From contig DASTLH010000036.1 in assembly GCA_035715145.1 (NCBI GenBank), positions 1 through 48,660 of the forward strand: a stretch of DNA of 48,660 nucleotides, read 5' to 3'. The notes under the pieces were generated by a model. That model was not told the origin of the DNA and did no database searches. It saw only the letters and a list, made by a program, of their open reading frames with translations. The position numbers and the translations under genes were made by a program. Source of the DNA: Patescibacteria group bacterium (GTDB lineage Bacteria > Patescibacteriota > Microgenomatia > Levybacterales > UBA12049). Below are positions 1-48,660 of this stretch, piece by piece; within the stretch, counting starts at the first letter, position 1; each line of letters opens with the position of its first letter.

Positions 1-117
1 CGGGTCTGCCGGTGCAGCAGGTTGGCCTGGAGTTTGAGCAGGAACCTGAAAATTCATGAGCTTGTCATAAGTCTCTTGAAGTTTCGGATCAAGATCGGCA
101 GGTTTTTTAGGATCCAT
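1..117 (-). CDS. hypothetical protein, N-terminal fragment running off the left edge
   Basis: ATG at 117-115, open for 39 codons to position 1 (MDPKKPADLDPKLQETYDKLMNFQVPAQTPGQPAAPADP). Too short for the ORF track. No recognisable motif. Confidence 0.35.
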   Translation of the reverse strand, partial: MDPKKPADLDPKLQETYDKLMNFQVPAQTPGQPAAPADP

Positions 118-205
118 GTATTTATCGTATTTTTCTTTTCACTGCTTGTCAAGCTGAAGAAATAAACGCTTCCATTTTGAGCCTCAAAACGCTATACTCA
201 AAGAG

Positions 206-1108
206 ATGAAAATTGTTGTTACCCATTGTTCCCCTGACTGGGACGCTATTACTTCTGTCTGGATTATCAAACGATTCCTTCAAAATTGGGAACATGCAAA
301 AATTGTTTTTGTTCCAGCTGGTGAGAGAATCAAAGGATCACGGGCAAATGAAACACAAAAAACCATAGAGCAGATTGGTGAGGATGAGGTGATTCATGTT
401 GATACAGGTCTTGGTCCACTTGATCATCATCAGACAAGTGAAATGAGTGTTTGTGGTGCAAGTAGAACCTGGGATTACGTGAAGCAACAAAAAGCAGATG
501 CAGGGGAGAGGTGGCTCATGAAAGCAGATGCTATTGAACGAATTGTTTCTATTATTGTCGGGATAGACCATTTTCAGGAAGTCTATTGGGATAATCCTTC
601 TGCAGATTACCATGAGTTTTCTCTTTTGGGAATTTTGGAAGGTTTGAAATACCAAAAGCCAAATGAAGATGAGTTTTATACGCTTTTTGGTATGGAATGT
701 CTGGACGCGCTTTTGTACGATTTTGAAAACAGAGCATGGGCAGAAAAAGAAATTAGTGAGAAAGGAAAAGAATTTGAGACAAGATATGGAAAAGCATTAG
801 GCATTGAAACAATGAATGATACGGTTTTAAAACTTGCTCAAAAATTAGGGTTTTCAATTGTTATTCGAAAAGATCCCCGAACAGGATTTGTTCGTATTAA
901 AACGCTTCCTGTTCATGTTGGAACAAAAGCAGATAACAGTCCTGATTTCACTCTTGCGTATGAAAAACTTTCCAAAATGGATCCAGACGCCACGTGGTAT
1001 TTGCATGTGAGTAAAAAAATGCTTCTTAATGGAACTGCAAAAAATCCTAAAATGGTGCCCACCAGGTTGACACTCAGTGAGATAATAGAAGTGATAAAAC
1101 AGATATGA
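206..1108 (+). CDS. DHH-superfamily phosphoesterase-like protein
   Basis: 300-aa ORF. N-terminal HCSPDWDAI (DxD-like), VDTG and LDHHQ (DHH) motifs in canonical order. TATACT at 193-198 lies 7 nt before the ATG. Confidence 0.55.
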   Translation: MKIVVTHCSPDWDAITSVWIIKRFLQNWEHAKIVFVPAGERIKGSRANETQKTIEQIGEDEVIHVDTGLGPLDHHQTSEMSVCGASRTWDYVKQQKADAGERWLMKADAIERIVSIIVGIDHFQEVYWDNPSADYHEFSLLGILEGLKYQKPNEDEFYTLFGMECLDALLYDFENRAWAEKEISEKGKEFETRYGKALGIETMNDTVLKLAQKLGFSIVIRKDPRTGFVRIKTLPVHVGTKADNSPDFTLAYEKLSKMDPDATWYLHVSKKMLLNGTAKNPKMVPTRLTLSEIIEVIKQI

Positions 1109-1434
1109 CAGGGTGTATTTTTTGTAAAATTAGAGACAGAGAAATTCCAAAAGAATTCATCTACGAAGATGAATCTGTGATGGTTTTTCCAGATATTTCT
1201 CCTATAAGGCCAGTCCATCTTTTAATTATTCCAAAAGAACATATTCCAACTATTATGGAGCTTGAAAACAGTCAGCTTATGGACGCAGTCCATGGACTTA
1301 TTAAAAAAATGGTGCAGCAGTATGATTTAAACGAAAAGGGATTTAGAATTGTTATCAATGGAGGGGGAGCACAAGCAATAGACCATCTTCATTTTCATCT
1401 CACCGGTCCCTGGGGGGCTGCTGCAGATCTATAA
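1105..1434 (+). CDS. HIT-family (histidine triad) nucleotide hydrolase/transferase
   Basis: CIFCKI N-terminus and histidine triad HLHFHLTG. ATGA overlap with the upstream gene. Confidence 0.9.
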   Translation: MTGCIFCKIRDREIPKEFIYEDESVMVFPDISPIRPVHLLIIPKEHIPTIMELENSQLMDAVHGLIKKMVQQYDLNEKGFRIVINGGGAQAIDHLHFHLTGPWGAAADL

Positions 1435-1465
1435 CTTCTTTATCCTTTTTTTCAGCATAATTTTC

Positions 1466-1474
1466 TGCTATAAT
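1466..1474 (+). promoter_or_regulatory. extended -10 promoter (TGcTATAAT) for rpsU-ybeY
   Basis: TG at 1466-1467 and TATAAT at 1469-1474. Followed by SD GGAAGGGGGTG (1504-1514) and ATG at 1520. Confidence 0.5.
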
Positions 1475-1519
1475 ACAACAATTCCAAGTGCCAGGCACTT
1501 ATTGGAAGGGGGTGTTTTT

Positions 1520-1711
1520 ATGTTATTTGTTAAAAAACAACCGGGTGATAGTGATGATACACTCATTCGAAAATTCAGCCGAAAAGTTATGGATGCTGGT
1601 ATTGTCCAGGAAGCTAAACGACGGAAATTCCATCTTAAACCTTCTGCAGCACGAGCTCAGAAAAAACAGGATAAACGCCGAGCAAAACTTCTGCAGAGAC
1701 TTTCAGCATGA
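1520..1711 (+). CDS. rpsU: 30S ribosomal protein S21
   Basis: 63-aa basic protein, MLFVKKQPGDSDDTLIRKFSRKV...KRRKFHLKPS...KRRAK, typical S21. Start moved to ATG 1520 behind a strong SD. Confidence 0.85.
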   Translation: MLFVKKQPGDSDDTLIRKFSRKVMDAGIVQEAKRRKFHLKPSAARAQKKQDKRRAKLLQRLSA

Positions 1712-2094
1712 GTAACCTTTCTGTTCTTCTTTTTGTAGAAAGCAGGTACAAACTTGACCGAAAACGCGTTAAAGGTACTGTTGCGAGCGTACTCGCAAGC
1801 AATAATGTTGTCGGGCCAGTTGAGGTATCTATTGCATTTGTTGGTAGTCGTAAAATGAAAGCTCTTTCCAAAAAGTTTAAAGGAGATGATAAAGATAGAA
1901 ATATTTTGTCTTTTCCTCTTTCAGAAGGAGAACCAACCGTCCTACCAACAGACAAACTTAGATTGGGAGATATTGTCATCTCGTATCCCTACGTTATTAA
2001 AGAAGCAGCAGAATATGAGATGCTGGTTGATGACAGAATTGAAGAATTGGTAGAACACGGGCTTTCTCATCTTTTGGGAATCCATCACGAATAA
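1708..2094 (+). CDS. ybeY: rRNA maturation endoribonuclease YbeY
   Basis: C-terminal zinc motif HGLSHLLGIHH (H-x3-H-x5-H). ATGA overlap with rpsU. Confidence 0.9.
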   Translation: MSNLSVLLFVESRYKLDRKRVKGTVASVLASNNVVGPVEVSIAFVGSRKMKALSKKFKGDDKDRNILSFPLSEGEPTVLPTDKLRLGDIVISYPYVIKEAAEYEMLVDDRIEELVEHGLSHLLGIHHE

Positions 2095-2474
2095 TGCTAG
2101 AAAAATTGTTTCCGATACTTCGTTTGCCGTTTGGTCTGGCTTTAACTCAAGTTACATTTCTTCCTGGAGCTGTTCAGCATTTACAACTTTCACGCAACAG
2201 TTCAATGCAGCCAACAGAGGATCCAAATGTTCTTCGCGTTCCTGATGGGAAGCATCTTGGAGTGAGAAGAATTTACCCTGACGGGCATACGGGTCCGTGG
2301 GTAAATATTCATGATGATAATCCTCGCGGAGCGCTTCCCGGGCAATCACAGATAGGTGTTCAATCCCCAGAAGGGCATCAGCACGTTGGAGAGGTTGAAA
2401 AAAATGGGATTTGGCAGGGGAATGTTGGTGATATTGGGGTCATCGTTGAGTATCTTGGCCGTCAAGAGTCGTAA
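2094..2474 (+). CDS. hypothetical protein with atypical Gly/Pro/His/Gln-rich composition and no Cys
   Basis: 126-aa ORF whose ATG overlaps the ybeY stop (TAATG). By hand count, about 35% G at codon position 1 and about 66% A/T at position 3. The minus strand also carries two ORFs here, so the coding strand is not certain. Confidence 0.4.
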   Translation: MLEKLFPILRLPFGLALTQVTFLPGAVQHLQLSRNSSMQPTEDPNVLRVPDGKHLGVRRIYPDGHTGPWVNIHDDNPRGALPGQSQIGVQSPEGHQHVGEVEKNGIWQGNVGDIGVIVEYLGRQES

Positions 2475-2490
2475 AGCTTGTCCTTCTCCA

Positions 2491-2519
2491 TTGACCCAAA
2501 GGGGTTTTCCTGCTTTAAT
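2491..2519 (+). promoter_or_regulatory. sigma70-type promoter upstream of dnaX
   Basis: TTGACC (2491-2496), 17-nt spacer, TGcTTTAAT with the -10 at 2514-2519. It lies 15 nt upstream of ATG 2535. Confidence 0.5.
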
Positions 2520-2534
2520 TGAGTGTACTTCATT

Positions 2535-4043
2535 ATGGTCTATTACAGAAAATACCGTCCACAAACACTTTTAGATTTAGATAGTGTCAAAGTTCAGCAA
2601 ACACTGACATCTGTTTTGTCAGCAAAGGAAATTCCTCACGCATTTTTGTTTACCGGACCAAAAGGACTTGGTAAAACTTCAACAGCCAGAATTGTGGCCA
2701 AAGTGGTTAATTGTCTTAATAGAAAAGAGGGAAGTGCTCAACCGTGCAACGAGTGCGATCAGTGCCTTTCAATTACTAATGGCAGCAACATTGATGTTTT
2801 AGAAATTGATGGTGCGTCCAATAGAGGAATTGATGAGATACGTGATTTGCGTGATAAAGTAAAACTCTCTCCATCGTCTGCAAAGAAAAAAGTTTACATT
2901 ATAGATGAAGTGCATATGCTCACAACAGAAGCTTTCAATGCGCTTCTTAAAACCATTGAGGAGCCACCAGCCCATGTGATGTTTATTTTTTGTACCACAG
3001 AACCACAAAAAGTTCCGGCAACAATAATTTCTCGTTGTTTTCATATCTCATTTGAAAGAGCAACAGAAAAAGATATTGTTCATTCTCTCAAGCGTATTGT
3101 AGCTGGTGAAAAATTAGATATCGAGGAGAGTGTTTTGGAAATGATTGCCGGTTTTGCTGATGGAGGATTTCGAGATGCTGCAAAAATTTTAGAAGAGCTA
3201 GTGCTTTTGGCAAATGGAGAAAAAATAACGCAAGAATTTGCCCAAAATCATTATAAAACTTCAAATGTTATCTCCTTTGTGTATACACTTCTTTCTTCTC
3301 TTACTACATCTCCTGTGCAATTAAAAGAAAGTTTGACGCTTGTTGAAGAAATGGTGCAGCAGGGAATTGATATGAAATTTTTTATCTCCCAAATTTTATC
3401 TGTCCTTCATACCTTGCTTTTGTCCCAGATGGACGTAGAGGCAAAATCCACAAGTATTCCTGAAAATCTTCAAGTGAGTCCTCAAAGTATTAGTGTATTA
3501 AACAGCTTGTTCTCTGATGCATATCAAAAAATAAAATATTCACCCCTTCCTCAATTACCTCTTGAGCTTGCAATTGTTGCCTGGTCTTCTTCTCAAGAGT
3601 CTCGTGAAGAAGGAGAAACAATTATGCTGACTCCTCAGACATCGGTAGTCATTAAATCACAACCAACTATTGAAGCATTATTAAAAAAAGAACGAACACT
3701 AAAGGTAAGAAGTATTATTGACGGGAAAAAAGAGGAAAAAGCTCCAGAAAAAGATGTGCCAACCCATACGCAGGCAGCAATAAAATCAGATATTGACCCT
3801 AAGGCTTCATTCATGGAAAATATAATCTATAAGGTGAAGTCTCAAAATCATTCTCTTGCTGGTGTTTTGCGAGGATGTGATATAAAAGTTGCAGATGATA
3901 CGCAGCTGGTGATTGAAACAGCATATAAATTTCATAAAGAGCGACTGGATGATAAAAGTGCAAAAGATATTTTGGAAAAAGCAGTTAAGGAAATTAGCGG
4001 AAAACCATTAAAAGTAGTTATAGAATTAAAGGAGGTGAAGTAA
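2535..4043 (+). CDS. dnaX: DNA polymerase III subunit gamma/tau
   Basis: MVYYRKYRPQTL N-terminus, Walker A GPKGLGKTS, zinc module CNECDQC, Walker B YIIDEVHML, sensor SRC. The GTG at 2523 was replaced by ATG 2535. Confidence 0.93.
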   Translation: MVYYRKYRPQTLLDLDSVKVQQTLTSVLSAKEIPHAFLFTGPKGLGKTSTARIVAKVVNCLNRKEGSAQPCNECDQCLSITNGSNIDVLEIDGASNRGIDEIRDLRDKVKLSPSSAKKKVYIIDEVHMLTTEAFNALLKTIEEPPAHVMFIFCTTEPQKVPATIISRCFHISFERATEKDIVHSLKRIVAGEKLDIEESVLEMIAGFADGGFRDAAKILEELVLLANGEKITQEFAQNHYKTSNVISFVYTLLSSLTTSPVQLKESLTLVEEMVQQGIDMKFFISQILSVLHTLLLSQMDVEAKSTSIPENLQVSPQSISVLNSLFSDAYQKIKYSPLPQLPLELAIVAWSSSQESREEGETIMLTPQTSVVIKSQPTIEALLKKERTLKVRSIIDGKKEEKAPEKDVPTHTQAAIKSDIDPKASFMENIIYKVKSQNHSLAGVLRGCDIKVADDTQLVIETAYKFHKERLDDKSAKDILEKAVKEISGKPLKVVIELKEVK

Positions 4044-4044
4044 T

Positions 4045-4326
4045 ATGATGAATCCATTTCAACAACTTGGTGACTTAAAGAAAATGAGAGATCAGGCAAT
4101 GGCAATCCAAAAAGAACTCCAGAAAGAAGAAATTAGCGTTGATTCTCACGGTGTTCAGATACTCATTACCGGTGATCAGAAAATTATTTCAATTTCTACC
4201 AACGGAAAGTCAGACAATGATATTAAAGACGCAATCAATGACGCAGTTAAAAAATCACAAGAAGCTGCTGCTAGAAAACTAGCATCAATGGGCGGTGGTT
4301 TGGGAGGACTTCTCGGAGGAAAATAA
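4045..4326 (+). CDS. ybaB: YbaB/EbfC nucleoid-associated protein
   Basis: 93 aa with LKKMRDQAMAIQKELQKEE...V.I.ITGDQKI..I pattern. Conserved dnaX-ybaB-recR neighbourhood. SD AAGGAGGTGA lies upstream. Confidence 0.85.
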   Translation: MMNPFQQLGDLKKMRDQAMAIQKELQKEEISVDSHGVQILITGDQKIISISTNGKSDNDIKDAINDAVKKSQEAAARKLASMGGGLGGLLGGK

Positions 4327-4338
4327 GTCCTATTGTGT

Positions 4339-5274
4339 ATGAAACTATTTAGCGGAAGCGCAAATCCTTTTCTTGCAGAGCATATTGCTGTGGAGTTGTC
4401 GGTGCATGTTTCACCAACTGACATCCATGTTTTTCCTGATGGAGAACGACGGGTCAGACTTTCTGAATCTGTGGTGGGAGAAAACGTTGTGTTAATTCAA
4501 TCGATTGCTTCTCCTGTGGACAGTAATTACATGGAGCTTTTCTTCACAATTGATGGAGCAAAGAGAAGTGGAGCAGAAAGTATTACAGCTGTTATTCCGT
4601 ATTTTGGCTATCAAAGACAGGATCATGTTTTTCGAGATGGCGAGGCAGTTTCTCTTGAGGTAGTAGTTAAAATTTTGGAGAGTTTGGGAATTACGAAAAT
4701 GATTAGCATTGATATGCACACTCCAAAAATTCCTGATTTGTTTTCTGTTCCGGTTGCTCATTTATCTGCACTTTCTTTGTTTGCAAAAAAAATTCAGGAG
4801 TTGGGTTGGGACAAAGAAGATTGCGTGCTGGTGTCCCCAGATATGGGAGGAATACGAAGGATAAAAGCTCTTTCAGAAATGCTTGGAGGAATGAGTTTTG
4901 CTGCCATAGAAAAAAATCGAGATTTGGAAAGTGGAGTTGTTGTTTCAACTGGTTTTGGGGAGGGGAGTGTTGCAGGGAAAAAACGGGCAATTGTTGTTGA
5001 TGATATGGTTTCAAGTGGAAAAACTCTTGTTTCAGCAGGAGAGGTTTTAAAACAAGCCGGAATTGAAAAAATGATTACGTTTGCAACTCATCCAATCTTT
5101 GCAGAAGATGCTCCTGAAATTCTTGAAAAAAGTTTGTTTGAAAAAGTGTTTGTCACAGATACAGTTGTTGTCCCTCAAGAAAAACAATTTCCAAAGCTGA
5201 CAATTATGTCTGTTGCGTCTCTTATTGCTCACGAACTAAAAAATCCTACCCAAACCAATTATCCGTTGCTCTAA
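4339..5274 (+). CDS. prs: ribose-phosphate pyrophosphokinase
   Basis: MKLFSGSANP N-terminus, YFGYQRQD, VSPDMGG, and PRPP-binding loop VVDDMVSSGKT. Confidence 0.9.
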   Translation: MKLFSGSANPFLAEHIAVELSVHVSPTDIHVFPDGERRVRLSESVVGENVVLIQSIASPVDSNYMELFFTIDGAKRSGAESITAVIPYFGYQRQDHVFRDGEAVSLEVVVKILESLGITKMISIDMHTPKIPDLFSVPVAHLSALSLFAKKIQELGWDKEDCVLVSPDMGGIRRIKALSEMLGGMSFAAIEKNRDLESGVVVSTGFGEGSVAGKKRAIVVDDMVSSGKTLVSAGEVLKQAGIEKMITFATHPIFAEDAPEILEKSLFEKVFVTDTVVVPQEKQFPKLTIMSVASLIAHELKNPTQTNYPLL

Positions 5275-5278
5275 AAGG

Positions 5279-5287
5279 TGCTATAAT
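5279..5287 (+). promoter_or_regulatory. extended -10 (TGcTATAAT) 8 nt upstream of the recR ATG; implies a leaderless transcript
   Basis: TATAAT at 5282-5287, ATG at 5296, no SD between them. Confidence 0.5.
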
Positions 5288-5295
5288 CAACATCT

Positions 5296-5907
5296 ATGAA
5301 AATTCCCAAAGCTATTGTCCATCTCATCGAATCATTTGAAAAACTTCCTGGAGTTGGTCCAAAATCAGCTCAACGTTTGACGTTTTATTTGCTCCATGTT
5401 CCTCAGACAGAATTAGATACGTTTGCCAGTGCACTTTCACAATTAAAGAAAGATACTCTTTTGTGTTCTGTGTGTTTATCAATTGATGAAACAGATCCCT
5501 GCAGCGTTTGCTCAGACTCTGCTCGGGACAAACGTGTTGTTTGTGTTGTTGAACAGCCTCTTGATGTTATTGCTCTTGAAAAAAGTGGAAAGTATAAAGG
5601 TATCTATCATGTGTTGCATGGAAAAATTGATCCGTTGAATAATATTGGACCTGATGAGATTTATACTGCAAAATTATTGGAGCGGGTTAAAAATTCTTCA
5701 GAGATAGAAGAGATTATTTTAGCTACCAATCCAACAATGGAAGGGGAGGCAACTGCCATGTATTTAGCAAGGCAACTGAAAGTACTTGCTCCTGAGGTAA
5801 AAGTAACCAGAATTGGACGAGGACTTCCTGTGGGAGCAGATTTAGAATATGCAGATGATATAACACTTCAGCGTGCAATGGAAGGCAGAAGCGAATTTGG
5901 TGCCTAA
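5296..5907 (+). CDS. recR: recombination protein RecR
   Basis: HhH motif LPGVGPKSAQRL, C4 zinc finger CSVC...CSVC, and Toprim region VCVVEQPLDV. Confidence 0.93.
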   Translation: MKIPKAIVHLIESFEKLPGVGPKSAQRLTFYLLHVPQTELDTFASALSQLKKDTLLCSVCLSIDETDPCSVCSDSARDKRVVCVVEQPLDVIALEKSGKYKGIYHVLHGKIDPLNNIGPDEIYTAKLLERVKNSSEIEEIILATNPTMEGEATAMYLARQLKVLAPEVKVTRIGRGLPVGADLEYADDITLQRAMEGRSEFGA

Positions 5908-5933
5908 AACATCTAGCTTGAAGGAAACTCCTG

Positions 5934-5942
5934 TGATACAAT
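5934..5942 (+). promoter_or_regulatory. extended -10 (TGaTACAAT) 6 nt upstream of the nadD ATG
   Basis: TACAAT at 5937-5942, ATG at 5949, no SD. Confidence 0.45.
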
Positions 5943-5948
5943 TTCCCC

Positions 5949-6530
5949 ATGCAAATTGCACTTTTTGGCGGGCGCTTTGACCCTATTCACAATGGCCATT
6001 TGGCAATTGCCCAGGAAGTTTTGCGATCTGCCCCCTCAGTTGATGAAGTCTGGTTGGTGCCGGATAATCACCACCACTGGAACCCCACTGTTGCTTCTCC
6101 CAAACAACGACTGGAAATGCTCACTCTTGTACAAACCGATAAAATTAAGGCAAATGATATCGGAATTCAAGTGTCTCACCTGCGAGATGGTATGACGGCA
6201 ACCATTGACGTTATTCGTGAGCTTCAAAAAAAAACAAAAAACACGTATATTTTTATTGCCGGATCAGATCAATTGCCCAGACTTTCTGAATGGACAGATT
6301 ATAAAGAACTTACCATGAGATTGCCATTTCTGATTGTTCCAAGAAAAGGGCATACCCTTAAAGGAAATTTGCCGGATAATTGTTTTTGGTTGACTGATAA
6401 AGAATACGAACCTTTAGAAGATAGCGCAACTCGGGTGAGAGAGCGCCTTGCTAATGGGCAATCAATTTCTGATCTTGTTCCAAAATCTGTAGAAGATTAT
6501 ATTAAAAAACATCACTTATATGGAGCTTAA
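5949..6530 (+). CDS. nadD: nicotinate-nucleotide adenylyltransferase
   Basis: GGRFDPIHNGH (HxGH nucleotidyltransferase motif) and a C-terminal ISDLVP...V..YI motif. Confidence 0.9.
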   Translation: MQIALFGGRFDPIHNGHLAIAQEVLRSAPSVDEVWLVPDNHHHWNPTVASPKQRLEMLTLVQTDKIKANDIGIQVSHLRDGMTATIDVIRELQKKTKNTYIFIAGSDQLPRLSEWTDYKELTMRLPFLIVPRKGHTLKGNLPDNCFWLTDKEYEPLEDSATRVRERLANGQSISDLVPKSVEDYIKKHHLYGA

Positions 6531-7296
6531 TTATCAAAAGAAAACAGAAGAAATTATTTCCTGGCTTGAACAAACAGTTGCTGCTACTGGGCTCAAGAAA
6601 GTAGTTGTTGCAGTGTCTGGGGGTATTGATAGTGCAACGTCTCTTGCCCTTTGTGTAAAAGCTTTTGGGAAAGAAAATGTGTTTGCCATTTGTTTGCCGT
6701 ATGGGAAAATGAGCATAAAAGCAACAGAAGATGCAAAGCTTTTGATATCTTCTCTTGGCATTCCAAAAGAGCAGGTATTTGAGCGGGATATTTATACAGT
6801 TGCCAGTAAAATCATACAGCAGGTTGATGAAAACATGAGTGACATACGAAAAGGGAATATTATGGCTCGGGTGAGAATGATTTTTTTGTATGATTTGGCA
6901 AAACAAATGAATGGCCTTGTCGTTGGAACCGAAAATAAAACAGAGCATTTTTTAGGGTATTTTACCCGTTTTGGTGATGAGGCATCAGATATCGAACCGA
7001 TAAAATCTTTATACAAAACCCAAGTGTGGGAAGTGGCAAAGTATTTGAAAATTCCAGAGGAAATTATTTCTAATGCGCCAAGTGCCGGGCTGTGGGAAGG
7101 ACAAACTGATGAGAGAGAATTTGGGTTTTCTTACAAAGATGCAGATCGAATTCTCTTCCATTATTTTGATGAAGAGCTTCCCCGTGAAGCAATTGTTGCT
7201 TTGGGATTTAAAAAGGAATTGATAGATACGGTTTTGGGGTGGGTTGAAAAAAATGATTTTAAACATCATCTCCCAAAAGTTTTTGAAGAGAAATAG
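6520..7296 (+). CDS. nadE: NH3-dependent NAD+ synthetase
   Basis: PP-loop SGGIDSA, plus GTENKTE..LGYFT.FGD. Overlaps nadD by 11 nt. Confidence 0.9.
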   Translation: MELNYQKKTEEIISWLEQTVAATGLKKVVVAVSGGIDSATSLALCVKAFGKENVFAICLPYGKMSIKATEDAKLLISSLGIPKEQVFERDIYTVASKIIQQVDENMSDIRKGNIMARVRMIFLYDLAKQMNGLVVGTENKTEHFLGYFTRFGDEASDIEPIKSLYKTQVWEVAKYLKIPEEIISNAPSAGLWEGQTDEREFGFSYKDADRILFHYFDEELPREAIVALGFKKELIDTVLGWVEKNDFKHHLPKVFEEK

Positions 7297-7343
7297 CTAA
7301 TCTTCTTTGCTTGGAATTCTTCTTTTTGATACACTAGACTCAT

Positions 7344-7943
7344 ATGGCAAATGGACTCGGTGGCACAGGTGGTGGATTTGGTGAAACTATTTTTGATGCA
7401 ACAAAAAAAGCTGTTGGTCAGCAGGTAAAACAGACTGGTCAGGCAATTGTTCAGCAGGTAACCGGTAAGCCAGTTGGTGGAACCTTTACTATGCCACAAG
7501 GCGGAGGACAACCTCAGGGATTGCCGTCTCTAGATAATTTTGGAGATATTAATGCACTCTTTGAAAAAAACGCACCAACGCAAAAACCAACATCTCCTTT
7601 TGGAAGTGCTCCTGCCGCGCAGCAACCCCCTCAGCAGACGGCGCAAATGACCAGCCAACAACAGGCAGAAGACGCTCAAAAAATTGCACAATTGACCTCA
7701 GAGCTTCATCAATTATATGCAAAAGATGTTATGGAATCAGGAGAAAGAGCACTAGAAAAAGAAAGAAAATATCTTGAAGAGCAGCGTCAGGCAGATGCGC
7801 AAAACGACGCAGAAAAGAAAGCTCAAACACAACAAAGTGGTGATTTATTTGTTGCACCAGGAGCGATGGGACCAGGGCAAATGACTGGTGCTCCTCAGGT
7901 CACCAGTGCAACCAGGTCTGGAGAGGCCAAGCATTCAGAATAA
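7344..7943 (+). CDS. hypothetical low-complexity Gly/Gln/Pro-rich protein with a C-terminal coiled-coil segment
   Basis: 199-aa ORF. TGaTACACT (7327-7335) lies 8 nt before the ATG. No catalytic motif. Confidence 0.6.
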   Translation: MANGLGGTGGGFGETIFDATKKAVGQQVKQTGQAIVQQVTGKPVGGTFTMPQGGGQPQGLPSLDNFGDINALFEKNAPTQKPTSPFGSAPAAQQPPQQTAQMTSQQQAEDAQKIAQLTSELHQLYAKDVMESGERALEKERKYLEEQRQADAQNDAEKKAQTQQSGDLFVAPGAMGPGQMTGAPQVTSATRSGEAKHSE

Positions 7944-7980
7944 CCTTGTTTTTAGCTTCTAAAGCAGCTATCATATCTGC

Positions 7981-9348
7981 ATGAAGATATACAATACACT
8001 TTCCCGAAGCATTGAAGAATTTGTCCCCATTCACCCAACTACTGTTGGCATGTATTCTTGTGGCCCGACAGTTTATGACTATCAACATGTAGGACATATG
8101 CGCCGATATGTTGGAGATGATGTTTTGCTGCGGGTCTTGAGGGCAAACGGATACGTAGTCCATCATGTTATGAACATTACTGATGTTGGTCATTTGGTAA
8201 GTGATGAGGATACGGGTGAGGATAAGATGGAAAAGGGAGCAAAAAAGTATGGCAAAGACGTGTGGGAGCTGGCAAAAATGTTTGAACAACAATTTACTCA
8301 ATCATGCAAAGCACTGGGAATTACATTACCAACAGATTTAATGCATGCAACAGATTTTATTCCTGAGCAAATTACACTCATTAAAAAACTAGAAGAAAAA
8401 GGATTTACCTACAAGATTGAAGATGGAATTTATTTTGACACATCAAAATTCCCAGATTATTTTAAGCTCTCACGACAAAATCCTGAAGAATTAAAAAAAG
8501 GTGCGCGAGTAGAATTTGTTAAAGATAAAAAAAATGTTTCTGATTTTGCCCTGTGGAAGTTTAGTCCCACTAATGAAAAACGCCAAATGGAATGGGAAAG
8601 TCCATGGGGAGTAGGGTTTCCTGGGTGGCATATAGAATGTAGTGCCATGTCTATGAAGGCTTTGGGAAATCATTTTGATATTCACACAGGAGGAATAGAT
8701 CATATCAATATTCATCACACAAATGAAATTGCACAATCTGAGGCGGTAACTGGCGAGAAATTTGTGAATTACTGGGTTCATCATAATTTTTTGGTGGTGA
8801 ATGGAGAAAAAATGAGTAAGAGTTTGGGGAATTTCTATACTGTTCAAGATCTCATTAAAGACGGATATGACCCGCTTGCCTTACGTTATCTCATTTTACA
8901 AACCCATTATCGACAAGAAATGAATTTTACTCTAGATAGCCTTAAAGCAGCAGAAGTAGCGCTTATGAAACTGAGAAGTCACATGGGAGAAGAAGAGCAT
9001 TCTATTCCAAATCTTGTTTGGATGGAAAAGTTTATGGACGCTTTAAATGATGATTTAAATACTGCAAAAGCTCTGGCAGTTGTATGGGAAATGGTAAAAG
9101 ATGATGCACTTATTTTGGGAGAGAAAAAAGCAACACTTTTGGAAATGGATAAAATTTTAGGTTTGGATCTTGATAAAAAAACAACGGTTGAGGTTCCTCA
9201 AGCTGTTGTGGATTTAGTTTCACAAAGAGAAGCATTCAGAAAAGCAGGAGATTGGGGAGCATCTGATGAAATGAGATCAAAAATACAGGACTTAGGATGG
9301 GAAGTGGAAGATAGTAAAAACGGCACAAAAGTTACTCCTAAAAAATAA
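7981..9348 (+). CDS. cysS: cysteine--tRNA ligase
   Basis: CGPTVYDYQHVGHMR (HIGH-type motif), KMSKS, and the WHIECS zinc/Cys-binding motif. Confidence 0.95.
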   Translation: MKIYNTLSRSIEEFVPIHPTTVGMYSCGPTVYDYQHVGHMRRYVGDDVLLRVLRANGYVVHHVMNITDVGHLVSDEDTGEDKMEKGAKKYGKDVWELAKMFEQQFTQSCKALGITLPTDLMHATDFIPEQITLIKKLEEKGFTYKIEDGIYFDTSKFPDYFKLSRQNPEELKKGARVEFVKDKKNVSDFALWKFSPTNEKRQMEWESPWGVGFPGWHIECSAMSMKALGNHFDIHTGGIDHINIHHTNEIAQSEAVTGEKFVNYWVHHNFLVVNGEKMSKSLGNFYTVQDLIKDGYDPLALRYLILQTHYRQEMNFTLDSLKAAEVALMKLRSHMGEEEHSIPNLVWMEKFMDALNDDLNTAKALAVVWEMVKDDALILGEKKATLLEMDKILGLDLDKKTTVEVPQAVVDLVSQREAFRKAGDWGASDEMRSKIQDLGWEVEDSKNGTKVTPKK

Positions 9349-9366
9349 TCCTCATTACTTTAACCA

Positions 9367-9395
9367 TTGACACAGTTTTCTCCGATTGCTATACC
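9367..9395 (+). promoter_or_regulatory. sigma70-type promoter (TTGACA-17-TGcTATACC)
   Basis: TTGACA at 9367-9372, 17-nt spacer, -10 at 9390-9395 preceded by TGc. SD GGGAGGTGA at 9402-9410, ATG at 9418. Confidence 0.6.
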
Positions 9396-9417
9396 TGAGA
9401 AGGGAGGTGAGAATACT

Positions 9418-9663
9418 ATGGCAGCAGTAGAACAAAATTTGGCTGGGGTAGCAGAAGAAGCTGGTGCTCTTGCAATAGCGCGAGCAGTTGTGGGAGAGAT
9501 GAATACCGTGCCAGGCCGTCTTCGTCGAATGGTTTCTGATCCTGCAGGGAGAATAGCAACAATTGATATCGGCGCAGTTGTAGAACAACGCCAATTTGAA
9601 GAGTATCAAGATGCACAAGCAGCAGGATTAAAGGCTCAATTGAAAAATACATTTGGTATATAA
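9418..9663 (+). CDS. small Ala-rich hypothetical protein (81 aa)
   Basis: ATG 9418 sits behind a canonical promoter and a strong SD. The ORF-track start at 9367 lies inside that promoter. Confidence 0.6.
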   Translation: MAAVEQNLAGVAEEAGALAIARAVVGEMNTVPGRLRRMVSDPAGRIATIDIGAVVEQRQFEEYQDAQAAGLKAQLKNTFGI

Positions 9664-10000
9664 TACAGAGGTGGATTCACTTATCTGTCCAAATTGCCAA
9701 ACAATTGCTATTCCGGGTAGTGTGTTTTGTGCCCATTGTGGGTTTCCTCTTACTTCAGCTTCAAACAAGGTTTCTTTTGGTAAGCAAGTCTGGATTTATT
9801 TTGTTAGTTTTTTTCTTCCGCCACTTGGACTTATCTGGGCTTTTAAATTCATGAGGTCCTCAGATAGTCAAAAACAGAAAATTACTATTGTAGCTATTAT
9901 TTTGACTGTTGTTGGCCTTCTTCTCACTGTCTGGGCAGGGTTTGGCATTTTTCAGTCAGCCCAGACCCAATTAAATAGCTATCAAAATTTGGGACTATAA
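9653..10000 (+). CDS. zinc-ribbon domain membrane protein
   Basis: CPNC-x14-CAHC zinc ribbon followed by two hydrophobic helices. The start is uncertain, TTG 9653 or GTG 9671. Confidence 0.6.
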   Translation: MVYNTEVDSLICPNCQTIAIPGSVFCAHCGFPLTSASNKVSFGKQVWIYFVSFFLPPLGLIWAFKFMRSSDSQKQKITIVAIILTVVGLLLTVWAGFGIFQSAQTQLNSYQNLGL

Positions 10001-10002
10001 AT

Positions 10003-10200
10003 TTAATTTTCAGGGGCTGCGTTTTGTTGGAGAAATCGTCTTATTCTTCCTCTTCTGAGAAGTTGTTGTGATTGGGTATCCTTATGCATTGCTGCATGAT
10101 TGCCTTTATCTGCATAATGAGGCTCTGTCCACTCGTTTTGTTCTCCCCAGTCTTCTTCAGGAAGAACCCCTTTTGAGTTTTCAGGCCTTTTAAGTGCCAT
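10003..10200 (-). CDS. small acidic/basic hypothetical protein (65 aa)
   Basis: ATG at 10200 with TATACT (10210-10215, minus strand) 9 nt upstream. No recognised motif. Confidence 0.35.
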   Translation of the reverse strand: MALKRPENSKGVLPEEDWGEQNEWTEPHYADKGNHAAMHKDTQSQQLLRRGRIRRFLQQNAAPEN

Positions 10201-10245
10201 TTCTCAAAAAGTATACAACAATAACCTTGTGATGAAAAGTAATTG

Positions 10246-10274
10246 TTGATTCATCTCTTCACTATTCGTATAAT
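10246..10274 (+). promoter_or_regulatory. promoter TTGATT-17-TATAAT, 7 nt upstream of ATG 10282
   Basis: TTGATT at 10246-10251 and TATAAT at 10269-10274. The TTG at 10243 and ATG at 10273 would lie inside the promoter. Confidence 0.5.
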
Positions 10275-10281
10275 GGCGTGT

Positions 10282-11145
10282 ATGAAATCTTCAGAAGTTC
10301 GATTTGGTGCAATGGCAGATCCCCATTGTGGGGGAGAAGAGGCATTGTATGGTTCTTTACAGTACTGGAAGACAGAAGCGCAAAAAGCAAAGGAAAAGGG
10401 TGCGTCATTTCTTGCTCTTGCTGGAGATATAACCCATAGAGGAAAACCAGAAGAAGCAGCTTTAATTGCTGGAGTTTTGGTTGATGTTTTTGGAAAAGGA
10501 AATGTTTTTACTGTTTTGGGAAATCACGATTTACTCTCTGGACAAGAACGACAAATAAAAAGGATTTTAGAAAGAAGAGGTGTGGTTGTGATGGATGATA
10601 AGGCAACAGTGAGAGTGATCAATGGTCAAAGAGTTGGATTTATTGGCATGAATGGGTCGGTTAGTATTGAAGAGCATAGTGCAATTGCAAAACTTCCTCC
10701 AGAAGCGCGGCCGCAAGCGTTTCACGCAATTACTGCGAGAAGATATCTCCCACAATTTTTGGAAAATTTGGCAGCATTAGAGAGGTCACAAGTTGATGCA
10801 ATTGTTGCACTTATTCATATTCCCATTACCAGACATCAATATTCCGATTTACCCCATGACAGGCTTCATGAAATGACAGACCAAACCGCACTTGCTTTGG
10901 AATCAGCAAGCGCTGTTGCAAAAATTGCTGTAGGGGGACATTCTCATAGTTCTCGGGGAAATCCGATGTGGATGCGTCTTGATCCTGTTGCCTATACAGA
11001 AAATGGACTTGTTGCCCTTAATGTGGCGGGCCCTACATCAATTTATCATGGAAGAGACGGGATTGAAGTAATGAGTTTGTTTGCCAGCCAGCACGAACCA
11101 GTACGACGGTTGAGAAACAGTGCTCCTATAAGTGACGTGTCTTAG
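10282..11145 (+). CDS. calcineurin-like metallophosphoesterase
   Basis: Motifs in order: ADPHCG (DxH), LAGDITHRG (GDxxxRG), LGNHD (GNHD/E), LIHIP, GGHSH (GHxH). Confidence 0.8.
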   Translation: MKSSEVRFGAMADPHCGGEEALYGSLQYWKTEAQKAKEKGASFLALAGDITHRGKPEEAALIAGVLVDVFGKGNVFTVLGNHDLLSGQERQIKRILERRGVVVMDDKATVRVINGQRVGFIGMNGSVSIEEHSAIAKLPPEARPQAFHAITARRYLPQFLENLAALERSQVDAIVALIHIPITRHQYSDLPHDRLHEMTDQTALALESASAVAKIAVGGHSHSSRGNPMWMRLDPVAYTENGLVALNVAGPTSIYHGRDGIEVMSLFASQHEPVRRLRNSAPISDVS

Positions 11146-12032
11146 GCTATCAGAGATTTCATCCAGGAGATAACCTTTTCATGATACGCTCTGTATTTTG
11201 ATCCAAGCAGTCCGTCATGCGGGGAATAGGGCACCGTGTCTGTTAGCATTGCCAGTTCTCTATAGGCGTCTTGGACCTGTTTTGGAATGACTGAGTCTTC
11301 TTTCCCATATAAAACATATAGTGGGTATCTTCTGGAGAGAATTTTCCAATACATAAGCGTATGAGATTGTGCAATTAGTTCTTCCGGGTGAGCCGCTGAT
11401 TCTCTGAGCATTTTTGTTCGAGTTTGATTTTGGTCTCGTGCCGGAAGATTTTGGACATCTCTTGTATAGGCAGCTGGTCCAAAGAGAACAACGCCTTTAA
11501 TAAGCGGGATTATTTGAAGTGCCTCAGAGGAGCGGGGATGAGACGGATCTGTTGCTATATCATATAATTTTGCCAGAGCTAATGCTGCGTCTGATGCGCC
11601 CATACTCACGGCACTGATAATGATATTTTGGGGGTGAAGAGTGTTGTAGGTATAAAAAAGTGCATTGAGCGCATTATCTGCTCTGTTAATGAGTGATTGT
11701 TCGTTATAAAATTCTTGATTGTCACTCCCAACGCCCAGACTGTTATAGACAACAGATGCAATTTTGTCTTGTCCTTTCCCTTGGAATTCCAGCTCATCTT
11801 GAAATGGTGCATACGTAATTCGTGGATCTTTGCTTGGACCTGATGCTCCATGAATAAAAAGAAGAGCAGTAGCAACTGGTTGGGTTGCATCCTCTGGGGA
11901 AAGCATCTTTGCGTCTATCGTGTATGTGGGTGCAAGATTGTTTCCATCATCAAAAAATCGTGTAGCAATAATTGCAACTCGACGGGGTTTAAATAATTCC
12001 CTGGCGGCAAATGGGTTTTCAGACTGGGCCAT
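11142..12032 (-). CDS. alpha/beta-fold hydrolase
   Basis: Oxyanion-type FIHGASG and a nucleophile elbow variant AVSMGAS. Last gene of the minus-strand ABC operon. Confidence 0.6.
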   Translation of the reverse strand: MAQSENPFAARELFKPRRVAIIATRFFDDGNNLAPTYTIDAKMLSPEDATQPVATALLFIHGASGPSKDPRITYAPFQDELEFQGKGQDKIASVVYNSLGVGSDNQEFYNEQSLINRADNALNALFYTYNTLHPQNIIISAVSMGASDAALALAKLYDIATDPSHPRSSEALQIIPLIKGVVLFGPAAYTRDVQNLPARDQNQTRTKMLRESAAHPEELIAQSHTLMYWKILSRRYPLYVLYGKEDSVIPKQVQDAYRELAMLTDTVPYSPHDGLLGSKYRAYHEKVISWMKSLIA

Positions 12033-12033
12033 A

Positions 12034-12321
12034 TTAGTGGATTCCTATAAAATCTATCTTGGGGAACTTTGCTCTAATGACCTCCCAAAATTTATCAGAA
12101 AGATTGCTTGAAAATTTTCCATACTTTCCGCTTTCGGAAGTGTTGCAAAGAATATTTTCATATTTTCTAATAACTCCTAAAACTTCTTCTCCTAAATCAT
12201 TAAATTCTTTCTGCCATTTTTTACTATCTTTTTCGTAAAGCGAATGCATTTTTTCAAATGCTGAAAACAGATCAGTGTGGTAATCAAGCATATCTTGAAA
12301 TGTTTGTTGGTACTTTGTCAT
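12034..12321 (-). CDS. small helical hypothetical protein (95 aa)
   Basis: ATG at 12321 lies 1 nt after the permease stop (TAAtATG). The longer ORF-track version (to 12486) would overlap the permease by 164 nt. Confidence 0.55.
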   Translation of the reverse strand: MTKYQQTFQDMLDYHTDLFSAFEKMHSLYEKDSKKWQKEFNDLGEEVLGVIRKYENILCNTSESGKYGKFSSNLSDKFWEVIRAKFPKIDFIGIH

Positions 12322-12322
12322 A

Positions 12323-13111
12323 TTATGCTTCGTTTCTGGCAAATTGTCCTGTGTCTCGAGATTTATTATACATTTTTTTGAAAAAGAACACAGCAAGAAT
12401 GACATATAAAATGTTTTCTGCAAATGAAATGCCCAAAAGCTGCCAATTAACATTGTGAGAAAAAAGGGCAAAACGCGCTGCTTCAAAAGAAAAGGTAGGC
12501 GGGAAAAGATATGACATATATTGAAGTGGGAGGGGAAGTATTTTTACCGGATAGATTGCTGCCATTAATGGTTGAAGAATGGGAAGAAATCCCCATGCAA
12601 GGGACTGAATACGGGTACTAAATCTAAAAATAAGTCCAGTAATAATAACTCCCATTGCAAATGCAAACAGAATAAAATTAATATAAACGCCAAGAAGAGA
12701 AATAAATCCAATACTAAAAATGTTAAAGTGAAAAACAAAAAAACAGACAACTGCATTGAGAAAAAATACTAATACAGATTTTGCTATTGCAGAAATTGTT
12801 TGAGCAAAAATATATTCTTTTATTGTTAAAGGAGTGATAAAAAGATTACTTAAATTTCGAGACCAGATATTCCATAAAGACCCAATGGGAATAGAGTACT
12901 GGGTGATAAAAATAATTTGCCAGAGAATCATTCCCATGACAACACTTTGTCCAATTTGTGGGTTGCCTTTTCCTATGAGGTATAACGAAAGAAACCCAAA
13001 AACAACGACACTCATTAATGGATACACCAAAATATCCATAATGTATTCCATGGCATGAATAAATACAAAAAATTCTTGTAAAAATATTGCTTTAATTCTA
13101 TGTAGTTTCAT
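12323..13111 (-). CDS. ABC-2 type transporter permease
   Basis: Six hydrophobic segments. Directly downstream of, and overlapping, the ATPase gene. ATG 13111 preferred; ATG 13144 is possible. Confidence 0.8.
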   Translation of the reverse strand: MKLHRIKAIFLQEFFVFIHAMEYIMDILVYPLMSVVVFGFLSLYLIGKGNPQIGQSVVMGMILWQIIFITQYSIPIGSLWNIWSRNLSNLFITPLTIKEYIFAQTISAIAKSVLVFFLNAVVCFFVFHFNIFSIGFISLLGVYINFILFAFAMGVIITGLIFRFSTRIQSLAWGFLPILQPLMAAIYPVKILPLPLQYMSYLFPPTFSFEAARFALFSHNVNWQLLGISFAENILYVILAVFFFKKMYNKSRDTGQFARNEA

Positions 13112-14030
13112 ATGCTTCTCCTCTGGCAATTTGTAAAAATACATCCTCTAGATTTGGTTTTTTCACTTCAATATCTGTTATCCAAATTCCTTCTTGGCTT
13201 AATCCAAAAATAATTTTGGGAATATTTTTCTCAATTGTTTCAATACCAACAGTATGTTTTTCCTCAAAAGAAAAACTGTAATTATTTTTTTGCAAATACT
13301 CTGCAACTTTTTTCTCACCATCATCAAACATAAGCCGTAAATGTGCCCGTTGGATGCGCTTAGTTAATCCAAGGGGAGTATCCTGAGCAACAATTTTTCC
13401 TTTGTCCAAAAAAATAACTTCATCACAAATCCGAGTTACTTCCTCCATATTATGGCTGGTAAAAAGAAGAGAAAGGTTGCGCGTTTTTCTTAGTTCTTCA
13501 ATAAGTGAAAGAGTTTTGTCTGCAATATCCGGATCAAGAGAGGCAGTTGGTTCGTCCATAAGGAGAATTTCTGGATCATTCAAAAGTGATTTTACCAAAT
13601 TGACACGGGTTTTTTGTCCGGCAGAAAGGTTTTGATAAAGCTCGCGGGCAATATGAGTAATCTCAAAATATTCCAGGAGTTCGTCTATTTTTTTCTTTGC
13701 ATTTTTAATTCCATACAGATTGGCATATACAAGGAGATTTTCGTACGCAGTGATTCTTCCTAAAAGAGTATTAAAAGCAGAACCAAAATTAATCTTTTGA
13801 AGACAAAATTCTTTATGCTTTGCAAAATCTTTTCCAAAATAGGAGATTGTCCCTCCGTTGGGGAGAGTAATGCCACAAAGAATTTGAATAGTGGTTGTTT
13901 TTCCTGCACCATTTGGTCCTAAAAACCCAACTGCTTTTCCCCTCTCAACTTGAAATGAAATTCCATCTACCGCGCGGTAATTTCCATAATTTTTAACTAA
14001 ATTTTTAACTTCTAATAAGATATCAGACAT
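13098..14030 (-). CDS. ABC transporter ATP-binding protein
   Basis: Walker A GPNGAGKTT, signature LSAGQKTR, Walker B LLMDEPT, H-loop TSH. Confidence 0.93.
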   Translation of the reverse strand: MSDILLEVKNLVKNYGNYRAVDGISFQVERGKAVGFLGPNGAGKTTTIQILCGITLPNGGTISYFGKDFAKHKEFCLQKINFGSAFNTLLGRITAYENLLVYANLYGIKNAKKKIDELLEYFEITHIARELYQNLSAGQKTRVNLVKSLLNDPEILLMDEPTASLDPDIADKTLSLIEELRKTRNLSLLFTSHNMEEVTRICDEVIFLDKGKIVAQDTPLGLTKRIQRAHLRLMFDDGEKKVAEYLQKNNYSFSFEEKHTVGIETIEKNIPKIIFGLSQEGIWITDIEVKKPNLEDVFLQIARGEAYETT

Positions 14031-14036
14031 AAAATT

Positions 14037-14045
14037 ATTGTATCA
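14037..14045 (-). promoter_or_regulatory. extended -10 (TGaTACAAT on the minus strand) 6 nt upstream of the ABC ATPase ATG
   Basis: The reverse complement of 14037-14045 is TGATACAAT. ATG at 14030, no SD. Confidence 0.45.
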
Positions 14046-14057
14046 GAAATCGAGCCT

Positions 14058-15092
14058 GTGACAATGACAAAAATAGGCGTTCCTGATAAAATACAGAGTA
14101 TGACAGAAATCCATTCTCCTGAGTCTGGCATGGGAAGAAAATTTGAACTCCAAACAGATTTGTCTCATGCTACAGTACGGCCCAACGCAGAGGTAACTCA
14201 TCTTCATCTTAACGGGCAAACTATTTTTTTTGGTGCAACAAAATTACGAACACTATCTGCCCCAAAACATAAAGATACAAATTCTGATGAAATAGCTGAT
14301 ACCAATATTGAGGGAGGGTCATTTGTTGCCTGGCCATTTGGGCGCAAAGCATTTGATTACCTTCGTAATAATCCTGCAATTCATGGTGTTGGTGCATTGC
14401 TTCATCAATGGAAGGTGATTCCTGTGAGAGCAGAATTACGAAGTAGTGTGGTTGCTTTAGAAAAACAAGGAGGAACCTATTTTGAGCAGGCATTTGGTTC
14501 TGATAATTACTCTCTTTTAAGAGCAGTTGCTCTTACCAATACCGAGGGTACAAATCATGCAATTCTTTCAACAACGGTTATGTACAGTGGAAATGAGAAA
14601 GATGATGCTCAGGGACAGTTTTACCCCCTTGCAGAGCATTCTTATTATACAGTTGAGAGTTATGAAAGTGCCTGTGTTGCTCTTCGAGATAAAACAGGTG
14701 TAATACAAATAAAACCATTGAAAAGTTTTGAGAGTCCAAATAAAAAAGGAGAAATGGTTTTGGATTCTGATTGTGCAAATGAAATGGTAGAGATAGAACC
14801 AGGAACTGTCTGGTTGTTGCCCGATGGTCCGAAGGGAAGAGTAGTAGTGATAAAAAGATCAATAGCATTTCAGAAAGCAGATGGATCAGTCGCCTCAGAG
14901 CCTGTGTCCAGCCATTGGGTTTTGTATCACAAAATGGATAGTGAACATACAAATCCTGCTGCAGTTGCAATAGAACCGGTTGCTGGTGATTTTGATGCTC
15001 CAACGCGACTTTTAGCAGGGGATCGAGTGACACAAACAGTGGATATTTCTACTGCAGAAAGTTTAGATGCTCTGAGAGTTGCAGAAATTTAG
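14058..15092 (+). CDS. hypothetical protein, possibly aldose/hexose-phosphate 1-epimerase-like
   Basis: 344-aa ORF. GGSFVAWPFGR resembles the GG.P..FP..GR loop of the mutarotase superfamily. It converges on, and overlaps, the hexokinase gene. Start is GTG 14058 or ATG 14064. Confidence 0.3.
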   Translation: MTMTKIGVPDKIQSMTEIHSPESGMGRKFELQTDLSHATVRPNAEVTHLHLNGQTIFFGATKLRTLSAPKHKDTNSDEIADTNIEGGSFVAWPFGRKAFDYLRNNPAIHGVGALLHQWKVIPVRAELRSSVVALEKQGGTYFEQAFGSDNYSLLRAVALTNTEGTNHAILSTTVMYSGNEKDDAQGQFYPLAEHSYYTVESYESACVALRDKTGVIQIKPLKSFESPNKKGEMVLDSDCANEMVEIEPGTVWLLPDGPKGRVVVIKRSIAFQKADGSVASEPVSSHWVLYHKMDSEHTNPAAVAIEPVAGDFDAPTRLLAGDRVTQTVDISTAESLDALRVAEI

Positions 15093-16162
15093 GCAATAAG
15101 TTTGGCAGCTCCTAGATAATCGGCTAAATCTACATAGGCAAAATCAGCTTTATATTCTGGGGCAAGTTCTTCAAGAGTTTTCGCTACAGTTTCTTTATAC
15201 TCATAGCCTTTCCAGAAAAGGCTGCCTTGCATGACAAATGTAACGTCTTTTTTGTAAAAATTCATAATACCTGCCATCATTGCGCCAACCATTTTTGCTG
15301 ATGTATGCATAACATCAAGTGCAATATCACTGACTTGTGGAATTTCTTGGCGGATGACACTATCTAGCTCTTGTGTGTTTTTAATAAAGGGATACTTAAT
15401 TTTTTTATCTCTAATTTGCATATTAAAATGCTCATGCAAATATGCTCCAGCAGTTTCTTTTTCCCACACATGAAAGCCTGGTACTTCTGAATGTCTGTCA
15501 ATTGTTTGTGCTTCGGGCCCAACAGGAAATTTATCAAAGTCAGATGCTTCAAGATTAACCGCATGAGTTGCATCAAGGAAAATGGCAAAATTCATGCCGG
15601 TTCCAACAATCCCTGCAGCAAGGTTTTCTGCCGGATATTTTGTGAGTCCTGAAAGCATAAGACAAATAGTGTCATTGGCAATTGATGCTTTGATGTCTCT
15701 TCCTTGATCTTCTTTGACAAACTTTTCCAGCTCTTCACAAACATTTTCTCCAAGAAGTCCTTCAAATCTATGCTCTTTTGCTGCACCGACTAATTTCCCA
15801 TCAAGCCTGCCATCTCTGAAAAATGGTTCAACTGCTTGAGCAATGTTAATGGCAAGATAGCTAATTCTTGGAGAAAGGTTTTCAGAGATAAAAGAGAGGA
15901 AATCTTCTTTTGTGTCAAAAATTGGATGGGAGCGCTCAATAGGCGTTTTTACTTCAAGCTGATTATTTTTTTTTGTAATGAGCGCGCTTCTAAAAATGCT
16001 TCCACCAAGTCCAATTACTTGAAATGTTTCTCCTTCTGCAACAAGTGGGTGATTGGGGAGTTGATTGATAATAAAAGGAAGGCTGGTTTTCTTGCCTTGC
16101 TCAGAAAGAGTGAGCTCTTGGGTAAAGTTGTGGGCAATATCTTCTAGGATAGGTTTGTCCAT
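15089..16162 (-). CDS. hexokinase-family sugar kinase
   Basis: GLGGSIFRS (LGGTNFR-like phosphate-1), ANDTICL (NDT motif), GIVGTGMNFA (GTG.N phosphate-2). Start set to ATG 16162 by the promoter at 16169-16197. Confidence 0.75.
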   Translation of the reverse strand: MDKPILEDIAHNFTQELTLSEQGKKTSLPFIINQLPNHPLVAEGETFQVIGLGGSIFRSALITKKNNQLEVKTPIERSHPIFDTKEDFLSFISENLSPRISYLAINIAQAVEPFFRDGRLDGKLVGAAKEHRFEGLLGENVCEELEKFVKEDQGRDIKASIANDTICLMLSGLTKYPAENLAAGIVGTGMNFAIFLDATHAVNLEASDFDKFPVGPEAQTIDRHSEVPGFHVWEKETAGAYLHEHFNMQIRDKKIKYPFIKNTQELDSVIRQEIPQVSDIALDVMHTSAKMVGAMMAGIMNFYKKDVTFVMQGSLFWKGYEYKETVAKTLEELAPEYKADFAYVDLADYLGAAKLIA

Positions 16163-16168
16163 AGGGTG

Positions 16169-16197
16169 AGCATAGGGAAAGTAACGAGAATTGTCAA
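16169..16197 (-). promoter_or_regulatory. promoter TTGACA-17-TATGCT, 6 nt upstream of the hexokinase ATG
   Basis: On the minus strand: TTGACA (16197-16192), exactly 17 nt spacer, TATGCT (16174-16169), CACCCT, ATG (16162). Confidence 0.6.
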
Positions 16198-16275
16198 GTA
16201 AATACAACCAAAAAGCATAGCAGTCCTCTTGCGGGAGTAGCTATGCCTTTTGTTCTAACTTAAACATAAATTCTT

Positions 16276-16542
16276 CTACTGATAATATGTTTCATCAGGA
16301 GTTCTGGAAAGAAATCTCCCAAGAAGGATAAGAAATATAGCTCCTATACCTGCAATAATAAGGCTTGTTATGTTAAAACTTGTAAAGGTTAATCCACCGA
16401 AATTATTCATTATTAATCCTCCTGCAATTGCTCCAAGAATTCCTAAGCTGACATCTAAAAACAATTTCTTTGTATTCTGAGCAATCAGAGAAGAAAGTCC
16501 TCCTGCTAATCCTCCTAGAATTATCATTATTATCAGTCCCAT
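16276..16542 (-). CDS. GlsB/YeaQ/YmgE-family (transglycosylase-associated) small membrane protein
   Basis: 88 aa with three Gly-rich helices (ILGGLAGGL, GILGAIAGGLI, AGIGAIFLILLG). Confidence 0.75.
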   Translation of the reverse strand: MGLIIMIILGGLAGGLSSLIAQNTKKLFLDVSLGILGAIAGGLIMNNFGGLTFTSFNITSLIIAGIGAIFLILLGRFLSRTPDETYYQ

Positions 16543-16629
16543 ATAAACACATGGTAAATGATTTTTTTGATAAACGTATACAAAGAGGGTAAGAGTGCCG
16601 TAAGAAATAAAATTCTTACAAAAAAACTA

Positions 16630-16658
16630 TTGACAACCGTAACAAAAAAGCGTAACAA
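16630..16658 (+). promoter_or_regulatory. candidate promoter TTGACA-17-TAACAA at the head of the 16.6-17.05 kb small-ORF/hairpin region
   Basis: TTGACA at 16630-16635, 17-nt spacer, TAACAA(T) at 16653-16658. Confidence 0.4.
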
Positions 16659-16753
16659 TAATGAGATGGCTTTCAATACATACAAGAAGTACTTCCTTAT
16701 TCAACCTATAAAATAGGTGGGGGAGAACGGTGTGCAAAAAGAACAATGACGTT

Positions 16754-16778
16754 CCTCCCCGAAAGGGAGGATTTTTTT
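16754..16778 (+). terminator. hairpin CCTCCC-cgaaa-GGGAGG plus T7 run (module 1): intrinsic terminator or SD-sequestering hairpin
   Basis: Stem 16754-16759 pairs with 16765-16770, T-run at 16772-16778. An upstream GGGGGAGAACG (16717-16729 region) can pair alternatively with CGTTCCTCCCC. Confidence 0.5.
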
Positions 16779-16788
16779 GGGGAAAATT

Positions 16789-16953
16789 ATGGAAAATATA
16801 GGATCACCACTACTTTATATATATTCAGCAACACTTTTGTTGGGGGTTTGTGGGAGCCAACAACTTATTGCTATTTTTAAGCGAAAACGCAGGAAGGGAG
16901 GTGAAGAAAAAACGGTTGATCCTACCTCCCGCACCGGGAGGTTTTTTCTATGA
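16789..16953 (+). CDS. mini-ORF A, 54-aa single-pass membrane peptide
   Basis: Translated by hand: MENIGSPLLYIYSATLLLGVCGSQQLIAIFKRKRRKGGEEKTVDPTSRTGRFFL. GGGG lies 6 nt upstream of the ATG. The 3' end runs through hairpin module 2. Below the ORF-track cutoff. Confidence 0.3.
   Translation: MENIGSPLLYIYSATLLLGVCGSQQLIAIFKRKRRKGGEEKTVDPTSRTGRFFL
16925..16947 (+). terminator. hairpin CCTCCC-gcacc-GGGAGG plus T6 run (module 2)
   Basis: Stem 16925-16930 pairs with 16936-16941, T-run at 16942-16947. An upstream GGGAGGT (16896-16902) can pair with ACCTCCC. The GGGAGG arm lies 8 nt upstream of ATG 16950. Confidence 0.5.
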
Positions 16954-17051
16954 AATTAGGTAGCTCATTTCAGTTAAGTAGACATGCAGCAAACTGGATA
17001 CTTTTTGTATTTGCAGTAGTTGCTCTCTTGAAATACTTTAACGTAGTTTAA
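16950..17051 (+). CDS. mini-ORF B, 33-aa hydrophobic peptide
   Basis: Translated by hand: MKLGSSFQLSRHAANWILFVFAVVALLKYFNVV. ATGA overlap with mini-ORF A. The SD GGGAGG is the 3' arm of hairpin module 2. Confidence 0.3.
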   Translation: MKLGSSFQLSRHAANWILFVFAVVALLKYFNVV

Positions 17052-17055
17052 TTAC

Positions 17056-17084
17056 AAAAAACAGAAGAGATAGCTTATCTCTTC
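17056..17084 (-). terminator. intrinsic terminator of the FKBP gene, possibly bidirectional
   Basis: Perfect 9-bp stem GAAGAGATA/TATCTCTTC (17064-17084) with a 3-nt loop. On the minus strand it is followed by TGTTTTTTG. Confidence 0.6.
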
Positions 17085-17136
17085 CGGTGATTTTGTCTAT
17101 GAGTTTTTATCGACTCAAAATTTCTCCTACGAAAAG

Positions 17137-17466
17137 TTATTTTATCTTCAGAAGTTCTACTTCAAAAATGAGTGTAGCAAACCCTGGAATCACTGGATCA
17201 ACTCCATATTTCCCATATCCTAATTGGTGAGGGATAGTCAATTTTCTTTTACCTCCGACTTTCATACCTACAACTCCTAAATCCCATCCTTTAATAACAT
17301 ACCCAACTCCAATTTTTGTTTCAAAAGGTTCTTTTCTGTCATAGCTGCTGTCAAATTTTGTTCCATCTTCCAACCAGCCAGTGTAGTGCATGACAACGGT
17401 ATCTCCGTCTTTTACTTCCTCACCTTTGCCTTTTTTGAGGTCTTCAATTTTTAATTCATCAGCCAT
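17137..17466 (-). CDS. FKBP-type peptidyl-prolyl cis-trans isomerase
   Basis: [20 protein letters not shown]...[25 protein letters not shown] is a textbook FKBP domain. Confidence 0.93.
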
Positions 17467-17505
17467 AGGAAGAGTATATCAAGAGAAGGGGTTTGGTACA
17501 AGGAA

Positions 17506-17970
17506 TTATTTTTGAGCATCTGGTCTGGCAAGAATGCCTGCGACATCAAAAGCTCCCAAAAGAAGGAAATACTGTCCGTCAATGTCTGTTTGGTTTTCTC
17601 TAACGAATTGATGAATAGCTTCTCCAAGAGTGGGGTTGATATCTGTAATCCGTCGTCTTAATGCAAGGATAACAAATGAAAAATCCATGTCGTCTGCGGT
17701 AATAAGTTGTGTCCGTTCAGCTACATGAGTGGTGAGATGTTCTAGGGTACGCTGAGGATAGGTTGTATTGTTGTGTGTAAGGAAACTATAGGCAATTGAT
17801 GCTCCCGTCGTATAATCATATGCACCCAGTCCATGGGGAAGTGTGCCAACGACAGTGGCAATTGTTTGCGAAAGAAAAGGTTGTTCGTTTTCTAAACGTC
17901 CCAGGATTCTATCCTGAGCATCTGCATTGGATTGTATCGTTGCAAAACTTCTTGAGAATTCAGCTGACAT
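17506..17970 (-). CDS. hypothetical protein (154 aa)
   Basis: Clean ORF. TATAAT (reverse complement of 17979-17984) lies 8 nt upstream of the ATG. No recognised motif. Confidence 0.6.
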   Translation of the reverse strand: MSAEFSRSFATIQSNADAQDRILGRLENEQPFLSQTIATVVGTLPHGLGAYDYTTGASIAYSFLTHNNTTYPQRTLEHLTTHVAERTQLITADDMDFSFVILALRRRITDINPTLGEAIHQFVRENQTDIDGQYFLLLGAFDVAGILARPDAQK

Positions 17971-18089
17971 ATCTGCGCATTATACTATTATAGGACTAGA
18001 ATTTCAAGCAGGAAATACTATCTTATCTTTATCAAGTATTGTATGCGCAATTCTTCTTGGGAGAAAAAATAGAATAATTTAGCCTCATT

Positions 18090-18098
18090 TGGTATAAT
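18090..18098 (+). promoter_or_regulatory. extended -10 (TGgTATAAT) 6 nt upstream of the trhO ATG
   Basis: TATAAT at 18093-18098, ATG at 18105, no SD. Confidence 0.5.
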
Positions 18099-18104
18099 AA
18101 CGAC

Positions 18105-19016
18105 ATGGCTACAGACTCAATAATTATTTTGTTTTATAAATACATTTCTATAGAAAACCCTGAAAAACTTAAAGAAGAGCAAAAATTACTTTGCCAAAAA
18201 TTAGGATTGAAAGGAAGGATGATTATTGCTAAAGAAGGAGTTAACGCTACGTTTGAAGGAACGAGTCAGGCAATCCATACCTATCTTGAAGATTTGCTTT
18301 CTCGTCCAGGGTTTGAGGATATTCATATTAAAAAAAGTGTGGGGACAGGCAACGCGTTTCCACGCCTTTCTATCAAAGTGAGAGAAGAAATTGTGGCAAC
18401 TCATTTGCAGGAAAAAGATATCGATCCAAGAAAAACAACGGGAAAGTATTTGACTGCTCAAGAACTTCGTGAGTGGTTTCAAAGTGGCAAGGAATTTTAC
18501 ATTGTTGATATGAGAAATGATTTTGAACAGGCAGTTGGGTTTTTTAAAAATTCTCTGCCGTCTGGTATGGGATTTTTTAGAGATTTGCCAAAAGTATTAA
18601 AAAATATAGAACATTTAAAAAATAAAACAATTCTTACAGTTTGTACCGGAGGAGTGCGGTGTGAGAAGGCTTCAGGATTTTTAGTAGAAAATGGATTTTC
18701 TGATGTTTATCAACTTTTCGGTGGGATAGTAACGTATATGGAAACCTATCCTGGTGAAGATTTCTTGGGGAGTCTATATGTTTTTGATAACAGACTTGTC
18801 ATGGGATTTAATATGGATGATCCCAAGCGGACAATTGTTGGAAAATGTGTTGTGTGTGGCAATCCCTCAGAGCATTTTATTAACTGTAAAGATGGATTTT
18901 GTCACAGACATTTTATTGTATGTGAAGATTGTTTGGGTGGGGCTGAAAGCATTTTGTGCCCCATGGGATGTCGAGATTATTCACAAGAACACCCAGAAGC
19001 TGTTGCTGCAAGATAA
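18105..19016 (+). CDS. trhO: rhodanese-domain tRNA uridine(34) hydroxylase (UPF0176/YceA family)
   Basis: N-terminal FYKY...L.G...IA.EG.NA pattern, rhodanese active-site loop CTGGVRCEKAS, C-terminal Cys-rich tail. Confidence 0.8.
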   Translation: MATDSIIILFYKYISIENPEKLKEEQKLLCQKLGLKGRMIIAKEGVNATFEGTSQAIHTYLEDLLSRPGFEDIHIKKSVGTGNAFPRLSIKVREEIVATHLQEKDIDPRKTTGKYLTAQELREWFQSGKEFYIVDMRNDFEQAVGFFKNSLPSGMGFFRDLPKVLKNIEHLKNKTILTVCTGGVRCEKASGFLVENGFSDVYQLFGGIVTYMETYPGEDFLGSLYVFDNRLVMGFNMDDPKRTIVGKCVVCGNPSEHFINCKDGFCHRHFIVCEDCLGGAESILCPMGCRDYSQEHPEAVAAR

Positions 19017-19034
19017 ATCTGCTATACTTTTCTC

Positions 19035-19481
19035 ATGCAAAAAGGAATTGATTACATAGGCGTTGGAGTTGGCGCCGCAATTTTTAATACTGAGGGGAAA
19101 GTATTTATTACCAAACGCGGACCAAAAGCAAAAAATGAGCGGGGAAAATGGGAAATTCCTGGTGGTGGTGTTGAGTATGGAGAAACATTTGAGAAGGCTC
19201 TCAAACGGGAAATTAAAGAAGAGCATGGAGTTGAAATAGAAGTGCTTGAGCTTCTGGGTGTGTGTGACCATATTATCGCAGATGAAAAACAACATTGGGT
19301 TTCTCCTACGTTTATTTGCAAAATTACAAAAGGAATTCCGGAAATTTTAGAACCTGAGAAATGCAGCGAATTTGGGTGGTTTAGTCTTTCAGAAGCTGAA
19401 AAGCTTGATTTATCAATTGTGACTAAGTATGACATTTCAATTTTGAAGAAAAAATATCCAAATGGATTTTTTTGGAAATAA
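19035..19481 (+). CDS. NUDIX hydrolase
   Basis: Nudix box GGGVEYGETFEKALKREIKEEHGVE. Confidence 0.9.
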   Translation: MQKGIDYIGVGVGAAIFNTEGKVFITKRGPKAKNERGKWEIPGGGVEYGETFEKALKREIKEEHGVEIEVLELLGVCDHIIADEKQHWVSPTFICKITKGIPEILEPEKCSEFGWFSLSEAEKLDLSIVTKYDISILKKKYPNGFFWK

Positions 19482-19487
19482 CCATTT

Positions 19488-19496
19488 TGCTATACT
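19488..19496 (+). promoter_or_regulatory. extended -10 (TGcTATACT) 6 nt upstream of the msrB ATG
   Basis: TATACT at 19491-19496, ATG at 19503. Confidence 0.5.
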
Positions 19497-19502
19497 ACAC
19501 CT

Positions 19503-19904
19503 ATGAGTGACATGAAAAACATTTCAAATGAAGAGTGGAAGAAAAAATTAACTCCAGAAGAATATCGAGTACTTCGCGAGAAAGCAACAGAAGCTCCTGG
19601 GACAGGGAAGTTTTACAAAAACTTTGAAACTGGTATGTATACCTGCGCTGCTTGTGGAAATGAATTATTTGCATCAGATACAAAGTTTGATAGTGATTGT
19701 GGGTGGCCAAGTTTTGATAAATCACTTACTGGGGCAGTAGAATTTCATGATGATTCTTCTTTTGGTATGCATAGAATTGAGGTTACTTGCAATACATGTG
19801 GAGGACACCTTGGTCATATTTTTGATGATGGACCAACTCAGACAGGAAAGCGTTATTGTATTAATTCCTCAGCTCTTCATTTTACTCAACAACAGCAGAA
19901 GTAA
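19503..19904 (+). CDS. msrB: peptide-methionine (R)-S-oxide reductase
   Basis: CAACG...CGWPSF...CNTCGGHLGHIFDDGP...RYCINS. Confidence 0.93.
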   Translation: MSDMKNISNEEWKKKLTPEEYRVLREKATEAPGTGKFYKNFETGMYTCAACGNELFASDTKFDSDCGWPSFDKSLTGAVEFHDDSSFGMHRIEVTCNTCGGHLGHIFDDGPTQTGKRYCINSSALHFTQQQQK

Positions 19905-21120
19905 TTTCATGCTTATAATTTCGAATTGTTGGAATACAATAGGTGACAAATCCAATTGCAATCAGTGTCCCTATGCCACCAATAACTACTGAAAGTGGTC
20001 CACCAACAGCTGCTGCAAGAATTCCTGCTTCAAAATCTCCTAGCTGAGGGCCTCCCATAAAGAAAATCATATTGACTGATGTCATGCGTCCACGAATATA
20101 ATCCGGTGTTGCCAGCTGGCGAATAGTGTTTCGTAAAATTGCACTGACACTGTCGCCACCGCCCACAAGAAAGAGCGCAAAAAATGACCAAATAAAATCT
20201 TTTGAAATACCAAAAAGGATTGTTCCAACGGCATAAAAAGTAATTGAAATCAGCAAAACTTTTCCGGGTTTTTTAATGTGTCCTATATGTGCTACTGCAA
20301 GTGCAGCTAGTACTGCGCCAATGGAAGGGGCTGCATACAAAAAGCCTAATCCCTGTGGGCCAACATGAAGAATATCTTTTGCAAAAACTGGAATAAGAGA
20401 TGTTGCAGAGGCAAAAAAAGTGCTGAAGAAATCCAAAAGCATGGTAGACCAGATAATGGTTTTTGATTTTACAAAAACCAATCCTTCCCAAATGGCAGCA
20501 AAAGAAACCGGTTCTGTCGGGCCTTCCACATGGCCTGGGTGATACATGAAAATTAATGCTCCAATAATAGCGATATAGGAAAGTGCATTTAATAGATAGA
20601 TGTTGCCAACACCAATTGCAGCAATTGCCAATCCTCCAAGTGCTGGACCACCAATAGCGGAAACTTCCCACATAATAGAATTTAAACTCATAGCATTGGT
20701 AAGATGTTCTCTGTCCACTAAGTTGGGAGTAAGTGCCTGTCGTGCCGGCATATCAAAAGTAAATGCAATAGAACTCAGAATGGTAATAATAAAAATAAGA
20801 GGCGCGTTGATACTATGAAAAATACTTAGTACTCCTAGAAGTATGGCAAAAGCTGCCTGGATTGTTTGGGTGAAATACAAAATGTATTTTCTGTTATGAA
20901 CATCGGAAATAGATCCTGCAAGAAGAGAAAAAATAGCAATAGGGAGGAATCGAAAAAGCCCGATAAGTCCTAAGGCAACAGCAGAGTGGGTAATCTCATA
21001 AATTTGCCAGTTGAGTGCAACCATTTGCATTTGAGTTCCGGTAAGAGAGAGAAGTTGGCCGCCCCACAAAAGCCTAAAATCACGATAAAAAAATGCAGGA
21101 AATCGTTTGCGAATGTTCAT
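19882..21120 (-). CDS. MFS transporter
   Basis: 412 aa with about 12 hydrophobic helices. The GSISDVHNRKY loop between TM2 and TM3 is MFS-like. The 3' end overlaps msrB by 23 nt (convergent). Confidence 0.8.
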   Translation of the reverse strand: MNIRKRFPAFFYRDFRLLWGGQLLSLTGTQMQMVALNWQIYEITHSAVALGLIGLFRFLPIAIFSLLAGSISDVHNRKYILYFTQTIQAAFAILLGVLSIFHSINAPLIFIITILSSIAFTFDMPARQALTPNLVDREHLTNAMSLNSIMWEVSAIGGPALGGLAIAAIGVGNIYLLNALSYIAIIGALIFMYHPGHVEGPTEPVSFAAIWEGLVFVKSKTIIWSTMLLDFFSTFFASATSLIPVFAKDILHVGPQGLGFLYAAPSIGAVLAALAVAHIGHIKKPGKVLLISITFYAVGTILFGISKDFIWSFFALFLVGGGDSVSAILRNTIRQLATPDYIRGRMTSVNMIFFMGGPQLGDFEAGILAAAVGGPLSVVIGGIGTLIAIGFVTYCIPTIRNYKHEITSAVVE

Positions 21121-21187
21121 AGGAATAATTTATTCTAACATGAATTACACCCTTGTATAGTTGCTTTTTTTTACGAATAATAAGGGT

Positions 21188-22690
21188 ATGAAGAAAACAA
21201 TTCAAATAGTCCTTTTTTCTCTTCTTTTGATTGGTGGACTTCTTCTTCGAACCATTGGTCTGACACGTGTTCCAGCAGGGTTTTTCTGTGATGAAGCAGC
21301 AATTGGGTATAACGCGTATACGCTTTTACATACTGGTGCAGATGAATACGGTAAACCTTTCCCTCTCTTTTTTCAATCGTTTGGTGATTATAAAGACCCG
21401 GTCCAAATTTACACAACTATTCCGTATGTTGCTCTTTTAGGACTTTCAGAGGTAAGTACCCGGTTGCCGTCTGTTGTCTGGGGAATGCTGCTTTTAATTG
21501 TTTTATATTTTTTAGGAAAGCAAATTCATTCTCCTGTTGCTGGGTGGGGAAGTGCCATTGCTGGCGCCACAATGCCCTGGCTAATTCATTATAATAGGAT
21601 TGGGTTTGAACTAAACGCCTATGTGTTTTTCTTTTCTCTGACAGTTTTGTTTTTTTTGAAAGCAGTGCAGAGGAAATCATGGTTGATTCCTGCTTGGATT
21701 GCAGCCGGAATAACTGCGTATACCTATCAGCCGGCCAAATTATTGGTGCCCCTTCTTCTTGTAGGAATTATCATAATTTATTGGAAAAAATTACGTGGGG
21801 CAAAGTCTTTTTTTATAATAGGTGTTCTTGTGTTTTTTGCACTTATTCTGCCACTTCTGGCAAGCTTTTTTACTCCAGAAGCAACTGCCAGATTTGTTAT
21901 GGTGTCAGTTTTTAGCGCGAAATTGTCACTCTCTCAAACACTTTTTAAAATTGCCAGTAATTATTTTTTTCAGTTATCTCCGCAGTTTTTCTTAGTCGGA
22001 GAACCGACATTTATTACCAGACATTTTACCAATGGCCTGTTGCCTTTGTTGCCCATAACAATTCCATTATTGTGTTTGGGACTTTTGGAAGTTTTATTTA
22101 CTTGTACTAAAAAAGAATCACAGCTTCTTTTGTGGTGGTTGCTCTTATATCCAATCGGGGGAGCAGTGGTTGCTGAGGCGCCATTCACAAATAGGGCAGT
22201 AATTGGAGCGCCATTTTTTGCACTTTTAATTGGAATAGGATTAGCATTGGTTTTCAAGCATTCACGCCATCTTCATTCAAAAATTCTTATTGGATTTATT
22301 ATGAGTGTTCTTTTTGCTCTCAATCTGACAATTTTTTGTCAGTTTTATTTTAAAGTGTATCCTTTGATTTCGTCTGATTTTTGGGGGTGGCAGTTTGGTG
22401 CGAAAGATATTGTCGGATATTTTGCTACTCATGAGGCAAACTATGATGATGAAGTAATGCAGGGAGAATTTAATGAACCGGAAATTTTTCTTAAATTTTA
22501 TGCTCCAACTCAGTGTAAAAAATGCCAGATTGGAGACCCTGAAAGTCTTTATAACCCTAAAAGAAAACAATTATTTGCACTGACACCTGAATACATTGGA
22601 AAGCATTCGGAATTTCACTACAGTATTGTAAAAAATATTTTATACCCCAATGCCACAACGGCATTCTACTTAGTAACAGTGAAGAAATAA
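21188..22690 (+). CDS. GT-C fold glycosyltransferase (ArnT/PMT, family-39-like)
   Basis: Polytopic protein of about 500 aa. The first extracytoplasmic loop, FFCDEAAIGYNAYTLLHTGADEYG, carries the acidic DE motif typical of ArnT/PMT-type enzymes. SD AAGGG precedes ATG 21188. Confidence 0.65.
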   Translation: MKKTIQIVLFSLLLIGGLLLRTIGLTRVPAGFFCDEAAIGYNAYTLLHTGADEYGKPFPLFFQSFGDYKDPVQIYTTIPYVALLGLSEVSTRLPSVVWGMLLLIVLYFLGKQIHSPVAGWGSAIAGATMPWLIHYNRIGFELNAYVFFFSLTVLFFLKAVQRKSWLIPAWIAAGITAYTYQPAKLLVPLLLVGIIIIYWKKLRGAKSFFIIGVLVFFALILPLLASFFTPEATARFVMVSVFSAKLSLSQTLFKIASNYFFQLSPQFFLVGEPTFITRHFTNGLLPLLPITIPLLCLGLLEVLFTCTKKESQLLLWWLLLYPIGGAVVAEAPFTNRAVIGAPFFALLIGIGLALVFKHSRHLHSKILIGFIMSVLFALNLTIFCQFYFKVYPLISSDFWGWQFGAKDIVGYFATHEANYDDEVMQGEFNEPEIFLKFYAPTQCKKCQIGDPESLYNPKRKQLFALTPEYIGKHSEFHYSIVKNILYPNATTAFYLVTVKK

Positions 22691-23290
22691 TTAGGAAGGT
22701 TTAGCAATTATTACTAATCGCTTGAGATCGGCAAAGCCAACACATGTGTATAAAATAAGTGTTTCTCCTTTTTGACTGGAAAGAATTTTGGTGTCAGTTG
22801 GGTCAACAGTTGCTATTTTTTTAATTGTGTAGTGAAACTGTTTTTTATCTTTATTTGTAAGTGTAATTGTTTGGCCTGTTGAAACCCAAAGCAGTGGACC
22901 AAATCTGTCATTAGTGTTGTGCGCATACACAATAATTGTGCCATTTTCTCCGGGTCTGGCTGACTCTGCAAGATGAGAAACACCATTGTCTGCAATTTGC
23001 CAGACACCTTGAGCAATTACTGTTTCAAAAACAGGGAGCGTAATATCCACATTGGGAATAGAAATATCGGTTGGTTGGGAAGTTCGGTGGGCGACTACCG
23101 GAATAATCTTTTGATTGAAAAAAGAGAGTTGAATAAGCTGGTGAACATGATAGACCACTGCAATACTAATACAAATACTGCCAAGAATAAAAAGGATTTT
23201 ACTTAGAGGGGGAAGAGAATGAGAAGAAGATTTCCTTTTTGAGGAAGAGGATTTTTTCTTATTTACTAAACGTTTTTGCTTTTTTTGCAT
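22691..23290 (-). CDS. sortase-family transpeptidase
   Basis: N-terminal basic tail plus TM anchor, catalytic His in IIVYAHN, catalytic Cys in TLILYTC, and a downstream Arg. The 5' end overlaps its putative substrate gene by 32 nt. Confidence 0.85.
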   Translation of the reverse strand: MQKKQKRLVNKKKSSSSKRKSSSHSLPPLSKILFILGSICISIAVVYHVHQLIQLSFFNQKIIPVVAHRTSQPTDISIPNVDITLPVFETVIAQGVWQIADNGVSHLAESARPGENGTIIVYAHNTNDRFGPLLWVSTGQTITLTNKDKKQFHYTIKKIATVDPTDTKILSSQKGETLILYTCVGFADLKRLVIIAKPS

Positions 23291-24335
23291 AGATATAAGC
23301 TGCTGCCATCATCAGTATACCCATACCAGCGATATCATTGACAAGGGTTTCTTCAAAAGTTCCTGTTGAAGCCATTGTTGATGCTCCCAAAACAGCTTGT
23401 GTTGATGCTCCAAGAACTTGGCCTTGAGGTGCTTGTGTACAAGATGGGCAACTTGAAAGTCCATCACTTCGTCCATCTCCGCCACCTGTTCCACCATTAT
23501 TATTGTTGTTTGGTGTTGCAGTTGGAGTAGGTGCTGCTGTTGGGGTAGCAGTTGGTGTTGCAGTAGGATTTGCACATGCGTCATCTCCATTTGGATTACT
23601 GCCATCTGTATCGTGGTCACAGTCAAGAATAGGAGTAACAGAAGGAGTTATACATACATCATCGCTATCTGGTTTGCCCCCATCAGTATCACCATCACAA
23701 TCTTTTGTTGGTGTTGGAGTAGGGCTAGCACATACAGATGTACTTGTTGCATTAGTAATATCTCCACTCTCACCAGTTGAAGCATCTGTCCATGTGCCAT
23801 GCTGACATGTAGCATATGTCCATCCCCAAGTACTATAACTATGTCCATCTCCTGTAAAATAATTTTGAAGTAACAAATGAAGTGTCCCGTCTGTTACACA
23901 ATTAGAAACACTACAATCAAGTGTTGGTGGATTAATATCACCCAAGTCATCTTTAGGAGTTCCTGAAATAGTAAATATAGCTCCTCCATTAAATGTTCCG
24001 GTAATTCCTGCACTAAGAGCAGTTCCTGCTTGAGGAGAGTTAGGGCCCGTTGTGGTGAATGTACCACTATCGGTTATTTGACCACAATAGGTGCTTCCTT
24101 GTTTCCAAATTTGCAGATGTCTTGAAAAATTATCATTTGCCCAATTGCCATGATTTCCTGAGTCTGGATCGTTGGTAACAGATTGTGTTTTATCTACTAC
24201 GATATTTCCATTGCATGCAGAAGCTGTTGCTTGTACCGGTTGAGCTACTGGGTGAGAGAAGAATACAATACCTGCAACTAAAGCAAATGCAATAGTTGTC
24301 AGGAGTGTCCCAAGTTTTATAAATCCTTTGTTCAT
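23259..24335 (-). CDS. cell-surface protein with a C-terminal sortase sorting signal
   Basis: N-terminal signal/anchor, the conserved NDxDSG...GNSG domain shared with 35154-35843 and 37902-38564, two DCDxDTDG..P..DD.C repeats, a Thr/Pro linker, then MASTG, a hydrophobic helix and a KKAKTFSK tail. Confidence 0.8.
   Translation of the reverse strand: MNKGFIKLGTLLTTIAFALVAGIVFFSHPVAQPVQATASACNGNIVVDKTQSVTNDPDSGNHGNWANDNFSRHLQIWKQGSTYCGQITDSGTFTTTGPNSPQAGTALSAGITGTFNGGAIFTISGTPKDDLGDINPPTLDCSVSNCVTDGTLHLLLQNYFTGDGHSYSTWGWTYATCQHGTWTDASTGESGDITNATSTSVCASPTPTPTKDCDGDTDGGKPDSDDVCITPSVTPILDCDHDTDGSNPNGDDACANPTATPTATPTAAPTPTATPNNNNNGGTGGGDGRSDGLSSCPSCTQAPQGQVLGASTQAVLGASTMASTGTFEETLVNDIAGMGILMMAAAYIYAKKAKTFSK
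23574..23702 (-). repeat. two tandem acidic Cys-flanked repeats (thrombospondin-type-3-like calcium-binding motif) within the surface protein
   Basis: DCDGDTDGGKPDSDDVC (aa 212-228) and DCDHDTDGSNPNGDDAC (aa 238-254), followed by a PTATPTATPTAAPTPTATP linker. Confidence 0.6.
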
Positions 24336-24358
24336 AAAAAAAGTCTCTTAATAGAGAC
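24336..24358 (-). terminator. hairpin GTCTCT-atta-AGAGAC plus T7 run immediately upstream of the surface-protein ATG
   Basis: On the minus strand: stem 24358-24353 pairs with 24348-24343, T-run 24342-24336, ATG at 24335. A TGcTATACT element (24374-24366) lies just upstream. It could terminate the peptidase gene or act as a leader attenuator. Confidence 0.4.
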
Positions 24359-24435
24359 GTCGCTGGAGTATAGCACTTTGTCTTATAAGTATCAAGTGGC
24401 AGGTTGATTGAGGGAAAATGATGTGTTTATAGAAA

Positions 24436-24822
24436 TTATTTGAGGAATTGTTTGGCAAAATCGTCAGCTTCTTTTTCTTGTTTGGAAATTTCCTCTTTTG
24501 ACTGATTGGAAAACACTGCATTTCTATGCCCAAGCATGACGTGTCCTATTTCATGGGCAATAGTGTAGTAGATTTGGTGAAGTTCTTGAGAAAGGAGTTC
24601 ATCACTTAAAAAGATAAGATGTTGGTTTTTTAAATCATTTCCTGTAAAGGTGAATGCCCAGGCATCGTCCATAGATGCCATAAACCAGCAATTGGCAGTA
24701 ATATACTCAATAATTTTGTCTGGAAAAAACGTGAGAACTTCGCAAACAAATGTTTTCATTTTTTTATTTCCGACAAGTTTTCCTTGGAATGCCTGATAAA
24801 TAGGGAGTAAATCGTTTCTCAC
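24436..24822 (-). CDS. ImmA/IrrE-like zinc metallopeptidase
   Basis: HEIGHVMLGH (HExxH) followed by EKEADDFAKQFL (E.EAn.FA motif). GTG 24822 lies 6 nt downstream of TGcTATACT (24837-24829, minus strand). The alternative start is ATG 24759. Confidence 0.65.
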   Translation of the reverse strand: MRNDLLPIYQAFQGKLVGNKKMKTFVCEVLTFFPDKIIEYITANCWFMASMDDAWAFTFTGNDLKNQHLIFLSDELLSQELHQIYYTIAHEIGHVMLGHRNAVFSNQSKEEISKQEKEADDFAKQFLK

Positions 24823-24894
24823 AGGAAGAGTATAGCAATTTTATCTGAAAAAAAACAAAAGATTTTTATGAGAAAGTGTGTATATACTATATGT

Positions 24895-25380
24895 ATGCAA
24901 AAGAAGATACGAAAATTGCCCATTCTTCCTTTTCTTTTTTCTCTTTTTGTTACCTTTGTTGCCGGGGGAGTAGGGCAGCTATTTACCTATAAAGAAATTT
25001 CCACCTGGTATGCCTCACTTCATAAGCCGGCATTTACCCCTCCTAATAGTATTTTTGGCCCTGTCTGGACAAGTCTTTATTTTCTTATGGCTTTGTCATT
25101 GACTATAATTCTTCAAAAGAATTCTACAAAAAGAAAAACAATTGCTTTAGAGCTCTTTTTTGTCCAACTTGTTTTAAATAGTCTGTGGTCTATTATCTTT
25201 TTTGGATTTCATCAAATACAATTTGCTTTAACTGATATTATTGTTCTTTTTATTTTTATTATGTTGACTCTATTTCTTTTCTGGAAACTTTCAAAAACTG
25301 CTGCGATTTTATTGGCTCCGTACCTTGTCTGGGTAGGGTTTGCCAGTATCCTCAATCTCTTTATTTTTATTCTTAATTAA
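24895..25380 (+). CDS. tspO: TspO/MBR family tryptophan-rich sensory protein
   Basis: Five helices, with WY..L.KP.F.PP...F.PVWT.LY and N..WS..FF motifs. TATACT (24883-24888) lies 6 nt before ATG 24895. Confidence 0.85.
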   Translation: MQKKIRKLPILPFLFSLFVTFVAGGVGQLFTYKEISTWYASLHKPAFTPPNSIFGPVWTSLYFLMALSLTIILQKNSTKRKTIALELFFVQLVLNSLWSIIFFGFHQIQFALTDIIVLFIFIMLTLFLFWKLSKTAAILLAPYLVWVGFASILNLFIFILN

Positions 25381-25437
25381 AAGAAAATTACCCCTTTTCA
25401 AACACAAAAAAAATATGTCATACTTTTCAAAAGCAAT

Positions 25438-25466
25438 TTGACAATTAGAGGGAAACAAGATATAGT
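25438..25466 (+). promoter_or_regulatory. promoter TTGACA-17-TATAGT upstream of the metallophosphoesterase/RHH gene pair
   Basis: TTGACA at 25438-25443, 17-nt spacer, TATAGT at 25461-25466. The ATG lies 12 nt downstream with no SD. Confidence 0.55.
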
Positions 25467-25478
25467 ACCCAAAATATT

Positions 25479-26312
25479 ATGGGACGAGAAACAGCTTCAG
25501 AAAGAAAAGTAGTAGCAGGCGCTGCTGACCTTCATGTCAGACGTGATGTTCCTTCTTCTCGAGAACGATTCAGTAGTACCATTGCTGCCTTCATACAAGG
25601 AGAAGCACAATACCTTTTTCTTAATGGCGATACCTTTGACCAGAAAGCAACGTATGATGATGTCACATTCGTAGCTGGTGAGCTTCAAAAAGCCAGACTT
25701 GCCGGGAAAAGAATTTTTGGACTTTCAGGCAATCATGAGGAGCGAATGACAGATCCCAAGCATCAAAAAGTAATCAGTATGCTCTCAGAGGCTGGAGTCG
25801 AGTTTTTTGATGATCAACTCGTAGAGCTTGAAGGAGTAGTTTTTGTTGGCGTACCCTGCATCTTATCAAAGCCACAACAGGATGGTATTCATGCTTTGCC
25901 GGTAAGAGAACAAGCTGCTGCTATGCAAAGACAACTTGAAGAAACCCATGGGGAAACGTTTGAAAAACTTATGGAAGAGGCAAAAAGAAGGGAAAAACCG
26001 GTTATTGTCTGGTTTCATAATCCACCAATTGCTCAGGCGTATGGTGACGAATTATCAAACTACGATCCCGTTGAATTACCCGGGCGATTTGCAAAGGCAA
26101 TGGACCCCCATGTGGTTGCAGTCGCTCTTAATGGGCACTTACACGGAAAACCGTTTAAAGGAGTCAGGTTGGCAGAAACACCTGAGGGTATTTTAATCAT
26201 CAATAACGCAATAGGTGTTATGGGGGGAATTACCTATGTAACACTGCCTGAATCAATTGGAGATATTCCGGCAGCCAGAACCATAACAGGCCGACGAATT
26301 CAATCTCAATGA
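25479..26312 (+). CDS. calcineurin-like metallophosphoesterase
   Basis: AADLHV (DxH), LNGDTFD (GD), SGNHEE (GNHE), WFHNPP, NGHLHG (GHxH). Confidence 0.8.
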   Translation: MGRETASERKVVAGAADLHVRRDVPSSRERFSSTIAAFIQGEAQYLFLNGDTFDQKATYDDVTFVAGELQKARLAGKRIFGLSGNHEERMTDPKHQKVISMLSEAGVEFFDDQLVELEGVVFVGVPCILSKPQQDGIHALPVREQAAAMQRQLEETHGETFEKLMEEAKRREKPVIVWFHNPPIAQAYGDELSNYDPVELPGRFAKAMDPHVVAVALNGHLHGKPFKGVRLAETPEGILIINNAIGVMGGITYVTLPESIGDIPAARTITGRRIQSQ

Positions 26313-26899
26313 CACAACACAAAAATATGAAAATAGGATTATTAACATCATATAGAGCACAAAAACAGTTTGAAAAACAATTCAAGCAAATGGTTGCTCA
26401 TCTTGAAAAGAGAGGACATATAGTTGTTCATAATTTTGAGATGTCTCTTGAAAAACTGCTGCCTCTTACGTATCCGCAGCGTGAAAAAGTATTTCTTTCT
26501 TTTTATGAAAAACTTGAAGGGTGTGACTTGGTGATTGCCGAGTGCTCTTTGCAAAGTACGCAAGTAGGATTTGGATTGTCCTATCTGCGAACACGGGGAA
26601 AACCGATTGTCATTTTGTCAAAAAAAGGCTCAGGAAGTGAGTTTGCTACTGTTGGAGAACTCTATTCAACCGTTGAGAATATGATGATTGATGAGTACTC
26701 TGATGAAACAATTCCAAGAGTTTTAGATGATGTTATTGCATTTATGGAACCACACTTAGACAAACGATTTACCATTATTTTCCCAGCAAGTCTTCTGGCA
26801 AAAGTAGAAGATGTGGCAAAGAAAAAGAAGCTGCCAAAAGCTGTTTATATTAGACAATTGATAGAAAAAGACCTCAAAGATTCCTCAGAAAATCAGTAA
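26309..26899 (+). CDS. two-domain protein: N-terminal Rossmann-like domain (nucleoside 2-deoxyribosyltransferase-like?) fused to a C-terminal ribbon-helix-helix DNA-binding domain
   Basis: ATGA overlap with the phosphoesterase gene. CDLVIAECS...VGFGLSYLRTRGKPIVIL resembles the NDT-like core. The C-terminal RFTIIFPASLLAKVEDVAKKKKLPKAVYIRQLIEKDL fits a beta-alpha-alpha RHH (CopG/Arc) pattern. Confidence 0.5.
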   Translation: MTQHKNMKIGLLTSYRAQKQFEKQFKQMVAHLEKRGHIVVHNFEMSLEKLLPLTYPQREKVFLSFYEKLEGCDLVIAECSLQSTQVGFGLSYLRTRGKPIVILSKKGSGSEFATVGELYSTVENMMIDEYSDETIPRVLDDVIAFMEPHLDKRFTIIFPASLLAKVEDVAKKKKLPKAVYIRQLIEKDLKDSSENQ

Positions 26900-26983
26900 T
26901 TTTATTTTAATTTTTTCGTATTTTCAGTAATTTGCTTTTGCCTTTTTAGCGTGTTTAGCCTCGTGATTCGCATGTGTAGCGCA

Positions 26984-27012
26984 TTGAGTCATTAAAACAC
27001 CAATGATATATT
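26984..27012 (+). promoter_or_regulatory. candidate promoter TTGAGT-17-TATATT for the vWA-PP2C-kinase operon
   Basis: TTGAGT at 26984-26989, 17-nt spacer, TATATT at 27007-27012. ATG 27024 lies 11 nt downstream, and the ORF-track ATG 27003 falls inside the spacer. Confidence 0.4.
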
Positions 27013-27023
27013 GCCAACAAGAT

Positions 27024-28004
27024 ATGGCAGACGAAATGTTTAGACCAGCAACAGAACAAGTAGGACCAGTCCAACGAGAGACGGGGACTCGAGCTATTTT
27101 GAAAAAAGCAGCACCAGCAACAGTGGCAGAAGTTCGCAGTACTTCTCAAAAACTGGAGCGGGAAGTTGATGCAAATGTTCCTCAACTTATTGACGCACTT
27201 ACTACACTTCGAGATTCTCTTGCAGAAGCACGAGTCACTCGGGGTACCAGTACTCGAGCAGAATTGGCAAAAGGTGCCGCTCCCAAAATGACATTAGTTG
27301 TTGTTGGTGATTGCTCTCCCAGTATGGAAACAGGAATCCACCAATGGTCACAAGGGCAATTAAAAGGCGTAGAAGCAGAAGATAAATTAGTAGCACTTTT
27401 AGGCTCCGCTTCTGTTCAAATGTCTACCGGACAATATGGAGAATTTGATACAGAATTTATGCTTTTCAGCCTTCCTGATAGAGCAAATGGAGACGATTTA
27501 AGACAAGATAAGGGAAGTATTCCCGGCAGAGCAAAATCCGGCGGATCAAATAATGTTTCAAAAGTTATTAAGCCAAGAGAACAGGTATTCCGAGAAGAAG
27601 ATTTGGTGGGAGTATTTACCTTTTTACGAGACGGTAATTATCGAGGTAACAGCACCATTGTCGCTCCAAGTCTTCAATTACTCGCAGAAGAATTACAAGC
27701 AAATAGTGAATGGGTACAAAGAGTAAAAAATCACGAAGAAGCATTGGTTGTTTTACTTGTCACTGACGGAGAAGTGTTTGATGCAGCTCAAGCCAATACT
27801 CTTATTAATGGACAAAACGGTCTCGCAGAAAATGGCGCGTATGTTATGACTGCTGTCATTGGTAATGGAGGAAGTCTTATCAGGAGTGCAACAGGGCCTC
27901 ACACCTTCTCAGCAAATAGTCCGGAGGATTTTGTTAAAGGAGTAAAACAACAATCAGATGTAGCGAAATCAGAGAGAGGAGGCAGACGGTTCTCGTCTCG
28001 ATAA
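27024..28004 (+). CDS. von Willebrand factor A (vWA) domain protein with an intact MIDAS motif (TerY-like)
   Basis: LVVVGDCSPSM (DxSxS), a conserved Thr region GNST, LLVTDGEVFD. An N-terminal extension of about 90 aa has unknown function. Confidence 0.75.
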   Translation: MADEMFRPATEQVGPVQRETGTRAILKKAAPATVAEVRSTSQKLEREVDANVPQLIDALTTLRDSLAEARVTRGTSTRAELAKGAAPKMTLVVVGDCSPSMETGIHQWSQGQLKGVEAEDKLVALLGSASVQMSTGQYGEFDTEFMLFSLPDRANGDDLRQDKGSIPGRAKSGGSNNVSKVIKPREQVFREEDLVGVFTFLRDGNYRGNSTIVAPSLQLLAEELQANSEWVQRVKNHEEALVVLLVTDGEVFDAAQANTLINGQNGLAENGAYVMTAVIGNGGSLIRSATGPHTFSANSPEDFVKGVKQQSDVAKSERGGRRFSSR

Positions 28005-28005
28005 T

Positions 28006-28899
28006 ATGGCAGAAAGAAATTCACAACCATTAGTTCCAATTGATAATGTCACTCGCGGAGAAACACTTGCTTCATCAGCGCTTACCCCTGATGCTGCACG
28101 ACAAACAGCAACCGCTGCAGAAGTTGCAGGAAGAATTTTTAGAAGAACCACCAGTAAGCTTGATGCCTCAATGCAAGATATGGGATATCTGGTAGCAGAA
28201 TTGGGACTTGATAAAGACATGTGGCAGGGAAAAATTGAAAGAAAAATTGCTGGACTGGTGAGAGAAAATCCAGGACTTTCAGCAAATGATGCTCGGGTTA
28301 ACTGGGCTGCAAAAGCAGAAGCATACCTGGCACTTACCAAACAATTTGGGTTTAAAGAGGCAGATCAGTATAGCGATTTAAATGAATTATCAGGAGGTTT
28401 GGTAGTTGCTCTGACAGAAAGTGGTTCTGTTGTCATGCTTGGACCAGGCACCAATTACAACGGTACAGGTGCACAAGGCGAAGGACGATTTGCCATGACC
28501 TATATGAAGGGTCGAGAAGGAAACAAACAGCAAGATGATGGACTTGTTCCTCCAGAAGTTCATGTGGCAGACGGAGCAAAAGAAGCAAAAGTAGTTGTTC
28601 TCAATCAGGATTCTGTTTGGGACGACGCAGCAGGAGAATATGTTACAACAAATTGGGCACCAGTTGCTGATGCACCCACAACAAATAGACTTTTAGATAT
28701 CGATCACAGCAAAATTGATAAATCACTTATGGATTCTCAAGGAACGTCCAGACTTTTGAAAGTGATGGTTCTTGCCGGGCCAGAAGATGTTGAAGGAGTT
28801 ATGAGTGCTTTTGAAGGCGTATCAGATGAGATTAATAGACTTACCGGAACTCGTGCCGTTAGACGAAGTCCAGCAGCACAGCCTGCACAGGAGGAATAA
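28006..28899 (+). CDS. hypothetical protein (297 aa), conserved position between the vWA and PP2C genes
   Basis: ATG lies 1 nt after the vWA stop. Composition matches its neighbours. No recognised motif and no TM segment. Confidence 0.65.
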   Translation: MAERNSQPLVPIDNVTRGETLASSALTPDAARQTATAAEVAGRIFRRTTSKLDASMQDMGYLVAELGLDKDMWQGKIERKIAGLVRENPGLSANDARVNWAAKAEAYLALTKQFGFKEADQYSDLNELSGGLVVALTESGSVVMLGPGTNYNGTGAQGEGRFAMTYMKGREGNKQQDDGLVPPEVHVADGAKEAKVVVLNQDSVWDDAAGEYVTTNWAPVADAPTTNRLLDIDHSKIDKSLMDSQGTSRLLKVMVLAGPEDVEGVMSAFEGVSDEINRLTGTRAVRRSPAAQPAQEE

Positions 28900-28902
28900 T
28901 GT

Positions 28903-30654
28903 ATGCCGCCTGAACTACCACAAGACCCTCAGCAGGGGCAAACTACACCAAGAGAAACAGTCCGTTTAGGACCTGTGTCAGAACCTGTAGCAGAACCGAT
29001 AGCCCCACCTGTAGTTGAATTTCGAGTCAGGGTAAGAGAAGCAGCTAAAACGCAAATGGACATGGTACTTCCTGGAGAGAGTGTTTTGGGACGTTTTCGT
29101 GGACCAATTGCTTTGTTCCCCCGAGCTCCCTACGATAAGGACGAAAAAACAGGAGCAGTAACCCAGCCTACATTTGTTTTAGGAACAGAACAAAATCAAA
29201 ATAGACGAGTAGCAGATGTCTCTTCACGATTTGCGTATTCAGACAAGGCAGCTTCATTTGTCTCGTCAGAACAAACGTCACTTGCTCCCAAAGAATTGGT
29301 ATTGGTTCCTCTTCCACTTCCTACAGAACGGGTAGTTTTGACAACCGGCATGAGAGCAGACGGAACAACTTCCCATAGTCCACTCACTCTGTTTCAGGAT
29401 AAAGGACAATATTTTCTCAGAGATCAAGACGGTGGTATTTCTCCTCTTCCATCAGACTTTAGTGTGAGTACCCATGAGCTTAATATGAGGGAAAAGGTTT
29501 ATGTGTCACCACCAGAAAGACAAGGAGAAATTGCAGAGTCAGATGTTTTGGTCAAACAGGATAAAACGGTAATGAATGCAAAAGTGGTTGTTGCCGATGG
29601 TATTCCTTCACTTCTTGTTGAAGGAGCAATGGGGGGAAGTGTGGTTGTTGGAAGACAGGCACTTGATCATCTGCATAGTTTCTATGAAACCAGGGCAACA
29701 AAAACTGAACAATTTAAAGGAGGATTTTTGTTGAGTGTTCCAAGCAAAAGACATCCCTTAAGAAATGAAGATGCAGTTTTTAGAACTCCTGATGGAATTC
29801 ATGTTGTTTTGGACGGAATGGGCTCGTATCAAAGTAATGGCGTTCATACAGGCTATGAACACAGCAGATTGGCACAAGCAGTTATTTTGGAAAGTCTTGC
29901 CGCACGAGGGCAGCAAAAAGAACCTTCACACCAGCTTGAGGCATTTATTGGGGCTTTAGTTGATGCTCATGAAGTTTTAAAAAGAAATATGACGGTTGCT
30001 GGAGATACCACGGTAGCGCTGTCACGAATAATGTCTGACAGAAAAAAAGGTCCGGTTCTTGTGTGGGCAAATATTGGAGACTCACGGGTTATGGTTGTCA
30101 GAAATGGACAGGTTATTCAGGTTTCAGAGGACGATAGTGTTTTGGAAGATTATTATCATGGCAAAGGAATGGACACCTGGATATCAGTTGGAGATAAAAC
30201 ACAGGCTATGCAACTGTTTGAGGCAGGATTTCCTTATGACGAAACTTCAGGAAAAGTGTTTTTTTCAAGAAAACAGGTGGATTTGATGAGATCAATTCTT
30301 GACAGGTTTCATGGGTTTGGTATGTTTGCAACCGATTCATTTCTTGGACAGTTCTTTAGACAAAGTAGTGTTACCAAAGGGCTTAAAGAGCACATGAATA
30401 ATTCAAAAACAGATGTTCACAGTGGCATATTTCAACTAGAACGAGGGGATATGGTTTTAACGATGTCTGACGGAGTGTCAGATCCATTATCAATTGAGGA
30501 TATGGAAATGATTGCAAGGCGAGTGGGGAGAGATCCACAAAAGCTTGCTACAGAAATGCTTGTCCAGGTTGATAAAACAAATGCTACCCCATCTGAATAT
30601 TCCCAGCGAGGGAAAGAAGATGATAAATCTCTCGTTGTGGAGGTGGTTTCATGA
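28903..30654 (+). CDS. PP2C-family Ser/Thr protein phosphatase with a roughly 280-aa N-terminal region of unknown function
   Basis: RNEDAV, VVLDGMGS, ANIGDSRV, MSDGVSD and KEDDKSLVV, in order, in aa 285-583. SD AGGAGGA lies 7 nt upstream of the ATG. Confidence 0.85.
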   Translation: MPPELPQDPQQGQTTPRETVRLGPVSEPVAEPIAPPVVEFRVRVREAAKTQMDMVLPGESVLGRFRGPIALFPRAPYDKDEKTGAVTQPTFVLGTEQNQNRRVADVSSRFAYSDKAASFVSSEQTSLAPKELVLVPLPLPTERVVLTTGMRADGTTSHSPLTLFQDKGQYFLRDQDGGISPLPSDFSVSTHELNMREKVYVSPPERQGEIAESDVLVKQDKTVMNAKVVVADGIPSLLVEGAMGGSVVVGRQALDHLHSFYETRATKTEQFKGGFLLSVPSKRHPLRNEDAVFRTPDGIHVVLDGMGSYQSNGVHTGYEHSRLAQAVILESLAARGQQKEPSHQLEAFIGALVDAHEVLKRNMTVAGDTTVALSRIMSDRKKGPVLVWANIGDSRVMVVRNGQVIQVSEDDSVLEDYYHGKGMDTWISVGDKTQAMQLFEAGFPYDETSGKVFFSRKQVDLMRSILDRFHGFGMFATDSFLGQFFRQSSVTKGLKEHMNNSKTDVHSGIFQLERGDMVLTMSDGVSDPLSIEDMEMIARRVGRDPQKLATEMLVQVDKTNATPSEYSQRGKEDDKSLVVEVVS

Positions 30655-32189
30655 GGCCATATCCATCAATTCTTTCTCCTTTCTCCCATGGCGCTGAAAT
30701 GGGAGGAGTTCGTATTCCGTTTACTCTTGCTGTTTATTCCGGACCAACCCTGAGAGAACCAAGGCAAAATGAAGCAATTCATCAGGGAGTTAATGGCATT
30801 CAAGTTGGAAAAGGATTGTATCAGATTGATGGGAAATTAAGTGAAGGCGGCATGGGAGTTACGTATCGGGCACGACTTCATAGTACTCAAGAAGGCGCTA
30901 CTCCATCAGAATTGAAAGCGCTTCCCTCACGAGTTGTGGTAAAAGAAATGACATTTCAAATTCCAGAAATGTTTTTAACTCGTGCAACTGCAGAGACCTA
31001 TGTCAAAGAATGGCGAGCAGAACGGGTAGCAAAAGACGGGTTAGTTGATGTTTTGGCTCAAAAAATTCCTTTGGTTATCATTGGACAACAACGACGACTT
31101 CGTGCAGAACAAGATCTTGCAAGAAAAATGCGGGCTCAAATGGTAGCAAAAGTTACCGAGCCTTCTCAACGACAGGTTTTAGAAAGTTTTCTTCCAAGAA
31201 ATCCCTCAACCAAACAGGAAGTTTCCAGAGCACTTGAAAGCTACTATGCAGCACAATTAAAAACAGATATTTTGGCACAAATTCCTGGAGCTGAGAGAAA
31301 AACACAAATGGATACAGCTCTTTCTGTTCCAAGGCAAAGGCAAGCTGGAGGAGAGACAACAGATACTGTTGCTCAGCGGCTTGTTGCCTATACTCAGACT
31401 CCTGAAGCACATGAACTTCAGGAAGATTTAGAGAGGCAAAAAGCTGAATTCCTTCGTGAGGTGGCTGTTCTTAAAATTCTTGAATCAGCAAAAGTGGATC
31501 ATATTCCAAAAGCTGTCGGCGGGCTTATCAGAGCCAATAATGGAAGAAGTGGCATGAAACATATTGTTGACTTGTTTTTTGCCCAAACAGAAATGCCTGG
31601 ACAACCTTTGTCTCAATTTTTGCGCAAAAAAGATGCCGTAACAGGAGATCCAGGACAAACATTTACTGAAAGTTATGCGGTAAAGGCAATGATTAAGTAT
31701 CTGCGAACTCTTGAGCAAATTCAGGCAGCAGGATTTGTCTATAGAGATGGAAAACCGGAAAATACTCTTTTTGATATCAAAACAGGAGAAATATCAATTG
31801 TTGATTTTGGAATTGCCGTTCCGGTAAAGCCGGATGTCATTGCCCGAATGAAAAAAGAGGGAATTGTGACTGATGCTGTGGCACAGGGGACTCTGGGGTA
31901 TTATCCACCAGAGGCAACAAGGCGAATTCCAGTTATTGATGAGCGGGGCGATACTTTTTCAGCAGCGAAATTATTGTATGCACTTCTTACTGCAGAGCTT
32001 CAGCCAGATGATAATCCGGTTGTTTTTGTTAATGAGCAGCTTATGCAGGTCCCAGACAGTATTATTTCTCGTCCTTTGAAAGCAATTATTACCAGAGGAG
32101 TAGATCCCCAATATGAGCAGCGCTATACTCCTGCACAAATGAGAGAGCAATTGGAAACTCATCTGGAGAAAATCTCCCGACGAACCTAA
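30651..32189 (+). CDS. Hanks-type Ser/Thr protein kinase, soluble, with a large insertion between beta3 and helix C
   Basis: G-loop GKLSEGGMGVTY (aa 61-72), VVVKEM Lys98, EFLREVAVL Glu270, catalytic loop YRDGKPEN (aa 364-371), VDFGIA (aa 384-389), GTLGYYPPE. ATGA overlap with the PP2C gene. SD GGAGGTGG. Confidence 0.85.
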   Translation: MRPYPSILSPFSHGAEMGGVRIPFTLAVYSGPTLREPRQNEAIHQGVNGIQVGKGLYQIDGKLSEGGMGVTYRARLHSTQEGATPSELKALPSRVVVKEMTFQIPEMFLTRATAETYVKEWRAERVAKDGLVDVLAQKIPLVIIGQQRRLRAEQDLARKMRAQMVAKVTEPSQRQVLESFLPRNPSTKQEVSRALESYYAAQLKTDILAQIPGAERKTQMDTALSVPRQRQAGGETTDTVAQRLVAYTQTPEAHELQEDLERQKAEFLREVAVLKILESAKVDHIPKAVGGLIRANNGRSGMKHIVDLFFAQTEMPGQPLSQFLRKKDAVTGDPGQTFTESYAVKAMIKYLRTLEQIQAAGFVYRDGKPENTLFDIKTGEISIVDFGIAVPVKPDVIARMKKEGIVTDAVAQGTLGYYPPEATRRIPVIDERGDTFSAAKLLYALLTAELQPDDNPVVFVNEQLMQVPDSIISRPLKAIITRGVDPQYEQRYTPAQMREQLETHLEKISRRT

Positions 32190-32234
32190 TAATTTAACTT
32201 GACAACTCATCACCAAAAGTGTCTACAATAGGGT

Positions 32235-32786
32235 ATGGAGAAAAAGACTATCAGCGTTCATGCATTTACGGTTCATATCTATACGGTTGCCATTGTTGTT
32301 TTACTCCTCCTGTTGGGCATTTTGGGTTTAAAGTATATTCATCTTAAATTGGCAGTGAAAGGTTTTACTAATTCAGCAATGTGGCTTAATACACAACAAG
32401 AGCCAGTTGGTTCAATTACTGATTATGCAACAATTGTTGCAACTACTGTTGGACAGTATCCCCAAGATAAACCACTCTATACCAATCCGTTGTCTTTGGA
32501 AAATTACGTCACGACACTGTCTAAAGAGCTTCGACGAGATATTGTTGTCGTTGACACTACCGGGAAAATCTTAGCAGATACCGTGGTAGCAAATATGGGC
32601 AGCAAATATTCATTAGACACAAAAGCAGAAGTTTCAAAAACTATTTCAGATGGTCTGCCACGATCGTTTACAGAAACAAGTAAAGATTATCCTCAGGGAA
32701 TTTCTCAGCAAGTGGTTGTTTTTAAAAATGCTTCAGGTCAAACACTTGGCGGTGTGATTGTCTCCAATACGCTTCTTTCTCAATAA
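32235..32786 (+). CDS. membrane-anchored extracytoplasmic protein, possibly a Cache/PDC-like sensor fold without an output domain
   Basis: A single N-terminal TM helix. The pattern DIVVVDTTGKILADT...G..Y.........FKNASGQTLGGVIVS resembles PAS/Cache beta-sheet strands. TACAAT (32224-32229) lies 5 nt before the ATG. Confidence 0.35.
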   Translation: MEKKTISVHAFTVHIYTVAIVVLLLLLGILGLKYIHLKLAVKGFTNSAMWLNTQQEPVGSITDYATIVATTVGQYPQDKPLYTNPLSLENYVTTLSKELRRDIVVVDTTGKILADTVVANMGSKYSLDTKAEVSKTISDGLPRSFTETSKDYPQGISQQVVVFKNASGQTLGGVIVSNTLLSQ

Positions 32787-32790
32787 GTCT

Positions 32791-34302
32791 TTATTTGTAT
32801 TTTGTCTGAATGAAATTGAGGGGAACTCCATTTCTTTGAATCATGTGAACTAAATTATTGTATCCGGGATTAGGGAGGTTTGGTCTATTGATGCAGTAAT
32901 AGACTGTTGCCAACGCATCGTCAATTATTACGTGGGGAGCAAGATATGGCTGAGCAAGCATATGGACACAGGGTTTAATATAGGTATTGCCATCTTTGGA
33001 AGCAAACTGTTTTTGGTGTATATTAATCCATTCTGTGGCTTCTTTAAAGCTTTCTCCCCAGTAGTCAAGTTCATACTTATTATACGTACCTCTTGTTCCA
33101 CCAACTAGCTCATTAAAATAGGTATATTCGTAGGGGTGAAGCTTTATCATAGAAATTAAGGGCAATGCTATTCCTATAGCAATAACCCCCCAAAAATAAA
33201 CATGAAGTTTTTTGGGTATCAGAAGAATAGTTTGCCATAATCCTACAATGGCAATAACGCTCATCGGAGCATATAAAAAGAGGAAGTGTCGCCATGCATC
33301 ATAAAGAGTTGGATGGGTAACAATAACAACAAAAAGGGGAAACCAAAAAAGTATTAGAAGATAGAGATAGGGGAGTGAATTTTTTTTGAGAAGAATCAGG
33401 ACATTTCCTAAGGCAAAAAGACCAAGCATAATAAGTGGTGTCGTGACTACCATATAGAATGGCAAATAAAACCAAGGAAGTGCTTCTGAAGAGTAAAGTT
33501 TTCCATTAAGTAAAACAGGCAACACTTCAGGGAATTTTTTTGAATCAAGCAACATATTTTTTATGCCAAATATAGGATGAGTGAGAAGGTATGGTTGAAA
33601 TAGATGAAGCGCTAAAAGATAGAAAACACCCAGAATGATTTGATGAAACAAAACCGTTGAGATCTTTTTTTTCTCTATCCATAGCTCCTGAATAAAGGCA
33701 AACAATGCAAAAAATGGATATGCATAAATTTGGACAACTCGTAGGCTTGCTTTTATTCCAAAGAGTACTCCTAAAAGAATGAGAAACCAGAGGTTTCGTT
33801 TGCCGGCAAAGAATTTAAATGAAAGATAAATACATATAAGCATGATATATAAAGGTGCAATATCTTTACTGTTGGTAAACATATCTCCATAAAATCTTGG
33901 GAGGGTAAGAAGCAGAGCTGTTCCTGTAATTGCCAAAGATGTTTTCTTCGTAATATCCAAAGCAATAAGGTATATAAAAATGACTCCTGTGACAGAAAAC
34001 AATGCAATAATGAGGTGATAAAAATTAGTTGAAGGATTATGTGCGGCTGAGGTGATAAGTGCTCTGACTATTTCTATTACCGGGCCTCGGGTAAGGTAAA
34101 ATGCCGGCTGAGGATAAAAAGAAAAATATGAGGTGTCTTTTCCAAAGCTCGCATAGTAGCTGAGTGCGTGATCACCCATGGCAATTGTGTCTTCTTCGTC
34201 CCAGGTTTTACCATACTGAGAGTAGGTAGAAAAAATTAAGATAATGAGCCCCAAGACAATGAGAAAGAGAGGCCGATACTGTTTGAAAATACGTGCTATC
34301 AC
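32791..34302 (-). CDS. GT-C fold glycosyltransferase (ArnT/PMT-like), second copy
   Basis: Polytopic, 503 aa. The first loop, GKTWDEEDTIAMGDHAL, is the acidic motif. GTG start. Confidence 0.6.
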   Translation of the reverse strand: MIARIFKQYRPLFLIVLGLIILIFSTYSQYGKTWDEEDTIAMGDHALSYYASFGKDTSYFSFYPQPAFYLTRGPVIEIVRALITSAAHNPSTNFYHLIIALFSVTGVIFIYLIALDITKKTSLAITGTALLLTLPRFYGDMFTNSKDIAPLYIMLICIYLSFKFFAGKRNLWFLILLGVLFGIKASLRVVQIYAYPFFALFAFIQELWIEKKKISTVLFHQIILGVFYLLALHLFQPYLLTHPIFGIKNMLLDSKKFPEVLPVLLNGKLYSSEALPWFYLPFYMVVTTPLIMLGLFALGNVLILLKKNSLPYLYLLILFWFPLFVVIVTHPTLYDAWRHFLFLYAPMSVIAIVGLWQTILLIPKKLHVYFWGVIAIGIALPLISMIKLHPYEYTYFNELVGGTRGTYNKYELDYWGESFKEATEWINIHQKQFASKDGNTYIKPCVHMLAQPYLAPHVIIDDALATVYYCINRPNLPNPGYNNLVHMIQRNGVPLNFIQTKYK

Positions 34303-34389
34303 AAAATAAATTTAGATGAACACTTATTAGTATAAGTATCATTTTTTATAAGAGCAATAGGTGTGGCTAACTTGGCCTTGAGATACCTC

Positions 34390-34417
34390 TTGACAAGGGT
34401 TTTTCTCCTGCTATGAT
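34390..34417 (+). promoter_or_regulatory. promoter TTGACA-16-TGcTATGAT, 6 nt upstream of ATG 34424
   Basis: TTGACA at 34390-34395, TG at 34409-34410, TATGAT at 34412-34417. Confidence 0.6.
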
Positions 34418-34423
34418 AGAGGC

Positions 34424-35059
34424 ATGAATATGAAAGTTGCAGTAATTGTTGGTGTAGTTATTCTTGCTCTTCTTGGCGTAAGTGGTTATTTTCTTCTCTC
34501 TCATAATGCGACTAAATCTCTTGTTAATCCAACTCAGAGTGAAAAGCCTAAAGAAGCTTCTGTGTTTAATTCCATTCAAGACGCCCTCACTAAATCCCTT
34601 AGTCTTAAATGTGATTACACAACTGGAACCATGCACAATGTTGCCTACATTAAAAATGGACAAGTGAGAAGTGATTTTTCTGATTCAAAAGACCAATCTC
34701 AATCAGGGAGTGTTATTGTGAAAGTTTCAGATAAAAAAGTGTATTTCTGGAATGCTCAGAAAATGGGATTTGTTTTTGCAATGCCTGATATTTCAAAAAT
34801 AACTCCTGGGGCAACCTCAGCTGGGTCACCATCAGGGTCCCAAAATAGCGCACAAAATATGGTAGGAGACTTAGAACAATACAAAAAATATTGCCAGAGT
34901 GCAACAGTTGATGACAGCTTGTTTGTTGTTCCAACAGATGTAAAATTTACAGACCAATCTGAAATGATGAAAGCATTTACCACTGGAGCTCCAGCTGGCG
35001 GTTCTCCTGGTTCTAACGCACAAAATTACCAGCAATATCTTCAACAGTATCAAAAGTAG
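34424..35059 (+). CDS. membrane-anchored secreted hypothetical protein
   Basis: N-terminal TM anchor, a Ser/Gly-rich linker and a Gln-rich tail. No catalytic motif. Confidence 0.65.
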   Translation: MNMKVAVIVGVVILALLGVSGYFLLSHNATKSLVNPTQSEKPKEASVFNSIQDALTKSLSLKCDYTTGTMHNVAYIKNGQVRSDFSDSKDQSQSGSVIVKVSDKKVYFWNAQKMGFVFAMPDISKITPGATSAGSPSGSQNSAQNMVGDLEQYKKYCQSATVDDSLFVVPTDVKFTDQSEMMKAFTTGAPAGGSPGSNAQNYQQYLQQYQK

Positions 35060-35153
35060 TTTCCTCTCAAAATCAGTAATTCTTACCAAATTCTTATTGT
35101 TTTTCCTTTTCTAATATGGTTCTATGGGATGGTAAAAGAAAGGAGGTGAGAAT

Positions 35154-35843
35154 ATGAAAAAACTTATTTTAGGACTTTCTACCATTGCAATTGTGATTGC
35201 TGTTTTAGTATCCTACTCCGCACACGCATTTGCTGATGATAGACCAAGTCCTTCTCAGGATAGAGATGATCATGCAAGCAGTAGATTTAATCCAGATGGG
35301 CAATTATCACAATCATCTTGTGGTAAGGATTTAGAAAAACCTGTTATTGATGTTACTCAAAAAGTACAAAACGATGCAGATTCAGGACAGGCTGGTAATT
35401 ACTGGGCATTTGATTATTACACACGACATATTAAAGTGTGGACAACCAAATCTGAAGAGGGGAATACCTACTGTGCAATTGTTACCTATGATGGTAAATT
35501 TTACACAGTTCCCGGACAAATCGGGCCAGGAAATGATCCAGTAGGTGCTGTGATAGATTCTTCTACAAATCAACCAGTAAATGGTGACATGAGTGGAGGA
35601 CGAAGAGCAACCATTGTTGGAACTCTTCTTACAACGCCATCATGGCCTACACACGGAAGTGTTGGAACAACAAATTACCAATGTAATATCAGTGGTAATT
35701 GTCCAGGAGTTATTTCTTGGGCAGGGCAATATTTTGCTCAAGGATATAGCAATACTGATGTCTGGTGGGGATGGAAATATACCGCCGGAAGTCATGGAAC
35801 ATGGATTAATGCAATTACTGGAAATTCAGGGAACATTCTCTAA
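35154..35843 (+). CDS. secreted protein of the NDxDSG...GNSG family (paralog 2)
   Basis: Signal peptide. VQNDADSGQAGNYWAFD, TYCA, YQCNISGNCPG, WWGWKY, GTWINAITGNSGNIL. Strong SD AGGAGGTGA. Confidence 0.75.
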   Translation: MKKLILGLSTIAIVIAVLVSYSAHAFADDRPSPSQDRDDHASSRFNPDGQLSQSSCGKDLEKPVIDVTQKVQNDADSGQAGNYWAFDYYTRHIKVWTTKSEEGNTYCAIVTYDGKFYTVPGQIGPGNDPVGAVIDSSTNQPVNGDMSGGRRATIVGTLLTTPSWPTHGSVGTTNYQCNISGNCPGVISWAGQYFAQGYSNTDVWWGWKYTAGSHGTWINAITGNSGNIL

Positions 35844-35857
35844 ATTTTCTTTATAAA

Positions 35858-35893
35858 AACAACCCAAGGGAGTAATTCTTTGGGTTGTTTTAT
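35858..35893 (+). terminator. intrinsic terminator
   Basis: Perfect 10-bp stem AACAACCCAA/TTGGGTTGTT (35858-35867 pairs with 35880-35889), followed by TTAT. Confidence 0.6.
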
Positions 35894-35947
35894 CATTACA
35901 AATGACTCAGTATCTGTGATACACAGCACAGTTTTTGGGTTTTATTT

Positions 35948-35956
35948 TGATAGTAT
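35948..35956 (+). promoter_or_regulatory. extended -10 (TGaTAGTAT) 6 nt upstream of the VKOR ATG
   Basis: TAGTAT at 35951-35956, ATG at 35963. Confidence 0.45.
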
Positions 35957-35962
35957 GAAATA

Positions 35963-36376
35963 ATGAATCGGATTTTTTTTGCTATCAGGCTTTTAGCTTT
36001 TGTGGGAATTGGTCTTGCTCTTTTCTTGTTGTGGGAGAGATATTTCCACCCGGCATTTCAACCGTGCAACATTAATTCTCACATTAACTGCGATGCAATT
36101 ATTTCAGGTCCTGTCTCAACTGTTTTGGGGGTTCCAACCTCATTGATAGGTCTTTTGGGATATATTGGTATTTTGACTGCTGCAATTTTTGAGAAGAAAA
36201 AATGGATTGTCGGATTTGCAACCGGTGGCCTTTTGTTTTGTCTGTGGATTGCTTTTAGAGAACTAATACAGCTTCATGTTGTTTGTCCTGTCTGTATTCT
36301 CTGCCAGATAGATATGATTACCGTTTTTATTCTTTCAGTTTGGCTTCTAACGAAATCTTCCAAAACACCTTCCTGA
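35963..36376 (+). CDS. vitamin K epoxide reductase (VKOR) family protein
   Basis: Four helices, a loop Cys pair (CNINSHINC) and an active-site CxxC in the last helix (CPVCILC). Confidence 0.7.
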   Translation: MNRIFFAIRLLAFVGIGLALFLLWERYFHPAFQPCNINSHINCDAIISGPVSTVLGVPTSLIGLLGYIGILTAAIFEKKKWIVGFATGGLLFCLWIAFRELIQLHVVCPVCILCQIDMITVFILSVWLLTKSSKTPS

Positions 36377-36415
36377 TTTGCAATTTAAAAAATTGACTAC
36401 TATCATTAAGAAGGT

Positions 36416-37621
36416 ATGTTTAAATTATTTACCGCATTCTTCATGGGTTTGACAACGCTTCTTTCTGGAGTAACTCCTCACAGCACTGCAACTCCAGCAA
36501 CCAATCAACAGATAGTTCTTTCACAGCAAGAAATACGCGCCATGGCATCAGATAGATTTGCAGATGGTAATCTTCCCTTAGGAGATAATAAATATACTAC
36601 AACTACAGCTAAAAAAGGATACATTTATTTGTGTCACGCGAAGTCAAATGCAAATGGGGGAGGGGCGCAAAAAACAGGAAGCTGGATTCATGGTAGTACG
36701 TGGAATATCAAAGATAAAATTTTTGTTACGGGAAATGTGATGTGGAAGAATGCGACGTTTGCAGATAGTTTGACCGATGGGACAAGAACCCTTTCAGGAG
36801 ATGATGTACCAAGTCATACTACTGGAAATTTTCCGATTCAATCCTCAGACCCGGCATACCAGTATGATAGAAATCCAAATTCCATAAAAGCTCAGTCATT
36901 TTCTGATACATTTCCTGCTGTTCCAACATACTCTGACACGCCATATTGTATGGGTGGAGAAGCTGGAATTATGCTAACTGGCGTTGCACTCTTTAATGGG
37001 TTTGATGCCGGTTTGAGAGATGCTGCTGCCTATGAGGTGCAGGATAGTTGTCAGGGACACCCCCAGGTGAGTGGAGAATATCATTATCATAGCTTGAGTA
37101 GTTGTATTACTGACGTAAGTGAGACAACTGTTATTGGTTTTGCGTTAGACGGGTTTCCTATTACTGGTCCAAAAGTTACCGATACAACATACCTCACAAC
37201 TGATGATTTAGACGAATGCCACGGCATTACCAGTGAAATCATGCTAGATGGGAAAAAAACTACAATCTATCATTATGTGATGACAGAAGATTTTCCTTAT
37301 TCTGTAAGCTGTTTTAGAGGGAAGCCTGTAAGTTTGCAGGTGGAAAATGTGCAGCAGGGAAAAGTTCAAAATAGTCCTGTGCCATCAACAACTCAAGGAC
37401 AGGCAAGAATGATTCCGTTAGGACAGCCACCAAGTGTTTTGGCAAAAACAGCTTGTGTGAATAAAACGCAGGGAGCCTCCTGCAGTTTCTCTGTGGCAAA
37501 TGGAACAATTACTGGAACCTGTCAGACTCCGCCAGCTCAGAACTTTCTTGCCTGTGTTCCAGCAGGAGCAAAAGGGGGTATTCCTCAAGGGCAGGGGGCT
37601 ATGCCGCCCGTGGGATATTAA
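36416..37621 (+). CDS. secreted YHYH-domain protein
   Basis: Signal peptide, GEYHYHS motif, DECHG motif, and a Cys-rich C-terminal tail. SD AAGAAGG. Confidence 0.6.
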   Translation: MFKLFTAFFMGLTTLLSGVTPHSTATPATNQQIVLSQQEIRAMASDRFADGNLPLGDNKYTTTTAKKGYIYLCHAKSNANGGGAQKTGSWIHGSTWNIKDKIFVTGNVMWKNATFADSLTDGTRTLSGDDVPSHTTGNFPIQSSDPAYQYDRNPNSIKAQSFSDTFPAVPTYSDTPYCMGGEAGIMLTGVALFNGFDAGLRDAAAYEVQDSCQGHPQVSGEYHYHSLSSCITDVSETTVIGFALDGFPITGPKVTDTTYLTTDDLDECHGITSEIMLDGKKTTIYHYVMTEDFPYSVSCFRGKPVSLQVENVQQGKVQNSPVPSTTQGQARMIPLGQPPSVLAKTACVNKTQGASCSFSVANGTITGTCQTPPAQNFLACVPAGAKGGIPQGQGAMPPVGY

Positions 37622-37644
37622 GAGGAGTAGTAAGGGGGTGAAAA

Positions 37645-37845
37645 ATGATTACATACACATTTACGTGTCCACTTGAAAAATGTGGGCAGATTATGACAAA
37701 TCATGAAGTAAATTCAGATAAAGCAGTTAAAGATTTGGTTATGCAGGCAAAGGCACATCTTCAGGTAGTTCATCCAGATATCCACAAAACAGATGAAGAA
37801 ATAGATGCTGATATCCGCGCTCACATGGTCGTTGTAGAGAGTTAG
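37645..37845 (+). CDS. small DUF1059-like protein (66 aa)
   Basis: MITYTFTCP..KCGQIM N-terminus and H....H pattern. SD GGGGGTGA lies 5 nt upstream. Confidence 0.55.
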   Translation: MITYTFTCPLEKCGQIMTNHEVNSDKAVKDLVMQAKAHLQVVHPDIHKTDEEIDADIRAHMVVVES

Positions 37846-37852
37846 ACTTCTT

Positions 37853-37890
37853 CCTCAACAAAAAACAGGCGATAGAGTCTACCGCCTGTT
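37853..37890. terminator. bidirectional terminator between convergent genes
   Basis: 8-bp stem AACAGGCG/CGCCTGTT (37864-37871 pairs with 37883-37890), preceded by an A-run. That A-run reads as a T-run on the minus strand, downstream of gene 37902-38564. Confidence 0.55.
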
Positions 37891-37901
37891 AATTGCATGG
37901 T

Positions 37902-38564
37902 TTAAATAATATCTCCGGAATTTCCGGTGATTGCATTTACCCAAATATGATGACCGTTTCTATAGGTCCACCCCCACCAGGGCATGGAAAATGTAAAGCC
38001 TGCTGCACTTGTATTGAAATATTTTGTCGTCCAATCAAATGATCCAGGACAATTGCCATTAACATCACACTTGTAATCAGTTGTTCCAATAGAGCCTTTT
38101 GTTGGAAGGGAAGGAGACGATAATAATGCTCCTGTAATATCTGCTCGATATCCTCCTTCAAATTCTCCTTTTTCAGTTCCTGTCAAAACGCCAGTATTCC
38201 CAGGACTTCTTTGACCTGCGATTGCTGCAAATTTTCCTTCATACTTTACGGTTGCGCAGTATGTTCCTTTTTCTCCTTTCCAGACTTGGATACGTCTTTC
38301 AATAGTATCGTATGCCCAGTAATTGCCGGCTTCGCCGCTGTCTGCGTCATTGAGAATTTTTTGAGTAACATTGATAACAGGATTTCCTTTGGCATTACAC
38401 TCTTTTCTTACCAATTGTTTTTGAGCTTCACTTTTTGCTTTTTCTGCTTCTGAGCGGGTACTGATAAACCCAAAACCTAAAATAACTACCAAAACAGAAA
38501 GAGTAACAATAAGAAGATGAAGATGTGTATGTGAATGAGATGATTGCTTTGTCTTTTTTGCCAT
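37902..38564 (-). CDS. secreted protein of the NDxDSG...GNSG family (paralog 3)
   Basis: TM anchor. ILNDADSGEAGNYWAYD, TYCA, YKCDVNGNCPG, WWGWTY, IWVNAITGNSGDII. SD GAGGGGGTGA. Confidence 0.75.
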   Translation of the reverse strand: MAKKTKQSSHSHTHLHLLIVTLSVLVVILGFGFISTRSEAEKAKSEAQKQLVRKECNAKGNPVINVTQKILNDADSGEAGNYWAYDTIERRIQVWKGEKGTYCATVKYEGKFAAIAGQRSPGNTGVLTGTEKGEFEGGYRADITGALLSSPSLPTKGSIGTTDYKCDVNGNCPGSFDWTTKYFNTSAAGFTFSMPWWGWTYRNGHHIWVNAITGNSGDII

Positions 38565-38668
38565 AATTTTTCACCCCCTCTCAGAATAAGTTATATTTTT
38601 AGCGTAAAGAATCCATAAATAAAAAGCAATAGAGCTTACGTAATAGAGAAAACAAACTAAAAATAAAA

Positions 38669-38688
38669 TTAATGATAATTATCATTAA
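38669..38688. promoter_or_regulatory. perfect 20-bp palindrome TTAATGATAATTATCATTAA (candidate operator) in the divergent region upstream of glnA
   Basis: Self-complementary over all 20 nt. It lies 34 nt upstream of the TATAAT at 38722-38727, which is 7 nt before the glnA ATG. Confidence 0.5.
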
Positions 38689-38734
38689 AAATGCTTGACA
38701 AATAATATAATGCGTTGTTAGTATAATAAAAGTT

Positions 38735-40171
38735 ATGGATAATATTTCAAATCTAAGAAATTTCCTAGAAATTCCATACGATGAGTTAGAAGAAAAAAAT
38801 CTTCAGGCAAAAGAGAAGTACACTACTGTTGCTCCCGAGAAATTAGAAGCAGAATATAGAGCTTACTTAGAAAAAGAAAAGCGCATTAAAGCTGTTACTC
38901 TTTGTTTTTCAGATATTGAAGGAAAATTTCATATGCTGGATTATGATAAGAAATTTTTATTGTCCTCATCAGATAATTTGACATTTGACGGGTCATCGGT
39001 AAGAGGGTTTACTCAGCAAAGTGAATCAGATTTACGACTAGATATTGATTGGGGAAGTATTATGTGGCTTCCCTCAGATCTTTTTGGACCAGGGAAAGTT
39101 ATTATGTTTGCAAATGTCTATACAAGAGATAAAAAACAGTATGAGTCTGATTTTCGCGGGCTTTTACAAAAATATACAAGAGAATTGAAAACAAAAGATA
39201 ATCTTACGGCAAACGCTTCTGCAGAAATAGAAGGATTTTTAGTAGATGGGGTAAATGTGGAGCAAGCGTACGATGAGAAGTTTGGCTTTACGCTGATTTC
39301 CACTGGTGGATATTATCATTCGCTTCCTATGGATAAGCTTCGCCAATTTATTGATGCATGTGCTGAGGCACAAAGAGCAATGGGTTTTAAGAATGAAAAA
39401 GATCATCCAGAAGTTGCTCCAAGTCAATTTGAAATGAACTTTTCATATACAGATGTCGTACGGGCGGCAGATCAAATTCAGTTATATAAATTAGTATGTC
39501 GTCAGGTTGCCAATAAAATGGGTATGACAGCAACATTTCTTCCAAAACCCATGATGGGTATTAATGGAAGTGGTATGCATACAAATTTTTCTCTTTCTAA
39601 AGCAGGGAAAAATATTTTCTACGATAAAAAAGGAAAAGAAAGTCTTTCACCAATAGCTTGGGATTTTATCTCAAAACTTCTCAATCATGCTCCGGAAATT
39701 TGTCTCATTATTAATTCAAGTGTGAATGCATACAGGCGTCTTGATCCGCATTTTGAAGCACCAAATCAGATTAAAGTTTCACCAATTGATAGGGGATCGA
39801 TGATACGAATTCCCGTAGGTAATGAAAAATCTGCACGCATCGAAATTAGATCTGTTGCTCCTGATACCAACCCTTATTTATGGTTGTATGTTCTTATAAA
39901 AACTGGCATGTCAGGCCAAAAGCTTAAAAGAGATGAAAGTAAAAGAGACAGGTTGCGTTTTTTACCCTCTACCATTAGTGATGCATTAAAATATTTCAAA
40001 GCAAGTGATTTTATTGGGAAAATTATAGGAGAGGTAAGCCAAGAAAAGTTTGCCTATTTTAAAGAACTTGCTGCTCATAGGAGCCCTAAAGAATTAGGAA
40101 CCAGAGTTAAAAATTCAGAAGTTATTTATCATCATGAGGTTACAAATCAAGCCCTGTGGAATACTTTCTAA
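38735..40171 (+). CDS. glnA: glutamine synthetase
   Basis: FDGSSVRGF, ATFLPKPM.G.NGSGMHTNFSL, and NAYRRL...EAP motifs. Confidence 0.9.
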   Translation: MDNISNLRNFLEIPYDELEEKNLQAKEKYTTVAPEKLEAEYRAYLEKEKRIKAVTLCFSDIEGKFHMLDYDKKFLLSSSDNLTFDGSSVRGFTQQSESDLRLDIDWGSIMWLPSDLFGPGKVIMFANVYTRDKKQYESDFRGLLQKYTRELKTKDNLTANASAEIEGFLVDGVNVEQAYDEKFGFTLISTGGYYHSLPMDKLRQFIDACAEAQRAMGFKNEKDHPEVAPSQFEMNFSYTDVVRAADQIQLYKLVCRQVANKMGMTATFLPKPMMGINGSGMHTNFSLSKAGKNIFYDKKGKESLSPIAWDFISKLLNHAPEICLIINSSVNAYRRLDPHFEAPNQIKVSPIDRGSMIRIPVGNEKSARIEIRSVAPDTNPYLWLYVLIKTGMSGQKLKRDESKRDRLRFLPSTISDALKYFKASDFIGKIIGEVSQEKFAYFKELAAHRSPKELGTRVKNSEVIYHHEVTNQALWNTF

Positions 40172-40235
40172 ATCCTACGTGACTTTTATCACTGAATTCT
40201 TACGCAAAATACTCCAAAATTGATTTATCATACAT

Positions 40236-40661
40236 ATGATGCAGAATGCTTATTTAGTGCTTCTCGTTGATAGAAAACATTCAAAAATGATTATGCTCAG
40301 AGAAGGTTCTGTGCAAGAACAAGAGGAGTTTACTTCCTCTAATATCCCTCAAAGAGTAAGGCACGGTGATGATACCTGGGACGCTCAAGATAAAATTGAC
40401 CGTCATATTCAAGATCACATTTCCAAACATCTCATTCACATGGGGAAAAGCGCCAAGATATTTGCTGACAAAAATCACGCAACAGCAGTTATTATTGGTG
40501 GTCATCAAACTTTTTTTCCTCAGATAAAAAAACATTTGCCCAAAGACATTTCTGAAAAAGTGAAAGGGACATTTATTATTGATTTCAAAGCTCCTTTTAA
40601 TGACATTTTAGAGAGAGCCAACAAACTTATTGCCACAATTGAAAATCCTCAGTTGTCATAG
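40236..40661 (+). CDS. eRF1-fold 'host attachment'/baeRF-like protein
   Basis: 141 aa. Has the LVLLVDRKHSKM N-terminal strand, a RH....D.....D..I..H motif, and AVIIGGHQTFFPQIKKHL. This is a pattern-level resemblance only. Start is ATG 40236 or 40239. Confidence 0.35.
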   Translation: MMQNAYLVLLVDRKHSKMIMLREGSVQEQEEFTSSNIPQRVRHGDDTWDAQDKIDRHIQDHISKHLIHMGKSAKIFADKNHATAVIIGGHQTFFPQIKKHLPKDISEKVKGTFIIDFKAPFNDILERANKLIATIENPQLS

Positions 40662-40690
40662 ATACTCCTTATCAGATATAATTAACTCCC

Positions 40691-41872
40691 ATGCACAAAA
40701 ACCGCAACCTTGTTATTATCGCGCTTATTGCTCTTGTTAACATGCTTGGCTATGGCATTGTGATTCCTATTTTGTATTCGTATTCCAAAAAATTTGGTCT
40801 ATCAGATTTACAAAATGGACTTTTATTTGCCTCTTTTTCCATTTGCCAATTTCTTTCAACACCAATTATTGGAAGACTATCAGATAAATATGGCAGGCGA
40901 CCAATGCTTTTACTTTCTATTATCGGGACCGCAATCTCTTTTTTCATGATGGCATTTGCGCCTAATGCTATTGTTGTTTTTGCGGCTCGAATGCTTGATG
41001 GGTTAACAGCCGGAAATATTCCTGTTGCGTTTGCTGTGATTTCTGACTCAACGACACAGGAAGAGAGACCACGGGCATTTGGTTTTATTGGTGCAGCATT
41101 TAGCTTTGGATTTGTGTTTGGTCCGGCAATTTCTGCATTAACTGTTGGATTTGGCAGTGGCGTTCCATTTCTCATTGCCGGCATTATTACGCTTATTGCT
41201 GTTGTAATGACTGCATTGTATTTACCTGAAACCAACACTCACATGGGAGAAGTCCACAATGCGAAATTATTTGATTTTGCACGCTTGTGGCACACGTTAT
41301 TTGATCCAAATGTCGGGGTGACATTTCTTATTTCGTTAATTTATTTTATGGCATTTTCCTGTGCAATTATTTTTGGTTATCAGCCATTTACTTTGAAAAT
41401 ACTCCACGTAACTCAATCTCAAAATGCATTACTTTTTACCATGTTTGGTGCAGTTGGACTTATTGCACAGACTTTTCTTATCCAGTGGTTCTCTAAAATC
41501 TTTGGAGTAAAAAAAGCATTCTCTTTGGGAATAATTTTTACGGCACTCACATTTTTAGCAATGTATTTTTCTCACGCAATCTTGCCATTTGTTATTGCAT
41601 CAATAGTGTTGGGTGTTGTTAATAGTACTGTTCAGACTCTTTTGCCTACCATTTTGTCTCAGGAAGCAGATGCTAAATCACAGGGTTCTATCATGGGGTT
41701 GAATGCGTCTTATCAGAGTATTGGCATGATAGTTGGGCCAATAATGGGGGGCGTAATAGCAACATATTCCATTCCGTTGCCATTTTTGGTGGGAAGTATT
41801 TTAGTGGCTGTGTGTTATTTTCTTTCGTTTAAGGTTATGAAACCTGGGGTTAGTCCTGAATCTGCTTTCTAA
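40691..41872 (+). CDS. MFS transporter (drug:H+ antiporter-like)
   Basis: 12 helices, with the MFS loop motif GRLSDKYGRRPML. TATAAT (40677-40682) lies 8 nt before the ATG. Confidence 0.85.
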   Translation: MHKNRNLVIIALIALVNMLGYGIVIPILYSYSKKFGLSDLQNGLLFASFSICQFLSTPIIGRLSDKYGRRPMLLLSIIGTAISFFMMAFAPNAIVVFAARMLDGLTAGNIPVAFAVISDSTTQEERPRAFGFIGAAFSFGFVFGPAISALTVGFGSGVPFLIAGIITLIAVVMTALYLPETNTHMGEVHNAKLFDFARLWHTLFDPNVGVTFLISLIYFMAFSCAIIFGYQPFTLKILHVTQSQNALLFTMFGAVGLIAQTFLIQWFSKIFGVKKAFSLGIIFTALTFLAMYFSHAILPFVIASIVLGVVNSTVQTLLPTILSQEADAKSQGSIMGLNASYQSIGMIVGPIMGGVIATYSIPLPFLVGSILVAVCYFLSFKVMKPGVSPESAF

Positions 41873-41874
41873 AA

Positions 41875-42267
41875 TTACTTTTGTGCTGTCATGTCCGAGG
41901 ATGGTTGAAGTATACCAAACATATTGCCTTCGGTATCCTCACAAAGAGCATAAAGTCCAACTCCTGGAATATCATCTGGTCCGTGAAGTACTTTTCCTCC
42001 TGCATTTTTGACGTCTCCCATAGATTTTTTGACGTCATCAACTGAAATTACACATCTGAAGGCATTGAGTTCTTTTTCTTTTTGAGCTTGATACATGCCG
42101 CCGTTGATGCCATTTGGTTCTTTTGGATCGCCTGTGACAACAACAACGTAATCACTCATGTCTTTACCCATTTGCTGCATTTCCCAGCCAAAGATTTGCT
42201 CATAAAACTTTTTTGCTCGGTCTTTGTCTTTTGCTTCTATCTCAAAATGAACAACTCTATTTGCCAT
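41875..42267 (-). CDS. VOC/glyoxalase-family protein
   Basis: RVVHFEI...D.DRAKKFYEQIFGWEM at the N-terminus and GNMFGILQ at the C-terminus. Confidence 0.8.
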   Translation of the reverse strand: MANRVVHFEIEAKDKDRAKKFYEQIFGWEMQQMGKDMSDYVVVVTGDPKEPNGINGGMYQAQKEKELNAFRCVISVDDVKKSMGDVKNAGGKVLHGPDDIPGVGLYALCEDTEGNMFGILQPSSDMTAQK

Positions 42268-42321
42268 ACATTATTTATAAAAGTTTTTTTGTAAGAAATC
42301 AAGAAGAATAATGAATATTTT

Positions 42322-42330
42322 TGTTATAAT
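42322..42330 (+). promoter_or_regulatory. extended -10 (TGtTATAAT) 8 nt upstream of ATG 42339
   Basis: TATAAT at 42325-42330, no SD. Confidence 0.5.
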
Positions 42331-42338
42331 TCTTTCCA

Positions 42339-42845
42339 ATGGCACAGCATGAACATTTTAACTGGGGGGAAAACCTGCAGCAGGCAAGAGGGACAAATCC
42401 AAAAATTTGGAAGTTATATCTTGAGCAATTTTTGCGTGGAGCGCGTTTTGACGGGCCAACACACAGAGAAGATATTGCCGGCATTATAGAAGATGAAATC
42501 AAGTGGGGAGCAGATATGGTGGGTTTGTTTGGCAGCAGGGCACGAAGAGACCATGAGCCTCTGCGAAGTGATGTTGATCTACTTGTTGTTTCGCCAATTG
42601 CTTCCTATGTTGGACAACAGGAACGCATGGGTCTTGGGGAAGGGGTTCATATTGTACGGGTTTCTCCCTCAACGTATGAAAGATATATCACGAATACTCA
42701 GGAGGGAAACAGTGAAGCTGATGAAAGAATGCATGATATTGTCCATGGGGCTGTATTGATATGGAAGCGGGATAAAGAAAATTATTCTCCTCCAGGCCCT
42801 GAGGTAAGAAGAAGACTTCAGGATTTGGACAAGGAAAGAAATTAA
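42339..42845 (+). CDS. minimal nucleotidyltransferase (MNT/pol-beta fold) domain protein
   Basis: LFGSRARRDHEPLRSDVDLLVV (GS-x9-D-x-D motif), preceded by an extension of about 55 aa. Confidence 0.7.
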   Translation: MAQHEHFNWGENLQQARGTNPKIWKLYLEQFLRGARFDGPTHREDIAGIIEDEIKWGADMVGLFGSRARRDHEPLRSDVDLLVVSPIASYVGQQERMGLGEGVHIVRVSPSTYERYITNTQEGNSEADERMHDIVHGAVLIWKRDKENYSPPGPEVRRRLQDLDKERN

Positions 42846-42932
42846 GTTATTTTCCATGAGAGATTTGTGCCATTTTCCCTGTGACACCTGTCACTGCAAA
42901 AAAGAAAAAGAAGGGATAGAGTTGGTTTGTCT

Positions 42933-44102
42933 ATGATAGGGCTATTAAAGAAATTATTTTTACTCATTCTTCTTGTTGTCGGTATTGGGTTTTTTGTCTT
43001 GCCTCAAAGCATTTTTGCTCAAAGTAATTTTTCTACAGGAAATACTGTCACACTTCCCAGAGATACAATAATAAATGAGGACTATTTTGTATCTGGAGGA
43101 ACAGTAGTCATTTCAGGCACTGTTAATGGAGATGTTTTTGTGGCAGGAGGTAATGTGCTTATCAATGGAACTGTTGCTGGTGATGTTTTGTCTGCTGGTG
43201 GAAATGTCACAGTCAATGGAAAAGTAGGGGGGAATGTGCGAGTTGTCGGCGGACAAGTACTTATTGGAGCAGATGTTGGAAAAAATGTCACAGCAGCTGG
43301 GGGCACAATAACAATTGAAGATTCGGCAAAAATAGCAGGGTCTCTCTCTGCTGCCGGAGGAAATATCTCGCTTCTCTCGCCAATAGGAAAGGGAGTAACA
43401 TTTGCCGGCACCCAGATGAGTATTGATGGGGCAATTGGCGGAAATGTCACAGGGGTAGCCCAGACATTAAGTATCACAAGGCAAAGTAGCATCGCCGGAA
43501 GTCTGAATTATTGGAGCAACACAAAAGCAAATCTTCCTTCAGATGTTGCGGTAAAAGGCGTGACATATCACCAGACAAATTGGAATACCCCGCAGCAAAA
43601 AGAACAGATGGAAAAAGCAAGAAATGGGTTTGTTGGATTTAATGTTGTCTGGGAGACAATGAGTCTTATCTCGTCATTTGTTATCGGGTGGTTGCTGTTG
43701 TGGCTTGTGCCTCTTTATATGAAAAGTGTGAATACAACACTCACAACAAAACCATGGCAAAGTCTGGGAATTGGATTTCTGGCAGTGATATTGATGCCAA
43801 TAACATTTATTATTTTGCTCGCAACAATTATTGGAATTTCTTTCGCATTCATTTTGCTCTTTGGATTTGTTCTGTTTATGCTGTTGAATAAAATCTTTAT
43901 TTCTTATGCAATTGGAAAAAAACTTTTACCAGACAAAAATCTGTTGGGACTTTTTGTCGGGCTTATCATCTTTAGCATAATAAGCATCATTCCTTTTATT
44001 GGAGGACTTTGGAATCTGGCAGCATTGTTTGTTGGCCTGGGAGCTATACTTTTGGTTAAAAAAGACCTCTATCTCCAAGCCCGAGCCAAAAAGCTTATCT
44101 AA
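42933..44102 (+). CDS. exported bactofilin-like (DUF583-type) beta-helical repeat protein with a polytopic C-terminal membrane domain
   Basis: Signal peptide, then about 8 degenerate repeats G.V.GDV..AGGNV.(I/V)NG.V.GNV, then 4-5 hydrophobic helices. ATG 42933 preferred over TTG 42927. Confidence 0.65.
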   Translation: MIGLLKKLFLLILLVVGIGFFVLPQSIFAQSNFSTGNTVTLPRDTIINEDYFVSGGTVVISGTVNGDVFVAGGNVLINGTVAGDVLSAGGNVTVNGKVGGNVRVVGGQVLIGADVGKNVTAAGGTITIEDSAKIAGSLSAAGGNISLLSPIGKGVTFAGTQMSIDGAIGGNVTGVAQTLSITRQSSIAGSLNYWSNTKANLPSDVAVKGVTYHQTNWNTPQQKEQMEKARNGFVGFNVVWETMSLISSFVIGWLLLWLVPLYMKSVNTTLTTKPWQSLGIGFLAVILMPITFIILLATIIGISFAFILLFGFVLFMLLNKIFISYAIGKKLLPDKNLLGLFVGLIIFSIISIIPFIGGLWNLAALFVGLGAILLVKKDLYLQARAKKLI

Positions 44103-44161
44103 TTTTCCTTCATAAAAACTCCCCTTGTTTTCCAGATATGGAAGGAGTATAGTTTTTCTTG

Positions 44162-44183
44162 CTGCCCAAATGGCAGTTTTTTT
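44162..44183 (+). terminator. intrinsic terminator
   Basis: CTGCC-caaat-GGCAG (44162-44176) followed by a T7 run (44177-44183). It abuts the next ATG. Confidence 0.5.
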
Positions 44184-44855
44184 ATGACAATAGATTCTAT
44201 AAGTAATTTTGCAAGTGGCTTTATTACTCTAATTGTTGGTCTTTTTGCGTTTACTGTTTATTCCAAGAGTAAGTTTGATTACAAAAAAGATTCTGCAAAT
44301 ATTGTTTTGCTTGAGATACAAAGTGCGGAGAGGCAAATAAAGAAAATTAAGGAAGCTTTAACAAAAAATTCAAGTGATTTACCTGATATCCACATACTGC
44401 AAGATGAAAGCTGGACAAAATTTGGTTATTTATTTTTATCAGATTTTAAACGCGATGAGTGGGATACTATTACATCATTTTATAATACATGTAAGATGTA
44501 TGATCAGTGTGTAGAGTATAACAACAGTTTTTTTCAGAAAAATGAACAAGAAATAAGAATTAATAGACAAAAGGTAATTACTGAGTATGTTCGGGATTAT
44601 GCTGAGAAGATCGAGAAAGTATCAAAATCTGAAGAAAAAGATAAATTGATTAAAGAAAGAGATAAAAAGATAAATGCCTTCATTGACGACTACATGAATG
44701 TTAATACCACAAATCTAAAAGTACCTTATTCTCCTAAGAAGCCTGTAACAGATGGTAATACTTACATGAGTAGTGTTGACTCTAACATTTCCTTAATGAG
44801 TGTTGGTACAAAATTAGAAAAAATTGCGTCGAGTAAGTTCCTATCTCTCTTTTGA
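44184..44855 (+). CDS. membrane-anchored hypothetical protein with a Lys/Glu-rich helical region
   Basis: 223-aa ORF with an N-terminal TM helix. No recognised motif. Confidence 0.55.
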   Translation: MTIDSISNFASGFITLIVGLFAFTVYSKSKFDYKKDSANIVLLEIQSAERQIKKIKEALTKNSSDLPDIHILQDESWTKFGYLFLSDFKRDEWDTITSFYNTCKMYDQCVEYNNSFFQKNEQEIRINRQKVITEYVRDYAEKIEKVSKSEEKDKLIKERDKKINAFIDDYMNVNTTNLKVPYSPKKPVTDGNTYMSSVDSNISLMSVGTKLEKIASSKFLSLF

Positions 44856-44874
44856 TTTATATATAAGGATAATC

Positions 44875-44883
44875 TGATATAAT
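44875..44883 (+). promoter_or_regulatory. extended -10 (TGaTATAAT) 7 nt upstream of the ychF ATG
   Basis: TATAAT at 44878-44883, ATG at 44891. Confidence 0.5.
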
Positions 44884-44890
44884 TACTCCT

Positions 44891-45988
44891 ATGAATCTTT
44901 CTGTTGGAATTGTTGGGTTGCCAAATGTTGGCAAGTCCACGTTGTTTAATGCGCTTCTTAAAAAGCAACAGGCGTTGGCTGCAAATTATCCTTTTGCCAC
45001 AATAGAGCCAAATGTGGGAATTGTTGCTGTGCCGGATAAAAGACTCAATAAGCTCGCAGAAATAACCATGGCAGAAGAAAAAATGTCAGAGTTGCCACCA
45101 CTTAAGCCGGCAACTGTTGAATTTGTAGATATTGCAGGACTTGTCAAGGGCGCGGCAGAAGGTGCAGGGCTTGGAAATAAATTTTTGTCACACATTCGGG
45201 AAGTGCAGATAATTGCTCACGTTGTCAGAGTTTTTGAAGACGCCAACATCATTAAAGAAGGAGCAGTTGACCCAAAATCAGATTACGAAACCATCAATAC
45301 CGAATTGATGCTGGCAGATTTATCTACTCTTAATAAATCTTTAGAAAATAGAAAAATTGACCCTAAGAAAAAGGTGGTACTGGAAAAAGCAGTGGCAGGA
45401 ATAAATACTGGTGTTCCAGTGTATCTTCAAAACTTATCTGATGAAGAACAAGAAGAGCTTCGGGATTTGTTTTTATTGTCCAACAAAAGACAACTGGTTG
45501 TTTTGAATGTTTCTGAAGCGCAGTATAATCCTGCAACTATAGAAAAAGTTTTGAGTGAGTATTCTTCTTTATTGGGAGTAGAAAAGGAAAGTTGTGTGGT
45601 TATTTGTGCTCAAATTGAGGCTGATTTGGCTGGATTGACAGAAGATGAGCAACAGGAATATCTCAAAGATTTGGGACTGGAAAGCTCTGGGCTTGAGAGA
45701 CTTATTCAAAAAGCCTACAGCAGTCTGGGATTGATTTCTTTTTTAACAGCAGGGGAGAAAGAAGTCAGGGCGTGGACAATTAAAAAAGGAATGTCAGCAC
45801 CTCTTGCTGCCGGAGAAATTCATACAGATTTTATTAAAAAGTTTATTAAAGCAGAAGTTGTTGGATTTGACGATTTTGTTGCCAACAACGGCTGGAAGGG
45901 AAGTCGGGAAAAGGGAAAAGCACGACTTGAAGGAAAAGAATACATAATGAAAGACGGCGACGTTGTGGAATTTAAAATTGGCGCCTGA
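44891..45988 (+). CDS. ychF: redox-regulated ATPase YchF (Obg-like)
   Basis: GIVGLPNVGKSTLFNAL, DIAGLVKGA, and a C-terminal TGS-like region ending DGDVVEFK. Confidence 0.93.
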   Translation: MNLSVGIVGLPNVGKSTLFNALLKKQQALAANYPFATIEPNVGIVAVPDKRLNKLAEITMAEEKMSELPPLKPATVEFVDIAGLVKGAAEGAGLGNKFLSHIREVQIIAHVVRVFEDANIIKEGAVDPKSDYETINTELMLADLSTLNKSLENRKIDPKKKVVLEKAVAGINTGVPVYLQNLSDEEQEELRDLFLLSNKRQLVVLNVSEAQYNPATIEKVLSEYSSLLGVEKESCVVICAQIEADLAGLTEDEQQEYLKDLGLESSGLERLIQKAYSSLGLISFLTAGEKEVRAWTIKKGMSAPLAAGEIHTDFIKKFIKAEVVGFDDFVANNGWKGSREKGKARLEGKEYIMKDGDVVEFKIGA

Positions 45989-47389
45989 TTACTCCTGTTC
46001 TTCTGTTTCCCCCAAAACTCTACTGATAACAGGTTGAGACGTATGCAACTGGTGGGCAATTGCTTGTTGAGTAAGGCCTTCGGCTCGTAGTTTTTTTGCA
46101 AGGTTAATTTGCTCGTTGGTAAGTTTTGCGTGTGACCTGAGTCGCAGGCCCAGTAGTCTTCCATGTTGATGATTGTTCCAAAAACTGTCCAGTTGTTCCT
46201 CTGTCATGGGGATACCTCGCCGGTGTAGCTCTTGGGTAATTTGTTCAAAAGGAATATCAGCTGCATTTATTTTGTCGGCCTCTGCAAGAATTCCAACAAC
46301 AGAGCGAATTTCTGAGGCAATATAGTCAATTCTTTCAGTGCGACTCAGAGGGACAAATTCTTCACCAAGTGCTTTGAGTCTTGCTCTGACAATCTGTTCG
46401 GTAAGGCCGGTTGTGCGGGCAATTTCCCCAAGAGTATGGTTTTTACCCAGTGCAAGGCGTTGATATGCTCTTGCTACAGTATCGATTTCTGTCAAAGCAG
46501 GAAGGTAGGGAGTATTGGTTGCTTCAAGATGTTTTCGAATGGTTGTTTCACTAAAGCCTGTGACCACAACAAGATTATGAAGGGTATGTTGCAAAGCTGG
46601 TTTGAGTGCCGTATATGCTGCGAGAATATCCCTTTGGGTTGCTTGTGTGGCAATCTCACGTCTGTTTACCAAATGTTTGTCACTAAGTATTCCTATCTCA
46701 ACTAACATTTTTCTGCTTCTGATGACTCGTTGAAGAAGAGAACTGTCTTTCAAAGCATCAACGTCGTCATATTTTCCCACAAGGTTTGCTTTAATCTGCA
46801 CGGCAATTTCTTTTAAACTGAGCTCTGGTGCGGGGTCTTTGCCAAAAATTTCAAAAACAGTTGCATCAAATTCATTTGGAATATAGCTGCTGTTACTCAG
46901 ACGCAGGTAATCACGAATTTTCATGGTTCTTCTAAAGGCCACGTAATCTGTTCCGTGGTGATGTTTTCTTTCATTTTCAAGATATCCAAAAACAGTTGGG
47001 GGAATGCGAAGATGGGTAGCAACATAATTTTGTGCCATTTGTTCTGATTGGGGAATCATTGAATAAACAAAATTGGCAAAAAAACTTAATTTATCAGTTA
47101 AAGATAAATATGACATTTCATCAATGACTCGCACGCTGTCATGGAGTCTATAGAGTTGTTCTGGTGTTAGTCCCGGATAGGCAAGAGATTCATATGAGCT
47201 TCTTGTGGCTTTTCGAACTGTTTCATAAAATCTTTCTCCCCGATAATAGAAAAAATCAGCAAGAGATGAAGGAGCTTTTTTTAGCTGAAGAAGATCAATA
47301 GGAGGACTAGCGTAGGCATGACGCTCATCTCTTCCTTGTAGAGGAGTCATAGAATTTTCTGCAGATGATCTTTGTCCGTTTTCTGTCAT
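45989..47389 (-). CDS. multi-HTH protein of unknown function (paralog A)
   Basis: 466 aa with several helix-turn-helix-like modules (FSETTIRKHLE; HTLGEIARTTGLTEQIVRARLKAL). The C-terminal LTNEQINLAKKLRAEGLTQQAIAHQLHTSQPVISRVL resembles IS30/HTH_38- or sigma-r4-type HTH. Acidic tail. Confidence 0.6.
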   Translation of the reverse strand: MTENGQRSSAENSMTPLQGRDERHAYASPPIDLLQLKKAPSSLADFFYYRGERFYETVRKATRSSYESLAYPGLTPEQLYRLHDSVRVIDEMSYLSLTDKLSFFANFVYSMIPQSEQMAQNYVATHLRIPPTVFGYLENERKHHHGTDYVAFRRTMKIRDYLRLSNSSYIPNEFDATVFEIFGKDPAPELSLKEIAVQIKANLVGKYDDVDALKDSSLLQRVIRSRKMLVEIGILSDKHLVNRREIATQATQRDILAAYTALKPALQHTLHNLVVVTGFSETTIRKHLEATNTPYLPALTEIDTVARAYQRLALGKNHTLGEIARTTGLTEQIVRARLKALGEEFVPLSRTERIDYIASEIRSVVGILAEADKINAADIPFEQITQELHRRGIPMTEEQLDSFWNNHQHGRLLGLRLRSHAKLTNEQINLAKKLRAEGLTQQAIAHQLHTSQPVISRVLGETEEQE

Positions 47390-47392
47390 AGG

Positions 47393-48613
47393 TTATTCTT
47401 CTTCTTGAGTTTGTCGTCTCTTTTTGTGATTTACAATGGTAGTAATGCTGTTAATACCCATTCTTTGAGCAATTTCTCTATTGGTCAGTCCTTCATCAAT
47501 AAGTCTGTACAATTCTGCTACATCTTCTGGTGTGAGGTTTCTTGATCTTCGTGGTGCGACATTAACTTTTTGGGGATACTTAGAGAAAAGATGGCCAAGG
47601 GTGTTGGGAGCAACATCAATGTCTTCTCGTAAAAGTTCCTCATGAAGTAGCTCATAGGTAATTGTTGCCCGGACTTTTGGATTGCATGACCCATTGGTGA
47701 GCCTGTCTAAAACAATAGAAACTCTTCTTAACAGTTCTTCTGTTTCTTCTCTCATTCCTCGTCTTAATTCATGCTCATCTTGTTTGAGGCCATTAGTGAA
47801 GCGTCTGGCAGAATTAGCATGGTTGAGGGTTGTTCCGTTGAGCAGACCGTTGTTTCCTTCCCACTCAATATGCATGCCTGATTCACGAGCAGCTTCAAGA
47901 TTGGCAGCCAGACGTCTTGCATTAACTCTGTCACGATACTTAAGTCTATTTGCTAATGCCGGATCAAGCAGCTGGAGCTCAACGAGTGTATCTGCGGTAT
48001 TTCGAAGGCGAATTGCCACCATTGCCTGTCTTTTTGCTCTTGATCGCTCAGCGAGTTCTCTATCTGTAAGCAACTCTTCAGGGAATCCTAGAGCCATTTC
48101 TTTAAAATAGTCAATATTTTCCGGGTTTTCCAACTGGGTTTTAAGCCAGAAATAGCTTTCGATATTTCGTAAAGGATGGCGGTCATGGGTATTCATTTTT
48201 GTTGCCAGAGGAAGAAGTTGAAAAAGAAATTCTGCACGCTCTTCAAATTCTTTTATAGCCAGTCTCTGACGAACTGAGGTCATTGTGGAATCTAAGACAT
48301 GGAAGGTATTTTGTGTTTCATCTCCCTGGTGATGGGCATAGTATGCTGAGATGACAAGGCTAAATTTTTCATGGACAGAAAGAGGAGCAAATGTTTTGGC
48401 GTCATCAACAATTTCTGTCATAAGGGCAATTGCATTAAAATCAGGCAGGTAATTTGTTTCTTCTGTGAGAACCTGACCTTTTGGGTCGCCGTGATATGCT
48501 TGCAGGGGAATTTCCCTTAGAGCTTCTCTTAACGATCCCGGGTTTTTGGGAAAACGTGTTATTGCAGCGATTTCCGGGTATTCTCTGGGTTTTACAAATT
48601 GTTTTTCTGCCAT
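47393..48613 (-). CDS. multi-HTH protein of unknown function (paralog B)
   Basis: Same architecture. C-terminal LTPEDVAELYRLIDEGLTNREIAQRMGINSITTIVNHKKR and an acidic tail. ATG 48613 is preferred because of the -10 element at 48622-48630. Confidence 0.6.
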   Translation of the reverse strand: MAEKQFVKPREYPEIAAITRFPKNPGSLREALREIPLQAYHGDPKGQVLTEETNYLPDFNAIALMTEIVDDAKTFAPLSVHEKFSLVISAYYAHHQGDETQNTFHVLDSTMTSVRQRLAIKEFEERAEFLFQLLPLATKMNTHDRHPLRNIESYFWLKTQLENPENIDYFKEMALGFPEELLTDRELAERSRAKRQAMVAIRLRNTADTLVELQLLDPALANRLKYRDRVNARRLAANLEAARESGMHIEWEGNNGLLNGTTLNHANSARRFTNGLKQDEHELRRGMREETEELLRRVSIVLDRLTNGSCNPKVRATITYELLHEELLREDIDVAPNTLGHLFSKYPQKVNVAPRRSRNLTPEDVAELYRLIDEGLTNREIAQRMGINSITTIVNHKKRRQTQEEE

Positions 48614-48621
48614 AGTGTGGT

Positions 48622-48630
48622 ATTTTATCA
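48622..48630 (-). promoter_or_regulatory. extended -10 (TGaTAAAAT on the minus strand) 8 nt upstream of ATG 48613
   Basis: The reverse complement of 48622-48630 is TGATAAAAT. No SD. Confidence 0.45.
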
Positions 48631-48660
48631 CGTCCTAGAGTTGATGACAAATCTTGTAAT

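Follow-up and report, generated by a model that had tools for sequence, protein, structure and literature searches.

Within the window (the whole 48,660-nt stretch of DNA that was analysed), we found a cassette of four co-directional genes, preceded by a metallophosphoesterase gene, a candidate regulator gene, a conserved intergenic block and a putative promoter:

25479–26312, + strand: calcineurin-like metallophosphoesterase (Pfam Metallophos, E=2.3e-9)
26309–26899, + strand: candidate transcriptional regulator, with an N-terminal DNPH1/Rcl-like domain and a C-terminal ribbon-helix-helix (RHH)
26954–26989, no strand assigned: conserved 36-nt intergenic block TTTAGCCTCGTGATTCGCATGTGTAGCGCATTGAGT, candidate operator (spacer comparison)
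27007–27012, + strand: −10-like TATATT, putative operon promoter (promoter scan; consensus match only)
27024–28004, + strand: vWA/MIDAS protein, 326 aa from M8 (AF2 and Foldseek); the listed open reading frame starts at 27003
28006–28899, + strand: partner protein X, 297 aa, orphan family (AF2 model)
28903–30654, + strand: PP2C phosphatase, 583 aa (Pfam PP2C_2 E=3e-8, PP2C, SpoIIE tail)
30651–32189, + strand: soluble Hanks-type Ser/Thr kinase, 512 aa (Pfam Pkinase E=1e-15 over residues 261–498)

The four cassette genes are tightly coupled translationally, with a 1-nt gap between the first and second (TAA-T-ATG), a 3-nt gap between the second and third, and an ATGA overlap between the third and fourth. 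Shine-Dalgarno sequences lie 7 nt 5' of the ATG at 28903 of the PP2C gene (AGGAGGA) and 6 nt 5' of the ATG at 30651 of the kinase gene (GGAGGTGG). An earlier note on this DNA had described the same packing, and the coordinates and junctions agree with it on both gaps, the overlap and the two internal Shine-Dalgarno sequences. Translation of the first gene almost certainly starts at the ATG at 27024 (M8) and not at 27003, because the 27003 ATG precedes the conserved −10 box and every orthologue starts where M8 does. All of the encoded proteins are soluble: none has a TM segment (KD19 maximum ≤1.45, compared with 2.69 for a TspO control), and domain searches of the four found no PASTA or other sensor domain, as the earlier note had also stated.

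The first protein has a disordered N-terminus and a long helix, which a disordered linker joins to a vWA domain with an intact DxSxS/T/D motif. Pfam alone is insufficient for this call: its one hit, VWA_CoxE (E=0.025), falls short of the cutoff, and neither VWA nor VWA_2 is matched. When the AF2 model (pLDDT 80.7, pTM 0.82) was searched with Foldseek against the PDB, only vWA/MIDAS domains were matched (MDN1 MIDAS with E=5e-9, NorD, CMG2, TEM8 and integrin I), the best being those of MDN1 and NorD, both AAA+-partnered. Residues D103, S105, S107, T218 and D255 are invariant in the family alignment, and MIDAS motifs are also found in the vWA proteins of two distant loci (L085 and L090). The protein thus belongs to the vWA/MIDAS superfamily (Rossmann-like fold, DxSxS…T…D metal site), in agreement with the intact MIDAS that the earlier note had read.

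The second protein, X, which the earlier note had found to lack any recognisable motif, likewise has no match in Pfam or among PDB sequences. Structure prediction of 28006–28899, which that note had proposed, gave a confident model (pLDDT 79.9, pTM 0.76; core pLDDT above 90) with disordered tails, a four-helix N-terminal part (residues 37–114), a β-rich core (residues 132–256) and a C-terminal helix; Foldseek returned no similar structure for it from the PDB (best E=0.07, TM<0.2) or BFVD. The C-terminal tail of X carries LTGTRAV, and the same (T/S)G(T/S)RA motif is present at residues 27–31 and 81–86 of the vWA protein. All three occurrences fall in low-pLDDT segments, and the remaining proteins of the window (12,659 aa) have none; in the distant clades (L085, L090 and L089) its form is degenerate. 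This recurrence in the disordered tails of the first two proteins is new here.

The phosphatase has an N-terminal module (residues ~40–265) followed by a catalytic domain (residues ~270–583) in which R287/E289/D290, D304-G305, G392-D393-S394, S522-D523-G524 and D573-D574 are invariant. The N-terminal module, β-rich-looking and without a match in Pfam or the PDB, is conserved and also present in L085, L090 and L091. The kinase domain ends at residue ~507 of 512, leaving no C-terminal extension, and its G66, G67, G69, K98, E270, R365, D366, K368, N371 and D385 are invariant. A conserved insertion of ~170 aa with its own invariant positions separates the β3 Lys (K98) from the αC Glu (E270); it has no match in Pfam or the PDB and is shorter in L093, where the kinase is 426 aa long. 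Both enzymes are predicted to be catalytically competent. The earlier assignments of a PP2C phosphatase, a Hanks kinase with K98 and D366, and a large kinase insertion are all upheld by the Pfam domains and these invariant residues. An effector, which the earlier note had considered not obvious from sequence, is still not apparent: nothing in the cassette can be recognised as an effector or output domain.

The four genes form a very rare unit that is co-inherited in every contig found. Each cassette protein has 4–5 homologues among 5.8 billion proteins (5 for the vWA protein), X falls into only 7 clusters among 1.84e9 representatives, and such equal rarity of the four families fits an obligate partnership. 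Gene order is identical in 12 of the 12 contigs found, none of which has the cassette genes apart or reordered, and all four families are homologous over their full length. The order extends to loci at 31–37% identity with unrelated flanks (Fic and TopIB in L085, MerR in L090). The hosts of these distant loci may be related CPR lineages (TopIB 56% identical), in which case part of the shared order might reflect inheritance and not selection, although their flanks differ. For the window itself, CysRS finds its nearest matches in Levyibacteriota/Patescibacteria MAGs (64–74% identity), confirming the CPR-like host that had been suspected.

The earlier note had also inferred separate ancestry for the cassette, citing a GC content of about 45–52% against about 23–30% in nearby genes. 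The GC contrast was wrong, and the separate ancestry was not supported. The cassette has 42.9% GC compared with 38.4% for the rest of the window, where individual genes span 30–46.5%, and the excess is confined to codon positions 1 and 2, with a GC3 of 24.8–28.8% versus 28.6±3.6% elsewhere. Since GC3 is native, composition gives no sign of separate ancestry; the locus also occupies an equivalent syntenic chromosomal position in relatives.

In 6 of 6 contigs of a Levyibacteriota-like clade, the candidate regulator gene immediately precedes the cassette (54–66% identity). Its N-terminal domain aligns over 130 residues with DNPH1/Rcl, a nucleoside 2-deoxyribosyltransferase fold (profile E≈9e-4 over residues 5–135), and its C-terminal 35 residues fit the β-strand and two helices of CopG/RelB RHH repressors (CopG RHH E=0.77 over residues 145–181; weak NCBIfam RelB-like match at residues 159–191). 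Unlike Rcl, in which we take the Glu of GYELG to be the catalytic nucleophile, the regulator has an invariant Gly at the aligned position (GFGLS), so its DNPH1-like domain is probably a binder rather than an enzyme. We know of no described fusion of a DNPH1/Rcl fold to an RHH. Between this gene and the cassette, the 36-nt block is conserved in 6 of 6 clade members while the rest of the spacers has diverged. It contains an imperfect palindrome (26966–26984, ATTCGCA-N5-AGCGCAT) whose right end touches a −35-like TTGAGT (26984–26989); 17 nt further on is the −10-like TATATT, preceded by TGA, and TGATAnATT is found at the equivalent place in orthologous spacers. The half-sites covary, reading AATTCGCA/TGCGAATT (perfect) in L003, ATGCGTA/AACGCAT in L001 and L002, and ATGCGCA/GGCGCAT in L004, and the window has one such site, with 0.32 expected by chance. 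This arrangement in the Levyibacteriota-like clade, a repressor-like gene and a palindrome over the −35 box preceding the operon, is new here. Regulator and operator are not core parts of the system, because both are absent from the distant clades (L085, L090 and L089), the gene being missing at the L085 and L090 loci. The regulator gene and its candidate operator had gone unremarked in the earlier note. The metallophosphoesterase gene, whose stop overlaps the start of the regulator gene (ATGA) and at which a promoter-like TTGACA-17-TATAGT is located (25438–25466), is an optional accessory and not a core part; it has a counterpart at the equivalent position only in L003 (23% identity) and none in L001, L002 or L093.

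The combination of vWA, PP2C and kinase genes recalls TerY-P, the TerY-phosphorylation triad known from stress response and defence, and the earlier note had called the locus a four-component variant of it. For reference we used plasmid R478 (NC_005211, 61.2–67.5 kb), in which TerY vWA proteins (Pfam VWA 1e-13 to 2.5e-12, TerY_C 3e-53) are followed by a PP2C and then by a Ser/Thr kinase with a C-terminal Zn-ribbon/β-rich domain (CxxC…CxxC tail after residue ~350). The theme and the extra gene stood: a vWA with MIDAS, a PP2C and a Hanks-type kinase are encoded in one tight operon in the R478 order, all as soluble proteins, with the orphan gene X inserted between vWA and PP2C. The long phosphatase N-terminus, previously listed as a difference, is instead a likeness and does not distinguish the two, because the R478 phosphatase (545 aa, PP2C_2 only at residues 284–529) also has an extension of ~270–280 aa before its PP2C_2-type core. 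Kinship at the level of sequence could not be demonstrated. Compared by hhalign, the vWA protein aligns with the TerY profile across 74 columns in the MIDAS T…TDG region (21% probability), the kinase with its R478 counterpart at 95% over the generic catalytic loop only, and the PP2C in one collinear alignment running from the N-terminal module into the core (q139–326 to t158–335) at 4.3%, from shallow profiles of 6 and 3 sequences. PADLOC HMMs gave no match at E≤10 for the vWA protein (4 divergent members) or the PP2C (3), but this library likewise fails to recognise the genuine R478 TerY-P proteins.

The cassette could nevertheless be a highly diverged genuine TerY-P member acting in anti-phage (abortive-infection or signalling) defence, with X as the missing effector, which we consider unlikely. 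The shared components, order and long phosphatase N-terminus, together with the faint PP2C and MIDAS-region alignments, favour it, TerY-P-like modules are reported as stand-alone defence systems in the account of Gao 2020 given in PMC11090510, and a nucleotide-sensor-like regulator would suit the nucleoside-metabolite theme of Ter systems. Judged from the sequences, however, TerY-P membership fails on three features. The vWA is not TerY-like, lacking the Pfam match that real TerY proteins give at 1e-13; the kinase, with its N-lobe insertion, lacks the C-terminal Zn-ribbon of TerY-P kinases, or the OB fold that PMC11090510 describes for the defence version tested by Gao et al. 2020; and the ter and DNA-processing neighbours are missing. 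The cassette is flanked in the window by TspO, Metallophos, sortase, PMT_2 and surface-protein genes, with no ter, McrBC/CoCoNuT, helicase/nuclease or WXG/FtsK genes beside it there or in related loci. It is also chromosomal, syntenic and CPR-restricted, its codon composition is native, and no relatives were found in IMG/VR. We describe it as resembling TerY-P in layout and gene order without filing it as a member. The defence role suggested in the earlier note was not borne out, as the window has no defence island around the cassette and the cassette no effector domain.

Another system of similar gene content is the Deinococcus radiodurans DRA0331–DRA0334 operon (bioRxiv 10.64898/2026.01.23.701218), which likewise has four genes and a push-pull logic of phospho-regulation, encoding a vWA, an STPK, a non-enzymatic FHA adaptor and a PP2C with an N-terminal extension (KI-FHA-PP2C). 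On this model, a cryptic FHA reader of phospho-threonine might reside in X or at the N-terminus of the phosphatase, for which the Thr-rich motifs would be suitable targets, and on inspection of the sequence the β-rich-looking N-terminal module has a G…S-x-x-F spacing that recalls degenerate FHA motifs. This seems very unlikely to us, given that the gene order differs, that the Deinococcus kinase is anchored in the membrane by C-terminal TM helices whereas the cassette kinase is soluble, and that no sequence similarity was detected outside the catalytic cores. At E≤1, Pfam FHA matched neither X (none of 10 members) nor the N-terminal module of any family member; hhalign of X and the module against the verified GarA FHA gave probabilities of 0.1–0.15% (0.15% for X), with no sequence signal of a KI-FHA in the module; and the PDB matches of the confident X model include no FHA structure. 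We accordingly rejected X as an FHA protein, and the operon has no stand-alone FHA-domain protein. Actinobacterial GAP1-N2 GTPase-linked kinase(Zn-ribbon)-PP2C-vWA modules and vWA-MoxR ternary conflict systems (Kaur, Burroughs, Iyer and Aravind 2020, PMC7159879) also couple a stand-alone vWA to an active kinase and PP2C, with regulated assembly via the vWA domain proposed, and the cassette vWA has its best structural matches in AAA+-partnered MIDAS domains. Neither the cassette nor its surroundings encode a GTPase, a MoxR AAA+ ATPase or any effector-associated domain; in no locus does an AAA+ gene lie in or beside the cassette, or a MoxR-type ATPase and VMAP partner adjoin the vWA gene. An ordinary housekeeping PrkC/PrpC-type pair beside two unrelated genes is effectively refuted. 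The best NCBIfam names are indeed Stk1/PknB kinase and Stp1/IreP PP2C, but both proteins miss the equivalog cutoffs by a wide margin (49 bits versus 450 for PknB_PASTA_kin, 46 versus 230 for Stp1_PP2C_phos), PASTA domains and TM segments are absent, the four genes match one another in rarity and always occur as a set, and the closest GTDB relatives have no vWA gene. The Stk1/Stp1 identity was rejected on the scores and the missing PASTA and TM features. The earlier note had named both such a housekeeping pair and a failure of co-inheritance as outcomes that would count against it; neither was found.

We thus describe the cassette as a new variant within the vWA-PP2C-kinase theme, for which a defence role is unproven. 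Our preferred reading, to which we give roughly even chances, is a self-contained, lineage-restricted reversible-phosphorylation module of four soluble proteins, for which we infer the targets and kinase-to-substrate direction, the pairing of operator and repressor, the ligand and the physiological outcome. In this module the kinase and phosphatase would act antagonistically on the vWA protein and X, the non-enzymatic products of the two genes that precede theirs, with the Thr-rich (T/S)G(T/S)RA motifs in their disordered tails as likely acceptor or docking sites. Phosphorylation would switch a metal-dependent (MIDAS) protein-protein assembly that joins the vWA protein to X or to a third partner, and the phosphatase N-terminal module and the kinase insertion may provide surfaces for docking or regulation. 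In the Levyibacteriota-like clade, the operon's own promoter would be gated by the palindromic operator, presumably bound by the upstream RHH protein, whose non-catalytic DNPH1-like domain may sense a (deoxy)nucleotide-type ligand. A more far-reaching version, which we hold to be quite unlikely, is a hitherto undescribed immune or stress switch of four components that is restricted to CPR/Patescibacteria. In it, X would act as an effector or adaptor with a new fold, its MIDAS-dependent engagement with the vWA protein would be set by the kinase and phosphatase on the TGTRA threonines, and expression would be released when the DNPH1-like pseudo-enzyme sensor on the RHH repressor binds an unusual deoxynucleotide (e.g. 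a modified one derived from phage). If this were true, nucleotide sensing would be tied to a eukaryote-like phospho-relay in ultra-small bacteria.

The cassette that we analyzed is a novel form of the vWA-PP2C-kinase theme, with an obligatory fourth protein (X, 297 aa) of apparently new predicted fold and a clade-specific regulator. Its features and those of its immediate surroundings in the window are as follows.

Features of the cassette and adjoining DNA
24436-24822, minus strand: ImmA/IrrE-type M78 peptidase, 128 aa, resembling the defence-associated regulators RmrA and CapP (E≈2e-8)
26309-26899, plus strand: regulator gene, Rcl/DNPH1-like domain and ribbon-helix-helix
26954-26989: conserved 36-nt intergenic block, from orthologue comparison
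26966-26984: imperfect palindrome ATTCGCA-N5-AGCGCAT, inside the 36-nt block
26954-27012: block, palindrome and promoter-like region together
27003-28004 as listed, plus strand: protein 1 (vWA)
28006-28899, plus strand: X
28903-30654, plus strand: PP2C
30651-32189, plus strand: kinase

As the earlier note had described, the four co-directional reading frames are tightly packed: protein 1 and X are separated by 1 nt (TAA-T-ATG), X and the PP2C by 3 nt (TAA-TGT-ATG, with AGGAGGA 7 nt 5' of the ATG), and the PP2C and kinase genes overlap at ATGA, with GGAGGTGG 6 nt 5' of the kinase ATG. The four proteins lack any segment hydrophobic enough for a TM helix (maximum Kyte-Doolittle over 19 residues ≤1.45, versus 2.69 in the neighboring TspO). 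While that description was largely right, it needs correction at the start codon of gene 1 and in its claim on GC content. The conserved -10-like box of the putative cassette promoter falls downstream of the ATG at 27003 and all orthologues, together with the database copy (326 aa), begin at the second ATG, so that the true start is almost certainly 27024 (M8) and not 27003; the cassette transcript may carry a very short leader. As for composition, a marked GC contrast had been taken to suggest separate ancestry, but we found 42.9% GC in the cassette versus 38.4% in the rest of the window, where other genes range from 30 to 46.5%. The excess is confined to codon positions 1 and 2, and GC3 (24.8-28.8%) is like that of genes elsewhere (28.6±3.6%), which shows that the codon usage of the cassette is native; separate ancestry is thus unsupported, and horizontal transfer as a reading of GC was dropped.

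Protein 1 has only a sub-threshold match to VWA_CoxE in Pfam (E=0.025). Its AlphaFold2 (AF2) model, built on five family members (pLDDT 80.7, pTM 0.82), gave 64 significant PDB neighbors, all vWA/MIDAS domains, with the MIDAS of MDN1/Rea1, NorD, CMG2/TEM8, TRAP and integrin I at the top. The MIDAS is intact, as first read: D103, S105, S107, T218 and D255 are invariant, and the five residues are kept in distant orthologues too. X, in which no motif had been recognized, has no match in Pfam, NCBIfam, PADLOC or PDB sequences, whether searched alone or as a 10-member profile. The AF2 model of X (pLDDT 79.9, pTM 0.76, core above 90) predicts disordered tails, four helices, a β-rich core and a C-terminal helix, and a Foldseek search with this model, as the earlier note had proposed, found no neighbor in the PDB (best E=0.07, TM<0.2) or in BFVD; the modeled fold is apparently new. 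Protein 1 carries two copies of a short motif, (T/S)G(T/S)R(A/G), both in low-confidence (disordered) segments, and X carries one in its disordered C-terminal tail. This motif is kept in all members of the window's clade and degenerate in distant clades, and was not found in the 12,659 residues of the other window proteins.

Protein 3 is a PP2C with its catalytic domain at ~270-583 and all metal-binding motifs invariant, preceded by a conserved N-terminal module of ~265 residues for which Pfam and PDB sequence searches detected no relatives. Protein 4, a Hanks kinase, has no C-terminal extension; its Gly-loop, K98, E270, R365-D366, K368, N371 and D385 are invariant. The large kinase insertion seen earlier proved to be conserved, comprising ~170 residues between β3 and αC, with no match in Pfam or the PDB (annexin at E=0.15 is not significant). 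In contig L093 of the window's clade (12569-13849, GCA_009772315.1), the orthologous kinase has just 426 aa because its β3-αC insertion is far shorter, so insertion length varies within the family.

The cassette is rare and strictly co-inherited. Among 5.8 billion clustered proteins there are 5 homologues of protein 1, 4 of X and 4 of the PP2C, and an exhaustive HMMER search of 1.84 billion representatives with the X profile returned only 7 clusters, for 6 of which genomic context was obtained. No relatives of protein 1 were found in 185,579 GTDB species representatives or in IMG/VR. When gene neighborhoods were compared, a check that the earlier note had called for, the same families were found in the same order in every contig long enough to show them (the window, L001, L002, L004, L093, L085-L087, L090, L089 and L091/L092), and the proteins align full-length, including the phosphatase N-terminal module and the kinase insertion. 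Since the cassettes of two distant contigs, L085 and L090, have only 31-37% identity and unrelated flanks (Fic and TopIB; MerR), shared synteny alone does not account for the linkage. The TopIB gene of L085 and one in L002 share 56% identity, and all cassette-bearing hosts may therefore be from related CPR lineages. A CPR host had been suspected for the window, and its closest CysRS (64-74% identity) are indeed from Levyibacteriota/Patescibacteria MAGs. Within the window's clade, the cassette occupies one syntenic chromosomal site, after rhodanese-SelR-MFS-PMT_2-NUDIX, which points to vertical inheritance rather than mobility. The window also has ordinary chromosomal genes, among them DnaX, PRPP synthetase, CysRS, hexokinase and GlnA; scans of it for tRNAs and Rfam families gave no hits. 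We also observed that several TPA-assembled MAGs titled 'uncultured Gammaproteobacteria' (e.g. L005, L006, L013 and L014) have CysRS 59-74% identical to the window's that cluster with those of Levyibacteriota/Paceibacterota MAGs, and these titles are probably mislabeled.

Directly upstream on the same strand, 6 of 6 contigs of the window's clade carry a regulator gene of 186-196 aa (54-66% identity). A profile of the regulator aligns with Rcl/DNPH1 (nucleoside 2-deoxyribosyltransferase fold) across 130 residues (E≈9e-4), and its last ~35 residues match CopG/RelB ribbon-helix-helix (RHH) proteins. The Glu of the Rcl GYELG motif, which we take to be the catalytic nucleophile, aligns with an invariant Gly in the regulator, and for this reason the DNPH1-like domain seems suited to binding, not catalysis. 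The spacer between the regulator and protein 1 has diverged across the clade except for the 36-nt block. The palindrome within it occurs once in the window (0.32 expected by chance), and its half-sites co-vary in orthologues and are perfect in L003. Its right end adjoins a -35-like TTGAGT, followed 17 nt on by a conserved TGnTATATT; this is the layout expected of an operator, and the palindrome looks like a candidate operator for the RHH protein. In L003, the most divergent member of the clade, an extra 115-aa ORF is called between the regulator and vWA genes (2432-2779), and a long N-terminal extension in the called vWA gene is probably a start-site miscall. Of two calcineurin-like metallophosphoesterase genes in the window (25479-26312 and 10243-11145), the former is ATGA-coupled to the regulator gene and has a counterpart at the same position only in L003.

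The earlier note had read the cassette as TerY-P-like. TerY-P combines a TerY-like vWA protein, a PP2C and a kinase with a C-terminal Zn-ribbon, replaced by an OB fold in the defence-tested version, and typically occurs with ter or DNA-processing genes (PMC11090510, PMC4978471). Comparing with the genuine TerY-P module of plasmid R478 (L095) and two divergent plasmid versions, we found that the layout part of this reading holds: the R478 order is vWA(+TerY_C), PP2C, kinase, and that of the cassette is the same apart from X, which is an extra protein relative to the triad, as proposed. The long phosphatase N-terminus had been counted as a further difference, but PP2C_2 covers only 284-529 of the 545-aa R478 phosphatase, so this architecture is shared and not novel. 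What the cassette does not have are the defining sequence and domain features of TerY-P. Real TerY matches Pfam VWA at 1e-13 while protein 1 does not, the Zn-ribbon or OB tail is absent from the cassette kinase, and no ter or DNA-processing genes lie nearby. In profile-profile comparison with TerY-P, the vWA scored a probability of 21%. The PP2C reached 4%, in a single collinear alignment that starts within the N-terminal module and extends into the first catalytic motifs, and the kinase 95%, restricted to the generic catalytic loop. The kinase core searched against plasmids found only generic kinases (~26% identity), none on ter plasmids, and X has no detected homology to the PP2C N-terminus, the kinase, the TerY_C protein or the TerY-P kinase tail. 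Kinship with TerY-P cannot be shown at the sequence level. PADLOC had no match for protein 1 or the PP2C, but the control R478 triad (L095 11238-17465) was likewise not recognized, receiving only generic kinase models from PADLOC-DB v2.0.0; this negative is therefore weightless, PADLOC was dropped as a TerY-P test, and negative PADLOC results for TerY-P-like systems should not be trusted. The TerY-P phosphatase extension itself (~280 aa, e.g. in the gene at L095 12763-14400) is conserved across IncHI plasmids (L095-L097), with identity as low as 33%, contains a motif resembling 'putative Ig' (He_PIG-like) repeats (…IPNARAGERFSSPVAI…LTGTPTESGDIELSV…) and appears to be an unannotated domain.

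A second four-gene analogue is the Deinococcus DRA0331-0334 operon, which encodes a vWA protein, an STPK, an FHA protein and a KI-FHA-PP2C (bioRxiv 10.64898/2026.01.23.701218). X is ruled out as an FHA protein by the lack of FHA signal in its sequence, profile or structure neighbors, and sequence-level searches with the PP2C N-terminal module gave none. An identity of the kinase and PP2C as a PrkC/PrpC housekeeping pair was excluded, as were vWA-MoxR systems, there being no AAA+ partner. The proposed defence function is unsupported, with no defence island, mobile-element signature or recognizable effector in the context (an effector had not been obvious at first reading either), and we consider a defence role possible but rather unlikely. 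The defence-island reading was dropped since the sole defence-like neighbor is the small ImmA/IrrE-type peptidase, 2 kb away and not conserved beside the cassette; an ImmA/IrrE-like gene lies ~4 kb from the L002 cassette, and none adjoins those of L001 or L093. Among all loci, only L085 hints at a conflict-system neighborhood: a Fic-wHTH gene directly precedes its cassette, and at 1-1043, ~9 kb before the cassette, are genes for a ThsB-like TIR protein and a caspase-like (Peptidase_C14) protein. Elsewhere in the window, 23259-24335 (minus strand) and 35154-35843 (plus strand) encode secreted/surface proteins with a similar N-terminal domain (…D[PA]DSG…GN[WY]A…[FY]…RH[LI]…W…YC…). The former is Thr/Pro-rich with a hydrophobic anchor at its end and adjoins a sortase gene (22691-23290), and the two may be paralogous sortase substrates.

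With the gene structure, folds, intact active sites, co-inheritance and cis-element observed here, the evidence best fits a closed phospho-switch, for which we infer the substrates, the repressor-operator pairing, the ligand and the output. The kinase and phosphatase would set the phosphorylation state of protein 1 and X, probably at the Thr-rich tail motifs, and this state would govern MIDAS-dependent assembly. In the window's clade, the upstream RHH protein, perhaps in response to a nucleotide-like ligand, would control transcription of the operon.

The genomes of CPR bacteria are tiny and encode few recognizable signaling systems, so the ~5 kb spent on a strictly co-inherited eukaryote-like kinase, phosphatase, MIDAS protein and X is likely important to these hosts. 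As this is a very small family that is probably limited to a single lineage, the general impact is moderate. Nevertheless, the vWA-PP2C-kinase ('TerY-P-like') theme gains a fourth obligatory partner and candidate phospho-acceptor motifs open to direct testing, and the regulator would be a new case of an enzyme fold reused for ligand sensing in a ribbon-helix-helix repressor, which makes the cassette of interest both for CPR biology and for dissecting TerY-P-type switches.
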